DNA from: Thermoplasmatota archaeon
GTDB taxonomy: Archaea > Thermoplasmatota > Poseidoniia > Poseidoniales > Thalassarchaeaceae
Reading direction: 5' to 3'
DNA: 64,000 nt
NCBI GenBank assembly: GCA_030828405.1
Contig: JAURCP010000006.1
Span: 12,015-76,014 of the forward strand
Within the stretch, counting starts at the first letter, position 1, and the number at the start of each line of letters is the position of its first letter. This document shows, in pieces, positions 1 to 64,000 of the stretch. A program made the position numbers and the translations under genes. The notes under the pieces are model-generated. The model was not told where the DNA came from. It did no database searches and saw only the letters and a program-made list of their open reading frames with translations.

Positions 1-1
1 T

Positions 2-277
2 GGTAAAGGTGCAGAGTTTACCGATCCAATGACTGGAGAAACTATTGATTTATCTAAAGCAGCAACGTCTAGTGAAACTTCATCTCTAAGGCATCTGAAT
101 GAAGTTGTTCCCGAAACAGTTGCCCAAGGTACACTTTGGGTCGGCGACTACCTATGTCCAAAATGTGATGCAGATAGAATATTTGTTGTACTAATGCAGA
201 CTAGATCTTCTGATGAACCGGAAACAAAAATCTGTACTTGCGAAAGTTGCGGATACAAGTTCAGAGAGTATCAATAA
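2..277 (+). CDS. tfs: Transcription factor S (TFIIS/RpoM-like), 5'-truncated by the window edge
   Basis: C-terminal Zn ribbon CPKC...QTRSSDEP...CESC with the acidic DE hairpin; the frame is open upstream of ATG 29 to the window start; adjacent to PCNA. Confidence 0.85.
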   Translation, partial: GKGAEFTDPMTGETIDLSKAATSSETSSLRHLNEVVPETVAQGTLWVGDYLCPKCDADRIFVVLMQTRSSDEPETKICTCESCGYKFREYQ

Positions 278-373
278 TATACAATTTTTCAGACTTTTTG
301 AGTAATAATGCCTAATCGCTGAAACATAAGCATGAATAACCCGCAGTCAAGGGTAGGTTAAGAAAGGGGTGGC

Positions 374-1126
374 ATGATGTTGAGAGTCACAGCAAATACG
401 CAATTAATGAGAGAAATAGTAGATCTACTTTCTGTGTTAACAGAAGAAGCAAAATTAGTATGGAAAGAAAATGGATTGCAAATAAATGTAGTTGATGGGT
501 CGCATGTTGCTTTACTATCAGCAACCATAGGTGATGCATGTTTTGAGACATATGAAGTTGAACCAGTAGAAATTGGACTTGAACTTATAAAATTGAGAGA
601 CCTATTGAGCCTTGCAGGACCATCTGATTTAGTAGAATTAGATTATGATGAAGCAATAGGAGCCATTAATGTCAGAGTTGGTGCAGTACACCGAATACTT
701 AGAGGATTAGATACATCGACAATGAATGAACCAAAAATGCCACAATTGTCATTTGATAGCAGAGCGACAATAGATGCTTCCAAGCTCTCGAATGCTATCA
801 GAGCAGCAAAGTTAGTTGGAGAATTAGTTGACCTAAGTCTAGATTCAAATCAGATGAGTGTTTCAGTATCAAATGAAGCAGGAGAATCAGTAAACGTTAG
901 ATTCGATGCAGGAGAACTTAGCGAGTTAGTGGCGCCAAACCCTACGCAATCAACATATTCATTACAGTTCTTAGATCCTCTATCAAAAAAATTAGCAAGT
1001 GGATTAACTGATTCAATTACTTTAGAATTTCAAGATAAATACCCTTTAAGACTTACATGGAATAGTAATGATGGCGGGGCTAGTTGGATATATTTCCTAG
1101 CTCCAAGAGTTACTAATGATCCATGA
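374..1126 (+). CDS. pcn: DNA polymerase sliding clamp (PCNA)
   Basis: 250 aa; VDGSHVAL motif, YSLQFL, C-terminal YFLAPR typical of PCNA. Confidence 0.93.
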   Translation: MMLRVTANTQLMREIVDLLSVLTEEAKLVWKENGLQINVVDGSHVALLSATIGDACFETYEVEPVEIGLELIKLRDLLSLAGPSDLVELDYDEAIGAINVRVGAVHRILRGLDTSTMNEPKMPQLSFDSRATIDASKLSNAIRAAKLVGELVDLSLDSNQMSVSVSNEAGESVNVRFDAGELSELVAPNPTQSTYSLQFLDPLSKKLASGLTDSITLEFQDKYPLRLTWNSNDGGASWIYFLAPRVTNDP

Positions 1127-1170
1127 TTAATCATCGATGTTATTGAAAGTGTAGGCGCTTACGGTAAGCC

Positions 1171-2259
1171 GTGAGTGAACCTTCAGTTACTGTCATTATT
1201 CCCAGTGTTAGGAATCATGAGGAGTTAGATATTGTACTAAAAGGTCTGAAAAAACAGACTTATAGTGGACAAATCGAAACAGTAGTTGTTGGTCCTACAA
1301 ATGATCCAGGAAAGGACATCAGTCTAGAGAACAATATTCGATTTATTGATGACGAAGGTTCGAGAACTAGAGCTGATGCATGTAACATAGCAATAAAATC
1401 TACAAGTTCGGAACTGATACTATTCACTGATGACGATGTTATTGTTCCAAAAGATTGGGTTAAGAAATTAGTTTCATGGTTTGAAGATGAGGAAGTGAGT
1501 GGAGTTGGAGGACCTAATTTTGCTCCAGTTGATGAATCCACAATGTGGCAGCAAGTAATTGATGTTGCATTCTGTAGTACAATATTTACTGCTGGAACTA
1601 ATTATGGTAAAGTAGGTAAGAAAGACCTAGATGAAGTCAATCAACTTCCTGGAGTTAATTGTGCTTACAGGCGCTCTGTTCTAGAAGAAGTAAATGGATT
1701 TGATGAAGGCGCTATTGGAGCGGAAGATGTTATGCTTGATCATAGAATCAGGATGACTGGAAAGAAACTATGGACAGATAGAACAGCCATTATGTGGCAT
1801 AGAAGAAGAGACCTTTCAAGAGTTAAGAAACAAATTAGGAACTATGGACTTGTGAGAACTTTAGCCAGTCATCAATACCCTGAACTAAGAGCACCTACAC
1901 ATACTGCAGTTGCATTTTTCCCCCCAATAGTAATAGCGGCATTTGGATTCTTTTTTTGGGGCCTAGCAAATGGGGGATTGGCATGGCCTGATTTCTGGGA
2001 TATTCGATTATCTACAGTACCTATGGGCCTACCTAGATTAGGAGTTCATACATTACCAACACTAATTCTATTGTATAATATATTAGCATGGTATGGATCT
2101 TGGAAAGGCAATTCCCCCAGTAAATCAAAGAAGACCATCTTTCTTTCTTCAATAGCAACTTACACTTTACATTGGAACTATGGAATGGGAGTATTAACCG
2201 GTTGGATTAGAATCTTAAGAGGGAATTCGGGACTTCAGATTGATGATAGGAATAGATAA
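1171..2259 (+). CDS. GT2 family glycosyltransferase with C-terminal TM helices
   Basis: SVTVIIP start, FTDDD (DxD), GFDE...AEDV, hydrophobic C-terminus. Confidence 0.88.
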   Translation: MSEPSVTVIIPSVRNHEELDIVLKGLKKQTYSGQIETVVVGPTNDPGKDISLENNIRFIDDEGSRTRADACNIAIKSTSSELILFTDDDVIVPKDWVKKLVSWFEDEEVSGVGGPNFAPVDESTMWQQVIDVAFCSTIFTAGTNYGKVGKKDLDEVNQLPGVNCAYRRSVLEEVNGFDEGAIGAEDVMLDHRIRMTGKKLWTDRTAIMWHRRRDLSRVKKQIRNYGLVRTLASHQYPELRAPTHTAVAFFPPIVIAAFGFFFWGLANGGLAWPDFWDIRLSTVPMGLPRLGVHTLPTLILLYNILAWYGSWKGNSPSKSKKTIFLSSIATYTLHWNYGMGVLTGWIRILRGNSGLQIDDRNR

Positions 2260-2307
2260 TTTATATTATTGATTTTTCAAAAATCAAGTTATTGATATAA
2301 CCAGAAC

Positions 2308-3468
2308 GTGATTCTGAAGTGTATGCATCCGGAACAACTACGCAGGGTTATACTAAGGATTGTAACATCTCTTATGAATCTCATAATTGGCCCTTCAGGT
2401 GCTTGGTATGCTCTTGGATTAGAAGGTCTGTGCTTGTACATTATCGTTAATGTATTTACTAAATCTGTAGTTGCAGAGATTTCGGCTCTAAACGAAAAGA
2501 TATCTAGATTGGGATATAGAATATCTCCTATCTTTCTGATTTCTGCAGGTTTCTTGCCACTTATCTCATCCAACTGGTATACTTTTGTGATTCTTATACC
2601 TATTCTATTGGCAACATATGTGGGATTATTTTGGACAGGCTTTCATGGAATTAGAAAACTAAGAACTTTAAAAACTGAAAGAGAATCAGTAAGATCCTTT
2701 CAACATTATGAAATTGTAAGTACTTTATTGGCTGCTTTTTTAGTTTTATTTCTTAAACAAGTTGAGATGGTAAGTTATGCTGGATATATAGGCTCGATTC
2801 TAGCTTTCATTGCATTGGTAATTCCAATGAAAATAGGTGAAGGGACAATCAGAATATCAAGTGGCGATATGTTAAATCAAGAAGTAATACTTGCAAGATT
2901 AACCACAGGTTCTTTCGGAATCATTGGTTTTTCGACAGTTTGGTGTATGAGGATAATTGCTTTGGAATACGCAGGAATTTCAGGGATTGCGGGGATGGTG
3001 GCTCTTTCCAGTTTAGGAGGACATATTATATCTAATTTGAATGATAAAAAACTGAGGCCAGAATCGGCTGATAATAAAAACTGGATATGGGGGACTAACA
3101 TAGTAATAACTGGTATTCTTATTATGATTGGAAGTTTAATTTTAAGGCTTGAAGAATTTTTCCTAACTGGTTATCTGATTACAAGAGGGGGCACGTCTGG
3201 TATTTTACATCCTTTAGAAGTAAGAATTTCTGGAGAATTATTAATCGGAGATGGAGGTGAAATTGGGCTAAGAGAGAGAATAAAATTCAGAACACAAACA
3301 AAAATTATGTTTTTTTATATTATCTGCAATTATATGTTGTACAATATAATTGGAGAAATTAATCTTATTTTATTAGTCTTATTGCCTTTGATAACATCAT
3401 TATATTGTTGTAAGTTAAATTTGGAGATTATTGATTACTTAAAGACTCACCAACGGGTGCAAGGTTGA
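2308..3468 (+). CDS. Multi-pass membrane protein, possibly MFS-like transporter
   Basis: About 10-12 hydrophobic segments in two halves with a central hydrophilic loop; start could be ATG 2323. Confidence 0.55.
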   Translation: MILKCMHPEQLRRVILRIVTSLMNLIIGPSGAWYALGLEGLCLYIIVNVFTKSVVAEISALNEKISRLGYRISPIFLISAGFLPLISSNWYTFVILIPILLATYVGLFWTGFHGIRKLRTLKTERESVRSFQHYEIVSTLLAAFLVLFLKQVEMVSYAGYIGSILAFIALVIPMKIGEGTIRISSGDMLNQEVILARLTTGSFGIIGFSTVWCMRIIALEYAGISGIAGMVALSSLGGHIISNLNDKKLRPESADNKNWIWGTNIVITGILIMIGSLILRLEEFFLTGYLITRGGTSGILHPLEVRISGELLIGDGGEIGLRERIKFRTQTKIMFFYIICNYMLYNIIGEINLILLVLLPLITSLYCCKLNLEIIDYLKTHQRVQG

Positions 3469-5251
3469 GTTTAGATTTAGATAATTCCAATTTAATTTTA
3501 TTTTTTCTAGAATAAAGAAATAAACTCTGAGATTTAGGTTTATTTAATCCAGTAAATTCGCCAAACATTTCTCCTACTAGATGTAACTTAATTTTGTTAT
3601 TCTTACCCAATTCTTCAATATCTAAAATCCAACTAAATATCAAACTTCGAAAAATATTATCGTTACTTTTTGGATTCTCAAGAGCGGTATCTATCGAGAG
3701 TTCGGCTCTTAAAAGAAAATTATCAATCTCTGATAGGAATATTTTCATTTCTCCTAAAATTTCTTTAGATAATTCGTTTTCTAATTCAGAGCGATCTTCT
3801 GTCCAGATACTAGATCTGAATGTTGTATTCTGATAATTTTCTTTCCAGTTCTTATTTGTTATCCTTGAATCACTTAAGAATGAATTAATCTTCATGAAAA
3901 GTTGTGCTATTATTACTGATATATTGATTATTCCTGTGTAATTATTCTTACTTTCTTGAATATTTAACGCTGATTTAGCGAATCTTATTTCTTTTAATAC
4001 ACTCTCAATTATACTGCTAGTTTCATTTCGAACTATAGATTCCCTGAAACCTGAATCTTTAGGAGATGAACGATTGAAATCCAATCTGACAACTTTCATT
4101 GTTGTAGTTTTACAATAGAAATTTGTAAGATTCTTTGCTTCTGAACCAATGGTTGTAGATAAAAACGATTTAATAATCAGCCTCTTTTCTTCTTTTTTAT
4201 CTGTTTTTATCCTGTTTGAGGGGTTATTTTGATGTTCCAATAACACATCGAGACAATTCAGAATATATCCAGATTTCTTTTCTGATGACTCAAGATTTTT
4301 TCTTTCTTTCATTTCCATGTTTTCAAAATATTTATTTAAATCAGGATTTAGTGTCTTTCTAAAATCCCTAATTTTCTCTTCTATTTCATGTACTGGTTGA
4401 AGCCTAATTTTCTTATTTTTCCTCAATACCCATAATGACCACCAATAGTAGGCCTTGGCCCATACAGAATCATCTTCACGACATAATTCATCCATTTTTT
4501 TAATATAAGAAAATATATTCTTATAATCAGTTTCCCAATTATTACCAGATGGAATTAACCTTCTATTATTAGTCAAGTGGTATTGCATTAAAATTAACAT
4601 ATCAAGATGCTCAGTTTTTGTAGCACTATTATTGCGTATAGCTTTAAACCCATTTTTACTTTTCAAATTATCAAACTTAAACCAAGCAGCATCTAAAATT
4701 TTGTCAATTAATTCAAGAACTTCGGGGTTCTCAGAAAAACCCACACGAATTCTTCTGACCTGTTGTATTTTCGCTACAATCAGATATGTTGCGCAAATAT
4801 CTTTTGTTTCAACACCGTGTAATTTTTGTGTAATTTTCGATCTGAAATAATAACTATTGATTAAATCCTGTAAAGAATCTCTAGTGTAAGGATCATCTAT
4901 TTGCTGAAACCATTCATTCAAACATGGCCTTAATAATTTGTAACTACCCTCTGGATGGATTAAGTTATGTGATTGACCTATTAATCCCGATATATCACGT
5001 CTATTCCTTGAAGTGAAATTTATTATCAGCATTGAATCCTCAACACCGAAGTAATCTACCATGATTTTAAAGCTCTCTAAGGCTGATAATTTTGTTTTAG
5101 GTTCAGTGGTTAAATCTGAAAATGATTTATTATATTGCTCTGCAGCCTTAGCCCAATAAAGAATTAAATCTTTACTAAATTTATCTCTTTTCTCATTGTT
5201 AGAATAATGGAGATTACAGAAATCTTCACAACTTAACCTCTTGGACACCAT
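3428..5251 (-). CDS. Hypothetical 607-aa protein, predicted helical and Lys/Asn-rich
   Basis: Long ORF in very AT-rich DNA; TTTATAAG TATA-like box about 25 nt upstream; no motif recognised. Confidence 0.7.
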   Translation of the reverse strand: MVSKRLSCEDFCNLHYSNNEKRDKFSKDLILYWAKAAEQYNKSFSDLTTEPKTKLSALESFKIMVDYFGVEDSMLIINFTSRNRRDISGLIGQSHNLIHPEGSYKLLRPCLNEWFQQIDDPYTRDSLQDLINSYYFRSKITQKLHGVETKDICATYLIVAKIQQVRRIRVGFSENPEVLELIDKILDAAWFKFDNLKSKNGFKAIRNNSATKTEHLDMLILMQYHLTNNRRLIPSGNNWETDYKNIFSYIKKMDELCREDDSVWAKAYYWWSLWVLRKNKKIRLQPVHEIEEKIRDFRKTLNPDLNKYFENMEMKERKNLESSEKKSGYILNCLDVLLEHQNNPSNRIKTDKKEEKRLIIKSFLSTTIGSEAKNLTNFYCKTTTMKVVRLDFNRSSPKDSGFRESIVRNETSSIIESVLKEIRFAKSALNIQESKNNYTGIINISVIIAQLFMKINSFLSDSRITNKNWKENYQNTTFRSSIWTEDRSELENELSKEILGEMKIFLSEIDNFLLRAELSIDTALENPKSNDNIFRSLIFSWILDIEELGKNNKIKLHLVGEMFGEFTGLNKPKSQSLFLYSRKNKIKLELSKSKLNLAPVGESLSNQ

Positions 5252-5272
5252 AGCTGTACGTAATAATTAATA

Positions 5273-5280
5273 CTTATAAA
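5273..5280 (-). promoter_or_regulatory. Putative TATA box for the leaderless 607-aa gene
   Basis: TTTATAAG on the minus strand 22-29 nt upstream of ATG 5251. Confidence 0.4.
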
Positions 5281-5459
5281 TGTTAATATTTATCACCTCA
5301 AATTGAATAAAAATATAAAAAAGATTAATAATAAATAGTTATTTTTAGGCGATAAATATGCCATTTGAGAAATAATTGTTTAAAGTTGTTTTTATAAAAT
5401 TGAATAATATAAAAAATCATTGGGCATATATAGGGCCGTACCGTATTATAGTATGTAGT

Positions 5460-5617
5460 GCACCCCGGCATTCGTTTCACAAAAATGTGGGGGGAAGGGC
5501 AGAAACTGCTTCACCACTCCCATGAGTGGAGATGGAGTAGTTTATGACGCCAAATTGGTGAAAGAAAAAGGATAACGTAAAACTCTAGAGGGTGTAAGAA
5601 ATGACCACCTCTAGTTT
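5460..5617 (+). ncRNA. Putative structured leader RNA of the peptide/Ubl operon
   Basis: GC-richer patch in an AT-rich spacer; hairpin 5503-5543 (AAACTGCTTCA/TGGAGTAGTTT with 2 G-U pairs, inner CCACTC/GAGTGG) and hairpin 5585-5614 (CTAGAGG..CCTCTAG); ATATATA box near 5425. Confidence 0.4.
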
Positions 5618-5653
5618 CAATATGAATAATAAATTATAAAAAAAAAGGAGATA

Positions 5654-5746
5654 ATGAATATGGGATTTCTAAAATGGCTTTTACTCGGATCAGGTGCTGC
5701 TTACTTTGAACACACAGTAAGCGGTGACGATGACGATGATTGTTAA
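5654..5746 (+). CDS. Small peptide 1 (30 aa) MNMGFLKWLLLGSGAAYFEHTVSGDDDDDC
   Basis: Translated by hand; AAGGAG SD upstream; same architecture as peptides 2 and 3; alternative start ATG 5660. Confidence 0.65.
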   Translation: MNMGFLKWLLLGSGAAYFEHTVSGDDDDDC

Positions 5747-5840
5747 CGTAAAAATAAATAAAAAATGACTTTCTAAATGAATAGGAATTTAGAGTTCGCA
5801 TCTCGGACACAGAGATAAAAATACAAGGAGTGTGATAAAA

Positions 5841-5963
5841 ATGGGTTTGTTTAGAGCATTGTTCTGGACGGGAGCTACAATAGCGACTGGAGGATTGGCG
5901 CTTGCTTTGCTTCCAAACGACTGGGACGGTATAGACGGATATGACGGTGGCTGTGACGAATAA
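5841..5963 (+). CDS. Small peptide 2 (40 aa) MGLFRALFWTGATIATGGLALALLPNDWDGIDGYDGGCDE
   Basis: Translated by hand; ACAAGGAGTGTGATA SD block upstream; hydrophobic Gly-rich core and acidic tail. Confidence 0.7.
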   Translation: MGLFRALFWTGATIATGGLALALLPNDWDGIDGYDGGCDE

Positions 5964-6069
5964 TCGCCACATACACTGTTTCGCAAATGCGATGACTTGC
6001 AGGATGAATATGGATCTTGCCCCCGTGCCTCGGGTACAGAGGCGACACAAACAAGGAGCGTGATATGTT

Positions 6070-6186
6070 ATGGGATTGCTAAAAGCAATCGTAGGCGGAA
6101 CTGTTGGTTTGGTCGTGGGCACAATGACTTGTGCACCAATCACTGGAATGATTGGTGGTGCATTTGTAGCTCAAGACTGGGAATAG
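6070..6186 (+). CDS. Small peptide 3 (38 aa) MGLLKAIVGGTVGLVVGTMTCAPITGMIGGAFVAQDWE
   Basis: Translated by hand; ACAAGGAGCGTGATA SD block upstream (14/15 identical to that of peptide 2); glycine-zipper-like. Confidence 0.7.
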   Translation: MGLLKAIVGGTVGLVVGTMTCAPITGMIGGAFVAQDWE

Positions 6187-6281
6187 TTCAATGATTACAT
6201 GTGTAAATGTTGGCATGATAATGACATTTGAGAAGGTGCAAGACCTGGAAAAAAATATGAAGAAGGAAAGGAGGTAACGTA

Positions 6282-6491
6282 ATGGGAAACATAACGACAA
6301 AAGTCGAAATTGCTGACCATACGGGGCACACCACCGCTTTATTGACTCAGAGAGAGACTGTTGATCTCGTATCTGACAATGAGCGTTGGGTTTTCGCTGG
6401 AGGACAAATGATTGAGCCAGAAGAATTGGCTGAAGCAGATTGGTCTACAGTTGGAACCGTGAGAGTGATGCCGCGTATTGTGTTCGGTTGA
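6282..6491 (+). CDS. Ubiquitin-like (beta-grasp, SAMP/ThiS-like) small protein ending in Gly
   Basis: 69 aa, strong GGAGGT SD, beta-grasp-like pattern (WVFAGGQMI...TVRVMPRIVFG), C-terminal Gly; directly upstream of JAB and E1 genes. Confidence 0.7.
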   Translation: MGNITTKVEIADHTGHTTALLTQRETVDLVSDNERWVFAGGQMIEPEELAEADWSTVGTVRVMPRIVFG

Positions 6492-6583
6492 TTGGCTGAT
6501 TATTTGCTCGAAAGAGCCCGGATTAACGTAAGTCAAGATAGGGTATACTCTATGTTGATGCAAAATAAAAAGGAGAAAATAAA

Positions 6584-7087
6584 ATGGAAACAAAACAAAT
6601 AAATAATGAAAAAATAATAGAAAATGAAATAGATTGGAAACAACACATACGAGATGTGCATAATGATATGGCAGATGATATAGAATATCTCTTCCCTAAC
6701 AATTCCACTGAAGCCTTTATGACAGCAATATGGAAAATGTCTGTTGACTTATTAGAAAGGATAGAAGTGATGGTCATCGTCGATAATAAAGATGATTTGT
6801 ATATCAGTAGCGGCACACCATCGTTAGTCTCGTTCAAAGATCATGAGGATGAATTAAAAATTGGAGATAAAATGAAGTTGCCACTGAAATGTTGCATCCA
6901 TACACACCCTTCAGGTAAAGCATACTTTAGCGATACTGATTGGAATACAATTAACACATGGAAGAGCGATATTGAATCATGCATTGTACTAGGTAAAAAT
7001 GAATATTTAGCATATAATCCTAAATCTAAATTAGCTAAAATGGTTCACTATGGGCTTCTTGAGAACAATTTGAGAGGTGAGCAATAA
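6584..7087 (+). CDS. JAB/JAMM (MPN+) metallopeptidase
   Basis: Intact E...HxH-x7-S-x2-D motif: IEVMV...HTHPSGKAYFSDTD. Confidence 0.88.
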   Translation: METKQINNEKIIENEIDWKQHIRDVHNDMADDIEYLFPNNSTEAFMTAIWKMSVDLLERIEVMVIVDNKDDLYISSGTPSLVSFKDHEDELKIGDKMKLPLKCCIHTHPSGKAYFSDTDWNTINTWKSDIESCIVLGKNEYLAYNPKSKLAKMVHYGLLENNLRGEQ

Positions 7088-7311
7088 TGATTGAGGATTT
7101 AGTTATGAAAGATGATATTAGAATGATTATTGAATTAATAGAAGATAAGGGGTATGATTTAGATGAGGAAACAATTTCCTCATTAACAAAATATATTGAA
7201 ACAAATTTATCTTCATTGTGCAGAATCAATGAAATTTTAACTGGTATTACTGCTTACAAGAATCTTATCAAACAGGAAGAAGAAAAAATCGAAAGTTTAG
7301 GTGGTGTTTAA
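7087..7311 (+). CDS. Small hypothetical helical protein in the Ubl operon
   Basis: TAATG coupling to JAB; GAGGTGA SD. Confidence 0.7.
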   Translation: MIEDLVMKDDIRMIIELIEDKGYDLDEETISSLTKYIETNLSSLCRINEILTGITAYKNLIKQEEEKIESLGGV

Positions 7312-8076
7312 ATGGATATTAACGAAGAAGAATATACGCCAGAGAGAAAGAATGGAATTTTCAGATTTAGTATTCCTAATTTAGATGCACACAATAAATC
7401 ACTTGAATGGATTGAGTCTGAGAGGAAAAGAATGGGGGCGGAAATTGATTGTATGTTAGAGGATGGATACGACTCAAGTAGGAAATGTCATATTTATGTC
7501 AATGGGAGAGAGTCTGGAATTAATTATAGATTGACATTATCTTTTGAATCTAAAATTGCAAATCTATTATCTAAAAGAATTAATGAAGTTGAATTGAGTG
7601 ATAGAAATCTAAAATCAATTTTATTCACATTTCAAAAATTGATTCATTTCGAAACACATTGGTATGATCATTCGGAAGGGCGCTGGCAGCATATTTGCTT
7701 AGATGTGAAACCTTCTGTTAATCATCCATTTTGGCCAGGAGACCATATTGTTTCTGTAATGAATTGTTTGTCTGAAGACATGACTTCAGTACTTGATAGA
7801 GATATGAAAACTTTAAGAAAAGCAATGACTAAAGCACTTGTAGTCAGTTGGTTCCAAGGCGATAATTCAGATATTATGGGATTTAATAAGGTAAGTCAAT
7901 ATGTAGAGTGGTTAATTCAATTAGAAGAAACAGATAGTGAATTTTCATTTGCAAATAAGAGAGATTTGATTTTAAAAAATATAAAAAATGATTGGGGATA
8001 TTGGGTAGAATCACAAAAAACAAAGCAAATGAAGTTATATGAAAACGTGTTTTCTAGTTTGGAGGAATATCAATGA
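7312..8076 (+). CDS. Hypothetical protein, candidate E2-equivalent
   Basis: Lies between JAB and E1 and abuts its neighbours; HICLD (Cys129) resembles the E2 ICL active-site motif; function inferred. Confidence 0.45.
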   Translation: MDINEEEYTPERKNGIFRFSIPNLDAHNKSLEWIESERKRMGAEIDCMLEDGYDSSRKCHIYVNGRESGINYRLTLSFESKIANLLSKRINEVELSDRNLKSILFTFQKLIHFETHWYDHSEGRWQHICLDVKPSVNHPFWPGDHIVSVMNCLSEDMTSVLDRDMKTLRKAMTKALVVSWFQGDNSDIMGFNKVSQYVEWLIQLEETDSEFSFANKRDLILKNIKNDWGYWVESQKTKQMKLYENVFSSLEEYQ

Positions 8077-8744
8077 AAGATGTACTGGATATAGCAATAG
8101 TTGGAGTTGGAGGGATTGGTTCGAACCTCGCATCATTAATTGTGCCATCTCTATCTCAAGGAGATTTATCACAGAGATTTTCAAAAATAAATATCAATCT
8201 ATATGATTCAGATGAAGTCGAAGAAGAAAATATATTTCATCAGAGATTTAATCAATCAAATATCGGTGAAACAAAAGTTTTGGCTACAAAGAAAAACTTA
8301 TCATCTTTTGAGCATGATAAATTAGAAATCGTCCCACATGGAAAGGATGTTCGAGAGAAAGAAGATATTGAAGATAATGACCTAATAGTGGTTTGTGTAG
8401 ATTCTTCAGATGCTAGGATAGTAGTTCATTCAACAAACTCAAAATGGTTAGATCTAAGATGTAGAGGAGATAATTTCATGAGTATAGATTATACTACAAA
8501 GAAAAATATTATCAAATCAATTACCGATATCGACCAAAAACCCGGTTCTTGTCAGTATGAGGGAGCTTTAGAATCAGGTAATATTCAATTTGGTTTCATG
8601 TACGCTGCATCCTTTGGGGCTCAATGGGTGATACAAAACCTTAGAGGAGAAAATGAAGGAAATAATGTGTTGATGCCTTATCCAAGATCAGAAAGTATAA
8701 CATTTGGGACATTAGGTAATTTTGAGAAAGAGGAGGGAAGTTAA
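8073..8744 (+). CDS. ThiF/MoeB/E1-like adenylyltransferase
   Basis: GVGGIGS, DSDEVEEENIFHQ, KV, VCVDS motifs; GSCQ candidate catalytic Cys; no CxxC zinc motifs. Confidence 0.9.
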   Translation: MKDVLDIAIVGVGGIGSNLASLIVPSLSQGDLSQRFSKININLYDSDEVEEENIFHQRFNQSNIGETKVLATKKNLSSFEHDKLEIVPHGKDVREKEDIEDNDLIVVCVDSSDARIVVHSTNSKWLDLRCRGDNFMSIDYTTKKNIIKSITDIDQKPGSCQYEGALESGNIQFGFMYAASFGAQWVIQNLRGENEGNNVLMPYPRSESITFGTLGNFEKEEGS

Positions 8745-8896
8745 TGTCTTGGATAGTTAGGTGTGCATTTTGTGATGAGAAAATTACTATTGGTAAAAAT
8801 CAGTTCAAGAAAGACAAAAATCCATTAACTGAAGAAAGTGAATATGTATGTGCTCATTGTTATCAATCTTTTATTGGCGATCTAGACTCTTATTAA
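8744..8896 (+). CDS. 50-aa zinc-finger protein (CAFC-x25-CAHC), not in ORF track
   Basis: MSWIVRCAFCDEKITIGKNQFKKDKNPLTEESEYVCAHCYQSFIGDLDSY; TAATG overlap with the E1 stop; GGAGG SD. Confidence 0.75.
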   Translation: MSWIVRCAFCDEKITIGKNQFKKDKNPLTEESEYVCAHCYQSFIGDLDSY

Positions 8897-9587
8897 CGTC
8901 GAAAGTTCTCATCTGATCTACAGTCCAATTCTTGGTCCTAGGCCTCCAGAAAATAATAGTAAATACTCCAATAAATAAACCGCCGAAGATAAGATTAAGC
9001 CATCCCTCTGAAATATATCCAGGACTAGCATTAAAGCTTGCCCAAATAAATGATGGAATAATTCCAAATATTAATGAGATAATTAATTCTTCAGATAATA
9101 ACTTATATTTATCAGGTGAGATTGGTAATTTTGGTGCTGTATTCTCAAAATTATTTGAGTTTTTTCTTCGAACTACTCTAAAGAAGTCACAATTTTCTCC
9201 CTTAGGAATCAAAGAAGGATTAGGAGTTCCTGAAACCCATTTTTTTGAAACTTTCATTAACCAATTATCCTCTATAAAGGGCCTACCATCACAATATTTC
9301 GACCAATAAGAACCTCGAATTCTATCTGATAACTCCTCAACTTCATCATTCCCAGAAATCAGACCACTATCCATTGCAAGAGTCCACTCAGATTCTGAGG
9401 CTACATGGCAGTTTTCATTTCGGAGAATAGTTTTCATGGTTCCAGAATCTACTGGCAGATAAGATATTTCAAAATCATAATCAATTTTGACTTCATGCCT
9501 AGGACCGACTCCTCCAAAAAGTATTGAACGATTATCTGAACCAATGAATACTTTTCCTGGATAGACAGTTACCCATTGAATTTCCAA
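8871..9587 (-). CDS. Membrane protein with degenerate FGE/SUMF1-like N-terminal domain
   Basis: PGKVFIGS...PRHEVKI...SESEW resemble the FGE-sulfatase domain; two C-terminal TM helices. Confidence 0.5.
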   Translation of the reverse strand: MEIQWVTVYPGKVFIGSDNRSILFGGVGPRHEVKIDYDFEISYLPVDSGTMKTILRNENCHVASESEWTLAMDSGLISGNDEVEELSDRIRGSYWSKYCDGRPFIEDNWLMKVSKKWVSGTPNPSLIPKGENCDFFRVVRRKNSNNFENTAPKLPISPDKYKLLSEELIISLIFGIIPSFIWASFNASPGYISEGWLNLIFGGLFIGVFTIIFWRPRTKNWTVDQMRTFDVNKSLDRQ

Positions 9588-9598
9588 TTTTATCCCAC

Positions 9599-11500
9599 CT
9601 AGGGTTCAATTTCTCCAGTTTGTATTGACCATTGAGACGCATAAACACTTTCATTTATGAGTAGATCTTCATGCTTACCTCTTTCAACAATTGCTCCATC
9701 AACCATTGAAATTATTTCATCAGCATTTCTGATTGTAGCAAGTCTATGAGCCACTGCTATTGTAAGTCGGTTCTTTTTACCATTTGAACCACCGAAAAGT
9801 GACTGTTGTATCCTCTTCTCAGTTTCAGCATCCAGTGCAGCACTAGCTTCATCTAAAATAAGAAGGTCTGGGTCATTCAATAGAGCCCTGGCAAGGCTAA
9901 TTCGTGCTCTTTGGCCTCCAGATAACATCACTCCTCTATCGCCCACCATTGATTCTAGTCCATCAGGTAATTGAGTAATAAATTCTGACGCACCTGCCAT
10001 ATCTAGCGCATTGAATATTTCCTCATCCGTAGCATCTCTTGCATAGGAAACATTTTGCTTGATAGTCCCGTAAAAAAGGAATGGATCTTGAGAAACAAAT
10101 CCAATTTTAGATCTTACAGATTTTATGGAATAATCATTGATATCTTTTCCATTAATGAGCACTTTACCATGTTGTGGTTCATAGAATCTCTCAATTAACT
10201 TCAGTATTGTACTCTTACCTGCTCCTGTATGGCCCATTACTCCCAAGAATTCTCCAGAAGAAACCTTCAAATCTATTTTGTTAAGTACATTTGATTCAGA
10301 AGAAGGATATGAAAAAGACACATCCTCAAAGGAAATACTTTCAATTGGCTCCTCAAGTGTTAGTGCGTCCTCCTTGTCATAAATCGAAGGTTCAAGATCA
10401 ACAACAGCGAAAACTCTCCGTGAAGCAGCCTCTCCTTTCTGTAATTGATTTAGTAACATCCCTAGAATCCATAAAGGCATAGTCATTCTAGTAGATATCA
10501 GTAAGAATGTTACAAACTCGCCCACACTTATTTCACTGGAATTCATTAGCCACCCTCCAGCTGAAACTAATAGTCCGAATGAAATACCCGCTACAATATG
10601 AAACCCAGGAATAAAACGATTTCTGATGAAAGCTGCTTCTATAGCTTGGTCCCGATAATTGCCACTTTGTCCCTCAATTCTAACTCTTTCAAAATCACTG
10701 GCATTATATGCTTGAACCACAGTAATTCCAGATAATACGTTTTCTAATATTGCTACTATTCCGCCTGTACTTTCTCTTTGTTGACGATACTTTCTCTGGA
10801 CTCTGGTAGAAAACCAAATAACCATAGGAACAATCATGAATAATGGCCCAAAGAGAATCATACAAAGTGTTGGAGACATCCAGAAAAGAATAACAAATGC
10901 GGTACTAAGGGTTGTTATTATCCTGATTATACTAGTAGTTGAATCTGAAATAATATCTTCCAACTGCGCTACATCAGCAGATAGTACAGACATCAAGTTT
11001 CCAGTCTGTCGGGTTTCAAAGTATGATGCCTCCATATCCATCAAAGATTTTGTAGCATCCATCCTAATATCATGCTGAGCTTTGTAAGCTATTGACTGCC
11101 AAAGTTGATTGCTTAGACCCTGGAAAATTGCAAGAAAAACGAAGGATGAAAAGATAAGTAAACCAAAGCCAAGCTCTGTGGACTCGATTGGTCCAAGATT
11201 AGGTATTGAATCGAGTGTAACAATTTTTTCAATTCTTGAATTAGTAAATTGAGAGTTATCTGGGTTGTAGTAATCGGCTGCCATACCTATTGCAATAAAG
11301 GGGACAAGGTCGAAAATTCTAGCTCCGATATTTGCTAGAAGACCGCCTAAAGCCCTCTCCCAATATCTAGTCACATAAGGCAGAATTCTCCAAATTTTTC
11401 GGCCCACTATTTGCTTCTCTTCAACAAGGTCAGAAGCATCTTTACTGATTGAAGATACTATAACTTCCTTAGTTGGATCCTGGCTATCGGCTTTCGACAT
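9599..11500 (-). CDS. ABC transporter, fused permease/ATPase (MsbA/MdlB-like)
   Basis: TM domain, Walker A GHTGAGKS, LSGGQ, LILDE, AHRL. Confidence 0.93.
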   Translation of the reverse strand: MSKADSQDPTKEVIVSSISKDASDLVEEKQIVGRKIWRILPYVTRYWERALGGLLANIGARIFDLVPFIAIGMAADYYNPDNSQFTNSRIEKIVTLDSIPNLGPIESTELGFGLLIFSSFVFLAIFQGLSNQLWQSIAYKAQHDIRMDATKSLMDMEASYFETRQTGNLMSVLSADVAQLEDIISDSTTSIIRIITTLSTAFVILFWMSPTLCMILFGPLFMIVPMVIWFSTRVQRKYRQQRESTGGIVAILENVLSGITVVQAYNASDFERVRIEGQSGNYRDQAIEAAFIRNRFIPGFHIVAGISFGLLVSAGGWLMNSSEISVGEFVTFLLISTRMTMPLWILGMLLNQLQKGEAASRRVFAVVDLEPSIYDKEDALTLEEPIESISFEDVSFSYPSSESNVLNKIDLKVSSGEFLGVMGHTGAGKSTILKLIERFYEPQHGKVLINGKDINDYSIKSVRSKIGFVSQDPFLFYGTIKQNVSYARDATDEEIFNALDMAGASEFITQLPDGLESMVGDRGVMLSGGQRARISLARALLNDPDLLILDEASAALDAETEKRIQQSLFGGSNGKKNRLTIAVAHRLATIRNADEIISMVDGAIVERGKHEDLLINESVYASQWSIQTGEIEP

Positions 11501-11552
11501 GTTCTATGGGAGAACGCGTAGTGTTTGAATGCTTCACTATACAACTTTGTTT

Positions 11553-11627
11553 TGGTGCGCCCGCCGGGATTTGAACCCGGGACATGAGGTTGGAAACCTC
11601 AGGTGATAACCCCTTCACTACAGGCGC
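11553..11627 (-). tRNA. tRNA-Gly(TCC)
   Basis: Cloverleaf GCGCCTG/CGGGCGC acceptor, anticodon loop TTTCCAA, GGTTCAAATCC T-arm, encoded CCA. Confidence 0.95.
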
Positions 11628-11681
11628 GTTATCTATCCGAGGATATGACCTTTCTAAACTAGTTCGGTTACATCCGTTCAA

Positions 11682-11906
11682 ATGTTATTACCATATCCGA
11701 GGTTTATGATTGTACGCCAAAGAGTTGGAATTCTGTTAATGATTCTATTTTTACCCATAAATGGACCATTACTAAGAATCGGTATTCAAGAAATAATGGA
11801 TAAGCCAGTTCCAATTGGAGAATTCTATTTCTTTACTCTCTGCGTAATTTTATTCTTATTAGGTGGAGTAATGACTTTCACACCTAAATTGAAATCTCCT
11901 TTTTAG
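11682..11906 (+). CDS. Small two-TM membrane protein
   Basis: Two hydrophobic helices; fills the gap between the tRNA and tatD. Confidence 0.6.
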   Translation: MLLPYPRFMIVRQRVGILLMILFLPINGPLLRIGIQEIMDKPVPIGEFYFFTLCVILFLLGGVMTFTPKLKSPF

Positions 11907-12780
11907 GATAGAGAATTTGGGGCCAGTTTGAATGAATATTTTCTATTATTTCATAGATCTTATCTTCAGAATATCCCGATTCACTCAATTTTTCAATTAA
12001 CTGATTAGTTCTTTTCGGTATCGTTTTCGGACCAAGAACGGCTCCTGGACGATTTTTATCGTCTAGAAAGTCTGTTTCCATTCCCCAGTATGAATTACAA
12101 TTAGGTAAACTTTCTACAATCTTAGAAATGCTACCTTTACCTACACTAACAGTTACACTCAAACCATGAGTGAATTGTGTGCTAATATTAGCGGGAGCAT
12201 AATGTCTGATTGCGAGATGTCGGGGTAAATTCGCCTTGTCGCATAATTTGGCTAAATCAGAATATGTTTTCTCGCCATCATCTTCCACGTGAAGTTGAAT
12301 ACTAATTTTGGCTTCTGCAGCTAATTTCATAATTTCTAATAATAAATTATTGGCTGCATCCCATGTTTCCAAACTCACTGGATAATGCGGCCGTCCGACT
12401 TCTCCTAGACAAACTGCTTCTCCTATGGAAATATATTGTATAGCTAATTTAACAGCTTGTAAGTGTAAAGATGTAGATTCTTGCAAACCAATTGTATGTA
12501 TTTGTTTCTCCCATGATACAGGATGTGGACCGAGAATTACTGACACTTTAATTCCAAACCTTTCTCTAATTTCTCTTGCCATTTCAATAGTATCGTCATA
12601 TGCAGATTGATAATCAGATATTGTCGAAGGTAAATTCGAAAAATTCGGTTTATGAACTAAATTAATTCCTGTACCTCCTGAATTAATAAACTCAGAAACT
12701 GCATCAAGATATCTATTATTGCGGTCTAAATGCATATGTTGGTCTATTATTGGCCCTTCCCATCGGCCGTGATTAAACAT
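11884..12780 (-). CDS. TatD-family metallohydrolase/DNase
   Basis: DQHMHLD, GPHP, GEVGRPHY, QLHVE, METD motifs; start moved to MFNHG. Confidence 0.88.
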   Translation of the reverse strand: MFNHGRWEGPIIDQHMHLDRNNRYLDAVSEFINSGGTGINLVHKPNFSNLPSTISDYQSAYDDTIEMAREIRERFGIKVSVILGPHPVSWEKQIHTIGLQESTSLHLQAVKLAIQYISIGEAVCLGEVGRPHYPVSLETWDAANNLLLEIMKLAAEAKISIQLHVEDDGEKTYSDLAKLCDKANLPRHLAIRHYAPANISTQFTHGLSVTVSVGKGSISKIVESLPNCNSYWGMETDFLDDKNRPGAVLGPKTIPKRTNQLIEKLSESGYSEDKIYEIIENIHSNWPQILYPKKEISI

Positions 12781-12784
12781 ATTC

Positions 12785-13318
12785 TCACGCCAAAGCGCCC
12801 TCATCATCTAATTGTGATGACCAATGTCTAATGGCCATCTCTGCAATCCTTTTTGAAGTCTGTTTCAAGACGATACCATGACCATTATTGAATAATAAAA
12901 TACTGCATTTATGTCTATCTGCATTAATTCTAAGGGCACCTATCCTAGAATCAAGATTGATCTCTGCAAAACGATCTGCAGCTAAATCCATTAATACTGC
13001 CCTACCTATGGAAAAGCGAATTATCATTTCACCTGACTCGACTAATAACCATTCATCTGACATTCCAAGATTTAGTAATAACTCTTGTACTGCTAAACGT
13101 GCTACTTCGCTTCTGGAAATACCGTGAACTAATACAGAACCCTCCGGTTCAATTACTAAAGTTGCATGAGGATTTTCATGAATAATTACAACGAATTCTC
13201 CTGACTTAACGCCTCTACCAATACTAACTGCTTCTTCATGGTTAATTGGTTCAGAGGGGGTAAAACGAAAGGTCTGTGTTTCGACATCAAGATTAATTTT
13301 GGTTTCATCCATAATCAT
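12785..13318 (-). CDS. Divergent TBP-fold protein
   Basis: 177 aa with two repeats resembling TBP: PHATLVIEPEGSVLVHG...ARLAV and KCSILLFNNGHGIVL...AEMAI. Confidence 0.55.
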   Translation of the reverse strand: MIMDETKINLDVETQTFRFTPSEPINHEEAVSIGRGVKSGEFVVIIHENPHATLVIEPEGSVLVHGISRSEVARLAVQELLLNLGMSDEWLLVESGEMIIRFSIGRAVLMDLAADRFAEINLDSRIGALRINADRHKCSILLFNNGHGIVLKQTSKRIAEMAIRHWSSQLDDEGALA

Positions 13319-14175
13319 TCCTCCGGAGTTATCTCCTCAACTTTCGTACATGAACTAATCGCTTTACTTATTGAAGGTAACCACGCTTGGTGAATAGGTA
13401 CCATCAAAGTCAATCCATCAGATTTAGGATCACTAATATCACGATTTCTAAGATTTGCTAGAGCACCCCTGATTCTAGAAACAAATCTCTCATCTCTAAG
13501 ATTTTGTAATTCCTCAGAAATACCTCGCTGCTCTTCTATCCACCACGTCAAACAGGAAGCAGAGGCAGCACCTAAGTCTGCATTGACTAACTTGGAACTT
13601 GTGACTGATTTAATTGCATCTTTTCTAATTTTTTTCCATCTCCTACCAGTTGTCAATGTCAGAATTAAATTTGAATAAGTGACTTGTTGATCAGCGCTTT
13701 TTATCTGCCAATCAACCCAATTTTCATCTTCAAGATTGGGTTCAATTGCATAAATTGGTAGTCCCCCTCTTGTATTCTTGGCATGTAAAAGTAAGCGTAA
13801 TTGTTCTGGATCTGGGATGACGGGGCCGTCTAATTCCAATTCATTCAAATCAGTCATCAAACGACCTAAGACGGTACCTGATGCAATGGCAGAATCTCTA
13901 TGCACCCCTGGACTCTCTTTCTCTTGTTTATCTTCCATTATCCATGATTGAAGATCTATTGAGGAGGTTAAAAATGCTACACCATGAAAATTAGAATGAG
14001 AACGTAACTTAACTGGCATTCGGATACAAGGGATATGAGGCCAAAAAATGATTTTTCCGCCATCTGGATCATCATAATGAAACTCCTCCCAAACTAAGGT
14101 TGGCATATTCATAACCCCTCCGAAACGGTACCTAGGATTGAATACAACGGTCTGAAAATGTCTCAAATAACTCAA
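13315..14175 (-). CDS. Hypothetical protein
   Basis: Long ORF coupled to the downstream gene (ATGA overlap); start likely near 14106-14112. Confidence 0.7.
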   Translation of the reverse strand: MSYLRHFQTVVFNPRYRFGGVMNMPTLVWEEFHYDDPDGGKIIFWPHIPCIRMPVKLRSHSNFHGVAFLTSSIDLQSWIMEDKQEKESPGVHRDSAIASGTVLGRLMTDLNELELDGPVIPDPEQLRLLLHAKNTRGGLPIYAIEPNLEDENWVDWQIKSADQQVTYSNLILTLTTGRRWKKIRKDAIKSVTSSKLVNADLGAASASCLTWWIEEQRGISEELQNLRDERFVSRIRGALANLRNRDISDPKSDGLTLMVPIHQAWLPSISKAISSCTKVEEITPEE

Positions 14176-14207
14176 AATAATATGATGGGTTCAAGTTTGA
14201 TGAGGAT

Positions 14208-14675
14208 TTGAGAGGGACGATAGACATGAACGAGGCCTATTCAACAGATCCTGTAATTCAACTAAATGAGGTGTTCCCGGGGGACACAAATGCGCTAGAC
14301 ACATTATTCGGAGGAAGGTTAATGTCAATCATGGATACTGCTGCTGGAATGGCAGCATCTAAATTTGCTCATAGGAACTTTGTTACTATCTCTGTTGATG
14401 CATTGAAATTTAGAAGACCGGCGTATCAAGGAGATGTGATTAGAACTACTGCAAGAGTTGTTTGGACATCACCTAGAACTGCTGGAATACATGTAATATC
14501 ATGTAGGTTATCTAGATCTGAATGGGTGGGGGAAGAAATATGTTCTGGATTCTTCTTTATGGTTGCAATAGATAGAGATATGAAAGCAATAAATATACCA
14601 CAATTTGAACCGAAAACTGATGAAGAGAAAGAAATGTGGAACTCTGCACAAAAAGCTAGAGATGCTATGAGTTAA
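14208..14675 (+). CDS. Acyl-CoA thioesterase (hotdog fold, YciA-like)
   Basis: VFPGDTN...LFGGRLMSIMD motif. Confidence 0.9.
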   Translation: MRGTIDMNEAYSTDPVIQLNEVFPGDTNALDTLFGGRLMSIMDTAAGMAASKFAHRNFVTISVDALKFRRPAYQGDVIRTTARVVWTSPRTAGIHVISCRLSRSEWVGEEICSGFFFMVAIDRDMKAINIPQFEPKTDEEKEMWNSAQKARDAMS

Positions 14676-14733
14676 TGAATTTGCTAATTCGATTCACCGT
14701 TCCTTTCAACAAGGGAAGACTCTTCGGATAATT

Positions 14734-15711
14734 ATGCCTGTACTCAATGTTGCCTTCGTTGGTTCAGAATCCTTAGCAAGAAAAATTGCTAAAAAAGGAG
14801 ATGTCAGAGATATTGAGTCTTATGTTTTCAAGGAAGAAAAAAATGGTGAAATGAGAATTATTTCATTACTAAGACCTCTGAAACATCCTGAAAAAATTAG
14901 ACCGTTACTTTCAGTCTTAAATGTTGCAAAAATAGGAATTATTGAAATATCAAAGGTGGATGCCGCATTAGGAGAAATTTGTGTATCATTTGGATGCGCT
15001 AATATCAATGAAGGATTAGTAATAATAAATCCTCAAGATGGAGAATGGGTAGACCCTGATCAGGTGAGAATTATTCTAGAACAATCTGGATTGAAGAACT
15101 GGCAATTATTCGAGCAGTTGCCTGATGAACACAGTATTCGCGAGAAGTTATATTCTTTCATGGACAACATTGAAAATCAAAAATCATCTCTAATTCTCCC
15201 TGTTGACCAATTTTTTAATGTAAAGGGAGTAGGGTTGGTAGCAATAGGTTACGTGCAATCTGGCTCTGTATCAAAACATGATTCAATCCAAGTACTTCCT
15301 GCAGATGAAAATGGAATTGTTCGCAGTTTGCAGGTCATGGATGATGATGTCGACATTGCCGTTTCTGGAGATAGAGTTGGTTTAGCAATAAGAAATCTAA
15401 GAGAGGAAGCACTTCATAGAGGCTGTATGATTGTCCATGCTGATTCAAATGTATTGAATAAAAATATATCCTCTACATTTACTCTTAACAAAGCACCATT
15501 TCAAAAAAGAGTTCTTCAAATTGGTGATGTGATACATGCTGCAGTAGATATGCAATTTATTGTTGGTAGAATAAAGAATATTGAAGATTCGAAATTAACT
15601 GTTGATTGGGAAATTCCCCTATGGACAAGGAAAAAATCCAGTCCTCCGATAATTATTACTCAACTAGATGCAGGTCCGATGAGAATTATCGGGACCACTG
15701 TTTTACAATAA
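14734..15711 (+). CDS. Archaeal EF-Tu/SelB-like protein with degenerate G domain
   Basis: PVDQFFNVKGVG, VRSLQ, GDRVGLA (EF-Tu domain II); no P-loop. Confidence 0.8.
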   Translation: MPVLNVAFVGSESLARKIAKKGDVRDIESYVFKEEKNGEMRIISLLRPLKHPEKIRPLLSVLNVAKIGIIEISKVDAALGEICVSFGCANINEGLVIINPQDGEWVDPDQVRIILEQSGLKNWQLFEQLPDEHSIREKLYSFMDNIENQKSSLILPVDQFFNVKGVGLVAIGYVQSGSVSKHDSIQVLPADENGIVRSLQVMDDDVDIAVSGDRVGLAIRNLREEALHRGCMIVHADSNVLNKNISSTFTLNKAPFQKRVLQIGDVIHAAVDMQFIVGRIKNIEDSKLTVDWEIPLWTRKKSSPPIIITQLDAGPMRIIGTTVLQ

Positions 15712-15802
15712 AACGGCATCTCAAAAAAACCTCAATAAGTAACATGAATTTATGCTCAACAAACCGAGTTATTATATCGTTAATGAGTAACTCGCGGGCT
15801 GG

Positions 15803-17530
15803 ATGCACACGTTCGGGCGTAATGCCCGACCGGATGAGGGAGAGTCGGCAACGTTCGGCAACCTCTCTTTGGTTGGGGTAAGGGGTAAGTTCAGGATTGA
15901 AATAACCCAGCGTCAGCTAATACTTTCTAACGATGTAAGAAAAGGAATAAAATTAGATTTAGCATCTATCTCAAGAACAAGGAGCATCGATATTCCAACA
16001 ATCCCTAGCGGTGTAATAGTCTGGGGTTCGGCGGCTTGCTATCTAGGAGCTACAATACTAATTCCGCCTTTTGGATATGCTGTTTCTCTATTAGGTGGAC
16101 TTTCTGTTCTATCCCATTTTATCTTCAAAACTCCAGCACTAGTGATAGAAACTAATATTGGAGATAGACATATCATCCAATCAAGATTAAACGATCAGGA
16201 AGTATTGTTAAAAGTTCACATGATGATTGAAAAAGTTAGTAATGGTCAATCTGTTAGAGATGCAAAAAATAGTATGGAAAGGGAGTTTAGTTACCAAAAT
16301 AAAGAGAACGTAATTCCTAAAGCACTTTTGAACGCTCCTATAGTAAATGAGTTAGTACCTGAAGTTAGAGAGGAAATACAAGCAGTTGAAAGTTTTGCTA
16401 ATATAAGCGAAAATGTTTTACAAAATAATTTTGAAAGAGTTGATATGCAGTTCTTTGATAAACAAGAAACAATTATTGAGAGCCAATTTAGTACATCAAT
16501 ACCTGAGATGAAGCATAATGAAGTAGAAGGAGTACCTTCTGCTTATGAGCAAACTTGGGGCAGGAATGAACCACATTGGTATAATGAGAAGAAACCTATT
16601 AGTCGCTTAGAATCTTCTTTGGAAGATGTTACAGAAACAATGGAGACAGACATCTTCGGATTTAATTTTGGAGAGGGGGGGCTATTTGATTCAGAACCTG
16701 CGATATCATCATCAAATGAACCGGTAAACTATTCCTCTCCAGAGAAAAATACCATACCTGAACAGTATACTAAGAATCATCAGCGAAATAGTGAGCCTGT
16801 AGAATCAATATTTGGTTCAGAATACCCTATGGAGGAAATAAATGCAAGAAGAAGTATGTCAAGTGCTGAAATGATAAGAGTTGCTAATGGAATGAATCGT
16901 AGCCCTGTAAGTAGTTTTTCAAATTCAATGTCCTTGCCAGAACCTACTGATGAAGCAGTTAGAATTGAATGTAAGCCGGGTTTAGTAAAGAGGGCAAAAG
17001 CACAACAATCATTACATAGAAAAGCAGAGATTATTGCATCCTTGCCTGCACCCACGGATTTAGGAGAATTTCCAGGATTATCTAGAATGGCTAGTTCTTA
17101 TGAGGAAGGAAGACTATCTGTAAGGAGACTGCCAGTTAAGAGAAAAAGAGCCGGATTGATTGAAAGGTTACTAGTCCCAAGATATCGCAGCTATGAAAGA
17201 AAGGCTGTAAATTATTCGACTGAATATGGAGATCCCGATGGAATTGAAGTAAGTTCAGGAGCTAGATTTCAGTCTAAGCAACATCTTAGGATTAGAAGTG
17301 ACCAAGAACACCAAGCAGATATTAATAATAGAATTACGAGAATAAATTCTACTGAGTCGTCAACAGCAAAGGATGCATTGGATAGAGTAGTAAATAGAGT
17401 TTCGAGAGGAGAGGAACATAGTCCGACTGAATTAGGAACTGAACAGCCACTTCTAAGATTTAATCAAATGCGTAGAACTTCAAACAGTAATGAAAAAGGT
17501 CACCTTGAGGGTATTAGAAGATTGAATTAG
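15803..17530 (+). CDS. Hypothetical protein (N-terminal TM pair, long low-complexity tail)
   Basis: 575-aa ORF; hydrophobic hairpin near aa 70-108. Confidence 0.75.
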   Translation: MHTFGRNARPDEGESATFGNLSLVGVRGKFRIEITQRQLILSNDVRKGIKLDLASISRTRSIDIPTIPSGVIVWGSAACYLGATILIPPFGYAVSLLGGLSVLSHFIFKTPALVIETNIGDRHIIQSRLNDQEVLLKVHMMIEKVSNGQSVRDAKNSMEREFSYQNKENVIPKALLNAPIVNELVPEVREEIQAVESFANISENVLQNNFERVDMQFFDKQETIIESQFSTSIPEMKHNEVEGVPSAYEQTWGRNEPHWYNEKKPISRLESSLEDVTETMETDIFGFNFGEGGLFDSEPAISSSNEPVNYSSPEKNTIPEQYTKNHQRNSEPVESIFGSEYPMEEINARRSMSSAEMIRVANGMNRSPVSSFSNSMSLPEPTDEAVRIECKPGLVKRAKAQQSLHRKAEIIASLPAPTDLGEFPGLSRMASSYEEGRLSVRRLPVKRKRAGLIERLLVPRYRSYERKAVNYSTEYGDPDGIEVSSGARFQSKQHLRIRSDQEHQADINNRITRINSTESSTAKDALDRVVNRVSRGEEHSPTELGTEQPLLRFNQMRRTSNSNEKGHLEGIRRLN

Positions 17531-18492
17531 GTTAATCCTACTATTCTTCTGTATCTATCTACTCGTGCATGATATTGTCCACGTTCTAACTTCGAAATAT
17601 TGGAACAACCTAATCCACCTAAAGTAAATGATGCGGTAACTGTAGCATGAACTAGTGCATTTCGGATAACATCTATATCATTTAGTGCACCATCTCTTCC
17701 AGAGATATTTGCCAAAAATGCTCCTGCAAATGAATCACCACATCCAGTTGGATCAACTACATTGCTTATCGGATATGCTGGTAAAGAAATTAGTCCGAAA
17801 GGAAATTTACCAATTACACCCCCACTTCCTCTTTTTACAATTATACATCTAGGCCCAGGACCTGCATGCTCTCCACCAAATAATGCTGCTCCTGACTGGA
17901 TTGAACTAATAGCTCGAGGTAGTACTTCGTCATCAGCAATTGCACAAACTTCTTCTTCGTTTAGTATAGCTATATCGACTTTACGAAGTGCTTCAGACAA
18001 TTTGGCCTTTTCAGTATTAATCCATAACATGAAACTGTCTAAAGCAGTAATTACTGCACTAGGGCATTGGTCAAGAACTGACACTTGAGTTGCAGGATGT
18101 GTATTAGCACAGAACAAAATCTCTGGTGTTGTCCAAGAGTTCGGAACTTCAGGGTCGAAATTTTCTAAAACATTAACCTCGGTAGAAATTGTTTCAGCAT
18201 CTTCCATCGAACCTAAATATCTACCCGACCAACGGAATGTATCTCCATCTCTCATTTCAACACCGGCTAAATTTAGACCGACTGATTCTAATCTTAGTTG
18301 ATCTGAGGGGGAGAAATCATTACCGACAGCGCTGACTATTCCTATATTTGGATTGTTGGAAATGTCATCAGAACTGTGGAAAGCAGCAGAAAAACCGGCA
18401 TAAGTCGCTGCGCCTCCTAGAAGATCTGAACCTTCGGCTTCAGGAGTAGAAATATCATCGTAACCAATACTACCGACAATCACTATATCCAA
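17527..18492 (-). CDS. PfkB-family carbohydrate/nucleoside kinase
   Basis: LGGAATY, LNEEE, DPTGCGDSFAG. Confidence 0.92.
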   Translation of the reverse strand: MDIVIVGSIGYDDISTPEAEGSDLLGGAATYAGFSAAFHSSDDISNNPNIGIVSAVGNDFSPSDQLRLESVGLNLAGVEMRDGDTFRWSGRYLGSMEDAETISTEVNVLENFDPEVPNSWTTPEILFCANTHPATQVSVLDQCPSAVITALDSFMLWINTEKAKLSEALRKVDIAILNEEEVCAIADDEVLPRAISSIQSGAALFGGEHAGPGPRCIIVKRGSGGVIGKFPFGLISLPAYPISNVVDPTGCGDSFAGAFLANISGRDGALNDIDVIRNALVHATVTASFTLGGLGCSNISKLERGQYHARVDRYRRIVGLT

Positions 18493-18495
18493 AAT

Positions 18496-19839
18496 CTAGC
18501 CCCCCGAAAGTAGATCTGGGTGATTTTCGAGATAGTGAATAGTAATATTTCTTTTACGGAAATCACTTTCAGAAAGAATTGCTTGATGTAAGGGTATCAA
18601 AGTATCAACGCCTAATAATTTTATTTCACTTAAAGCAGCATTTAATTTCGAAATGGACTCCTCTCTTGTTGGCGCCCAAACAATCAATTTTGCAAGAAGA
18701 CTGTCAAACGATGCAGGCATATCATACCCTGTATGGGCATGAGTATCAATTCTTACACCTGGGCCTCCGGGCCAGTGGCACTCCCATAATTTACCAGGAG
18801 AGGGAGACAAAGTGACAGGATTCTCTGCATTCAAGCGTACTTGAATGGCATGCCCTCTAATTAGAATATCATCTTGAAGTAACTTTATTGGCTCACCAGA
18901 TGCAACTCTTATTCCCATCGATACTAAATCAGTCCCTGTTATCATTTCAGTTACTGTATGCTCTACTTGGACTCTAGGATTAACTTCTAAGAAATAGAAC
19001 TCACCTGTAGAGTCCCTTAGGAACTCAAAAGTTGCTAGACCACAATATCCCACTGCTTTAGCACCGGCAACAACCTTATCTCCAATTTCATTCCTTATTT
19101 CTTCGGATAACCAAGGTCCTTCTTCAAGTATTTTTTGATGTCTTCTTTGTATTGAACAAAACCTCTCACCGAAATGTATGGCATCTTTACCATCACCAAG
19201 TACTTGAAATTCAATATGCTGAGCTCCTTGAATAAACTTTTCTAGAAATACCCTATCATCTCCAAAAGCAGATAACGCTCGACCCTGACACAATTTCATT
19301 GCAGATTCAAATTCATCTGCTGACTCCACTACTTGCATTCCAATTCCTCCACCTCCTGCGGCTGCCTTGATAATTACTGGAAAACCAATATCTGTAGCAA
19401 TCTGGGATGCTTCTTCAGGATTAGAAATAGGACCGGGAGAACCTTTCGCTACAGGTAGACCTGCCTTAACCATGGCTTCTCTAGCAGTAATCTTGTCACC
19501 TAATAATTTTAGTACATCTGAACTTGGACCGATAAAAATAATCCCTTCTTCCGATAATCTTCTTGCGAAAGTTGGATTTTCTGCTAGGAAACCATATCCT
19601 GGATGTACTGCGTCCGCTCCAACATCCTTGGCAGCAGTAACTATTGCTTCGATATCTAAATATGATGCTAGAGGATCATCACGAGGAATGAAAACCGACT
19701 CATCTGCTAATCTTACAGGTGTAGAAATACGGTCTTCACGACCATAAATCATAACTGCTTCAATACCTAATGAATGTAATGAACGGATAATTCTCAGGGC
19801 TATTTCACCACGATTCGCAATGAGGACCCTCCTAAACAT
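18496..19839 (-). CDS. accC: Biotin carboxylase subunit
   Basis: ANRGEIA, HPGYGFLAEN, GGGGIGM, QRRHQK, EVNPRVQVEH. Confidence 0.93.
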   Translation of the reverse strand: MFRRVLIANRGEIALRIIRSLHSLGIEAVMIYGREDRISTPVRLADESVFIPRDDPLASYLDIEAIVTAAKDVGADAVHPGYGFLAENPTFARRLSEEGIIFIGPSSDVLKLLGDKITAREAMVKAGLPVAKGSPGPISNPEEASQIATDIGFPVIIKAAAGGGGIGMQVVESADEFESAMKLCQGRALSAFGDDRVFLEKFIQGAQHIEFQVLGDGKDAIHFGERFCSIQRRHQKILEEGPWLSEEIRNEIGDKVVAGAKAVGYCGLATFEFLRDSTGEFYFLEVNPRVQVEHTVTEMITGTDLVSMGIRVASGEPIKLLQDDILIRGHAIQVRLNAENPVTLSPSPGKLWECHWPGGPGVRIDTHAHTGYDMPASFDSLLAKLIVWAPTREESISKLNAALSEIKLLGVDTLIPLHQAILSESDFRKRNITIHYLENHPDLLSGG

Positions 19840-19901
19840 TATATTATGGCAAACAAAGACACACTATGATTGCATCGGAAAAAGAACATTAATTTTGCAG
19901 A

Positions 19902-21197
19902 TTAATACACATCTCTCAAATATCGTTTTTCTTTTTTCATCATCCCATCTTCAACAAATGATTTTGCATCTTCAGGGCTCATTTCGCCATGCTCGGAACA
20001 AATATCAATCAATGTTTGATGGACATCCTTTGCCATACGTGATTTATCCCCACAAACGTAGAAGTATCCTCCACCCTCAATCCAATTCCAGATTTCAGCA
20101 CCATTCTTTTTCATTAAATGTTGGACATAAACTTTCTCAGAACCGTCGCGAGACCACGCAAGGTCGTGCTTGTCTAGTATTCCACGCTCTTTCCAATCAT
20201 CCATTTCCTCTTTGTAGTAATTTTCTCCTGATTCAGTCCAATCACCAAAAAATAACCAATTTCTTCCACTATCTCCATTAATATCTCTTTGCTGTAAAAA
20301 GGCTCTAAATGGCGCTATCCCAGTCCCTGGCCCGACCATTATACAATCTGTATCTCCATTTTCAGGAAGAATAAATGACCTTGTAGGAGACATAAAAACT
20401 CCTATTGGAGTCTTACCAACCTCACATCTGTCTGATAAATAGCCAGTTGTTAGTCCAGCTCTATTCCTATCATGATAACTATACCTTACAATTCCAACAG
20501 TCAAATGTACAGTACCCGGTTCATAATCTGGACTGCTAGCTATTGAATATAGTCTTGGCTTGAGCCTGTCCATTCCATCTATAAATTCTTGAGCAGAAAA
20601 TGAAATATTACTAAAGTCTCTGAGAGTATCGATATAATCTCTAGTCCAAATATAGTCTTCCATTGCTTTAGGATCAGAAGTTAATTCATTCCAAAGTTCT
20701 TCTGAAGGATCGTTTGGAGACATTATCTGAGAATAACCCGAGGGGATATCATTGATTTCTCCAGAGCCTTTCCAACTAATTACTGAACTACCATCAGATG
20801 TTGAAACTCTGTCGCGACCAACAATTTTTATCTCAATTGAACCATTATCAGTTATCACTTTCGAGCCTAAATTCTCAATCCATTTTTTTGAAACTCGATG
20901 AACCTCATATCTGTTAGAGAGAGCTTCGCGTAAACTACAAACTCCGAGATTTGTTTCAACTTCTTCATCTCCTGTGAAACCTCCCAGAGCGAGAAGATCA
21001 GAAACAGTTTCAGGTGGGCAAATTGGGATTACTCCTAATGCATCACCTGCTTTATATCCAAGACCGGAATCCCCCAAGTCGAAAACAATATGTCGAGTTT
21101 CTTTGCCTGAACCCTCGCCGTTAAGAACGTAGTTTTCTGATAAATAAGACGTATATGGATTTTTGGCACTCCATTGAGAATTAGTTGTAGACATCAT
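19902..21197 (-). CDS. CysJ/cytochrome P450 reductase-like FAD/NADPH oxidoreductase lacking a flavodoxin domain
   Basis: RLYSIASS, GPGTGIAPFR, YVCGD, RYLRDVY; starts directly at the FAD domain. Confidence 0.88.
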   Translation of the reverse strand: MMSTTNSQWSAKNPYTSYLSENYVLNGEGSGKETRHIVFDLGDSGLGYKAGDALGVIPICPPETVSDLLALGGFTGDEEVETNLGVCSLREALSNRYEVHRVSKKWIENLGSKVITDNGSIEIKIVGRDRVSTSDGSSVISWKGSGEINDIPSGYSQIMSPNDPSEELWNELTSDPKAMEDYIWTRDYIDTLRDFSNISFSAQEFIDGMDRLKPRLYSIASSPDYEPGTVHLTVGIVRYSYHDRNRAGLTTGYLSDRCEVGKTPIGVFMSPTRSFILPENGDTDCIMVGPGTGIAPFRAFLQQRDINGDSGRNWLFFGDWTESGENYYKEEMDDWKERGILDKHDLAWSRDGSEKVYVQHLMKKNGAEIWNWIEGGGYFYVCGDKSRMAKDVHQTLIDICSEHGEMSPEDAKSFVEDGMMKKEKRYLRDVY

Positions 21198-21320
21198 GAA
21201 ACCCCGAATTGGTTATACTGTCCGAGTTGAAACATGTTTATGAATAGATGCTGAAGAAGAGTTGAAGTTCAATCATCTTCGAAGCGATTAAGTCAAGTCT
21301 TAGATACATAGTCGAGAGCC

Positions 21321-22112
21321 ATGATTCGCATCGACTTCTTGGGTACTGGCAATGCTTTCACACCTTCTGGGAGACTACATGCATTAACTCTAATAGATGG
21401 GAAAATTTTGATTGATACGCCTCCAACACTAATTACTCAACTTCGAAGAAAAGGCTTGAAAACATCTGAAATAGAATATTTATTATTTACTCATTGGCAT
21501 GCAGACCATACATTTGGATTTCCATTCTTTATGTTGGAAAGAAAATATATCTCCGACCCAAAACGAGAAAAGGACCTGAAAATTTATCTAAGACCAGGAG
21601 GTAAAGAAAAGATTTCAAATTTATGCAATATAGGTTTTCCAGGAAGCTTAGACGATGTTGAAAAAATGGCACATTGGCATGAGGAGGAAGTGTGTGAATT
21701 AGCCGGTACTAATTGGAGTTTTGAAAGATTTCCTGTTTGTCATACGCCAGAAACCGACCCTCATGGCTACGAACTGACCCATAATACTGGAATCAAAGTA
21801 CTGCATTGTGGAGATTCTGGCCCTTGTGAAGAGATTGAAATTAGAGCAGAATCAGCAGATGTTGTGATACTCGAAATGGGAATGCCGGATATAGGGACAT
21901 TTCCTTATCATTATACACCGAGTGATGTAATTGATTTCTCAAATAAATTTCCTAAAAGCTTGGTTTTAGTTACACATAACTTTGCTAGTTCAAAGAATAT
22001 TTCAGAAGGGTTTAGAGTTCCGGAATTACCAAAAGAAGTTTATCAGTTGGAAGATGGGGATGCAATCGAAATTAATCAGAATGGTGAAATTAAAATAATT
22101 AATAATTGTTGA
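21321..22112 (+). CDS. Metallo-beta-lactamase fold hydrolase (RNase Z-like)
   Basis: FLGTG, THWHADH, GDSG, VTH. Confidence 0.85.
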   Translation: MIRIDFLGTGNAFTPSGRLHALTLIDGKILIDTPPTLITQLRRKGLKTSEIEYLLFTHWHADHTFGFPFFMLERKYISDPKREKDLKIYLRPGGKEKISNLCNIGFPGSLDDVEKMAHWHEEEVCELAGTNWSFERFPVCHTPETDPHGYELTHNTGIKVLHCGDSGPCEEIEIRAESADVVILEMGMPDIGTFPYHYTPSDVIDFSNKFPKSLVLVTHNFASSKNISEGFRVPELPKEVYQLEDGDAIEINQNGEIKIINNC

Positions 22113-22317
22113 TTAAATGTTAATTTCTAAACAAATTGAAAACCAAGAGTTGATTCATTTAATAATGACTTTGAAGATGAAATCTAACCCTCACCTCACT
22201 TTAGTTTGGAATCACTTATTACCTCTAAGCGTCTCGTCAAGAATCCCCATTGTCGAGCGACCTCTCAAAGTGTGTCAGTAGTGCATTGGAGAATGTGCAT
22301 GACAATGGTGAGTAGAA

Positions 22318-23556
22318 ATGGACGGGAATATTTTTGAAAAAATACTCGGACAAGATTCATTATTTATAGATCGAAAAGCGTTTGAACATGCCTTTGAACC
22401 AAGCAATCTCCCTCACAGGGAACAAGAAGTCGATGCTCTAGTACGGAATTTAGTTGATGCCTTAAATGGCCATATACCATCGAATATGCTACTTTATGGA
22501 GTACCAGGTTCTGGAAAAACCGTAGTTACAAGATTCGTACTCGGTCAATTACTTGAGAAAGGAAAAGAGATGGGACATCCAGTTCAAACATATGAGATAA
22601 ATTGTAGAAATGTTGATACAAAATATAGAGTAGTGCAAACACTAGCTAGCCAACTAAAACAGAAAGGAGACTATCCTATTCCATTTACTGGTTGGCCAAC
22701 TGATAGAGTTCTTGAAACCTTAATTGAAAGGATGGATAGAGCAGGAGGAGTACATATTTTAGTTTTGGATGAGATTGATAACTTGGTAGCAAAAGCCGGT
22801 TCAGATCTACTATACAGTTTAACAAACATGAATACATTATTGAAACATGCTAGGTGCTGTATTATTGGGATCAGTAATGACCTCAACTTCACCCAAGAAC
22901 TTGACCCTAGGGTGAGTTCGAGATTGAGTCAAGAAGATGTTGTTTTCCACCCTTATGGTGCTGAAGAAATACAAGATATCCTACAAGAAAGAGTAAAGAT
23001 GGGATTGAAAAATAACTCACTGGAAGTAGGAGTGATCCCTCTATGTTCTGCTTTAGCCGCACAAGAACATGGTGATGCGAGAAGAGCCTTAGACTTGTTG
23101 AGAATATCAGTACAGAAAGCGGAACAAAGATCTCAAGGTAAAGTTGACCCAAAGCATGTACGTCTAGCTCAGTCACAACTTGAACACGACCAAGTCACTC
23201 CAGTCTTACGAACCCTACCTTTACATCAGAAATTAGTATTATTCTGCATAATAATTAATGAAGAAAATGGCTTAAGAAATATTTCAACAGGAGAGATTGT
23301 CAGAACCTATTCAGAAGCCTGTATGAAAATTAATATTGAAGGACTGACTCCTAGAAGAATTTCTACATTGTTAAACGAATTAGACACACTGGGATTAATT
23401 ATGGCTAGAAATGTAAGTAAGGGAAGAGGCGGGAGGAGTAAACAAGTAAATTCCGCAATACCAAAAGGCATTGATTCAATTAAGACCTTGAGTAAAAATG
23501 AGCCTCTTATCGAAGAAGCATCTCAAGGAAAGTATATGTTACAAGGAAGATTGTAA
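22318..23556 (+). CDS. cdc6: Orc1/Cdc6 replication initiator
   Basis: LPHRE, GVPGSGKT, VLDEID, GDARRALDLL, C-terminal wHTH with GRGGR. Confidence 0.95.
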   Translation: MDGNIFEKILGQDSLFIDRKAFEHAFEPSNLPHREQEVDALVRNLVDALNGHIPSNMLLYGVPGSGKTVVTRFVLGQLLEKGKEMGHPVQTYEINCRNVDTKYRVVQTLASQLKQKGDYPIPFTGWPTDRVLETLIERMDRAGGVHILVLDEIDNLVAKAGSDLLYSLTNMNTLLKHARCCIIGISNDLNFTQELDPRVSSRLSQEDVVFHPYGAEEIQDILQERVKMGLKNNSLEVGVIPLCSALAAQEHGDARRALDLLRISVQKAEQRSQGKVDPKHVRLAQSQLEHDQVTPVLRTLPLHQKLVLFCIIINEENGLRNISTGEIVRTYSEACMKINIEGLTPRRISTLLNELDTLGLIMARNVSKGRGGRSKQVNSAIPKGIDSIKTLSKNEPLIEEASQGKYMLQGRL

Positions 23557-23569
23557 GTTCAGTGGATAA

Positions 23570-24118
23570 ATGAAAGCGTTAAACCAAAAGGGTAAGTCGC
23601 CAGTTCTGATAAACATGGTACAGACAGACTGGAAAGAGGCACTAACAAAGCCAAGTAATATGATTTCAACTGCTGCATTAATGCTAGGTGCGTGGATTAT
23701 TTTATTATCTCTAGTCAATATTTTTGGAGGTGGTGCAGGTCAAGCAGGAAATAAGGTTGCATGGATTGGATTTATTGGAATTGGAGGAGAGGCTTTTGTC
23801 CCTTATGACGATGGATTTATCGTAGATGATGCGATTTTTGCGATTATAGGCATCATAATGATTGCTACTGGAATGAGGAATCAGGATGTCTTTAATTGGA
23901 TTTCAAATATACAAAATAGTGATTTTGCGAACAACCTAATCAAAGGAAATAATGGGAAAGAGATTGTTTCAAGTTGGCTCACAGTAATTGGAATTGCATT
24001 CTACTTAGTTTGGAGTATCCAGAATGACACATGGGTAGACCCCGGTGTTTACTCAGTAATGATTGCAATGGTAGCATTTGGTATTGCATTAAATATAAAT
24101 TCAAAAGTAGAGAATTAA
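23570..24118 (+). CDS. Hypothetical membrane protein (about 4 TM)
   Basis: Hydrophobic segments; WVDPGVY motif. Confidence 0.7.
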   Translation: MKALNQKGKSPVLINMVQTDWKEALTKPSNMISTAALMLGAWIILLSLVNIFGGGAGQAGNKVAWIGFIGIGGEAFVPYDDGFIVDDAIFAIIGIIMIATGMRNQDVFNWISNIQNSDFANNLIKGNNGKEIVSSWLTVIGIAFYLVWSIQNDTWVDPGVYSVMIAMVAFGIALNINSKVEN

Positions 24119-25137
24119 TTATTTCTCTTATCACAAAGTGATAACATTTTTTGACATCTGATTTTTGAATCTAATTCTGTAATTCTTAATACAACTCCCT
24201 TATCTGGTTGACCGTATATTATTGCTGATTTTATCGGTGCTAAAATATGTAAAAATAATGGTGTTAAATCTTCTTCACCATCAACAAGAATAAGCGTGGT
24301 CTGTTTTCTCTCTAGCCAATTATTCATTGCTTCTTTACAAGAATCAAACAAAGACTTTGTTAACACGCCAGGTGGATTGCTACATTGGATAATATTATCA
24401 TATAGAGATTGATTGATTTCTCTATAGCCATCCCATTCGGCCCTCTTAGTTTTCTCATCAATTATGCCGATAGATGTTTTAGAACCAATATTTTGTAATG
24501 CTCTGACTGTGACATCCCCCACGCCAATAATAGGCGAATGAAAATCTTCAAGGAAATTTATTAAATTAGTAATGGCAATTGAGTGGTCATCTTCTGGACC
24601 TTCAAATAATTTACCAAAAGGAACTTTTAACATTGATTCTACCTCCTTTGTCAGATAAAAATTCAAGTTCATATCTTTATGGCTTATCCAAACCTCACCA
24701 TCACTATTTATTTCGCCATTTCTAATTCGTGAGCTAGAGATAATTAATCCATCTTCAGATAATTCATGCGGAACTGAAAATATTGATAACGGTTTTAAAC
24801 CTCTTAATAACCGCTTTTGATTAATAATTTGACAGGTCGAAAGTGTTTCACTAGTACAGAATATCTTAGTTGCATTTTTATGAGATAAAGCAATACCATA
24901 ATCGTCCAATAGTTCATGAAAAGTTACTCTAGAAGATTGTTCTAAAGATAGATTTTGTTTAATTAAATCGCGCCTTTCTTTCCATGAAGAAATCCTAGGA
25001 TCTTTTTTTTGAGTAATTATATCGGATGAAATCCAGATTTCAAGAACATCGCAATTTTTAAGACAAGAATTTATCAATTTCTGGTGACCAATATGGAAAA
25101 AATCGAAGGTCCCGCCGACAAGTCCGATACTACTCAT
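24115..25137 (-). CDS. coaD: Fused phosphopantetheine adenylyltransferase + GTP-dependent dephospho-CoA kinase (DUF359)
   Basis: GGTFDFFHIGH and ISSSRIR, then VGDVT, VDGEEDL, YGQP; start moved to MSSIG. Confidence 0.88.
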   Translation of the reverse strand: MSSIGLVGGTFDFFHIGHQKLINSCLKNCDVLEIWISSDIITQKKDPRISSWKERRDLIKQNLSLEQSSRVTFHELLDDYGIALSHKNATKIFCTSETLSTCQIINQKRLLRGLKPLSIFSVPHELSEDGLIISSSRIRNGEINSDGEVWISHKDMNLNFYLTKEVESMLKVPFGKLFEGPEDDHSIAITNLINFLEDFHSPIIGVGDVTVRALQNIGSKTSIGIIDEKTKRAEWDGYREINQSLYDNIIQCSNPPGVLTKSLFDSCKEAMNNWLERKQTTLILVDGEEDLTPLFLHILAPIKSAIIYGQPDKGVVLRITELDSKIRCQKMLSLCDKRNN

Positions 25138-25181
25138 TGAATAGCCTGAGGAGCACATATGACTTGAGAACTGCGGAAAAA

Positions 25182-25490
25182 AGGTGTGCCCCAGGGTGTA
25201 ACGGAACCTTTCACAGTACTTTCGCACTCTGGTTCCTGACCCCACCCTAGGACGTATGTTGGATTATGGGGTAGTCCCTAGAATCATCCCTTTCGGTCAA
25301 CAGGGGACCTTACATAATCCATACCGCCTGTATTGCGCCAGAGGTCATCCTAAGAGGAATAATCTCTTCAATTATTCACAATTCGTCACTCTGGTCTTCG
25401 ACAGACGGAGACCCATATCTGTGGTACCGAGTTTCATCCTATCACCTCCGGCTGGGGGTTTTGTCAACTCGGTGTTGCCAGTTGGGCAGA
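25182..25490 (-). ncRNA. Multi-hairpin box H/ACA guide RNA (candidate Psi1915 guide for 23S rRNA)
   Basis: Four stems each followed by ACA; the two 3' hairpins have pocket, upper stem, K-turn-like GA/UGA motif and 14-15 nt ACA spacing; T-run follows; 5' end approximate. Confidence 0.7.
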
Positions 25491-25561
25491 GATTCTAAAA
25501 CATATTCATTCAATAACTCATCGATTCAGAAAAAACGGATTTAATGAGGAGAAAAATAATA

Positions 25562-28192
25562 TCATAAATTAATTGAATTGATATTTTCGTGAAAACCGGT
25601 CTTCCTTGAAAGTAGTCTTTCACCTATCATTGGGTCACCCTGAAATATAATTTTGGAAGAAAAATTTGGCCATTTCTCTATAGGTTGGGCTAACCAACCT
25701 GAAAGTGAATGAGTTCTTCCAGGTAAGGGTGGAGAACTATTTATTGAAGATTCTATTGCATCTAATAAGTCTAATAGCGGATCCGCAGAACTTGGTAAAG
25801 TATCTCTAACTCTGCGACCTCTAAGTCGACGAACAAGCAGAGGATAAATTTCTGGATTAAATCCAGGATGTGATAAGTTTTCTAATCCAGGGGTATTGGA
25901 CGATTCTCCAATTGGCCTTAGAACTAGAGCAGGCCATGGGAATGAGGAAGAAAATAACCAATCATTTAATTCATCATTACTGAGCATTTTCAATAAAATC
26001 TCGGATGAGATGGGGGCCCACCAATCATAAGGTAATCTTTCTATAATATAATTTAATTCTTCTTTCGGTAGTTCTCTACCATCAATCGAATAATTAACCA
26101 ATGATTCCCAAATCTTCAAATCATGATCTTTTGATAGAGTCTGTGCTTTGAATAAAATTTTTTCAAGTGTCCGAGAGAAATCTGCATTTGAGTTACGTCC
26201 AGAACTAAATAACCAAAAAACGCCTTGAAGAGCAGGTAGAGATTTCTTTGGAGGTGAAGAAATCCACGCCTCCAGTGACCATTTAATTAAATCATTATGA
26301 AGATTATCAGGAATCCATGCGGCATTCGACAAAAACTGTGCAGCAACCCAAGAAGTACCAGATGAAGCTTCTATGAAATCTACAGCTGGACGTGTTCTAA
26401 TTGCAGTTTGGCTGTCTTCTCTGATTTTCTGTCCTAACTTTTTTGCAAAATAATCGAGAATCTCTTCGTTTGCCTGATCGGCGAGTTCTGCAAGTCTATT
26501 CAGAGGAATATGATCAATGTCAAATAAAACCAACCACTCAATTGACAATCTATCTTTCAGCCGCTGCCATCTTGGCCATCTAGTAGCCTTAGGAGAAGCT
26601 ATCCATGCTGCCAACGGGTATCTTGCTTCCATCTGATTTGCCCATTCCTCGTTACCATTTGGGAATTGAGAAATCGCAGAATTGACCATTGAAAGGTACC
26701 CTGGGTCTAATTCTTCTGATTCAAAATTATGAGATTTATTTACACCAATTAACGTCCAAGGATTAATTTCTAAGGAGGAAGGAATATCATCATTTACAAC
26801 AATTCTAGGTAAACTATCAATCAATTTAAGAGAGATAATTTCATCATTAGAAGTTTTCAGCCTTAGCCAAGGAAGTGGCCTTAGAACATCATTATATAGA
26901 AGATTTGAAGATTTTGTTGTAGGACATATTTTTTCCTTAATCAAAATTCTTAATTTAGGATGAATAATTATAGATGATTTGATTGATTGTGAAATGTTTT
27001 CGTTAATTTCTAAAATAAGTGATGGGCGATTTTCATCAGAAATTACCCAACTCATCAATGATTCAACAGCAGAATCACCTAAATTTCTCGTATCTAAATT
27101 TCTTATATTCGACTCATCAGTTGTGAAAGTTTTTGCCCCCCAATCTCTTCTAAATTTTCTCCAAGTAGAATCATCAGTTCTAACCTTCCTAGTAGACATT
27201 ATTCTATCCTTCAAAGATTGTACTCTTCTTTTCAATTCGTTATCAGGAAGTCTAGGATGTGCCTTATGAATCCATATATCTAGAGACGATAGAGGGTAAG
27301 AATCACTACTTATATCTAAACCCGCTAAATTTGCTATCACCAAAGAATTTATTCGAGTAGTTCGAATTAGCATAGTTCTGGAAAGACTATCAGGAAGTAT
27401 AGCCACTATTGGGACTTTAGGCCTTATTTCTTGACTTAGTTTATGACATTCCCCTAGAATCCAATCTCCTCGATGGAAAGTATTCTCGTTAAGAGGTGGG
27501 CTTTGTCTTGACTTAGGCAAATCATACCAAGTTCCAAAAGTCATTGCTAATTGACTCATCTCATTAATCAAATTGGCTCTAATAATCCCTATAACAGAAG
27601 ATTGACTAGAATATGTGTCAATTATACCAGGATCAATAGAAAAAGGAGGTGCGTGAGTGACTTTCATACTTTGTAAATCAAACCACCTAGGGTCTTTTTC
27701 TTTGAAAACAGCCCAATTCCAACGAACCCCTTCATTTCCTATGGAATCATCGATATTATCTTCTGAATCAGGGGGCCTGTCAGGAATGAGAATCATTGGA
27801 GACTTAGGTATTGAAGATAATCCCATTAGAATATTACTACCATCTTTATCTAATACACAAAATTTACCTGGTAAAGAAGGGAGTGGGAGAGCTTCTAAAG
27901 CTCTAGATCTCTCATCCGATCTAATTCTATTCCAACCTAATTCAGTTAGATGTAAGTATGCTCCTCGACTCCCCGCAACAAGATCACTAGAGACCAGCCC
28001 ACCATTTCTTAGCTTTCTTAACTCCGCAGAAGCATGAGGAATCTGGAGCCCTATATCTCTGGCTAGCGTTGTAACAGTCGCACCACCTTCAGATAGTCTA
28101 TTGAGCAATCTACGACGATATCTACTGCGGATTTTTGTAGGTGTAGAAATAAAACTGGGAATTGCCTCCAATTTTGAACCTTCTGACACCAT
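25562..28192 (-). CDS. Large protein with N-terminal ArsR/MarR-type wHTH
   Basis: TVTTLARDIGLQIPHASAELRKLRNGGLV...LTELG; remaining Trp-rich region unrecognised. Confidence 0.75.
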   Translation of the reverse strand: MVSEGSKLEAIPSFISTPTKIRSRYRRRLLNRLSEGGATVTTLARDIGLQIPHASAELRKLRNGGLVSSDLVAGSRGAYLHLTELGWNRIRSDERSRALEALPLPSLPGKFCVLDKDGSNILMGLSSIPKSPMILIPDRPPDSEDNIDDSIGNEGVRWNWAVFKEKDPRWFDLQSMKVTHAPPFSIDPGIIDTYSSQSSVIGIIRANLINEMSQLAMTFGTWYDLPKSRQSPPLNENTFHRGDWILGECHKLSQEIRPKVPIVAILPDSLSRTMLIRTTRINSLVIANLAGLDISSDSYPLSSLDIWIHKAHPRLPDNELKRRVQSLKDRIMSTRKVRTDDSTWRKFRRDWGAKTFTTDESNIRNLDTRNLGDSAVESLMSWVISDENRPSLILEINENISQSIKSSIIIHPKLRILIKEKICPTTKSSNLLYNDVLRPLPWLRLKTSNDEIISLKLIDSLPRIVVNDDIPSSLEINPWTLIGVNKSHNFESEELDPGYLSMVNSAISQFPNGNEEWANQMEARYPLAAWIASPKATRWPRWQRLKDRLSIEWLVLFDIDHIPLNRLAELADQANEEILDYFAKKLGQKIREDSQTAIRTRPAVDFIEASSGTSWVAAQFLSNAAWIPDNLHNDLIKWSLEAWISSPPKKSLPALQGVFWLFSSGRNSNADFSRTLEKILFKAQTLSKDHDLKIWESLVNYSIDGRELPKEELNYIIERLPYDWWAPISSEILLKMLSNDELNDWLFSSSFPWPALVLRPIGESSNTPGLENLSHPGFNPEIYPLLVRRLRGRRVRDTLPSSADPLLDLLDAIESSINSSPPLPGRTHSLSGWLAQPIEKWPNFSSKIIFQGDPMIGERLLSRKTGFHENINSINL

Positions 28193-28436
28193 TGACCGCC
28201 TCCGTAATCAACCACTTACAAAGTATGTATTAAATTATCTATTATAGTTACATTTTGTTACATATTTCTACTGGAAAAATAACTAGTTCCATTTTAACAC
28301 TGAATAATAACTTAGAAAAAGTCATGATTAGTACAACAATATGTAACTAAATTGAACAATAAGTTGCAGAAGCGTTATATTGCCCCCCGCCGCCCTACCT
28401 ATATCGAACCGGCAGTCGAAGCCGATAGATTGAGAG

Positions 28437-28721
28437 ATGAGATTGATGAATGCGGAAAAAATTCGTGATTTAGTTAAAAAGCACCTTTCAGAGAAACCTA
28501 GGAATACGGTTGAAATTAAAGATTGGCTATCTAATAGTATCCTACTAGAAGACAATTATGATATTGCGGCTATCTTAGAATCAGATCCAACGATAATTAG
28601 AATTGGGAGGATTATGAAAAGCGGAGTTATTGGGAAAGAGTACCCTTTATCGGAATGGGCTACCGATGAATGGGTATTACATCATGAAAGAAAACAGTCT
28701 AGAAGTAACGGAGATAAGTAA
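28437..28721 (+). CDS. Small wHTH-like protein (paralog of downstream gene)
   Basis: NTVEI...GVIGKEYPLSEW parallels NTTEI...GALSGRYEICVW. Confidence 0.65.
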   Translation: MRLMNAEKIRDLVKKHLSEKPRNTVEIKDWLSNSILLEDNYDIAAILESDPTIIRIGRIMKSGVIGKEYPLSEWATDEWVLHHERKQSRSNGDK

Positions 28722-28723
28722 AT

Positions 28724-28978
28724 ATGAGAACTACTAGATTAAGACAGAAAATTAAAAAATTCCTTGATACAAAGGGCGAGGCGAACACTACTGAAATATT
28801 AGAACATGTTAACTCAACCATGAGACATGGCACAACACCTCAACAGTTAGGTAACGTATTATCCAAAGATAAAGATATTATGAAAATTGCAACTACAAAG
28901 CGTGGTGGAGCTCTTTCTGGACGTTATGAAATATGTGTATGGCAATTACGCCCTGGTGCGCAAGAAAGACATGAATAA
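28724..28978 (+). CDS. Small basic wHTH-like protein (DUF3860-like)
   Basis: MRTTRLRQKIKKFL...HGTTPQQLGNVLSK, recalled as a conserved Thermoplasmatota protein. Confidence 0.7.
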   Translation: MRTTRLRQKIKKFLDTKGEANTTEILEHVNSTMRHGTTPQQLGNVLSKDKDIMKIATTKRGGALSGRYEICVWQLRPGAQERHE

Positions 28979-28989
28979 ATAGAAAATTA

Positions 28990-30003
28990 CTATTTATTTT
29001 CTAGTTCTGAATTCCAATCTCCGGTTCTAGCTAGACTATTCATTTTTGAACGGTGTAAAAAGACTGATTGGCTGCCTTCATTATCTCCAGTTGCCCACGT
29101 TTTCAATGCATTAGCCAGTAATGCTCTACCAAATGAATACGATAGTTGCCAAGGATGATTAATAGTCATAGAATTCATCAAATTTAAATGTGCTGTCGCA
29201 TCTTCATCAGATTGACCACCAGACAGGAATACAATACCAGGAAGATCATTCGGGACATGTTCGGTTAAACAATCTACAGTCATCTGAGCAACTTTTTCAC
29301 GAGAAATTTGTTCAGGACAAGAATTTCCAGCAATTATCATATTTGGCTTGAGTAAAGCACCAGGAATATGTACACCCTGGATTTGGCACTGTTCAAAAGT
29401 AGCCTGTAAAATAGATGAAGTAACTTCATAGCAAGTCTCAGCATCATGAATTCCTGCCATTAACACCTCTGGTTCAATAATTGGGACCAAACCTTGTTCT
29501 TGACAAATTGATGCGTATCTGGCCAATGCATGAGCATTGGTTGAAATACATGCGTCGGAAGGTTTTTCGTCACCTATTTCGATAACTGCACGCCACTTAG
29601 CAAATCTAGCACCCATTGAAAAATACTCTTCACACCTTTCTCTTAATCCATCAAGTCCTTCGGTGATTTTTTCACCTTCATGGTTGGCTAAATTTTTTGC
29701 TCCGATGTCTACCTTAATTCCTGGATATACACCTAAGGAAGTTAAAGCATCTGGAATAGGCCTACCATCCGGCATCTTTTGCCTTATTGTTTCATCAAAT
29801 AATATCACTCCACTAATGAATTTCTCATATCCATTAGCCGAGAAAAGGTTGGCCCTGTAAGCATTTCTTGTTTCAGGAGATGCTGAAACACCTACTGCTT
29901 CGAGTCGATTTGACATAGTCCCGTTACTTTCATCCGCAGCGAGAATTCCTTTACCTGCTGCGACTAGTTCGCTTGCTGTTTTTTCAAGTAGTTGAGTATC
30001 CAT
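28990..30003 (-). CDS. fba: Fructose-bisphosphate aldolase class I
   Basis: KGILAADES, FAKWR, PIIEPE, LLKPN, FLSGGQ, SFGRAL. Confidence 0.95.
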   Translation of the reverse strand: MDTQLLEKTASELVAAGKGILAADESNGTMSNRLEAVGVSASPETRNAYRANLFSANGYEKFISGVILFDETIRQKMPDGRPIPDALTSLGVYPGIKVDIGAKNLANHEGEKITEGLDGLRERCEEYFSMGARFAKWRAVIEIGDEKPSDACISTNAHALARYASICQEQGLVPIIEPEVLMAGIHDAETCYEVTSSILQATFEQCQIQGVHIPGALLKPNMIIAGNSCPEQISREKVAQMTVDCLTEHVPNDLPGIVFLSGGQSDEDATAHLNLMNSMTINHPWQLSYSFGRALLANALKTWATGDNEGSQSVFLHRSKMNSLARTGDWNSELENK

Positions 30004-30066
30004 ATACTAACCTCATGCTAACGTGAAGGCTATAGGAAATGAAGGCATCGCTTTGACAGTCCGGAA

Positions 30067-31017
30067 TCAACTATCATGAGAACCACGAACAAATTTATGA
30101 ATACCACTTGATACATCAATCACTTCAGATTCAACCAAATATTTACCATTTTCAAAAGTGACTCCTTGTGTACGCCCTGAACAAACTCCGGTCCCAATAA
30201 ACAATGCATCATCAGATGAACATAAATCATCACGCTCCCACAACCTCTCAATATCACCATCAATCATTTCCTCTGCTCTAGATCTGTGCCCTTCATTTTT
30301 GAAGATTAAACGACCTTGGAAAGGTGCATTTAACCCCCTCATAGCTGCTGCAGTAATTACTCCTTCGGGAGCTGCTCCAATACCCATCAATAAATCAATT
30401 TCAGATTTTGGATCTGCTGCATTCAAAGCCGCCGCGATATCTCCATCTCCTATCAAAACTACATTTACCGATAAATCATTTAATTCTTTAATTAATTTTT
30501 TATGCCGAGGACGATCCATAACTACAACATTTAGTGATTCAATGGATTTGTCCAAAGCATTTGAAGTCGCCTCAATATTATATGAAGTTGAGGCATCCAG
30601 AGATATTTCTCCCATCAACTCTGCAGAGCCTGAAATTTTATTCATATAACAGTCAGGTGCATGTAACAGAGTACCTCGTGGTGCGGCGGCAAGGACGGCC
30701 ATTGCATTTGGCAAATTATAGGCTACATGATTAGTGCATTCTAGAGGATCTACTGCAATATCAATTGCGGGAGAATTTATATCTCCTTGTAATGAACCCA
30801 AAGGTTCGCCAATCCATAACATTGGAGCATCATCTCTTTCTCCCTCTCCGATAGCAACACGTCCATCGAATGGGACGGTATCAAAAACTGCCCTCATTGC
30901 TTCAACTGCGGCACCATCGGCTGCTTTACCATCACCTTTACCAATCCATTTTGACGCAGCAATTGCTGCAGATTCTGTGGCCTGAAGGAAATATTTCTCC
31001 AAATCAACGGTTGCCAT
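30067..31017 (-). CDS. glpX: Fructose-1,6-bisphosphatase class II
   Basis: IGEGERDDAPML, DIAVDPLE, RPRH, GAAPEG. Confidence 0.93.
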   Translation of the reverse strand: MATVDLEKYFLQATESAAIAASKWIGKGDGKAADGAAVEAMRAVFDTVPFDGRVAIGEGERDDAPMLWIGEPLGSLQGDINSPAIDIAVDPLECTNHVAYNLPNAMAVLAAAPRGTLLHAPDCYMNKISGSAELMGEISLDASTSYNIEATSNALDKSIESLNVVVMDRPRHKKLIKELNDLSVNVVLIGDGDIAAALNAADPKSEIDLLMGIGAAPEGVITAAAMRGLNAPFQGRLIFKNEGHRSRAEEMIDGDIERLWERDDLCSSDDALFIGTGVCSGRTQGVTFENGKYLVESEVIDVSSGIHKFVRGSHDS

Positions 31018-31042
31018 ATTACTTCGGAGTGGTAATCAGCAT

Positions 31043-31513
31043 TCAATTATGTTGGTCTCCTTTGCTCTTTTTCAGAACATGAACATTATTGATTCTAGAC
31101 TCAGGATATTGCCCCTCCGAATCTTTTTCAACTGACTTCAGCATATCCCATGCACACAATAACCCAGCGTTAACTCCACACAATGCTTCCATCTCTACTC
31201 CTGTTCTCCAATGTGTTCTAACAGTAACAGTACATCTAAGATTACAACCTTCAATTTGCCATTCAACAGAGCACCCCTCAATTGGTATCGTGTGGCAATG
31301 AGGGAGAATTCTAGGAGTTTCTTTAACAGCTTGTATTGAAGCAATAGTTGAAATTTCTCGAACATCACCTTTCTTCGAACGCCCCTTGACTGCGTCAATA
31401 CCAGATGATGATAGTTGCAAAACTCCTGTCGCTATTGCTTCGCGAAAGACTACTTCTTTCTCCCCTATATCTGCAATAGCAGACCATGAATTTTTTAATT
31501 CATCAACACTCAT
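31043..31513 (-). CDS. moaC: Cyclic pyranopterin monophosphate synthase
   Basis: KKGDV, LPHCH, TGVEMEAL, WDMLK. Confidence 0.93.
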   Translation of the reverse strand: MSVDELKNSWSAIADIGEKEVVFREAIATGVLQLSSSGIDAVKGRSKKGDVREISTIASIQAVKETPRILPHCHTIPIEGCSVEWQIEGCNLRCTVTVRTHWRTGVEMEALCGVNAGLLCAWDMLKSVEKDSEGQYPESRINNVHVLKKSKGDQHN

Positions 31514-31573
31514 GGAATCTCGGAGATGGTACTCATTATTCAGATAAACGGAAGTTAAATCTTGATTCGATAT

Positions 31574-32002
31574 TTATCCAAGACCTTGTTTCCAAATTTC
31601 TCCATCCGATCTAACTTCTTTTTTCCATAATGGCGCTTGTAGTTTAAGCTCATCAATTAACCATGAACAGGCTTTGAATCCCTCCGCCCGATGTTTCGAA
31701 CCAACATGAATACAGACTATCGGTTCTGAAGGCTCTACAATTCCAGTCCTATGCGCAATTAGAACTGATTTGACATCAAACTTTTCGATAGAAATTCTCG
31801 CAATATCTGTAAGAACTTCATGTAATTTATTTTCCCAAGCATCAAATTCCAGTCTTTTTACCTTGATTGCGTTGTCTTCACCTCTCGTTAAACCAACAAA
31901 AGAAACCACGCTTCCGCATCCATCAACATCTATTACAGAACGAAGTTTTTCTGGATCGAGATTTTCTTTTTCTACAAGGATAATAATCTTGTCTTTTTCC
32001 AT
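31574..32002 (-). CDS. moaE: Molybdopterin synthase catalytic subunit
   Basis: GSVVSFVG, HRTG, HR..GF, APLWKKE; start moved to MEKDK. Confidence 0.9.
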   Translation of the reverse strand: MEKDKIIILVEKENLDPEKLRSVIDVDGCGSVVSFVGLTRGEDNAIKVKRLEFDAWENKLHEVLTDIARISIEKFDVKSVLIAHRTGIVEPSEPIVCIHVGSKHRAEGFKACSWLIDELKLQAPLWKKEVRSDGEIWKQGLG

Positions 32003-32104
32003 CTCAGTAACCCGCTTATGGACTGTTCGAAGACAAATTATCGGATGAACTCTTTGATTGTAAATGACCAAACCATTCAAACTACATACCTCATACGCAA
32101 ATAC

Positions 32105-33328
32105 ATGAAAGAGAGGATTGATATCCTTGGAGCGGGGCTATCGGGACTTGCTGCAGCGACAATCCTTGCCAAAGCTGGCAAAGAAGTTCATGTTCATGAG
32201 ATACGTAAAGACAGTGGAGCGAGATTTGATGGAGATTTCCAAGGAATAGAGAATTGGACAAGCGAAAATGATTTTTTTGATGAAATGAGGAACTGGGGGT
32301 TAGAACCAGAAGAATTTAAGTCAAATGCATTTGAAATCATTGATTTGATTCATCCAGATGATGTAATCACAAATCCAAAATCAAACGGTACTGCTTTCAG
32401 AGTTGTAGAGAGGGGGACTGACGAACATTGTATAGATCAGGGATTCAAAAGAATGGCAATATCAGCCGGTGCTAATATACACTATGAAGCTAGGGTCAAT
32501 CCAGACGACTGCGATATCATTGCAGCGGGTCCAAAAGATTCTAGCGCGATTGCTTTTGGGGAAATTTTCCATACCGATCACCCCAACCATGTGGCATTTC
32601 AATTGAATGATAAATTAGCTCCTGGCGCATATTCATACCTAATTATAATTGATGGAGTGGGGCTAATTTGTACTTGTTTATGGAGGAAACAAAAGAAATC
32701 AGGCAGGTATCTTAATGAAACCATCGCTTGGTATGAATCTCACTATAAATTGAATAGAATTCCTATCAAGAGAGTCGGTGGTAAGGGAGACTTTAGTTTG
32801 CCGAAAAAATATATTCATGAAAATAAAATTTATGTTGGAGAAGCTGGAGGTTTACAGGATTTTATGTGGGGTTTTGGGATGAGATACGCAATCACAAGCG
32901 GAGTCTTAGCGGCACAATCAATTCTCAAAGAGTGCGATTATGAGGTCGAAGTAAAAAAGAAACTTGTTCCTCTGATTAAAACAAGTGCGATTAATAGATT
33001 TTTAATGAATAGAGTAGGCGATAAAGGGTTTAAATTTGTAGCAAAATACTGGATGAGAGACCAAGAAAAGAAAGGAGAAGGGTTGAGTTTTATGAAATGG
33101 GTGTACCAACCAGGTATTTTTAGAAAATCTCTCTGGCCGCTTGTCAAACTATCAATGCTGAGAAAAAAGAAATTACAAGACGGACGTCTAGTTCATAGGA
33201 TGCCATTTAGAGGGCCTTTGAAGAGAGATATATGGGAACCCAGTGTCAAAGCTAACGAGATAGGTGAACAATGGAATATAGTTAGGAAAAGTGGAGCAAA
33301 ACTATCGTTCAGCGACTCTGATAGTTAA
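32105..33328 (+). CDS. FAD-dependent oxidoreductase (geranylgeranyl reductase family)
   Basis: GAGLSG, APGAYSY, VGEAGG...GFGMRYA; start moved to MKERI. Confidence 0.82.
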   Translation: MKERIDILGAGLSGLAAATILAKAGKEVHVHEIRKDSGARFDGDFQGIENWTSENDFFDEMRNWGLEPEEFKSNAFEIIDLIHPDDVITNPKSNGTAFRVVERGTDEHCIDQGFKRMAISAGANIHYEARVNPDDCDIIAAGPKDSSAIAFGEIFHTDHPNHVAFQLNDKLAPGAYSYLIIIDGVGLICTCLWRKQKKSGRYLNETIAWYESHYKLNRIPIKRVGGKGDFSLPKKYIHENKIYVGEAGGLQDFMWGFGMRYAITSGVLAAQSILKECDYEVEVKKKLVPLIKTSAINRFLMNRVGDKGFKFVAKYWMRDQEKKGEGLSFMKWVYQPGIFRKSLWPLVKLSMLRKKKLQDGRLVHRMPFRGPLKRDIWEPSVKANEIGEQWNIVRKSGAKLSFSDSDS

Positions 33329-33386
33329 TATTAGAGCATTACTATGATTCCGTTTCTTTCATTAACAGATTGTCTCTGCGACGGAC

Positions 33387-34247
33387 ATGACTTCATGGCC
33401 TGACCTTGAGCCTATGCCGAACAAACTAGTGAATTATGGCGTTACTGATAACGGCATAGCCATTATAGAACTAATATCAGATACAGATGGAAAACCACTT
33501 GAAGAAGGTAGAACATCTGTCAATACTTATACTCGAGAAATGTGGGAAGATATAGATCAGGCAATTCTTAATGCTAGATTTGATGGAAATGTTTCCGTAA
33601 TATTACTAACCGGACACGGTGAGAAGTTCTTCTCGGCGGGAGCAAGTATAAATTATCTCAATACATTATCTCCAAGATACAAATACTTCTTTTGTTTACA
33701 TGCTAATGAGACTCTGTCTCGACTTGAACAAACTCCAAAATTAGTAATTGCTGCACTCAATGGTCATACAGTTGGTGGTGGGCTCGAGATCGCAATGGCA
33801 GCGGATATCCGAATTGCACACAAAGGTAATTTCCAGATTGGTCTACCAGAAGTATCTCTTGGTGTTCTAGCAGGAACTGGTGGTACCGCAAGATTATCAC
33901 GTCTAGTTGGAAAAGCAAGGGCAATGGAAATAATGGTTACTGGAAGAAAATTTTCATTCGAAGAAGCTAGAGATATGAGTTTAGTTCACGATATATATGA
34001 CAGTATCAGTTTAGAAGAATTTAGAATGGATGTAATAGATTATGCAGGACAATTTACCTTGCCATTGGCTGCGGCTAAAGCAATTGGAAATATCAAACGC
34101 AGTGTTCAAAGTGGAATTGAAATACCTCTTGAATATCATCTGGCACTGGAAAGAGAATTACAATCTGATTTATTCCAATCTGAAGACGCTAAGGAAGGGA
34201 TTGCATCATATGTCGAGCGAAGAACACCTAGATTTACAGGGAAATAA
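33387..34247 (+). CDS. Enoyl-CoA hydratase/isomerase family protein
   Basis: FSAGA, GGGLE, LPEVSLG. Confidence 0.9.
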   Translation: MTSWPDLEPMPNKLVNYGVTDNGIAIIELISDTDGKPLEEGRTSVNTYTREMWEDIDQAILNARFDGNVSVILLTGHGEKFFSAGASINYLNTLSPRYKYFFCLHANETLSRLEQTPKLVIAALNGHTVGGGLEIAMAADIRIAHKGNFQIGLPEVSLGVLAGTGGTARLSRLVGKARAMEIMVTGRKFSFEEARDMSLVHDIYDSISLEEFRMDVIDYAGQFTLPLAAAKAIGNIKRSVQSGIEIPLEYHLALERELQSDLFQSEDAKEGIASYVERRTPRFTGK

Positions 34248-34301
34248 AATACTGTGCTAAATGTACATTTATTCATATACTAACATCTCTCCGGCAATTA
34301 T

Positions 34302-35444
34302 ATGTCAGGTAGTGAAATAGTAGAAGGATATACCCCCAACTTTGAGGCTTGGATTAGAGACTTCAATGAGTGGCAAACAAGAATAGGATTTGACCCATCT
34401 TGGTTAGGAGATTACAGATTTGATATTAAATTCGACTGGGATACTGCTGGGAACTCTATTGAGTTTGGAGATTTCAAAGGTATGCCAAAGTGGGAACGAA
34501 GGATGCAAATACCACAACAGAACATCAGAGATGCAATAATTAGTATGGTAAGTGTTCAAGGAGATACAGAGTTTGCAAGCGTAGAACAGCAAAATCATCT
34601 TCTAGCCACAGCACCTACTGAATATGACAAAAAATCTGCTCTCAGAATTATGTGTGAAGAGCAAAGACATGGATGGCAAATGGCTTACTTATTGTGTACT
34701 TACTTTGGAGAACAAGGTGTAAGGGAAGCTGCAAAACTATTGGAAAGAAACGCTCAGGATGGAACTAGAATTCTCGGTTCATTCAATGCACCTATAGATC
34801 ATTGGCTTGATTTTTTCTGTTTCACTCACTTCATAGATAGAGATGGGAAATACCAGTTGAAAATGCTTAGCACATCTTCATTCAAACCACTTGCAGCGTC
34901 TATGGGACCCATGCTAAAAGAAGAATCATTTCACCTAGGAACAGGTGCAAATGGACTCAGAAGGATTGTTAAACAAGGAGTCATCCCTTGTGAACTATTA
35001 CAAAAATATCTGAATAAGTGGATTAGTACAGGTCTAGATTTGTTTGGAACTGATGATTCCACTAGTGCACAGTGGGCCTATGTCTATGGTGTAAAAGGAA
35101 GATATGACGAAAGAGAAAGTGATATCGAAGCAGATAGAGAACACTTAAATGAAGCGAGTAGGGAATTATATTTCCAAGAGCTTCGTGAAGAAATGAGAAG
35201 AATCAGTGCTGCAAGGAAGGAAGGCGAGCCGGAACTTTTCATTCCTTCTGACAGATTTAATCGAGGTATTGGGAACTATGCTGGGAAGAACTACACAATT
35301 AGAGGGGAAAAATTTGAGGGTACTGATGAAGAATATGAAGCATATTTAATCAGTGTTTTACCTACCGAAGAAGATGAATACAAACTAATGAATGATTATA
35401 TGAAACAAGATTGGATTCAGTACCGCGAATGGAAAGGTAATTGA
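34302..35444 (+). CDS. boxB: BoxB/PaaA-like diiron aryl-CoA epoxidase subunit
   Basis: QGDTEFASVEQQ, EEQRH, DRDGKYQL, EESFH diiron motifs typical of BoxB. Confidence 0.8.
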   Translation: MSGSEIVEGYTPNFEAWIRDFNEWQTRIGFDPSWLGDYRFDIKFDWDTAGNSIEFGDFKGMPKWERRMQIPQQNIRDAIISMVSVQGDTEFASVEQQNHLLATAPTEYDKKSALRIMCEEQRHGWQMAYLLCTYFGEQGVREAAKLLERNAQDGTRILGSFNAPIDHWLDFFCFTHFIDRDGKYQLKMLSTSSFKPLAASMGPMLKEESFHLGTGANGLRRIVKQGVIPCELLQKYLNKWISTGLDLFGTDDSTSAQWAYVYGVKGRYDERESDIEADREHLNEASRELYFQELREEMRRISAARKEGEPELFIPSDRFNRGIGNYAGKNYTIRGEKFEGTDEEYEAYLISVLPTEEDEYKLMNDYMKQDWIQYREWKGN

Positions 35445-35447
35445 TTT

Positions 35448-36026
35448 TTGGTTGGTGAATATATGCAACATTTAGCGTTATTAGCCTTCGATAAAGAAAA
35501 GTGCAAACCCTTCTTTGATAGATTAACTGAATTATTCTATGAACATCATCATTCAGAAATGCAAGATCCTGAAGAATATGAAAAATTACTTTACATGGTT
35601 AAGAAACCATATGACAATAATATGTTAGATATGATTGACAAATGGATGGGATTAGAAAAAAGAGAATGGAGAGAAGAAACAACTAGAGAAGTGAAATTGG
35701 CATTGTATGCGATTAGATATCCAGATACACTTCTACTAGATAGTTTCACAGAGAATCCAAGATCAGATATCAAAAGACTTTCCGCATATTTACATTTCAC
35801 TCATCATACATACGCAATTTGGGATGAAGATACAAGAAAAGGATTAGAGAAAATTGGAATTTACATACCTGAAACAAAGGTTGCTGACCCTTTCATCTAT
35901 GGAGCATATGTAAGTGCTATTGAATTATTGAAAGATGTCGCTCCATTTACATGCTTCCTTGAACATGATGTCCCGAGGCAGAGATTATTCCAGTCTGCTC
36001 TTGCAGCATATGGAAGAGAAGAATGA
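35448..36026 (+). CDS. Hypothetical protein in the aromatic catabolism cluster
   Basis: ORF between boxB-like gene and 3-hydroxyacyl-CoA dehydrogenase. Confidence 0.7.
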   Translation: MVGEYMQHLALLAFDKEKCKPFFDRLTELFYEHHHSEMQDPEEYEKLLYMVKKPYDNNMLDMIDKWMGLEKREWREETTREVKLALYAIRYPDTLLLDSFTENPRSDIKRLSAYLHFTHHTYAIWDEDTRKGLEKIGIYIPETKVADPFIYGAYVSAIELLKDVAPFTCFLEHDVPRQRLFQSALAAYGREE

Positions 36027-36061
36027 GCAATGCCTATTGGCTATGACCATTACGTCTGTGT

Positions 36062-36952
36062 ATGCAAGTACGTACTGTGGCAGTCATAGGAGCAGGAACA
36101 ATGGGTTCAGGTATTGCTCAAGTTTGTGCTCAAAGTGGCTGGCAAACAAGAATCTTTGATGTTTTTCCTGAAAGTTTAGATAGAGGGGTTGAGAAAATAT
36201 TCTCATTCTGGGACAAGGGAATAGAAAAAGGAAAGACGACAGTTAATGAAAAAGAAAAATGGAGCCTGAACCTAAAAGCTTGTTATGAAATTACAGAGGC
36301 TTTGGAAAATGTTGATTTAGTAATTGAAGCGGTTCCAGAGATTATGCATCTCAAAAAAGAGATTTTTTTGAAAATTGAAGATTTAGTACCTAAACATGCT
36401 ATACTAGCAACTAATACTTCAAGTCTACCAATTTCAGAGATTGCAAATATTACAAATTGCCCTGAAAGAGTTATCGGAATGCACTTTTTTAATCCTGTTC
36501 CAATAATGAAACTTCTTGAACTTGTTAAGCATGAAAAATGTTCTAAAGAAACCATTGAATTAGCTCAATCAGTGGGCCAGGAAATGGGTAAGGAGACTAT
36601 CTTAGTTAATGATGTCCCAGGATTTGCCACCAGTAGGCTCGGAGTTGTACTTGGTAATGAAGCAATCAAGATGCTATCTCAAGGAGTTGCTTCAGCCAGC
36701 GATATAGATACTGCTATGAAACTTGGATATAAACACCCTATGGGTCCTTTGGAACTTTCCGACTTAGTAGGTTTAGACGTGAGAAGAGACATTTTGAATA
36801 GTCTGGCTGAATCTTTTGATGATGATTCATATAGACCTCATCCTATGTTGAACAACTTAGTTTCAGAAGGAAGTTTAGGACGGAAAACAAAGAAGGGAAT
36901 CTATGTTTGGGATGAAAATGGCAAGAAAGAAAGGGATGACTTACCAATATAG
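36062..36952 (+). CDS. 3-hydroxyacyl-CoA dehydrogenase (PaaH-like)
   Basis: GAGTMGSG, EAVPE, TNTSSL, GMHFFNP, PMGP. Confidence 0.93.
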   Translation: MQVRTVAVIGAGTMGSGIAQVCAQSGWQTRIFDVFPESLDRGVEKIFSFWDKGIEKGKTTVNEKEKWSLNLKACYEITEALENVDLVIEAVPEIMHLKKEIFLKIEDLVPKHAILATNTSSLPISEIANITNCPERVIGMHFFNPVPIMKLLELVKHEKCSKETIELAQSVGQEMGKETILVNDVPGFATSRLGVVLGNEAIKMLSQGVASASDIDTAMKLGYKHPMGPLELSDLVGLDVRRDILNSLAESFDDDSYRPHPMLNNLVSEGSLGRKTKKGIYVWDENGKKERDDLPI

Positions 36953-36960
36953 GTGTCAGC

Positions 36961-37275
36961 ATGTCAGATATTCTTGTTGAATTATTAGGAATTATTGCAG
37001 GGACTCTCGGTGTAATTGCATGGGTCCCTCAATTAAATGAAGTTTGGAAACAGAAAAAACATGAAGGAATTTCATTACCCACATTATACTTAATCTGTAC
37101 AGCATTATTATTGTGGCTGGTTTATGGATTTATCATTGGTTCAATCGCAATAATCATCTCAAACCTTGCAGCATTATACTGCATTCTGATTATAATTTTC
37201 GGAGTAAATAAATTGAGAGAAACTGATACTTATTTATTCTTCACCAAAATTTGGGTTTCTCTTATCCAAAAATGA
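36961..37275 (+). CDS. SemiSWEET/PQ-loop transporter
   Basis: AWVPQ, GISL, WLVYG; 3 TM. Confidence 0.82.
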   Translation: MSDILVELLGIIAGTLGVIAWVPQLNEVWKQKKHEGISLPTLYLICTALLLWLVYGFIIGSIAIIISNLAALYCILIIIFGVNKLRETDTYLFFTKIWVSLIQK

Positions 37276-38022
37276 AGATACACCTTCAACAAAATCAGGG
37301 GTTAAAGAGGAATTAGTGATTAATAACTTCTCAAATTCTAGTTGAGTTTCCATAAAAGTTGAGGTTGATGCATCAATTAATTGCTTGGTAGATCTACGAC
37401 TTGATTCAGCCCAACTACCCCATTTTTCTGCTACTTTAATAGCACTTTCAATAAGTTCTTCAGATTCCACTAATTCATCAACCGCACCATATTCTAATGC
37501 TTTATTACCATTCCAGACTTCATTATTGAAAAAGAATTTTTTTGCTTTTTGGGTCCCAACAAGTCTGGGGAGTAACCACGTAGTACCGCCATCTGGAGAC
37601 AAACCTAGAGAAAAGAATGCTGCAGCTAACTTTGCTTCTGGGACACATACTCTATAATCGGCACAGAGGGCTATACCTAACCCTCCACCGGCAGCAGAAC
37701 CATTAATTGCCGCAATAAAGATTTTCTCAGATGCACGAATTTTCAGTTGCATAGGATGGAGGAGTGAGGTCAAACCGCTTACTAAATCGGCAATACTACC
37801 GTTATCAATTGCAGAAGCAAATGAATCAATATCGGCTCCAGAACAAAAGAATTTTCCACTCCCTGTCATTATTATTGATTTAATTGATGAATCTTCCAAT
37901 AAGTCGTCGATAATATCCGACATTGATTTCATTGATTCCATATTCAATCCGTTTCTTGATGTTTCTACGGATAAAGTGACCAAAGACACTCCTTTAGATA
38001 GATGTTCAACTGTAATAGTCAT
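37234..38022 (-). CDS. Enoyl-CoA hydratase/isomerase (PaaG-like)
   Basis: FCSGAD, AAGGG, GLSPDGG (Asp as in PaaG). Confidence 0.88.
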   Translation of the reverse strand: MTITVEHLSKGVSLVTLSVETSRNGLNMESMKSMSDIIDDLLEDSSIKSIIMTGSGKFFCSGADIDSFASAIDNGSIADLVSGLTSLLHPMQLKIRASEKIFIAAINGSAAGGGLGIALCADYRVCVPEAKLAAAFFSLGLSPDGGTTWLLPRLVGTQKAKKFFFNNEVWNGNKALEYGAVDELVESEELIESAIKVAEKWGSWAESSRRSTKQLIDASTSTFMETQLEFEKLLITNSSLTPDFVEGVSSFLDKRNPNFGEE

Positions 38023-38090
38023 AAATATCCGAGTAGGTACTCACTATTAGAATGCGTGAATATCTAAAGTGAGTACTCCTCGCACTGTCC

Positions 38091-39509
38091 ATGCATACAC
38101 GGGAACAACTGTATATCGATGGAAAATGGGTTCAACCAATAGGGACTGGGAGTATAGATGTAATTAATCCTGCAACAGAAGAAATAATCGGGAAAATTCC
38201 AGTTGGTTCGAAAGAAGATATTGATATTGCAACCTCGGCTGCAAGAATTGCATTTGATTCTTGGTCAAAAAGTAGTATAGAGACAAGAATAGATATTCTA
38301 AATGCTCTCTCAAATGCATTGAAGGAGAGAGGTGAAGATATCGCTCAAACAATTACTGCTGAAGTTGGAACACCAATTGGATATTCTAGAGTAGCAATGG
38401 TAGGGACACCCAGAGTTGTTTCTAGAAGTTATGCAAAAATTCTAGAAAATTTTGATTGGGAAGAAAAAGTGAGAAACTCGATTATTTGTAAAGAGCCAAT
38501 AGGTGTTTGTGCATTCATCACGCCTTGGAACTTCCCTCTACACCAAATTATAGGTAAAGTGGCTCCTGCTATAGCTGCAGGTTGTACTATGATATTAAAA
38601 CCATCAAAAGAAGCACCTTTAAGCGCATTTATACTAGCAGATATATTACATGAAATTGGATTACCATCTGGCGTTTTTAACTTAGTTTCCGGTCATGGAT
38701 CTGAAATTGGAAATTATATGTCAAGTCATCCAGAGGTCGATATGGTCTCGTTCACTGGATCAACAGGGGCAGGGATTTCAGTGAGTGAAGCAGCTGCAAC
38801 TACCGTAAAGAGAGTTACATTAGAGCTAGGAGGTAAAAGTGCAAATGTGGCTCTAGAAGATGCTGATCCAACTTTAGTGGCAAAGAAAGCCATAGGAGCT
38901 TGCCATCAAAATAGTGGACAAACATGTTCTGCACTAACGAGACTCATTATCCCTGAATCTATGAGCGATGAAGTTTACGAAATCATAGCAGATAAAAACA
39001 ATTCCTACACAGTAGGTGACCCTTTAGAGGAGAGCACAAGATGCGGCCCCATGGTAAGTTTAAGACAACAAAAAAGTGTTAGTAAATATATAGAATCTGG
39101 AATAAATGAGGGAGCTACTTTGATTTCAGGAGGACTGGGTATGCCAGAAGGTATTTCCAAAGGGTACTATGTGAAACCAACTATATTCGCAAATGTTTCT
39201 CCAGATATGAAAATCTGGAAAGAGGAAATATTCGGTCCTGTTTTAGCGATTACGACTTACAAATCAGAAGAAGAAGCTCTAATGTTAGCAAATGATTCAA
39301 TATATGGTCTATCTGGAGGGGTATGGTCTAAAGATGAGGAAAGAGCGATAAAATTTGCTAAAGGCATGAGGACGGGGCAGGTTAGCGTAAATGGTGGATC
39401 ATTCAATGTTAGTGCACCTTTTGGCGGTTACAAACTTTCAGGGAATGGAAGAGAACTTGGGGCCCATGGGCTTAACGAGTTTCTAGAGATTAAATCTATA
39501 CAACTTTAG
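38091..39509 (+). CDS. Aldehyde dehydrogenase
   Basis: ITPWNFP, FTGS, LELGGK, GQTC, EEIFGP. Confidence 0.95.
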   Translation: MHTREQLYIDGKWVQPIGTGSIDVINPATEEIIGKIPVGSKEDIDIATSAARIAFDSWSKSSIETRIDILNALSNALKERGEDIAQTITAEVGTPIGYSRVAMVGTPRVVSRSYAKILENFDWEEKVRNSIICKEPIGVCAFITPWNFPLHQIIGKVAPAIAAGCTMILKPSKEAPLSAFILADILHEIGLPSGVFNLVSGHGSEIGNYMSSHPEVDMVSFTGSTGAGISVSEAAATTVKRVTLELGGKSANVALEDADPTLVAKKAIGACHQNSGQTCSALTRLIIPESMSDEVYEIIADKNNSYTVGDPLEESTRCGPMVSLRQQKSVSKYIESGINEGATLISGGLGMPEGISKGYYVKPTIFANVSPDMKIWKEEIFGPVLAITTYKSEEEALMLANDSIYGLSGGVWSKDEERAIKFAKGMRTGQVSVNGGSFNVSAPFGGYKLSGNGRELGAHGLNEFLEIKSIQL

Positions 39510-39522
39510 ACAACAATCTTCA

Positions 39523-40410
39523 CTATTTTCCAAGCCATTTAGGTGATTCTCGATTTAAGAAAGCATTAACCCCTATTTCCTTATCTTCGGTATCAAATAA
39601 TGCCACAAATTCTGATCTCTCCATCCGCACACCTTCGCTAAATGGGAGATCTAGTGAGGCTCGGACTGCACGTTTTGCAACTTTCGTAGTATAGGGGGAT
39701 TTCCTTGCAATATTTTCTGCTAACTTCATAGTAGTTTGTTTAAGCTGTTCAGGAGTAGTTACGGAATTTACTAAGCCATAAGAAAGCGCTTGTTCAGAAT
39801 CAATCATATCTCCAGTAAGTACCATTTCTAATGCTTTACCATATCCAATTAGTCTACATAATCTCTGAGTACCTCCACCTCCTGGAATCAATCCTAGATT
39901 TATTTCAGGCGTCCCAAATTTCGACCTATTAGAGGCTATTCTAATATCACAAGAAAGTGCTAATTCAGTACCTCCACCCAAAGCAAAACCATCAATCATT
40001 GCTATTGTTGGTTTAGACAGATTCCATACCCTTTCCCAAGCATTGTCTTCAAAGAAAGGCCTAACATCATCTGAATTTTTCCCTACAAATTCAGAGATAT
40101 CTGCACCTGCTGCAAAAGAAAATGGTTTTGATTTACGGCCTTCAAGAGGAGAATTTGGAGGAGCACCAGAGATTACTATTACTCTAATTAAATCGTTTGA
40201 TTCAGCTATTTCACATGCTTCTTTCAAGGATTTATGAGAATCAGAATTTAATGAATTTAGTTTATCTGGACGATTTAACGTCCAAATTGATATTAGCCCC
40301 CCATCTGGAAATGTATCTTCAACTGGAATATTTTCGATTAGTAGGATATCATCGTTCATGCATTGTCGAAGAGGAATGAATGTTTGAAAGTACGGTTGGC
40401 TCAATTTCAT
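39523..40410 (-). CDS. Enoyl-CoA hydratase (PaaF-like)
   Basis: AAGADI, GGGTE, PEINLG; start probably MNDD. Confidence 0.9.
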   Translation of the reverse strand: MKLSQPYFQTFIPLRQCMNDDILLIENIPVEDTFPDGGLISIWTLNRPDKLNSLNSDSHKSLKEACEIAESNDLIRVIVISGAPPNSPLEGRKSKPFSFAAGADISEFVGKNSDDVRPFFEDNAWERVWNLSKPTIAMIDGFALGGGTELALSCDIRIASNRSKFGTPEINLGLIPGGGGTQRLCRLIGYGKALEMVLTGDMIDSEQALSYGLVNSVTTPEQLKQTTMKLAENIARKSPYTTKVAKRAVRASLDLPFSEGVRMERSEFVALFDTEDKEIGVNAFLNRESPKWLGK

Positions 40411-41408
40411 TCTTTTTCTAGATGAGGCGGCGGCATAGGGGGAAGCCCAGGTGGAGGAGGCATTGGGGGAAGCCCAGGTGGAGGAGGCATAGGAGGAAGC
40501 CCTTGAGGGAATTGAATATCAGTATCTACAACCAATGTATCTGTTTTTGTTTGCCCTTTTTCTTTTTTCTTACTTTCGACTACTAAAGGGATGGTTAGTT
40601 TTAAAATTCTATCATTATCAATTCTAACATAAGATACTCCAAGAGGTTTACTATCATCATATTCTTCAGATTCTTCTAATATTGTAAGTCCATGATTTGG
40701 ATCATTCAATAAAGTGGCGAGATCTTCACCATCTTCTACTTCAGTCCATAAACGAGCTTTTGCTGCCCTTCTTTCTGCTAAGGCCATTCTTCTCTTCCTT
40801 TCTAATGTTGAACGAATTTCTGCTTGTCTAGATCTACGTTGATCAACAAAATTTTCTATTTCCGATTCCATTTCAGATTGAGCATCGGATGTGATGACCA
40901 ATTTTTTAGCAAGTTTAGTACCTTCAACCGCTCCAACATTAATACCACCAAAATTAGGAAGGGGGGGTGATATTTCGGTCGCCTCTTCATTCATAGAGGT
41001 TGCCTCCGGTAGAGGTAAAGGTGGCAAAGGTGGTGGGACTATAGATGATTTTTTACGACTTCTTTGGAGTTTCTCTTCATTAAGGGAATTAACTGGTTCT
41101 TTTCTTTTTTCTAAATCTAATTCAACTTGAGTAATTATTGTGTTTTCGGATTTAGACTCAGTAATGATTTTCGGGGGGGCAGATATCAATTTTTGATTAC
41201 CAGTAAACATCAATATTGCTAGAATAGATAATAATACCACACCACCCGCTATTTGAGAAATAAAATCCAGTCTTCCTTGGAAAATAAGAAACAAGCAAGA
41301 ACCAAATATGAATGAGAACCAACCAGTTATTCTCATCAAGGAAGGCATAATATCGTCTCTGGGAGTGGGGGCCCTATCTTCACTTTGACGGAAGGCTGAG
41401 TTTATCAT
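40407..41408 (-). CDS. Membrane protein with proline-rich segments
   Basis: Two N-terminal TM helices, coiled-coil-like region, C-terminal (GLPPMPPPP)x3; real start probably MPSL. Confidence 0.7.
   Translation of the reverse strand: MINSAFRQSEDRAPTPRDDIMPSLMRITGWFSFIFGSCLFLIFQGRLDFISQIAGGVVLLSILAILMFTGNQKLISAPPKIITESKSENTIITQVELDLEKRKEPVNSLNEEKLQRSRKKSSIVPPPLPPLPLPEATSMNEEATEISPPLPNFGGINVGAVEGTKLAKKLVITSDAQSEMESEIENFVDQRRSRQAEIRSTLERKRRMALAERRAAKARLWTEVEDGEDLATLLNDPNHGLTILEESEEYDDSKPLGVSYVRIDNDRILKLTIPLVVESKKKEKGQTKTDTLVVDTDIQFPQGLPPMPPPPGLPPMPPPPGLPPMPPPHLEKE
40425..40502 (-). repeat. 27-bp coding tandem repeat (GLPPMPPPP x3)
   Basis: GGAAGCCCAGGTGGAGGAGGCAT unit repeated on the + strand. 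Confidence 0.85.
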
Positions 41409-41973
41409 AAAGAATCCTTAGAGACTCTCCACGATGAGAATTAGATTCCTTTTCATAATCCTGCATCTCTCCAAAAGTACGGCCGTCACCAGAATCTGGA
41501 ATGAATATTGGGTCATAACCAAAGCCATTTGAGCCTTTTATTTCAGTTGATATACTGCCTAGACATTTTCCTAATGCACGAAAATATACACCATCTCTAT
41601 ACAAAATCGAACAAGCACGATATTCTGCATTACGATTCGATTCATTCTCAAGAAGTTTTATTATTCCTTGATTACCCAAAGTTCTAAAAAAATAAGAGGA
41701 ATAAACACCAGGGAAATCATTCAGAGATTCGATAAATAAACCAGAATCTTCTACTAGCAAAGCATGGTTCTCAAAATTAGTACCTGAGATTAACTCCAAA
41801 GCCTGCTGAATTTTAAATTCAGATACAATTTCTATTTTTGAGGATTGAGGTTCAATAATTTTTGGGGCTAAGCCATTGATGAGAAACTGTTCAATTTCAT
41901 AACCTAACTCGGATAAAGTCTGATTCGCCTCAATAACTTTATTTTCGTTACTGGTCAGAAATAGTACTTTCAT
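41380..41973 (-). CDS. rdgB: Non-canonical purine NTP pyrophosphatase (Ham1/RdgB)
   Basis: TSNENK, EDSGL, FPGVYS, GFGYDPIF, SHR. Confidence 0.93.
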   Translation of the reverse strand: MKVLFLTSNENKVIEANQTLSELGYEIEQFLINGLAPKIIEPQSSKIEIVSEFKIQQALELISGTNFENHALLVEDSGLFIESLNDFPGVYSSYFFRTLGNQGIIKLLENESNRNAEYRACSILYRDGVYFRALGKCLGSISTEIKGSNGFGYDPIFIPDSGDGRTFGEMQDYEKESNSHRGESLRILYDKLSLPSK

Positions 41974-41989
41974 AATAATCACTAACTTT

Positions 41990-42652
41990 CTAGGCATGGT
42001 ACCTTACTCGTCCTCTAATTGAATTAAATCTTTCAATAACATCTGGCCCTGATGGAGCAATATTATCAGAAGAATTGGACAGATAGCCATCAATCATTGA
42101 TTCGATCGCGCTATTTTCTTCATAATGGCTTGCATTAAGGCATTCATGTAGAACTTGTAGATCGAGACCTAAATGTTCTATTTCAGGTGAAATTTTAGAA
42201 AGCCCGAAATCAATTAAAGTTAATTCTCCGTCATCATTTATTATGACATTGTGTGTAGTCAAATCTCCATGAGATATTCCCAATTCATGTAATTGGCGTA
42301 TTAAGCCACCGAATTTCTTAATCTGTTCAAAATTAGATTCACCATTTAACAAAGATTCATACAAAGTTACACCTTCTACTTCCGATAAAATAATCCAACC
42401 TTCATCTATATCTACGTCAAATAGCGAGGGTGATGGAACTGTAGTAGAATGCAATTTTCTTAATACCCTGACTTCTACTGAAAGTCTTTGACGTGTTAAT
42501 CGCCTATCTAAATCTGGGTGACGATATGAGCGACGATTGCGTTTTTTGAAGATAGCTTTCTCCCCCATCCAATACCCTGAAAATACGGTTGCTTCGGCAC
42601 CTTGATGAATCATTTTTGAAGGCTTCCACAACGGCACCGACTCAACACCCAT
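41990..42652 (-). CDS. bud32: KEOPS kinase Bud32
   Basis: QGAEA, YRHPDLD, HGDLTTHN, IDFGL, RGRVRY; start approximate. Confidence 0.9.
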   Translation of the reverse strand: MGVESVPLWKPSKMIHQGAEATVFSGYWMGEKAIFKKRNRRSYRHPDLDRRLTRQRLSVEVRVLRKLHSTTVPSPSLFDVDIDEGWIILSEVEGVTLYESLLNGESNFEQIKKFGGLIRQLHELGISHGDLTTHNVIINDDGELTLIDFGLSKISPEIEHLGLDLQVLHECLNASHYEENSAIESMIDGYLSNSSDNIAPSGPDVIERFNSIRGRVRYHA

Positions 42653-42710
42653 GTGTACCGGAGATGACATACCTTGAAAGAGGTTAAACCTGACCAATGA
42701 GTGAAATCAC

Positions 42711-43799
42711 ATGTCTATGGACCTACCGGCAGCACCTAAATCTCAGGGAAAAGTGATTCCTAAGATATATTCCCAAGAGAAAATCGAAGAAGAAGCGGAG
42801 AGGCTAATCAACGCAATAAAGCAGCCTGAGAGATGGACACTTGAACACTGTAAGACAATAGCCGCATATACTTTAGAGATTAATGAACTTAAAAAAGAAA
42901 AAGATGTTTATCTTATAGCTCATTCATATCAAACACCGGACATCATTTATGGAGTAGCCGACGAAGTTTCAGATAGTTATTCACTGTCTAAATCTGCTAG
43001 GGACGCTAAACAACAGATTATTCTTTTTTCTAGTGTTAGATTTATGGCTGAAACTGCGAAAATACTCAGTCCGAATAAATTAGTTATACATCCCTCGCCA
43101 GAAGCAGGATGCTCATTATCGGAAAGTATTACTGCAAAAGATGTGAGAAAATTAAGGAAAAAATATCCTGGAGTTCCTGTGGCTTGCTATATCAATACCA
43201 CAGCTGAAGTAAAGGCCGAAGTAGATGTATGCGTTACAAGTAGTAATTATCTAAAAATATGTGAAAATTTACCAGGAGAAAAATTAATTTTTGTTCCAGA
43301 TAAATTTATGGGTGAGCACTTGCAAAAGTCATTAGTTGGAAAGAAAGATGTCATCATTTATGATGGTGTATGTGAAGTTCATGCATTATTTACTGGTGAG
43401 AAGATTCTATCGTGGAGAGAAAGAGCGAATGAGGCAGGGATTGATCTTCAGGTGCTAAGTCATCCTGAATGTTCAGCAGATGTTCTAGAAGAGAGTGATT
43501 TCATAGGTAGTAGTGAAGTACTGATAAAAGAATCTATTAAATTGGGGAAAGAAGGGAAAAATAATATTATGTTAATTACTGAATGTGGGACTGCTGATAG
43601 AGTGTTAGCGGAAACTAATGATGAAATGAATATTATTGGAGCCTGCGTAATGTGCAGACACATGAAGACCACTCTATTGGAAGATATACTCCAATCATTG
43701 AGAGACCCGAGAGAGGAACAAATAATTAACTTAGAACAAGAAGTTATTGAAAAGGCAAGACACTCTCTAGAAGAAATGTTTAGATATGCTGAAATTTAA
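42711..43799 (+). CDS. nadA: Quinolinate synthase
   Basis: AHSYQ, FMAETAK, AGCSL, YINT, CEVH, HPEC, CRHMK. Confidence 0.93.
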   Translation: MSMDLPAAPKSQGKVIPKIYSQEKIEEEAERLINAIKQPERWTLEHCKTIAAYTLEINELKKEKDVYLIAHSYQTPDIIYGVADEVSDSYSLSKSARDAKQQIILFSSVRFMAETAKILSPNKLVIHPSPEAGCSLSESITAKDVRKLRKKYPGVPVACYINTTAEVKAEVDVCVTSSNYLKICENLPGEKLIFVPDKFMGEHLQKSLVGKKDVIIYDGVCEVHALFTGEKILSWRERANEAGIDLQVLSHPECSADVLEESDFIGSSEVLIKESIKLGKEGKNNIMLITECGTADRVLAETNDEMNIIGACVMCRHMKTTLLEDILQSLRDPREEQIINLEQEVIEKARHSLEEMFRYAEI

Positions 43800-45889
43800 T
43801 TACTAATTCTTTTCTCAATAGCAGACTGATGAGATAGGAGCAGCAGTAATGGAATTAGCATCAATATTGCTGATTGTAAGACAACAGAGGAATACTCTTC
43901 GAAAGTTTTCTCTAATGAATAAATGACTAAGGTTGAATCGCCATTTTCACTAATTTCAATCCATGTTACACCATTATCAAGCACATGAGGATTTTCTTGA
44001 TCTAAATCATCAAGGGTTATTTGGACACGTTCATTATTATCTTCAACATTCCAAATGAAAACATCTCTATTGAAATTTTCAGGTTCAAGATTGACGGTAG
44101 GGGAAGTGATTGGTCGCTGTAGAAAAGCGATATAATTGCCTTCGATACTAGGGGATTCTGATGGCCATAAAGGATTGGAAATCATCTCTTGATTACCGGT
44201 CAAAGCATCTACTAGTATTAAGCGATTGAGTGGACCAACATCAACTAAAACAACTACTAAATTACCTTCCATTTCGATATCTATAATTGTTGAGTTATTA
44301 TAATCAACAGGTATTTCATAGAATTGAGCGAGGTATGCGTCATTCAATTCATTTGAGAAGTTTTCAATCAATATATTAATCTCAATTCCTGGATTAAATG
44401 GCGAAGTGACATTAATAATAGGTCCGTTCACGGTATTATATGCAGAAGCGAACAATTGGCCGGCTCCTTCTATTGCGGTTAAACCTTCAATATAATTTGA
44501 GGAAAGCAATTGATTATTAATAGTATTATAAATTTCCATTGTATTGTTCTTAACTATAACTAAACAAGGTTGTCCCTGATTATTCTCAATAATAGAAACT
44601 CTGTCTAATTTATCTTCATTAATTAGACTAAATATCGGCTCAAAAACTTCAACTGAAGAGTTATTTAATTGAAAAAAATCTAATTTAAAATCGTTGAAAA
44701 GTACGAGATTATTATTTGATAATTCAATTTGAGGTGGAGAAAACCAATCATTTCCTTCAATAATCGCTGCCTTCTGAGTACTTACATTCCATAACTTGAT
44801 TGTTATTTCATCATCTATATCTTCAACTCCAACCACCCACCCTTCTGAACCCGCAGCATCGGTAGGATTAACTCCTTCAATTGGAAAATCTTGATGGGTT
44901 GCGTCCCATAATAATACACCACTGGTCAAGATTAATACTACAGCGATAAACGCTTTTGTCTGGCTAGAACTTGGCCGTTGAATGGGATGAAATAACTCCT
45001 TGATAATTACCCAAGACTCAGAAAGCCATTTCTTAGGGTCATCAATTGCACGAGCTAATCTTCTTGAAAATAATCTTTCATCAGCGAATTGCCAAATTGG
45101 CGTATGTGTTTTGGCTGTAATCTCTACTGCAATCATTGCGACAATAATCCCGCCAATTATATCAGTGACCCAATGAATACCAAGATAAAGGATTGTAAAT
45201 GCTGTTATTACAATAAATAAAAGTAGTAATTTCCTATATCTTAACCATCTTTCATCTGAGTCCCATCTTTCCATAGTTAACCATATAGCGAAGGGCAAGC
45301 CGATATGTAAACTTGGCATACCATTTGTAAACGGATCAATCTGTATGAACCAATTATGAATTTCGGGAGTTAAATCATAAGCTATTGTTTCCATTTGCGG
45401 GATATAGTTTCCAGTTACTCTAACATTAAAAAATAGATAGAACGGAATAGCTAGAATATATACCCAAAACATCGATAATGAAACTCTATCTGCCATATAT
45501 CTGTCATCAAAGAAAATTGGGTATATGAAAGAAGAGAATGTCACAGCCATGAACCCCATGACATAGAAGTGAGTTAAACCAAAAGATAGTAAAGAATTAT
45601 TCAATGAATCTTGTATCCACCAAACAATATCTCCTTCTATCGCATAAATGTAAGGAGTCATGTCAAGCTGAGTGTTGGCCATTAGAATTCTATCTAATTG
45701 ATCTAGTATATCCTTCCACAAATAAACTGAAAAAACAACTATCATATGAGCCCAATATCGTCTGAACATATCGATAAAACTGGAGATACGAATTTTAGCG
45801 TAATCTGGCTTAAAAAATGGCATTAAAGAAATACTAATTATGATTGCTCCAGTAATCCAAGTAAGGTAAATACCACTCGCCACTGCCAT
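43796..45889 (-). CDS. PAP2/Aur1-Ipt1-like membrane phosphotransferase fused to a large extracellular beta-rich domain
   Basis: MPSLH and LGIHWVTD motifs; long acidic beta-rich region; C-terminal TM. Confidence 0.78.
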   Translation of the reverse strand: MAVASGIYLTWITGAIIISISLMPFFKPDYAKIRISSFIDMFRRYWAHMIVVFSVYLWKDILDQLDRILMANTQLDMTPYIYAIEGDIVWWIQDSLNNSLLSFGLTHFYVMGFMAVTFSSFIYPIFFDDRYMADRVSLSMFWVYILAIPFYLFFNVRVTGNYIPQMETIAYDLTPEIHNWFIQIDPFTNGMPSLHIGLPFAIWLTMERWDSDERWLRYRKLLLLFIVITAFTILYLGIHWVTDIIGGIIVAMIAVEITAKTHTPIWQFADERLFSRRLARAIDDPKKWLSESWVIIKELFHPIQRPSSSQTKAFIAVVLILTSGVLLWDATHQDFPIEGVNPTDAAGSEGWVVGVEDIDDEITIKLWNVSTQKAAIIEGNDWFSPPQIELSNNNLVLFNDFKLDFFQLNNSSVEVFEPIFSLINEDKLDRVSIIENNQGQPCLVIVKNNTMEIYNTINNQLLSSNYIEGLTAIEGAGQLFASAYNTVNGPIINVTSPFNPGIEINILIENFSNELNDAYLAQFYEIPVDYNNSTIIDIEMEGNLVVVLVDVGPLNRLILVDALTGNQEMISNPLWPSESPSIEGNYIAFLQRPITSPTVNLEPENFNRDVFIWNVEDNNERVQITLDDLDQENPHVLDNGVTWIEISENGDSTLVIYSLEKTFEEYSSVVLQSAILMLIPLLLLLSHQSAIEKRISN

Positions 45890-45951
45890 ATTACCAATAT
45901 GACTCGGGAAGACTATACATCAAGAAACTGACCCTTCTATGAAATGATGAT

Positions 45952-46965
45952 TTATGATATTCGAACCGTAGGACTGCTTGGAAGTTCCAATGTTTCAACC
46001 ACTTTTTCAACGATTTTATCAAAGGCCTCCGCAGTTGCACCATCAGGTTCTGCTAATATGCGATGAACTCCGTCATCTCCACCTCTGACTATACCTGGAT
46101 CGAAAGGAAGAGAACCGAGGAATGGAACAGAAAGATTTTCTGCAGCATCTGAGCCTCCTCCACTCTTGAATACATCTAGTGTAATTGACCAGTTTCCTTC
46201 GGAATCAGAAACTGTTTCAATCATATTACCACTTGGCCCCTTTATTGATACCTTAGTGTCTGAATCGGTAATACCATTAATTGTGTATCCACTCATATTC
46301 TCTACAACTCCGATTACAGGAATAGAAATAGTTTTAGCGAAATTGATTGATTTTCTACTATCTAATAATGCAACTTCTTGTGGCGTCGTTACGATGACCA
46401 CTCCGTCAATTGTTGGTAAACTTTGTGAAACAGTCAGTGGCTCATCGCTAGTCCCTGGAGGGAAATCGATTATCAAAGCATCAAGTTCACCCCACTCTAC
46501 GTCGCCAATAAATTGATTTATCGCACCTAATTTTATAGGGCCCCGCCAAATAACAGGTTTATCAGGATCTTCAATTAAAAATGCCATAGAAATTACCTTA
46601 ATTCCGTGGGAACCGATGGCCGGATGAATACGGCCATTCTCAACATGTAAATCTGAACCTTCTAAACCTAACATCTTTGGAACATTAGGGCCAGTAATAT
46701 CAATGTCCATTATTCCGACTTTCTTACCCATACGAGCTAGAGAAAGTGCCAATCCAGTAGCCACTGTTGATTTACCAACACCTCCTTTACCGGACAATAC
46801 CATAATCTTGTGTTTAATATCCTGATCTATTTTATTGATACGTAACTTCCTTTGCATCTGTTGGTAAGCTTGTTCCATCTGAGCTTTCTGTTCAGTTGAT
46901 GCTTCGGGTTTTTCTGTTTTCTGTTCTGATTTGCCATGATGATGACTAATCGGAGGTTCTGACAT
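45952..46965 (-). CDS. mrp: Mrp/NBP35 Fe-S carrier ATPase
   Basis: SGKGGVGKS, DIDITGP, WRGP, DFPPGTSD, VENMS. Confidence 0.92.
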   Translation of the reverse strand: MSEPPISHHHGKSEQKTEKPEASTEQKAQMEQAYQQMQRKLRINKIDQDIKHKIMVLSGKGGVGKSTVATGLALSLARMGKKVGIMDIDITGPNVPKMLGLEGSDLHVENGRIHPAIGSHGIKVISMAFLIEDPDKPVIWRGPIKLGAINQFIGDVEWGELDALIIDFPPGTSDEPLTVSQSLPTIDGVVIVTTPQEVALLDSRKSINFAKTISIPVIGVVENMSGYTINGITDSDTKVSIKGPSGNMIETVSDSEGNWSITLDVFKSGGGSDAAENLSVPFLGSLPFDPGIVRGGDDGVHRILAEPDGATAEAFDKIVEKVVETLELPSSPTVRIS

Positions 46966-47076
46966 AATTAATGCGCAGGCTAAACAATACTTCAACCCTA
47001 GTGAAGATTAATTTTACATTTAATATCAAGATACTATAGAGGTATATTTGATTACAGATAATCTCTAGGATGTTAT

Positions 47077-47454
47077 ATGAATATATTATTTGTCTGTGTT
47101 GGAAATACTTGTAGAAGCCAAATGGCTGAAGCTTTGGCCAAAAATATGGGATTTAAAGCACAATCAGCAGGAACAAAACCCGGAGAGAAAATAGCAGAAA
47201 ATGCAGTAAAAGTAATCAATGAACTTGGAATTGAAATGAAAAATCAATTTCCTAAATCTATCGATACAATAGAAACTAAAGGCTATGATGAAATAATCAG
47301 TATGGGATGTGGAGTTGAATGCCCCAATCTTCCAATTTCATATGATTGGGGGTTAGATGACCCAGTAGGTCATGATATCAATTTTTACAGAAATACTAGA
47401 GAAAAAATTCAATCTCTACTAGAAAAATTGTCTCAAACTCAGACCGACGCTTAG
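47077..47454 (+). CDS. LMW-PTP/arsenate reductase family protein
   Basis: CVGNTCRSQMAE, MGCG, WGLDDP. Confidence 0.9.
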   Translation: MNILFVCVGNTCRSQMAEALAKNMGFKAQSAGTKPGEKIAENAVKVINELGIEMKNQFPKSIDTIETKGYDEIISMGCGVECPNLPISYDWGLDDPVGHDINFYRNTREKIQSLLEKLSQTQTDA

Positions 47455-47483
47455 AAAAGTGACTCGGGTTTCCCAAAGTTCAC

Positions 47484-47558
47484 ACGAGTGTAGTGTAGTG
47501 GTTATCACCGGGCGTTGCCAACGCCTGAACCCGGGTTCAAATCCCGGCACTCGTACCA
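47484..47558 (+). tRNA. tRNA-Gly(GCC)
   Basis: ACGAGTG/CACTCGT acceptor, anticodon loop TTGCCAA, GGTTCAAATCC, encoded CCA. Confidence 0.95.
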
Positions 47559-47561
47559 TGA

Positions 47562-50500
47562 CTAATCGAAATCAGAATTACGTAATACCATTAAAATACC
47601 AGCAAATGATAAGCATAATACAATTAGTAAACCAATTATGATCAACACTGGTCTATTGTCTAGTATCCAGTTATCTGAAATAGATTCGTCAGTTTTATCT
47701 AGTTTAATTATTAAACTTTGTTCAGCCGAATCTGTTGTAGAAAGGAAGATATCAGTCCCTCTCACAAAAATTTCTATCTCGCCATTAGGCAAACTTGATC
47801 GGGCAAAAATCTCTAAAGAATATACTCCATCATTGGCGTTTTTATCAACACCAAGTCCATCATCTTTCATTAAAATCCAGTTATTTGACTCACCTATGGG
47901 TGCTAATCTACCCATTTTTACTTGAACAGAAGATAAACCATCGGGATCAATCATTACAATTTCCAGTACTTGAGAAATTGGATCACCGGATTGAGGTACT
48001 GATACTGTATCAGTAATATCGTTCCCTCTAACAATTGAATAATTAACAAAAGCAGGAGCCTCATTCTCTATAATCAAAATAGAACTTATTTCCTCCCCAT
48101 TTACAAAAGAATTAGTTATCAATCTAGAAGAATCATTTCCATCTGTCAATCTAATGGGAACCAACCTTTCGCCAGGAGCGATACTCGATGGAACCTGGAA
48201 TTGGCCCACCCAACTTGAGTCTATCAATGAAAGAGGTACTGATTCGCCACCAGCACTGATTAATTCTAATGAAACAGAGTTTACTCCGTGGCCATCATTT
48301 GCTGAAATTGATACATCCACCATATCTCCTCTTTTCACGACATTAGGTACAAAACTAATAGATGTCATTACTGGAGCAGGATTAAGGATATTAATTTCTG
48401 AAGAAAATAACACATTTTCCCAATAATCAATAATTTCTATTTCAACAGTTTTATTGCCAAAATCAAGACCATTTGCGATTATTAGTGAAGTCCAAACATC
48501 ATCATGAATAACACTGTCTCCAAATAATCCTCTATCCGATAATTCAACCTTACCCAATCCGAATTCTGACATGTCTACAGATACGGAGATGATATCATTA
48601 TCTATATCTTCAACAAAGATTTCGAGATGAGATTGACCACCTTCGGCATATAAAAATCCCTCTCTAAACTGAATTTTTTCTATTGACGGGGGAGTATTTT
48701 CTTCAGCAACAATTATTGAAGGTGAACGAATTTTATCTAAAACTTGAGTCTCATGAAAGTTGACTTGGCTATCCAATAGAGGTAAATTTATTGAACGATT
48801 AACATGATGAAATAATCCGGCCAATAAGCCTTCATTAATTACACTACCAGATGCTTCTGTATTTTCTCCGTAATCCCCAATCCAGTCGATTACGACAACA
48901 TTATGCCCATCAATATTTACTTCCCTAGTTTCTTGAACTACAATAGATAAAACAAGTTCTAAATTTCTAGATAAGATTATTTCATCTCCTGAAATCAGAA
49001 TCTCAGGAATCACGCCTGTTTCTTTCGTAATAGGTGATGATTCAAATGAGCTGGCGGCTGGCCTTTCAGGTTCTATTTGTATTGGAGACTGTTCGGGAAA
49101 ATAATCTGATTTCGAACCATTATCTTCAATATATTCATATCTAATCACAGGGTTTTCCCAGTAAGATTGAGGTACTATATATTCATATGTCAAATTATGT
49201 TCAGCATTTATTTCTTCGTCAACAATCATGAAAACTGAAGAAACATTCAGCCAATTTTCATTTCTAATTTTATTAACCTCAAAGTCATTACCAGTATAAT
49301 TCTTCTGAATAACCTTATCGTCGATAAATCGAATTATTCCAAATGAACCAGAAACATCTCCATCATATGTTCCATCTACTCTTAATGTGTCATGAAGAAT
49401 AAATCCATTTCTATCTTCGAAATGTAATTTTTCGATGGTCCCGTTAGTATAGATATATGGTGCTTCTTCAGAAATAAGGGCATTAAATTCTGCATTACCG
49501 ATATACTTCAAAAGGTGCTCTTCTTGAACTCCATTTATCCACAAATCTTTGTATCTGAACTCTTCTAACTCAAGATCAATGTTTCCGTCTGCAAATTCAA
49601 TAAAACTTGTAGCATCAGCTTCTAAATTTATATTTTGGTATTCGCGAATGCCATCTGAATCAAATGACTCGAAAAAGAATGATGAAATATCACCTGTTAT
49701 GAACATGGAATCATTGTCAGAATTTTCTAACAATTGTAATATGCCATATCCATCAATTAGCAAATGTTCAGTGTAGCTATCTTGTGATAATGTACGATTA
49801 TACATTGCTTCCGTTACATTAACTGAAATATCCAATCCGTCCTGAAAAGTGGATAAGTTTCCTTTGCCACTCATTTCAAACTCCTGCCCAACTAATTCTT
49901 CATCGTAATATGTCTGATTAAGCCAAACCTTATCTAAATCTAGTTCAATATCCATATTTTCAAAATTGGAAAGTTCAAAACTTCCAAATCCTAATTCGTT
50001 TGATACGAGGTTGGGGCCTATTCTTTGCTGCCACCCTCTGCCTTCAAAGAATAATTTAGAACTGGTTTCGGATGTACCCAATATATTGTTTTGCCATGTT
50101 CTATTACTAGTTATTTCATGGTCTGCTATTGGCTGATTCCAATTTGTTACTCTGATAAATCTACTACAAGATGCTTCTAAAGTCTCAACTGAAATCTCAA
50201 TTTCATCTTTGAAGATAGGCTCTTCTGGAAGAATAATATCAATTTCTCCACCTGCCACAACTATATTCGAATTAAATTCATCACCGATTGTTTGATTATC
50301 ACGTAGATGGTTTATCGATGTTTCAACTAGATGAGGAGTAGATCCATTTCCAAATGAAGGATAGAAGGTTACTACATATCGATGTGTTATAATAGAATCA
50401 TAGGTTGAAAAATTACTATCAATGTCTACACTTTCAACATATGTTACTCCCCAATCTGTAAGAATCTCGCATTCAATAGATTCATTTTCTTCTGCTGAAA

Positions 50501-50567
50501 CTAATGATGTAAAACTACTAAAAAATATGATTAAAAAAATCATAAAAGATTTTTGTACTCTGTACAT
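47562..50567 (-). CDS. Large secreted, membrane-anchored acidic surface protein
   Basis: Signal peptide, Ig-like C-terminal modules with DDG..D..ANDGVY-type motifs, C-terminal TM. Confidence 0.8.
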   Translation of the reverse strand: MYRVQKSFMIFLIIFFSSFTSLVSAEENESIECEILTDWGVTYVESVDIDSNFSTYDSIITHRYVVTFYPSFGNGSTPHLVETSINHLRDNQTIGDEFNSNIVVAGGEIDIILPEEPIFKDEIEISVETLEASCSRFIRVTNWNQPIADHEITSNRTWQNNILGTSETSSKLFFEGRGWQQRIGPNLVSNELGFGSFELSNFENMDIELDLDKVWLNQTYYDEELVGQEFEMSGKGNLSTFQDGLDISVNVTEAMYNRTLSQDSYTEHLLIDGYGILQLLENSDNDSMFITGDISSFFFESFDSDGIREYQNINLEADATSFIEFADGNIDLELEEFRYKDLWINGVQEEHLLKYIGNAEFNALISEEAPYIYTNGTIEKLHFEDRNGFILHDTLRVDGTYDGDVSGSFGIIRFIDDKVIQKNYTGNDFEVNKIRNENWLNVSSVFMIVDEEINAEHNLTYEYIVPQSYWENPVIRYEYIEDNGSKSDYFPEQSPIQIEPERPAASSFESSPITKETGVIPEILISGDEIILSRNLELVLSIVVQETREVNIDGHNVVVIDWIGDYGENTEASGSVINEGLLAGLFHHVNRSINLPLLDSQVNFHETQVLDKIRSPSIIVAEENTPPSIEKIQFREGFLYAEGGQSHLEIFVEDIDNDIISVSVDMSEFGLGKVELSDRGLFGDSVIHDDVWTSLIIANGLDFGNKTVEIEIIDYWENVLFSSEINILNPAPVMTSISFVPNVVKRGDMVDVSISANDGHGVNSVSLELISAGGESVPLSLIDSSWVGQFQVPSSIAPGERLVPIRLTDGNDSSRLITNSFVNGEEISSILIIENEAPAFVNYSIVRGNDITDTVSVPQSGDPISQVLEIVMIDPDGLSSVQVKMGRLAPIGESNNWILMKDDGLGVDKNANDGVYSLEIFARSSLPNGEIEIFVRGTDIFLSTTDSAEQSLIIKLDKTDESISDNWILDNRPVLIIIGLLIVLCLSFAGILMVLRNSDFD

Positions 50568-50638
50568 AATAAACTCTAGAGGAAATCATATTTCAAACTT
50601 TGTGGTAAATGGTTATTACAAAATATCTAATCAAGAGT

Positions 50639-51055
50639 TTAGAATAATGGTTCTTCCCAATCATCTTCCTCACCAGACCTCTCTTTCCAAAGGTTAGCCG
50701 GCATATCATCATATATTCCAGCATAAGGATCTTCATCTACGACTTTTTTAGCCCGCATCTCCATTGCAGCAAGTGCAAATGCCTCCGCTGTAGATTTAAA
50801 TTTCCAATAATGTATTCTCCATTCTCTCCCATCCCATAAAGTGGTCTCTTCAGATTCAGTAGTCAACAAATCATAGTCTTGTAATTGATAAAAAAGATTA
50901 CGATCATTAGGCTCTAATGCATTATCAATAATTCGATTTGAAAAACCAAAAAAACCGAGTGCATGTTCTGCAATACCTTCTGCTACAACAGTTTCCATAT
51001 CTTCGTCAACTTTACGACGAATGGCTTGAGTTAATTGTGCAATTGTCAAACCCAT
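50639..51055 (-). CDS. Conserved hypothetical protein (DUF6015-like)
   Basis: FFGF...IIDN.LEP.DR..FY.L...GREWRIHYW pattern recalled from Thermoplasmatota proteins. Confidence 0.7.
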   Translation of the reverse strand: MGLTIAQLTQAIRRKVDEDMETVVAEGIAEHALGFFGFSNRIIDNALEPNDRNLFYQLQDYDLLTTESEETTLWDGREWRIHYWKFKSTAEAFALAAMEMRAKKVVDEDPYAGIYDDMPANLWKERSGEEDDWEEPLF

Positions 51056-51175
51056 ATATCCGACTCCAATATTTATGTCATGGATGGGTGTGACTTATCA
51101 ACCATACTTTATAATGATTTCAAATTTAATTTCAATCCCGAAGCCATTAATCGAGAGACACTAGTCGTAATCATC

Positions 51176-52105
51176 ATGGTAGAGCCAAGCAAGAGGACCT
51201 TCTTAGGCTTAGAAGAGGATGAAAATGGCCCTCATGATATCGTAATATTGCCAATTCCTTACGAAATGACAACAAGTTACAGAGAAGGAACTGAATTTGG
51301 ACCGGAAGCATGTATTGATGCAAGTTTACAGATAGAATTGTATGATGAATTATTAGATCAAGACTTGCCTTGTGGCTACAAAATTTTTACCTCAGAGCCT
51401 TGGAATAATGAGGTTAATAGTCTTGCAGAAGCTCTAGAAAGTATTGAAAAATTTTCTTTGAAATGGGTTAATGGAGAGCAATTTCCTATTTTTTTAGGAG
51501 GAGAACATGGGATGTTGTTACCAATAATCAGGTCTCTGAGAAAACATCCAGAAATTAAGGGTGAACTTGAACAATTAACAATCTTACAAATAGACGCTCA
51601 TGCGGATTTAAGAGATGAATTAAATGGAGAAAAATATTCTCATGGAACTGTGATTAGAAGAGCTTTGGATGAAGGAGTCGGTGAAATAATTCAGGTAGGA
51701 ATTAGGGCTTACTGTTCGGAAGAAAAAAAAATAATTGAAACTGATGAAAGAGTAAAAACCTGGTTTGCTAGAGATTTAATTCGAATGAATTCCAAGAAAT
51801 CAAATTGGAACGAATTGATAAATCAAATTAAGAATTTATCCGGCCCAGTATGGCTCAGTTTTGATATAGATGGATTAGATGGTTTTCTAGTTCCTGCAAC
51901 CGGAACGCCAGTGCCGGGAGGGTTGTCTTTTTGGGGAGCAAATGAAATAATAATGGAGTTATTTAGTGCTAGTAACGCAAAAGTAATCGGTGCAGATATA
52001 AATGAAATTTCTACATCTCCAAATACAAATTTGACTGAATTCTCTGCGGCATTAATAACTACGAAAATTGTTGTTGGCCATATTATCAGTCAAAAAAGAG
52101 ATTAA
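51176..52105 (+). CDS. speB: Agmatinase (ureohydrolase family)
   Basis: GGEH, DAHAD, SFDID, TGTPVPGG; start moved to MVEPS. Confidence 0.9.
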   Translation: MVEPSKRTFLGLEEDENGPHDIVILPIPYEMTTSYREGTEFGPEACIDASLQIELYDELLDQDLPCGYKIFTSEPWNNEVNSLAEALESIEKFSLKWVNGEQFPIFLGGEHGMLLPIIRSLRKHPEIKGELEQLTILQIDAHADLRDELNGEKYSHGTVIRRALDEGVGEIIQVGIRAYCSEEKKIIETDERVKTWFARDLIRMNSKKSNWNELINQIKNLSGPVWLSFDIDGLDGFLVPATGTPVPGGLSFWGANEIIMELFSASNAKVIGADINEISTSPNTNLTEFSAALITTKIVVGHIISQKRD

Positions 52106-52214
52106 TAGTAAACTCTTTATTTAATCAAAAAAAAACTTAAATTAATTTCAAACCAAACTAGAATTGAAACTTTAGGAAACAATTCTTTGTATAATTGGAT
52201 GTAATCACAAAGTC

Positions 52215-53726
52215 ATGATTACGACAGTGAGTGAATTCTTAGGTACTGGGGATATAATGATAATACCACTTTTTCAAAATATCCTAAAGGCACCTAATAA
52301 TACAACAATAGGTTTGAGCAGAAGTGCAAGTATTACGGTGAGATCTGCTATTTCTAGCGATAGTTTTGAAGGGAAAGAGGGAGAAATAATATCAATATGG
52401 ACAAAAGAATGTCAAATAATACTCTTAGGAATGGGATGTAATGATAAACTAAATACTAAGAAATCAAGAGATATTGGTGCGAAATGTTTCAGTAATCTAC
52501 CAGATAATTTAGGAAGAGAAATTGTTGTTAGGTTTACTACAGGATGGAATACTGAAAATATGGCATCTTTTGCTGAAGGAATAATCCTAAGGAATTATAA
52601 ATTTGATAAATATCAAGAAAAAATTGACGATGAGAAGCAAGATAAAGAATGGTCAATGGTTTGCCAGACTACAAAAAGAAATAGAGAAAATCTAGATTTA
52701 GAAATCGAGAGACTTTCTGCAATAGCTACGGGTGTACATCTCGCTAGAGATTTGGGGAACGAACCGGCGAACCGACTTTATCCAGAAGAATTTGGTAGGA
52801 GAGCGAAGAATTGGGCCAAAGGAAAGAAGAATGTTGAAGTTGAAGTTTGGAACTTCTCTAAACTCAAAGAAGAAGGAATGCATGGACTTATCGAGGTTGG
52901 GAAGGGAAGTATACACAAACCATGTATGGTATTCTTTCGGCTAAATCCAAATTTAGATACTGAGAAGCAAGTCCCTTGTATAGTAGGTAAAGGTATTACT
53001 TTCGATTCGGGAGGAATTTCAATCAAAGGAAGTGCAGGTATGGATGAAATGAAATTAGATATGCATGGTTCTGCTACAGTTTTTGGACTTTTTCAAGCTC
53101 TTTATGCTACAGGTTATCAAGGTCGAGTTAATGGTATAACATGTATGGCTGAAAATATGCCTAGCGCTGAAGCATATAGGCCCGGAGATGTGATAGAAAC
53201 ATATTCTGGAAAAACAATCGAAGTTCTAAACACAGATGCAGAAGGACGGAATGTACTGGCAGATGGCCTATGGAAGGCCAGTGAATTGAATCCTTCTTAC
53301 ATCATTGATTTGGCCACACTGACTGGTTCCATTGTAGTTGCTCTGGGTCATGAAGCAACTGGATTATTTGCAAATAATGATGTGTTATCTGAAAGAATAA
53401 AGATGGTTGGAGATGAAGTAGATGAAATTTGCTGGCCAATGCCGCTGTTACCTGCATTTGAAAAACAAATGACTTCTTCAAAAATTGCCGATGTAAGAAA
53501 TCAAGGAAAAGGAAGATGGGGAGGAGCTATTCAAGCTGCAGGGTTTCTAAAACAGTTCGTTCAAGAAAGAAAAGATAAAAATGGAGAGAAAACTCAGATT
53601 CCATGGGCACATTTAGATATAGCAGGAACAGCAGGAATTTGGGGGGGAGAGTCAAATTCTACAGTTGGTCATGGAGCCACAGGAATCCTAGTCCGTACTC
53701 TACATCTGTTGATCACTAAGGAGTAG
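52215..53726 (+). CDS. pepA: Leucyl aminopeptidase (M17)
   Basis: GKGITFDSGG, NTDAEGR, ATLTG, HLDIAG. Confidence 0.95.
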   Translation: MITTVSEFLGTGDIMIIPLFQNILKAPNNTTIGLSRSASITVRSAISSDSFEGKEGEIISIWTKECQIILLGMGCNDKLNTKKSRDIGAKCFSNLPDNLGREIVVRFTTGWNTENMASFAEGIILRNYKFDKYQEKIDDEKQDKEWSMVCQTTKRNRENLDLEIERLSAIATGVHLARDLGNEPANRLYPEEFGRRAKNWAKGKKNVEVEVWNFSKLKEEGMHGLIEVGKGSIHKPCMVFFRLNPNLDTEKQVPCIVGKGITFDSGGISIKGSAGMDEMKLDMHGSATVFGLFQALYATGYQGRVNGITCMAENMPSAEAYRPGDVIETYSGKTIEVLNTDAEGRNVLADGLWKASELNPSYIIDLATLTGSIVVALGHEATGLFANNDVLSERIKMVGDEVDEICWPMPLLPAFEKQMTSSKIADVRNQGKGRWGGAIQAAGFLKQFVQERKDKNGEKTQIPWAHLDIAGTAGIWGGESNSTVGHGATGILVRTLHLLITKE

Positions 53727-53730
53727 AAGA

Positions 53731-53952
53731 TTACTCCTGAGGCGATATTAAAAATATGGCAACATAGACAAATGCTAAAGTTCCACCAGTTAGTAATGTA
53801 AGTAAAGAGAATATTACTCTAGACGCTGTAGAAGTTATCCTCAATTTTCTTGCAAGACCGGAACATACACCTAGAATTATCCGATCATTACGAGGCCTGA
53901 AAAAGGGTTTAGCACCAAATTTAACCTTCTTAAGTGCATACTCTTGATCCAT
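53731..53952 (-). CDS. PspC-domain protein
   Basis: RPRNDRIILGVCSGLA followed by a TM helix. Confidence 0.85.
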   Translation of the reverse strand: MDQEYALKKVKFGAKPFFRPRNDRIILGVCSGLARKLRITSTASRVIFSLLTLLTGGTLAFVYVAIFLISPQE

Positions 53953-53956
53953 TCAA

Positions 53957-55840
53957 TCACTCATCGGTATCTTCATCATCGGAATCCAGTACTTCAAAAT
54001 CCGCCTCAACTACATCTCCATCATCATCTGATTCATTTTCTTCTTCAGATACTTCTGCAGATGCTGCTTCATATAATTTAGATGATAAACTGTGCATTAA
54101 TTCTTCCAACTCTTGTATTCTTGATTGAATACTCGTTTCATCAAGTTCTTCATCTGAAACCGGTTTTTCATCATTTATGATTAAAGATTCCAATTCTTTC
54201 AATTTTTCTAGCACTGGATTAACAACTTCATCCGACAATTTCTCTTTTGTCTCATCAATTGTTCTTCGAGTTTGATAAACTATACTGTCGGCAGTATTTC
54301 TTAGTTCCACTCTCACTTTCTTACGCTTATCTTCTTCAGCAAATTCTTCTGCATCACTTATTTTTTGCTTAATTTCTTCTTCCGATAATGAAGTCTGACT
54401 CTCTATTTTTATTGATTGTTCAGTACCTGTACCAAGATCTTTAGCTGAAACATTAACAATACCATTAGCATCAATATCGAAAGTTACCTCTATTTGAGGG
54501 ACTCCTCGAGGTGCTGGTGGTATACCCATTAAGTGGAATCTGCCAAGAGTTATGTTATCTTTTGCAAATTCTCTTTCTCCTTGTAATACATGCACTTCTA
54601 CTGCTGGCTGGCTATCCGCTGCAGTAGAGAAAGTCTCTGAACGCCTAGACGGGATTGTTGTATTTCTTTCAATCATTGTAGTCATAATTCCACCCAATGT
54701 TTCTATCCCTAAAGTTAGAGGAGTTACATCTAGAAGGAGGACATCAGTCACTCCCTCATCACCAACAATAATTCCTGCTTGTAGTGCCGCACCTAATGCA
54801 ACTGCTTCATCAGGATTAATACCTTTGAATGGAGATTTACCAACTTCTGATTCGATAGCTTCTTGGACAGCAGGAACTCGGGTAGAACCACCAACAAGAA
54901 TTACCTTGTCTACATCACCTTTACCAATTCCAGCATCCTTCATCGCTCTTCTTGTTGGAGACATTGTGCGCTCAACTAAGTCTGAAATTAAATCTTCGAA
55001 CTTTGCTCGAGAAAGTGAAAGGTCTAGATGTTCGGGTTGACCATCTTTCATTGTTATAAATGGTAAGTTTATCTGAGACATGGAAGTACCAGATAACTCA
55101 ATTTTAGCCTTTTCTGCAGCCTCTCGTAGACGACTCATTGCCTGCATATCTTTTGTCAAATCGATTCCGGAAGATTTCATGTATTCACTTGTAATCCATT
55201 CAACTATTACATGGTCAAAATCGTCACCACCAAGTCTATTATCTCCACTTGTAGCCTTAACTTCTATTTGTGGTTGGCCATCGACCTGATAGATTTCTAA
55301 AACTGATACATCAAAAGTACCTCCACCTAAATCGTATACCAGGATAGTCTGATCTTCGTCCTTATCTACCCCATAGGCTAGAGCCGCAGCAGTAGGTTCA
55401 TTGATTATTCTAAGTACTTCTAATCCAGCAATTCTACCAGCATCTTGTGTGGCTTTTCTTTGAGCATCAGTGAAATAGGCAGGGCAGGTTATCACTGCCT
55501 GAGTAACTTCACGCCCTAGATATGATTCTGCATCAGCCTTTAACTTCTGTAAAATAAAGGCCGATACTTCTTGAGGAGTGTATTCATTATCATCAATGTT
55601 CTGAACCCAATCAGTACCCATTTCTCTTTTCACTGAAAGAATTGTTCGTTGTGAATTTGTCACAGCCTGTCTTTTTGCAGTGACGCCTACCAACCTTTCG
55701 CCATCCTTACTAAAAGCAACAACAGAAGGAGTCGTTCGAGACCCTTCTGAATTAGCTATTACCACTGCTTGTCCCCCCTCAAGAGTTGCCACACAGCTAT
55801 TTGTCGTTCCAAGATCTATTCCAATTACAGGTCCACTCAT
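53957..55840 (-). CDS. dnaK: Chaperone DnaK (Hsp70)
   Basis: [32 protein letters not shown]; start moved to MSGP. Confidence 0.97.
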
Positions 55841-55857
55841 TTTATTCACTTCCAATT

Positions 55858-56469
55858 TCAAATATTATTTTTAATATCGAATGTAACATCTAGTATGCCA
55901 TTGTTTAGGCTCCAATCAACAATCTGACTTACAGAATTTGGTAAATCAAATTTCTTAAAAGGTCTTAATTGAGTCGTTTTCATCAGCTGAAAAGATTTTC
56001 CTGAATCAATCAAGTTAATCTCCAATTCAGACTCAACAATATCTAATTCGTGGGAAAGATCTACAGTTGCATAAATTCTGTCTTCATGAGAATAAATATC
56101 AACTTGAAGTTCTTGTTCTTCATCTTCTTTTAGATTTAACTCCGCATCAACTATTGGAGTAGGGTTATTTACTTGAACGTTAACTCCCATATTTCTGAAT
56201 AAGTCGGAAAAACCGTTCGAGCCATTCAACATCGATTCCATAGTTTTTCTAAATTCGTCTGAATCTCCATTGATATCAATTTTCATGTCCTGATTTGATA
56301 GTTTCTCTGGATCTATTCCCATTTTCTTGAATTGATCGCGGACCTGAGAAAGCATGTTTCTAAGTATCTCAATATCCATTGGCATACCCATGTCAGAGAA
56401 CATTTTTGCCATTTCTTTGAGCATTTGCTCTTCCCAATCATCTCTACTATTTTCGTCCATAATTGCCAC
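55858..56469 (-). CDS. Divergent small heat-shock (Hsp20-like) protein
   Basis: C-terminal VDIY...ATVDL...LNNGILDV alpha-crystallin-like end; upstream of dnaK. Confidence 0.65.
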
Positions 56470-56610
56470 TACTTAACTTGAGGTTGTATAGTGGGAAGGC
56501 GCTACCCTTTATCAACCTCTCGATTTAAATTCTTAATTAAGAAAGATTCAATCGGAAATGTTAGAGCCACAGGAGCGGTTTCAAATCTGTTAAGTTAGTC
56601 GCGAGGGTAT

Positions 56611-58221
56611 ATGTCAGATGCTGAACATGAAGTTGCCTTGGAGGATACTGACCGTATCCATGGTAGGACCGCTTTAGTCCGTAATGTCGCCGCCGCTGTT
56701 TCTTTATCGAATGCCGTTAGGTCAACATTGGGGCCTAGGGGGTTGGATAAAATGCTCGTAGATCAAGAAGGTAATGTAAGTGTCACTAACGATGGAGTTA
56801 CCGTTTTAGAAACTGCTAGAGTAGAACATCCGACTGCAAATTTACTAATTGCATCCTCGAGTTCACAAGATCGTTCAGCTAGAGACGGAACAACTACGAC
56901 AGTAATTTTGATGGCTGAAATGTTACAAAATGCCTTGGAACTAGTTAGGTCAGGCATTCATCCTTCTATAATCATTAATGGATACAGAATTTCTAACATA
57001 AAAGCATTAGAAGAAATCAAGAAAATTTCACGTGAGGCAAATAATAGGAACTTGAAAGCATCTGTAATTAAGACCTCATTACAAGGGAAAATAGATTCTT
57101 TATTAGCTGAACATCTGACTGAAATCTCCTTAATTGCAGCAGAAGCACTAGTTGATGAAGAAGGTGGAAAAGACTTAGAAAGATTACGGATAAAAAGGAT
57201 ACAAATTTCAGGTGGAAGAGCGTTAGATAGTGAATTACTACCTGCATTACTCCTAGCAAAAACAAAACTTATTGGAAACACTTCAACTTTTTCTAAAGGA
57301 GGGAACGTTGCAATAATTGATGGAGGGATTGAAGAAAGAAAATTAAGTTTGGATGCCCAAATCGAAATTAATGAATTAGGGGTACTAAAAGATTTTCAAA
57401 CTCGTAACGAGACATATCTAAAAGAAATAGTCAATCGCCTTAAAATTTTAAATGTAGATTTACTAATAGTTAGAGATGGGATAGCAGATGAAGCAATTCC
57501 AATACTCTCAGATGCTGGGATTACAGCCTATAGAAGATTCGAAAGGGACGACCTTGAAAGGTTATCAAGATTAACAAAAACAAATTTGGTTAGAGATATT
57601 AGAAAAATTACGGAAGATGATATTGGAGTATATTCATCACGTTCGGAAGAAAATATTGGCGGGATAAATTATACAAGGATAGAGGGAGAATTTGGTGGTG
57701 CGATGACTGCAGTCATTAGAGGTTCTACTCCCGAAATTAGAGATGAAGTAAGTAGAGCCTTTGACGATGCTTTGGGAGTTAGCCATAGATTAACCAAAGA
57801 AAGCAATATTCTACCAGGTGGAGGGGCAACACATATTCACTTGGCTAGACAACTTAGAGAATACGCAACGACACAATCGGGTAGAGAACAGATGGCCATT
57901 GAAGGATATGCTGCTGCCCTTGAGATAGTCCCTCGTACTTTAGCAGAAAATGCAGGATATGACCCGATAGATATTGTTTTGTCTCTCTCAGCTGCTCAAG
58001 CAAAAAAAGAAGATAGTGGACCTTGGATTGGTCTCAATGGAAACTCGGGGGAAATTATGGATATGTTTGAAGAAGGAATCTTTGATCCAATATTTGTTGC
58101 AGAGTATGCCATTTCAGGAGCTACAGAGGCCGCAATTAGCATCTTAAGGATTGACGATGTACTGTGGGCGAAGAAGGGGCCTGAAACTCCTGATTGGAGT
58201 AACCAAATTGAAGACAATTAA
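56611..58221 (+). CDS. Group II chaperonin (thermosome subunit), divergent
   Basis: STLGPRGLDKM, TNDG, DGTTT, PGGGA, ILRIDD. Confidence 0.93.
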   Translation: MSDAEHEVALEDTDRIHGRTALVRNVAAAVSLSNAVRSTLGPRGLDKMLVDQEGNVSVTNDGVTVLETARVEHPTANLLIASSSSQDRSARDGTTTTVILMAEMLQNALELVRSGIHPSIIINGYRISNIKALEEIKKISREANNRNLKASVIKTSLQGKIDSLLAEHLTEISLIAAEALVDEEGGKDLERLRIKRIQISGGRALDSELLPALLLAKTKLIGNTSTFSKGGNVAIIDGGIEERKLSLDAQIEINELGVLKDFQTRNETYLKEIVNRLKILNVDLLIVRDGIADEAIPILSDAGITAYRRFERDDLERLSRLTKTNLVRDIRKITEDDIGVYSSRSEENIGGINYTRIEGEFGGAMTAVIRGSTPEIRDEVSRAFDDALGVSHRLTKESNILPGGGATHIHLARQLREYATTQSGREQMAIEGYAAALEIVPRTLAENAGYDPIDIVLSLSAAQAKKEDSGPWIGLNGNSGEIMDMFEEGIFDPIFVAEYAISGATEAAISILRIDDVLWAKKGPETPDWSNQIEDN

Positions 58222-58223
58222 AA

Positions 58224-59177
58224 TTATTTTAAGTTGGTAAGCATCTCATTGACTATAGATTCTAGATTAAATCTTGATTGCCAGTTCCAATCATTTCTTG
58301 AAATCTGATCATCTATGGAATCGGGCCAGGAATCAGCATAATTTTGGCGGATATCTGGTATATATCTACAAACAAAATTTGGTAATTTCTTATTAATTTC
58401 AGATACTAATTCCTCAGGAGTGAAGGAAACTCCAGAAATATTGTACCCACAACGTGCTGAACTAAGTGAATCAATCGGTTCGTCCATCAATGATATTGTA
58501 GCCCTTATTGCATCATCCATATACATCATCGGAAGACGTGTTTGGGCACTGAGAAAACAGTCATATGTGGATTCTTCTGAAAGTGCAGCATGAAATATAT
58601 CAACTGCATAATCAGTAGTCCCACCACTAACGGGTGACTTCCAAGATATTAGTCCAGGATATCTGATTCCTCTAACATCAACTCCATAATTCTCATGATA
58701 TATCATCCCTAATATTTCACAGTCGACTTTAGTCATTCCATATTTAGTTGTAGGATTTAATGGAGTTATTTGAGGTGCATTTTTGGGTGCATCGGGACCG
58801 AATACAGCAATAGAAGAGGGGGCGAAAATACGTAAATCGAATTCTCTCGCTGCCTCCAAAATATTTCTCGTTCCTTCTACATTAATTAATTCACATAAAT
58901 CTGGATTCTCCTGTCCTTTAGCGGAGAGTATCGCAGCTAAATGATAGATGATTTTAATTTCTTTTTCGATAATTAGTTTGAAAATTCCATCTTTATCTAA
59001 AACATCTAGATTGGTATATGGCCCGTTTTGAATACATGGATGACCTTTTTTTTCTCTAATATCACTGGCGATAACATGGTCAGAACCATAAATATCTCTT
59101 AATGATTGTACTAAATCGGTACCAATTTGGCCAAGGGCTCCTGTGACTAATATTCGGCCGCCCACATGTACAACCAT
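58224..59177 (-). CDS. NAD-dependent epimerase/SDR-type L-threonine 3-dehydrogenase
   Basis: GALGQIG, PSSIAVFG, YGMTK, GGTTDYA, ADSWP. Confidence 0.88.
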   Translation of the reverse strand: MVVHVGGRILVTGALGQIGTDLVQSLRDIYGSDHVIASDIREKKGHPCIQNGPYTNLDVLDKDGIFKLIIEKEIKIIYHLAAILSAKGQENPDLCELINVEGTRNILEAAREFDLRIFAPSSIAVFGPDAPKNAPQITPLNPTTKYGMTKVDCEILGMIYHENYGVDVRGIRYPGLISWKSPVSGGTTDYAVDIFHAALSEESTYDCFLSAQTRLPMMYMDDAIRATISLMDEPIDSLSSARCGYNISGVSFTPEELVSEINKKLPNFVCRYIPDIRQNYADSWPDSIDDQISRNDWNWQSRFNLESIVNEMLTNLK

Positions 59178-59285
59178 AGTCGACCGGAGTGATGGAGATA
59201 CTTAGACTTAGCAAAGATAGTTTTTGGACTAAGTCTAAGGAATGTTGATAGGCAAGGTATGTTGGCTTCAAACCCCGTTGATTGA

Positions 59286-60941
59286 ATGAAGTATGTTGTT
59301 GTCACGGGAGGCGTCCTATCAGGACTTGGTAAAGGGATAACTGCGAGCAGTATCGGAGTATTGCTAAAATCCGCAGGACTGAGCGTCACTTCTGTAAAGA
59401 TTGACCCGTATCTCAATTGCGATGCAGGGACTATGTCACCATTCGAACATGGTGAAGTTTACGTTTTAGATGATGGCGGCGAAGTTGACTTGGATTTAGG
59501 AAACTATGAAAGATTCTTGGATATCTCTCTCACTAAAGATCATAATATCACCACTGGAAAGGTCTACAAATCTGTAATTGAAAGAGAAAGGAAGGGAGAC
59601 TATTTAGGAAAAACAGTACAAGTGATTCCACACATAACAAATGAAATTCAAGAATGGATTGAAAGAGTATCAAACACGCCAAGTGATGGGACAAAAAATA
59701 TTCCTGACGCTTGCGTAATTGAATTAGGAGGAACTGTTGGAGATATTGAAAGTGCACCATTCATAGAGGCATTAAGACAATTTCAATTTAGAGTTGGAGA
59801 AAGCAATATCTGCTTTGTGCATGTAAGTTTAGTTCCTGTGATGGGTCCAGTAGGAGAACAGAAAACTAAGCCTACTCAACATACTGTAAAAGAGCTAAGA
59901 GGACTTGGAATTATTCCCGATATTCTAGTTTGTAGATCTGAAAATCCATTAGATGACGAAACAAGAGAAAAGTTAGCAGCTTTTTGTCACGTTTCTCCTG
60001 GTGCAGTTGTTTCGGCTCATGATGTATCAAACATATATCGGATCCCAATTTTATTAGATGAGCAAGGAGTTAGTAATGTACTTTCAAAGCAAATAAGTTT
60101 TGATTTACCCGAATCAAGACCTCTACTAGATGATTGGATAAAAATGGCTGAAACTGTAGATAATCTCAACGAAGTTGTACAAATCGCAATGGTTGGGAAA
60201 TATACTGGACTTTCTGATTCGTATCTTAGCGTTATCAAAGCACTACAACATTCGTCATTTGAAGTAAACCGTAAACTTCAAATTAATTGGATTGAGGCAG
60301 AGAATTTAGATGAAAAAATAAAGCAAGAAAATCTTGAGAAATACAAAGAAGCATGGGATAATCTAAAAATGTCTGATGGGATACTAGTCCCTGGAGGCTT
60401 TGGGATTAGAGGAATTGAAGGGAAAATAAAGGCAGCAGAATATGCTAGAGTGAATAAAATACCTTATCTAGGGGTATGTTTAGGATTACAAATAGCCACA
60501 ATTGAGTTCTGTAGGAATGTATTGGGTATGAAAAAGGCAAATTCCACAGAATTTGACGAGAATACTCCTCAACCAGCGGTAGTATTCATGCCAGAGATAT
60601 CAAAGACACATATGGGCGGTACAATGAGATTGGGTACAAAACCAACGCCATTTTTAGTAGAAGATTGTAAAATAAAAAGACTTTATGGAAATCAATCTTA
60701 CGTTGACGAAAGGCATAGACATAGATACGAAGTGAATCCAGAATTGATTTCAGAAATTGAAAAGGCGGGATTAATCTATGTAGGTAAAGATGAAACAGGG
60801 CAGAGATGTGAAATTATGGAATTAGAAGATCATCCATATTACGTTGGGACACAATATCATCCAGAATTTAAATCTAGGCCTGGAAGGCCTAGCCCTCCTT
60901 TTTTGGGGCTCTTGAAAGCCTCAATAGGTGAAAAAATTTGA
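59286..60941 (+). CDS. pyrG: CTP synthase
   Basis: [34 protein letters not shown]. Confidence 0.97.
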
Positions 60942-60942
60942 G

Positions 60943-62088
60943 TCAATCGACTATTATAGGTAAAACTCTGGTAGTTCTGTAACCTTGTAGTACTTTCATA
61001 TATTTCTTATCAGAAAATTTCTCATCTAATTTTTTGTCCCCAGTTTCTATTCGCAAACGACGAACAGAAATTAATTTAGCAGGGGTGACTACACCTAAAA
61101 TTTCATCAATCGATATTTTTCTTAGAACGCTAGGAGATAGTTGTAGGTTGCCTCTGCCAATAAGGAATCCTTGGCCGCCCATAGGAGACAGAAGCAAAGA
61201 CACTTGACCTTTATGTGAAGAAAGAATTTCAATTAGCTGATCTTCGTTAAGATCGGTTCCTATCTGCTTATTTCCTAATGTAGCATCGATTCCCAACACT
61301 GTACCTTCAAATCCTATCATATTAGAAATTGTTCTTAATGTCCCACCAGAGCCCCAAATAATGAGTCTCTTATCATCTATTAATAACTCTTGAATATGAT
61401 CAGCAAGTCCTTCTAGAATTTCTTCTTCACCAGTTGCCTCCACTCGCATTTTTGCACCTTGCATCCACCTTGGAGATGCCGGTGTTTTAGCCTCAGCATA
61501 CAATCTAACTACCCATTCGCCATTTCGATACTTGTCTTCATCTAAATCAAGAACTTCTGTACTAGATAGTAATAATTCTCCATTCATCCATGATGAAAGT
61601 ACTTCGGCCCCTGCTTTAGGAGATGAAGCAAAACATCCAGAATGCATCTTTACGCCACATGGAATACCAATAACAGGTATGATTGATTTATTGTGAGAAT
61701 CTAAAGTAGAAACTATATCTCTCGTCGTTCCATCACCACCGGCATATAGTATCAAATCTACACTAGAATCGATTAGTAGAGATACCAACTCGAATGTATC
61801 AGATGGATTTGTAATTCCTGAAGATTCGTGTATTAAATTAAAATTACCTATTGATATCCCTTCGGGTATCCATTCACTACCCATTCTACCTTTACTTGTG
61901 AACCATTGAACCTCTTGTTTATCATCATAAATTTTACTAAAATAGTTTAATGCATCTCTTACTCTAGGACCTGCCCTATCTTTTGCACCCATTGAACGTG
62001 CATATTTTGCTTGGCCATCGGAGCCTTTGAGCCCTAATCTGCCACCCAAACCTGCATCCGGATTAACAAGTAGGCCGATACGTACCAT
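60943..62088 (-). CDS. ATP-NAD kinase family protein
   Basis: [25 protein letters not shown]. Confidence 0.85.
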
Positions 62089-62141
62089 ATCACTCGCAAA
62101 GGGCGTGTGTTAATATCAATACAGCCTATGGGTTCACTGTA

Positions 62142-63050
62142 ATGCGCATCGTAATTGCACTTGGTGGGAATGCTCTTCTTCGTAGAGGAGAAGAGATGAC
62201 AGCAAATAATCAAAGAGAGAATATAAGAATAGCAGCAAGAGCTTTAGCACCAATTATTGAGGAACATGAAGTAGTAATTAGTCATGGTAATGGACCCCAA
62301 GTAGGTCTACTCTCATTACAGTCCGCCGCTTACAAAGAAGTTGAAGAATATCCACTTGATATTTTAGGGGCACAAACCCAAGGAATGATTGGCTATATGA
62401 TTGAGCAAGAATTGGGGAATTTACTACCAATTGAAAAACCTATAGCCTCTATTCTAACAATGGTGGAAATAGATCCTGAAGACCCTGCCTTTTCGAATCC
62501 TACAAAACCTATTGGGCCGGTATATTCTGAGAAAGATGCTGAACAATTAGCAGAAAATAAAGGTTGGGATATTAAACGAGATGGTGAATATTGGAGAAGA
62601 GTTGTTCCTTCACCCGAACCTCATAGAATTTTTGAGTTGAGACCAATACATTGGTTATTAGAAAAGGGAACTGTGGTAATATGTGCTGGCGGAGGAGGTA
62701 TCCCCACATCTTATGTTGAAAAAGGTAAATTGGAAGGTGTTGAGGTAGTAATTGATAAAGATAAAGCAAGTTCTTTACTAGCTTTTGAATTGGATGCTGA
62801 TTTACTAATCATGGCTACAGATACTGACGGAGTATACATTGATTGGGGTAGTGATTCACAAGAAATTATTTCAAAAACTACGCCCGAAAAAATTGGCCAA
62901 TATACATTTGATAGTGGTTCAATGGGGCCGAAAGTTGAGGCTGCTTGCACGTTTGTTGAACGAACAGGACAGAGAGCAGTAATTGGCTCTCTTAATGATA
63001 TAAAGGAAATGGTAAATAGTTTAGCGGGAACACAATTTACACTGAAATAA
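62142..63050 (+). CDS. arcC: Carbamate kinase
   Basis: [36 protein letters not shown]. Confidence 0.95.
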
Positions 63051-63124
63051 CATTTTGATTTGTATATTAATCAGCAAGGTATTCATATCATCGTTGTGTC
63101 AGGAGTAATTACGGAGACCAGTGT

Positions 63125-64000
63125 ATGTCAATGATTGAAGTACAAATCAATACTGAAGAAACTCATGAATATGTCTCCGGAATTACTGCCGGAGACATAT
63201 TGTTGAATGTATATGGGAAAAGAAGCGGTGCCGTCGCTGCAAATATTGATGGTGAAGAACGAGATATGTCATTTATCGTCAATAAGAATTGTAAAATTGA
63301 ACCTATTTTGGGCGATTCAGAAGAAGGATTGTATATTCTCAGGCATTCTTGTGCACATTTACTTGCACAGGCTGTTGTTGAGATTTTTCCTGAAGCTAAA
63401 CCTACTATAGGTCCACCAATTGAACATGGATTCTACTATGACTTTCATATGAATCCAATCGGAGATAGTGATCTTAAAAATATAGAGAAAAGAATGAATC
63501 AACTTGTAAGAGAAAATATTACTATTCAGAGAGAAGAGTATGATAATAATGAGCTAAGAGAATTGTTCAAAGAAAATAAATTTAAGATAGAAATTATGGA
63601 TGAAAAAATTGGAAATGAAGTTGGTTCAACCGCTTACAAACAAGGTGATTTTGTAGACCTTTGCAGAGGCCCCCATGTGCCATCTACGTCTCACCTTAGA
63701 TGGTTCAAATTAACAAGTACAAGCCAGGCTTACTGGCGCGCGGATAGGAATCGAGAACCTCTGACTCGTATTTATGGCATGTGTTATGCTAGTAAAGAAG
63801 GATTGAAAGAAAGACAAAGACAAATTGAGGAAGCGGGTAAAAGAGATCATAAAAAAATTGGAAAAGAAATGGAACTTTACATGATTGATGAAATGATTGG
63901 GAAAGGATTGCCTGTTTGGCTGCCAAATGGCGAAATTCTAAAATCAGAAATAGAAAAATATGCTTTACAGACTGAGGAGAAATATGGTTATGATAGAGTA
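63125..64000 (+). CDS. thrS: Threonyl-tRNA synthetase (bacterial type), 3'-truncated by the window edge
   Basis: Hand translation from ATG 63125: TGS domain, LRHSCAHLLAQAV, GFYYDF, DLCRGPH, RDHKKIG. Confidence 0.93.
   Translation, partial: MSMIEVQINTEETHEYVSGITAGDILLNVYGKRSGAVAANIDGEERDMSFIVNKNCKIEPILGDSEEGLYILRHSCAHLLAQAVVEIFPEAKPTIGPPIEHGFYYDFHMNPIGDSDLKNIEKRMNQLVRENITIQREEYDNNELRELFKENKFKIEIMDEKIGNEVGSTAYKQGDFVDLCRGPHVPSTSHLRWFKLTSTSQAYWRADRNREPLTRIYGMCYASKEGLKERQRQIEEAGKRDHKKIGKEMELYMIDEMIGKGLPVWLPNGEILKSEIEKYALQTEEKYGYDRV

Follow-up and report, generated by a model that had tools for sequence, protein, structure and literature searches.

Micropeptide genes with predicted RNA pseudoknots, candidate translational leaders, head a ubiquitin-like operon in a Thalassarchaeaceae archaeon

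Three micropeptide genes, two of them preceded by a predicted RNA pseudoknot, stand at the head of an operon for a ubiquitin-like protein (Ubl), a JAB peptidase and a small ThiF-family E1 in a 64,000-nucleotide stretch of a Thalassarchaeaceae genome (GCA_030828405.1, contig JAURCP010000006.1; the whole stretch is hereafter the window). Our leading reading, held tentatively, is that these are micropeptide cassettes whose structured RNA leaders likely set translation, and that the Ubl operon they head probably acts in antiviral defence. The reading draws on coding conservation, family membership, gene neighbours, compensatory changes in two predicted pseudoknots, and the sharing of one of these, motif B, with what appear to be viral replication operons. 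Neither the conserved predicted RNA structures in the spacers nor the apparent link to a T7-type polymerase had been noticed in the first-pass annotation of this DNA.

Introduction

The archaea of Marine Group II form an abundant, uncultured group in which, to our knowledge, almost no defence systems or cis-regulatory RNAs have been described. From the locus presented here come two or more new, well-supported families of pseudoknots, one of them common to host and virus; at about 50 nt, they are open to direct synthesis and assay. It also holds a 40-residue peptide family kept by two unrelated archaeal ubiquitin-like systems, which offers a handle on what those systems modify or where they act.

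Results

The small ORFs are protein-coding genes of three separate families

The first-pass annotation had proposed three small ORFs of 30, 40 and 38 aa, each with an AAGGAG Shine-Dalgarno sequence (SD), a single Cys and an acidic end, and near-identical 15-nt blocks at 5823 and 6051; all of these were found again (Table 1). Comparison with genome G007 revealed that the repeated block is the tail of a longer hairpin-plus-pseudoknot element, motif A, that lies ahead of ORF2 and ORF3. An SD is present at only three of the 19 MG[FLI][LFI][KR] starts in the 1.4-Mb genome, and these are the three ORFs, so the pattern is not a matter of chance. The annotation had staked its proposal on conservation at the codon level, and such conservation is present, with pN/pS of 0.23 for ORF2 (36 alleles), 0.17 for ORF3 (13 alleles) and 0.22 for ORF1 (3 alleles only); third codon positions vary most among the alleles. 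The three ORFs, under purifying selection and with SD-led starts, are real protein-coding genes.

Table 1. Features of the micropeptide array and the surrounding island, in window coordinates
Feature	Position	Strand	Description
Island left arm	2308..5251	.	386-aa membrane protein (+), 607-aa protein without assigned family (-)
Leader hairpin	5498..5551	+	Predicted kink-turn: 3-nt bulge and tandem G.A pairs; possible L7Ae site
Motif C-like element	5570..5620	+	GGA-N-ACGUAA then hairpin, ahead of ORF1; in the window and L162; weak fold alone, z -1.6
ORF1	5654..5746	+	30 aa, or 28 aa from ATG at 5660; short amphipathic N-terminus, poly-Asp tail; narrow distribution
Motif A copy 1	5766..5816	+	UGACUU, hairpin, predicted H-type pseudoknot, A-rich linker to SD
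ORF2	5841..5963	+	40 aa; predicted to span the membrane once; acidic DGIDG tail conserved; large family in Marine Group II
Motif A copy 2	5993..6043	+	Outer pseudoknot pair mismatched in window allele
ORF3	6070..6186	+	38 aa; hydrophobic, glycine-zipper-like; Cys-x-Pro invariant
Motif B	6198..6246	+	Predicted H-type pseudoknot and T-loop-like hairpin; Ubl gene leader
Ubl	6282..6491	+	69 aa; single C-terminal Gly (relatives: GG); label inferred from context and C-terminus
Motif C	6506..6561	+	Hairpin, CGGA-N-ACGUAAG, hairpin; widespread after Ubl genes
JAB peptidase	6584..7087	+	Prok-JAB E 2e-5, just under curated cut-off
74-aa and 254-aa island genes	7087..8076	+	
Small ThiF-family E1	8073..8744	+	ThiF E 2e-13; single 223-aa ThiF domain

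The earlier description of the peptides as paralog-like was not upheld. Pairwise alignment against 2000 shuffles gave p values of 0.99, 0.11 and 0.043, removal of the first six residues left every pair at p 0.09 or more in the shuffle test, and profile searches return ORF2 and ORF3 as separate families. The three peptides are three separate families, not demonstrable paralogs. Nor is a GxxxG-rich core common to them: it describes ORF3, but ORF1 has no such motif and the single GxxxG of ORF2 sits in its acidic tail. The one Cys of each peptide is likewise a property of these three ORFs but not a family trait, being found in just 14 of 41 ORF2 lineage groups.

The best 19-residue hydropathy is 1.6-1.7 for ORF2 and ORF3 and 0.69 for ORF1, which is too short, polar and weakly hydrophobic for a membrane span. 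By hydropathy, ORF2 and ORF3 resemble the small hydrophobic membrane peptides of type I toxins and ORF1 does not. The first array slot, moreover, is filled by other peptides in G007 and other strains.

The ORF2 family, whose members bear the titles Thermoplasmatota, Thalassarchaeaceae and Poseidoniales, comprised 40 clusters by single-sequence search and 108 proteins by profile at E up to 10, where the tail is weak. Within the order, 11 of 401 genomes have strong matches, against none of 199 in the sister family, and 84 metagenome loci were collected, of which 80 were kept. For ORF3, 15 representatives were retrieved at E up to 0.001 and 14 are evident family members; its Cys is invariant in 6/6 aligned alleles, and its similarity to a Gly-zipper family (E 0.7) falls below the cut-off. 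In the ESM Atlas, ORF2 matched its own cluster only and the best ORF3 match, at 0.75, is merely a lead.

ATA start codons with a strong SD recur in these loci, at ORF2, ORF3 and Ubl (L169-L178, L181, L185, L192, L031 and L165-L168). In ATA-start ORF2 alleles (n=8) pN/pS is 0.14, and purifying selection continues. Further micropeptide families occupy islands of this kind, among them a GGP-containing glycine zipper ending QHxx, WPIG peptides of 26-29 aa and a 31-aa hydrophobic peptide; loci with further families are L144, L148, L151, L190, L212, L228, L293 and L301.

The array lies in a Ubl/JAB/E1 island

Pfam and PHROG gave no match for the Ubl protein, and no PF20137 match (BubE/DUF6527) was found among the scanned window and island proteins, a search that diverged forms could escape. 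The automatically oriented set of 96 loci leaves out L153, whose orientation was not automatic. The left-arm position in the window is the site of a T7-type RNA polymerase in G007. Such a polymerase is frequent in the Ubl/JAB/E1 islands of relatives but absent from the island of the window, and genome G000, an assembly 81% complete, has none. The 607-aa ORF was ruled out as a decayed polymerase, having no similarity to the T7 type. Four promoter-like repeats lie between polymerase and operon in G007 (L031:10768-10978); we take them to resemble phage polymerase promoters. In the window, a possible promoter of TATA or phage type (5419-5435, with 2 mismatches in L162, L166 and L167) heads the structured leader.

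Islands vary in other respects. A 121-aa MORN-repeat gene is inserted between Ubl and JAB in L163, L166, L172 and L177, the last of which also has a duplicated partial motif C before JAB. The window has a zinc ribbon of 51 aa after E1 (8741-8896); in G007 its place is taken by an SD-led ORF of 22 aa whose end is acidic (L031:6429-6497, minus strand). A second, eukaryote-like Marine Group II operon encodes a large ThiF E1, an E2-fold protein with an invariant Cys, a Cys-rich 130-aa protein, Cdc48 and SAP-AAA (L309 in G064:C36, L310 in G268:C80, L306 and L307 in G303); the E2 query matches 8 of 226 genomes.

The first-pass annotation had tied the peptides to Ubl conjugation, and by association the tie stands: 41 of 43 ORF2 lineage groups lie either in the Ubl/JAB/E1 island type or in the second, unrelated E1-E2-Cdc48 operon, and Gly2 never varies in ORF3 and is conserved to at least 90% in ORF2. 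The Lys and Cys residues also put forward as attachment sites are not conserved in ORF2, however, which leaves the N-terminal amine as the only plausible conjugation site. The peptides may be what the Ubl cascade modifies, or may anchor it in the membrane, the free Gly2 amine being ligated to the Ubl C-terminus after removal of Met and released by JAB. This would be compatible with a translational role for the RNA leaders. We nonetheless regard it as unlikely, if a serious contender, given the lack of conservation of Lys and Cys and the distribution of the genes. The Ubl family is far commoner than ORF2 (207 of 401 genomes, against the 11 with strong ORF2 matches), and no peptide array lies within up to 1.5 kb upstream in 28 of the 30 best Ubl loci (a few of these 28 are truncated), so the peptides are dispensable. 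In several loci, too, ORF2 lies on the polymerase arm and is transcribed away from Ubl.

The microcin C precursor ends in a conserved Asn and is accompanied by exporter and immunity genes. By analogy with that system (MccA/MccB), the peptides had also been suggested to be RiPP precursors, which the ThiF enzyme would modify and JAB would trim. The short ORFs do adjoin a ThiF-type adenylase, as in microcin C, and one acidic ORF2 tail is found behind two very different hydrophobic segments. We consider the idea very improbable all the same: the operon already has a cognate Gly-ended Ubl substrate, the peptides show no split into leader and core, their C-terminal residues differ among alleles (Cys, Glu, Asp or Lys in place of a constant Asn), and no exporter, transporter or immunity gene was seen in the island maps.

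Motif A, a predicted pseudoknot before peptide genes

Motif A consists of UGACUU, a 5-7-bp hairpin, a pseudoknot of 4-bp and 5-bp helices with a first loop of two bases starting with G and a last loop of three, an A-rich linker and the SD. Across 18 copies 94% of cells are paired and 9 of 12 pairs are changed on both sides, figures that are inflated because the structure was read from these same, kindred sequences, whose relatedness makes the covariation counts overstate independence. The covariation score was reached by 0 of 500 shuffles, and slid registers pair at 21-45%. Compensatory changes affect 3/4 and 4/5 pairs of the two crossing helices, the outer pseudoknot pair is seen as G-C, A-U, U-A and C-G, and later, independent copies keep the fold with new pair types. 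By energy alone, in a program that ignores pseudoknots, the spacers fold no better than shuffles (z -1.0 and -1.6).

A structure descriptor found 19 distinct matches in 836 kb of loci, 17 of them true and directly before a peptide gene; in genome G000, two of four matches are true. ORF3 has the motif ahead of it in 8 of 9 groups and a variant of it in the last, and ORF2 has it in 7 of 40; the other 33 ORF2 groups lack it and use translational coupling, so ORF2 can do without the leader. The motif also leads other peptides and, in one lineage (L181/L185), Ubl itself. Among genomes it is found in three genera (G000/G007, G303 and G353). A covariance model gave strong copies in only 2 of 151 genomes, the G303 and G353 copies being missed or outside the sample, and matches to a loose pattern over 226 genomes of the family stayed at background level. 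Three pattern scans of viral sequences, using exact patterns that miss diverged copies, gave chance matches only. In viral contigs L382 and L402, a hairpin-hairpin element before an SD resembles motif A and fails the pseudoknot test.

UGACUU and AAGGA occur together in 18 of 24 motif A copies and could pair through tandem G.A pairs; this pairing shows 0 compensatory changes, cannot form in 6 of 24 copies and does not appear in the minimum-energy folds. For motif A together with the SD, the pattern of a candidate kink-turn is complete only in ORF3-type copies. Two other explanations of the motif were rejected: UGACUU as a uORF or readthrough signal, because frames are inconsistent between alleles, and the whole motif as a terminator, because its 3' flank is A-rich, not U-rich.

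Motif B is common to the host island and to viral contigs

In 11 host copies of motif B, 99% of cells are paired and 7 of 12 pairs are compensatory; 22 host and viral copies fit one structure with 96% paired and 9 of 14 pairs compensatory, and the crossing helices carry compensatory changes in 3/4 and 3/5 pairs. The exact pattern occurs in 45 viral contigs, for which the contrast was an informal one with the motif A and C patterns (unstructured in their viral matches) rather than a reversed-pattern control; 43 of the 45 keep both stems with an SD behind, in 21 distinct variants.

In the 14 viral loci mapped, the gene before motif B is either one of about 400 aa (a putative SSB with no family match) or a small hydrophobic ORF; behind the motif come a small gene, an ATPase and a clamp-sized gene. 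The contigs L323, L325, L330, L361 and L363 have a hydrophobic ORF of 50-51 aa just upstream. Family matches to a clamp loader, a Sak4-like ATPase and a processivity factor come from one viral locus, L339. Magroviruses carry a replication gene set of clamp loader, RadA-like ATPase, clamp and SSB, according to the accessible text of PMC5434244, and three of these four are supported, in L339 alone. From this match we infer that the motif B contigs are magrovirus-type, and their viruses likely infect these archaea; the contigs had no INPHARED match.

The island could also be pictured as the domesticated early operon of a virus or satellite, with peptides that act as superinfection-exclusion or host-takeover factors and RNAs inherited as viral operators. 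The T7-type polymerase of G007 with its promoter-like repeats, the viral copies of motif B and a patchy distribution all speak for such an origin, which we nevertheless judge quite unlikely. The contigs mapped showed no gene for an integrase, a capsid or replication, and searches of the viral contigs found no true relative of ORF2 (two weak, false matches), of Ubl (one partial match of 13 residues) or of the polymerase (single-sequence word search, reaching close relatives only).

Unrelated RNA elements fill equivalent slots

Motif D is a compact pseudoknot with an AGAAC tail that leads Ubl genes in several genera (17 distinct copies); loci with it include L004, L007, L010, L023, L027, L059, L146 and L168, among others. 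Covariation in motifs C and D was judged by eye only. The slot before Ubl holds motif B, A or D, and the slot after it motif C or a variant of B. Viral sequences gave at least 120 matches to the motif C pattern, 7 of them with a hairpin and none convincing. The leader hairpin at the start of the array folds with z -4.6 (0 of 200 shuffles) and is kept in 4/4 aligned alleles; read by eye against the definition in the accessible text of PMC6298567, all four appear to fit the 3-nt bulge, tandem G.A/A.G pairs and flanking helices of a kink-turn.

These spacer RNAs might instead be processing or stabilising elements, either self-cleaving ribozymes of new classes or blocks to a 5'-3' exonuclease, that divide a long transcript into units of one gene each. 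Between genes, one fold can stand in for another, unrelated one, as happens with the twister and hammerhead ribozymes that share gene contexts (accessible part of PMC6765202), and the motifs have invariant unpaired bases and a T-loop-like hairpin. Yet Rfam 15 gave no match, ribozymes included, at the gathering threshold in 20 island loci and 20 of the 45 viral loci (best E in the window 0.37). Motif D, by eye, lies about 25 nt behind TATA-like boxes, probably at the transcript 5' end, and contigs from RNA libraries run across motif A (three studies) and motif B (one), which DNA or uncleaved precursor could explain. We hold processing to be unlikely, though a genuine competitor. We favour cis-acting translational leaders, tentative as that reading is, because the one position just before an SD is taken by folds that are unrelated to each other, and the viral copies occupy it as well.

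The stretch is present in 24 listed sequencing runs, 21 of them recorded as RNA, from 11 studies, and the array is partly covered by contigs from four studies, some of which span motifs A and B. Such coverage means presence in RNA libraries; it cannot rank genes or show cut sites, transcription or translation. One of these contigs starts at 5761, a weak hint only.

Discussion

We propose that each micropeptide gene and its RNA leader form a likely swappable cassette, in which the leader would work in cis, as an operator or a ribosome-loading site, on the SD beside it. Every leader ends 7-30 nt before an SD, and it is this proximity, the potential of UGACUU to pair with AAGGA and the conservation of motif-led genes with ATA starts that suggest action on the SD. 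ORF2 and ORF3 would insert in the membrane with the basic end in and the acidic tail out, and may anchor the Ubl cascade or be its effectors. The transcript in relatives would be the work of a dedicated T7-type polymerase. With motif B common to the host island and to ocean viruses, the cluster likely places membrane peptides and Ubl tagging under virus-style control of translation, and by analogy the island probably serves antiviral defence.

A bolder version, which we rate as improbable, has the host island borrowing a viral operator: a viral replication protein that binds motif B would switch on Ubl and the peptides upon infection, motif A would be a second, host-made switch, and the T7-type polymerase would be an amplifier in relatives. 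If true, this would amount to an RNA tripwire for archaeal antiviral defence, set off by infection itself.

The leader pseudoknot of phage T4 gene 32 is a translational operator. Viral motif B is similar in being a compact pseudoknot ahead of an SD in what appears to be a viral replication operon; its fold differs, adds a T-loop hairpin and is also used by a host island. Among type I toxins, the tisB mRNA is said to have a pseudoknot leader. That of timP likewise joins a small hydrophobic peptide to a leader pseudoknot bearing on translation (accessible text of PMC11228461), whereas here the setting is an archaeal polycistronic array, the pseudoknot lies 7-30 nt from the SD, the peptides have acidic tails and the genes are linked to Ubl. 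Archaeal l7ae leaders, as far as PMC6298567 is accessible, carry an L7Ae kink-turn switch that shares with the predicted folds of our elements the bulge and tandem G.A pairs near or including the SD; the candidate kink-turn here is part of a multi-helix element, and its C-helix is complete in some copies only. The gene clusters associated with twister and hammerhead ribozymes, in the available portion of PMC6765202, have in common with this island that unrelated RNA folds are interchangeable in the same gene context, while the motifs here match no catalogued class.

With the Bub/Bil operons (PMC11601596, in its accessible part) the island shares Ubl, JAB, E1 and a candidate E2 in a variable setting. 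It differs in having no BubE match, and in its micropeptides, structured spacers and T7-type polymerase, which that part of the source was not found to describe; the same text reports no demonstrated antiphage effect for Bub operons. The Bil E1 is a multi-domain IAD-AAD-CYS protein, and the E1 of the window has a single ThiF domain. Literature searches, subscription texts being outside their reach, found no work on RAGATH with ubiquitin, on pseudoknots together with small proteins in Marine Group II or on a single-subunit polymerase there, and the best matches on related topics held no mention of Poseidoniales or magrovirus. Unnamed motifs of Weinberg 2015, Weinberg 2017 and Roth 2014 could overlap with ours. 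Pseudoknot leaders, small membrane proteins and Ubl islands are all known kinds of element; what is new, within the reach of the searches, is these families and the way they are combined.

Follow-up and report, generated by a model that had tools for sequence, protein, structure and literature searches.

Within the window (the whole 64,000-nt stretch analysed here), six forward-strand genes form a compact operon at 6282–8896, and their open reading frames all lie where the initial annotation had placed them. In order they encode a 69-aa ubiquitin-like modifier (Ubl; 6282..6491), a 167-aa JAB/JAMM metallopeptidase (6584..7087), a probably helical 74-aa protein (7087..7311), a 254-aa E2-like candidate (7312..8076), a minimal 223-aa E1 of the ThiF family (8073..8744) and a 50-aa four-Cys zinc-ribbon protein (8744..8896). 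As had been described, the last five genes abut or overlap by 1–4 nt, and each gene has a Shine-Dalgarno match (5–8 nt long); the operon genes also occur together elsewhere, in genome G007 and 20 metagenome loci, so that the refuting condition of no co-occurrence in other genomes does not apply. That description of a six-gene unit stands but was incomplete: three small peptide genes (5660–6186) and an RNA hairpin had been overlooked, and the zinc-ribbon gene is optional.

The three peptide genes, all on the forward strand, encode 28 aa with an amphipathic start and an Asp-rich tail with terminal Cys (5660..5746; Shine-Dalgarno match of 6 nt), 40 aa with one hydrophobic segment and an acidic tail with Cys (5841..5963), and 38 aa with a glycine-rich hydrophobic segment (6070..6186). 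They occur in 7, 17 and 15 of the 22 loci, respectively (two of the last being frame variants), with pN/pS values of 0.42, 0.39 and 0.09. The 74-aa gene is present in 21 of the 22 (pN/pS 0.36); its product has a homology probability of 4% with the 78-aa partner found in other loci, and the idea that it is a second Ubl, raised by its GGV ending, was ruled out, the GGV codons being the ribosome-binding site of the next gene. The 50-aa protein has the CxxC-x25-CxxC pattern claimed for it, as C7xxC10-x25-C36xxC39. Its gene (pN/pS 0.30) was seen in 5 of the 19 island loci with an E1; of the remaining 14, one ends too early to tell. This distribution argues against the protein serving as a zinc element of the E1, and such a split E1 was ruled out by the finding of CxxC in none of 56 E1 family members.

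Two RNA features accompany these genes, both on the forward strand. A conserved, structured non-coding leader with two stems is predicted at 5450..5556 (folding z −3.06), without an Rfam match; 4 of its 23 pairs show two-sided change in five loci, and its covariation term is 0. Just 3' of the Ubl gene lies a conserved 12-bp RNA hairpin (6532..6559), predicted to be a transcript end or processing site. In 17 variants 95.6% of its cells are paired, with five pairs changing on one side and one on both, a paired fraction that was reached in 18 of 500 shuffles and is thus of modest significance. Contigs from RNA runs of two studies end at 6526 and 6542, a weak hint of such a role. A motif at 6519–6555 considered as a T7-type promoter was set aside, since its variation fits the RNA hairpin.

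The operon occupies one end of a strain-variable 6.7-kb island (about 2250–8940; no strand assigned), flanked by a GT2 glycosyltransferase gene on one side and a 238-aa gene on the other. Its accessory nature, proposed earlier, is shown directly by empty sites: position 2249 is joined to 8941 in contigs of two runs (one study), and of the 11 genus relatives whose regions show both flanks, 10 lack the island, the flanks abutting. G+C content is 0.329 against 0.373. The island also carries a gene for a multi-pass membrane protein (2308..3468, forward strand; about 386 aa, start uncertain, about seven hydrophobic segments, no Pfam match) and, on the reverse strand, one for a 607-aa protein for which family searches gave no match (3428..5251). 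The former is present in 7 of the 22 island loci and travels with the latter.

The 69-aa Ubl ends RIVFG, in a single Gly rather than GG, and this free terminal Gly69 is identical in 20 of 20 island copies. Most relatives' Ubls have GG plus 1–2 residues; the C-terminal Gly motif is kept in 112 of 120 homologues among the matches listed (102 as GG), and GG ends 51 of 60 Ubl units, 20 being internal in tandems or fusions. One family strings together 2–4 units. No Lys is conserved in more than half of the family members. The claim that this protein is beta-grasp-like was borne out by its model (strand-strand-helix-strand-strand, pLDDT 84), which has the beta-grasp order and matches ubiquitin-type chains. 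Foldseek rows were almost all ubiquitin-type (best E 0.012, none below 0.001) and a fold comparison (VIA) gave Z up to 5.3; BilA (8tyz_B) was among its top matches, tied with others (Z 5.1, rmsd 2.7, 61 aligned). The fold search does not separate ubiquitin from MoaD/SAMP types.

The ThiF/E1 assignment of the 223-aa protein holds (ThiF, E 2e-13). This single-domain E1 has Ser-Cys160-Gln and no zinc motifs; the ATP-site residues and the crossover-loop Cys160 are invariant, and SCQ occurs in 54 of 56 family members. The JAB protein matches Prok-JAB just below threshold (24.8 bits, cut-off 25; E 2e-5), and its HxH-x7-S-x2-D motif, reported as intact, reads H106-x-H108-x7-S116-x2-D119 with an upstream Glu61. 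The active-site motif is intact in all 22 island loci, and yet the Ubl, with its terminal Gly already free, has no need of trimming, which points to de-conjugation as the predicted activity.

The 254-aa protein has an alpha/beta domain (about residues 25–160) and a helical C-terminal part. The HICLD noticed earlier contains Cys129, which is invariant in 55 rows of its family, as are D144, L153 and D156; those rows show no invariant or nearly invariant His in its vicinity. The family is homologous to a longer Cys-domain family (probability 96.9%, E 2e-10), and the Cys is invariant in both (55 and 21 rows). The model (pLDDT 88.7) gave weak E2/RWD-like fold matches at Z 4–6. In a second comparison 26 of 50 rows were UBC/RWD chains (Z 3.9–5.5), tied by unrelated folds, with CapZ, frataxin and Vif on a par with true E2s (Z 4.3–4.7); a wide fold search reached Z 6.0 for RWD chains, with no match at Z 8 or Foldseek E 0.001. 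Cys129 falls near the catalytic Cys of Ubc13 as judged by range ends (model 22–159, Ubc13 3–115), not by residue pairs. Pfam, PHROG and PDB profiles lent no E2 support to the protein, and no member of the two Cys-domain families matched UQ_con or Prok-E2 profiles (0 of 55 and 0 of 16). We consider the 254-aa protein a likely but unproven E2-type enzyme.

The Ubl is present in 111 of 201 genomes of the order and in 0 of 237 other genomes of the phylum. It often takes the form of tandem poly-Ubl or of a fusion to the E1 or the Cys-domain protein. Counted by genome, 110 of the 111 Ubl genomes also held a Cys-domain gene, one had the Ubl only, 10 the Cys-domain gene only and 80 neither, a co-occurrence among kin genomes that are not independent observations. 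Physical linkage is looser: of the 41 Ubl loci inspected, some of them truncated by contig ends, no more than 20 have a Cys-domain gene within 6 kb. Fusions of Ubl-Ubl-E1 (G206, G140) and of Ubl to the 254-aa protein (G202) tie the parts of the system together; an E1-JAB fusion is found in relatives, outside the window. A search for canonical UBC genes gave a hit in 0 of 5 genomes, but control genomes gave no signal either. Atlas searches produced no more than leads scoring below 0.9: Nitrososphaerota clusters, and a bacterial/phage cluster of 116 aa (0.88, with 209 shared features) that one profile search did not reach. The operon is one mobile version of a Poseidoniales order-wide system, more than an island oddity, and the island is likely a self-contained copy of this tagging system that moves between strains.

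By the features tested, the operon is not a member of the Bil, Bub, PRTRC, SAMP or Caldiarchaeum/Asgard systems; our comparisons draw on portions of the published accounts cited. Like Bil, it would combine Ubl, Cys-type E2, JAB and E1 in one operon without an E3, if the 254-aa protein is an E2. In BilD, however, an inactive and an active adenylation domain are accompanied by a CYS domain and a zinc site of four Cys, an architecture absent from the single-domain E1 here; the Bil E2 pairs its catalytic Cys with an adjacent conserved His, unlike the 254-aa family; and the present system is archaeal and order-wide, with several E2-like paralogues (PMC10557695, in part). Bub shares the minimal E1, its 1–3 tandem Ubl domains, a Ubl-E2 fusion and joined E1 and JAB, the tandems and fusions being found here in relatives outside the window. 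Yet the corresponding residues of Bub are Tyr (E1) and Ser (E2), and Bub adds BubE/DUF6527 (bioRxiv 10.1101/2024.11.21.623953, in part), whereas here we find Cys160 and, in the E2 candidate, Cys129, the fusion order E1-JAB, and no DUF6527 match in 10 window proteins scanned. The best NCBIfam match of the E1 is the PRTRC ThiF family (TIGR03736, E 1e-12), but it scores 47.9 bits where the cut-off is 144.75, and the other PRTRC models matched none of 7 proteins scanned. Caldiarchaeum/Asgard operons likewise bring together archaeal Ubl, E1, E2 and a JAMM that trims pro-Ubl, with a RING E3 and canonical components (PMC5654768, in part); the 50-aa protein here has four Cys only, is optional and lacks a RING match, and the E2 candidate lacks a UQ_con match. 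SAMP/UbaA offers a small archaeal Ubl, a ThiF/MoeB-type activator and a JAMM de-conjugase, but SAMPs belong to the ThiS/MoaD family and also serve sulfur transfer (PMC2948915, in part), whereas the present Ubl forms a family apart, confined to the order and accompanied by an E1 of its own and a Cys-domain partner. Our literature searches found no description of this system, although operon tables in the supplements to the Bil, Bub and 2006 papers may list archaeal members.

We therefore favor, at a probability of roughly 0.68, an E3-less reversible pathway of ubiquitin-like protein conjugation. The E1 would adenylate Gly69 of the Ubl, which would pass to a thioester at Cys160 and then to Cys129 of the 254-aa protein; the latter would join it to targets with no E3 involved, and the JAB would strip it off again. 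In relatives the JAB would also release single units from tandem poly-Ubl and from Ubl fusions, and target choice likely resides in extra domains of the E2-like paralogues. The mobile island version appears to travel with small membrane peptides and the membrane protein. A dedicated conjugation system, as the initial annotation had it, is supported by the Ubl fold, the invariant Cys in the E1 and 254-aa families, the fusions, the co-occurrence and the separate MoaD/MoeB/MoaE set described below; its E2 component remains at the level of likely.

The 254-aa protein could instead serve as a substrate, or as an RWD-type adaptor without catalytic activity, in tagging by direct E1 attachment of the Ubl, as in SAMP/UbaA. 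The best fold matches of residues 25–160 are indeed non-catalytic RWD domains (Knl1, Z 5.5–6.0; FANCL ELF, 5.2; GCN2, 4.8), and many E1-JAB loci have no adjoining Cys-domain gene; we nonetheless judge this unlikely, given a Cys that does not vary between families sharing only some 20% identity, the Ubl-Cys-domain fusion and the near-perfect co-occurrence. ThiF-family enzymes such as MccB and PaaA modify peptides, and the operon might be a RiPP-type cluster whose ThiF-family enzyme modifies the small peptides for export by the membrane protein. The three peptide genes are under purifying selection and sit between Ubl and JAB in four loci, and some multi-pass membrane gene is present in 16 of 22 island loci. 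But the same E1 clade is found order-wide without the peptides, fused to Ubl, and this E1 lacks an N-terminal extension for a peptide-binding domain, making such a cluster very improbable.

Least probable, in our estimate, is a sulfur carrier, in which thiocarboxylated Ubl would feed a biosynthetic pathway encoded at an unlinked site and be trimmed or recycled by the JAB. The Ubl fold matches do include MoaD and TtuB chains (Z 4.8 and 4.4), and operons of JAB with ThiS-like genes are described in sulfur pathways (PMC1779556, in part). Against this, no sulfur-transfer family was matched in the operon, in agreement with the initial annotation (a ThiG search gave partial barrel matches only and carries no weight either way), and separate MoaD/ThiS, MoeB and MoaE genes exist in 5 of 5 genomes, two of them without the present E1; the ThiS-family gene of the source genome is on contig C62. 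The Ubl itself has no ThiS Pfam match (PF02597), and ubiquitin, not ThiS/MoaD, appears among the 60 best PDB rows of its profile (single-unit E 0.2–0.8).

If the conjugation reading is right, archaeal E1-E2 tagging would extend beyond Aigarchaeota and Asgard to abundant ocean archaea, relying there on a minimal E1 together with an E2-like family to which present profile libraries are blind. Eukaryotic polyubiquitin would have a counterpart in the tandem poly-Ubl genes, which lie at a different locus from the enzymes. All five core proteins are small and suited to production in E. coli, leaving the cascade open to direct testing though the host is known here from genomes alone. As to its purpose, the antiviral or stress-related role suggested in the initial annotation is conjectural; conflict with viruses is our leading guess, at somewhat under even odds, and the peptides would then be candidate effectors or targets. 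Speaking against defence, a 2023 copy of PADLOC gave no Bil model match and nothing beyond generic E1 domains, inheritance of the order-wide copies looks vertical, and the viral contigs searched yielded no Ubl relative, a result that also lends no support to a viral origin. More doubtful is the fullest version: a complete Poseidoniales Ubl cascade with polyubiquitin-style precursors and an expanded E2-type family choosing targets, which islands would couple to peptides (and, in sister islands, a private T7-type polymerase) as an inducible antiviral response.

In those sister islands the T7-type RNA polymerase occupies the slot of the 607-aa gene, to whose product it has no similarity; seven island loci have the one, seven the other and none both. 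Dependence of the operon on such a polymerase is not obligatory, none being found in the source genome (81% complete), and the repeats upstream in polymerase islands were looked for in the present island and not found. Four RNA runs contain contigs of the island, but two of them hold very long contigs and probably DNA, which makes them a poor guide to transcription. Among polymerase loci with at least 16 kb of DNA (n = 6, counting G007), three (L129, L136, L137) are without the Ubl gene, while the polymerase-bearing G007 and G076 have the Ubl system, as does G162 on a short contig.

The six-gene operon is real: re-read from the window sequence, the lengths, overlaps and motifs of its open reading frames agree with the initial annotation, and profile searches likewise bore out its ThiF/E1 enzyme (223 aa, E 2e-13) and its JAB protease (167 aa, Prok-JAB match at E 2e-5, slightly below the cut-off). 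The 69-, 74- and 254-aa proteins had no convincing match among Pfam, NCBIfam, PADLOC and PHROGs profiles. The model of the 69-aa ubiquitin-like protein (Ubl; pLDDT 84) has beta-grasp order, and chains of ubiquitin type fill nearly all its Foldseek rows, with a best E of 0.012 and nothing below 0.001; in a wide fold search BilA, SUMO-type, PB1, MoaD and SAMP1 chains tie at Z 4.5–5.3. We consider the predicted fold settled as beta-grasp and assign no subtype, because the model matches ubiquitin-type chains but the subtypes, ubiquitin and MoaD/SAMP among them, tie. Since all 20 island Ubl copies end in a free C-terminal Gly and none of the 22 JAB copies has lost its active-site motif, we infer from these sequences that the island JAB has been retained for de-conjugation.

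The 254-aa protein is likely to have E2-type function. Its profile, run against 1.84 billion representatives, found 59 matches; of the four residues that never vary across 55 rows, one is Cys129. The domain holding it (Cys-domain) also occurs in longer proteins (350–800 aa; homology probability 96.9%), many of which carry Cys pairs in their N-terminal part. Model confidence is high (pLDDT 88.7), and residues 25–160 match RWD domains (Z 5.2–6.2) and true E2s (Ube2w, Z 4.5 with 104 residues aligned and rmsd 4.1; Ubc13, Z 4.1–4.5). UBC/RWD chains make up 26 of the 50 rows of this comparison, in which CapZ, frataxin and Vif tie with the true E2s; none of the matches reaches Z 8, and Foldseek gave none with E under 0.001. 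Judged by range ends only, Ubc13 3–115 aligns on model 22–159, placing Cys129 30 residues from the end; the Ubc13 catalytic residue, Cys87, lies 28 residues before its own. Going solely by language-model features (0.88), a compact Cys domain elsewhere in the order (locus L079, 5551–5871) is similar to 116-aa proteins that stand alone in bacteria and tailed phages.

Ubl was present in 111 of the 201 genomes of the order Poseidoniales (Marine Group II) and in none of 237 from other families of the phylum. Longer Cys-domain proteins occurred in 118 of the 201, mostly as 2–5 copies each, and the 254-aa type itself matched strongly in 7. In many genomes Ubl is unlinked from a conserved cluster of E1, JAB and a 78-aa gene, and there consists of 2–4 tandem units, each with a GG end; Ubl-Ubl-E1 and Ubl-254-aa fusions were also found. 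A GG end is present in 51 of 60 Ubl units, and the motif is kept in 112 of the 120 database homologues listed (our 55-row Ubl alignment was selected from motif-intact homologues). Within 6 kb of Ubl, in a non-random sample of 41 loci, a Cys-domain gene was seen in 20 and an E1 in 25. E1 matches were found in 39 of 61 relatives; Ser-Cys-Gln is present in 54 of 56 members of the E1 family and CxxC in none of the 56. Island E1s form one clade (100/99), with a sister row on a long branch, in a tree otherwise grouping largely by genus and family. In genus g4 the Cys-domain genes of the Ubl cluster (L079 2333–4820, L142 4070–6517) flank genes for an AAA ATPase and a TFIIB paralogue.

The best reading, with a probability of roughly two in three, is that the E1 would pass the modifier to the E2 candidate by a thioester relay working without an E3, and that JAB would reverse the tagging. 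Tagging by the E1 alone seems improbable; with both Cys-domain types pooled, Ubl and a Cys-domain gene occur together in 110 genomes and are both absent from 80, while 10 have a Cys-domain gene without Ubl and 1 the reverse. Sulfur transfer by Ubl is unlikely, given that all of five genomes have their own separate MoaD/ThiS, MoeB and MoaE genes and that two of the five are without this E1. Operons that pair JAB with ThiS-like genes are described for sulfur pathways (PMC1779556). Three small peptide genes with ribosome-binding sites lie upstream of Ubl (5660–6186), at pN/pS values (0.09–0.42) similar to those of core genes (0.13–0.36), and one is located between Ubl and JAB in four island loci; a role in maturing peptides seems improbable as well.

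As described in the parts available of PMC10557695 and a preprint, respectively, Bil and Bub work alike to the relay reading, but the Poseidoniales system lacks the residues and domains that define them; it also falls outside PRTRC and, going by the accessible portions of PMC2948915 and PMC5654768, outside SAMP and the Caldiarchaeum ubiquitin system. Searches of largely open-access literature found no published account of the system in this lineage.

The operon lies in a strain-variable island (2250–8940) with a G+C of 0.329 vs. 0.373 outside. In one study, contigs of two runs connect 2249 directly to 8941, an island-free allele also seen on a short contig of the window's own assembly. Of 13 regions retrieved from the genus around the gene to the right of the island, 11 showed both flanks; they abut in 10, the remaining one having two unrelated genes between. 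The right-hand flanking gene (8871–9587) is only 72% identical to its empty-site allele, vs. 95–99% for other flank genes, which suggests entry by recombination that replaced it; the window's assembly holds both alleles, the second on contig C28 of G000. Besides the window, genome G007 and 20 metagenome loci carry the same operon. Several of these 22 island loci are near-identical strains, so that their counts are not independent: all have the 254-aa gene (the search query) and JAB; the 74-aa gene is in 21, Ubl in 20 and E1 in 19, with losses mostly at contig ends, and the 50-aa zinc ribbon gene in five. Strain variability, low G+C and likeness to Bil are all that suggest a defence role; the copies found across the order seem long established in their genomes, and the family may thus have a regulatory role, with a conflict role limited to the island version.

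The left part of the island takes two forms, each in seven loci: a T7-type RNA polymerase (PF00940) with one membrane gene, or, as in the window, a 607-aa gene with a different membrane gene; none of the 22 island loci had both polymerase and 607-aa gene. The 607-aa protein (3428–5251, minus strand) belongs to no known family, has relatives 24–89% identical and occupies the polymerase's slot; it could be the regulator of its island form. Of 201 order genomes, 12 have the polymerase above cut-off, and in two other genera its gene immediately precedes Cys-domain and Ubl genes on the same strand (L135 8965–13423, G076; L131 135–3815, G162). In a third case, L132 of genome G122, from another genus, a homologue (7678–7797) of peptide 2 (40 aa, 5841–5963 in the window) lies near the polymerase gene, on a 9-kb contig from which Ubl is absent. 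Three to four copies of a ~20-nt repeat, which resembles an SP6-type promoter, stand between polymerase and cassette just upstream of the membrane gene in L031 (G007) and L084; the repeat was not found in the window's island.

Upstream of the peptide genes is a predicted structured leader (5450–5556; two stems, folding z -3.06), conserved in the 607-aa form and without a match in Rfam; the base of its second stem looks to us like a kink-turn. One 8-mer, picked after being noticed, occurs at 5573, 5744, 6275 and 6524 (four copies vs. 0.009 expected). Contigs from RNA runs of two studies span peptides and Ubl and end at 6526 and 6542, which faintly suggests a shorter transcript that would give more modifier than enzymes. 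A 12-bp hairpin lies 3' of Ubl, with 95.6% paired cells across 17 variants, a value also reached by 18 of 500 shuffles; its G-U changes favour the plus strand. Between Ubl and JAB, L083 (2413–2778) and eight other loci carry an inserted gene for a MORN-repeat protein of 121 aa whose C-terminal part has Cys pairs, together with its own copy of this hairpin.
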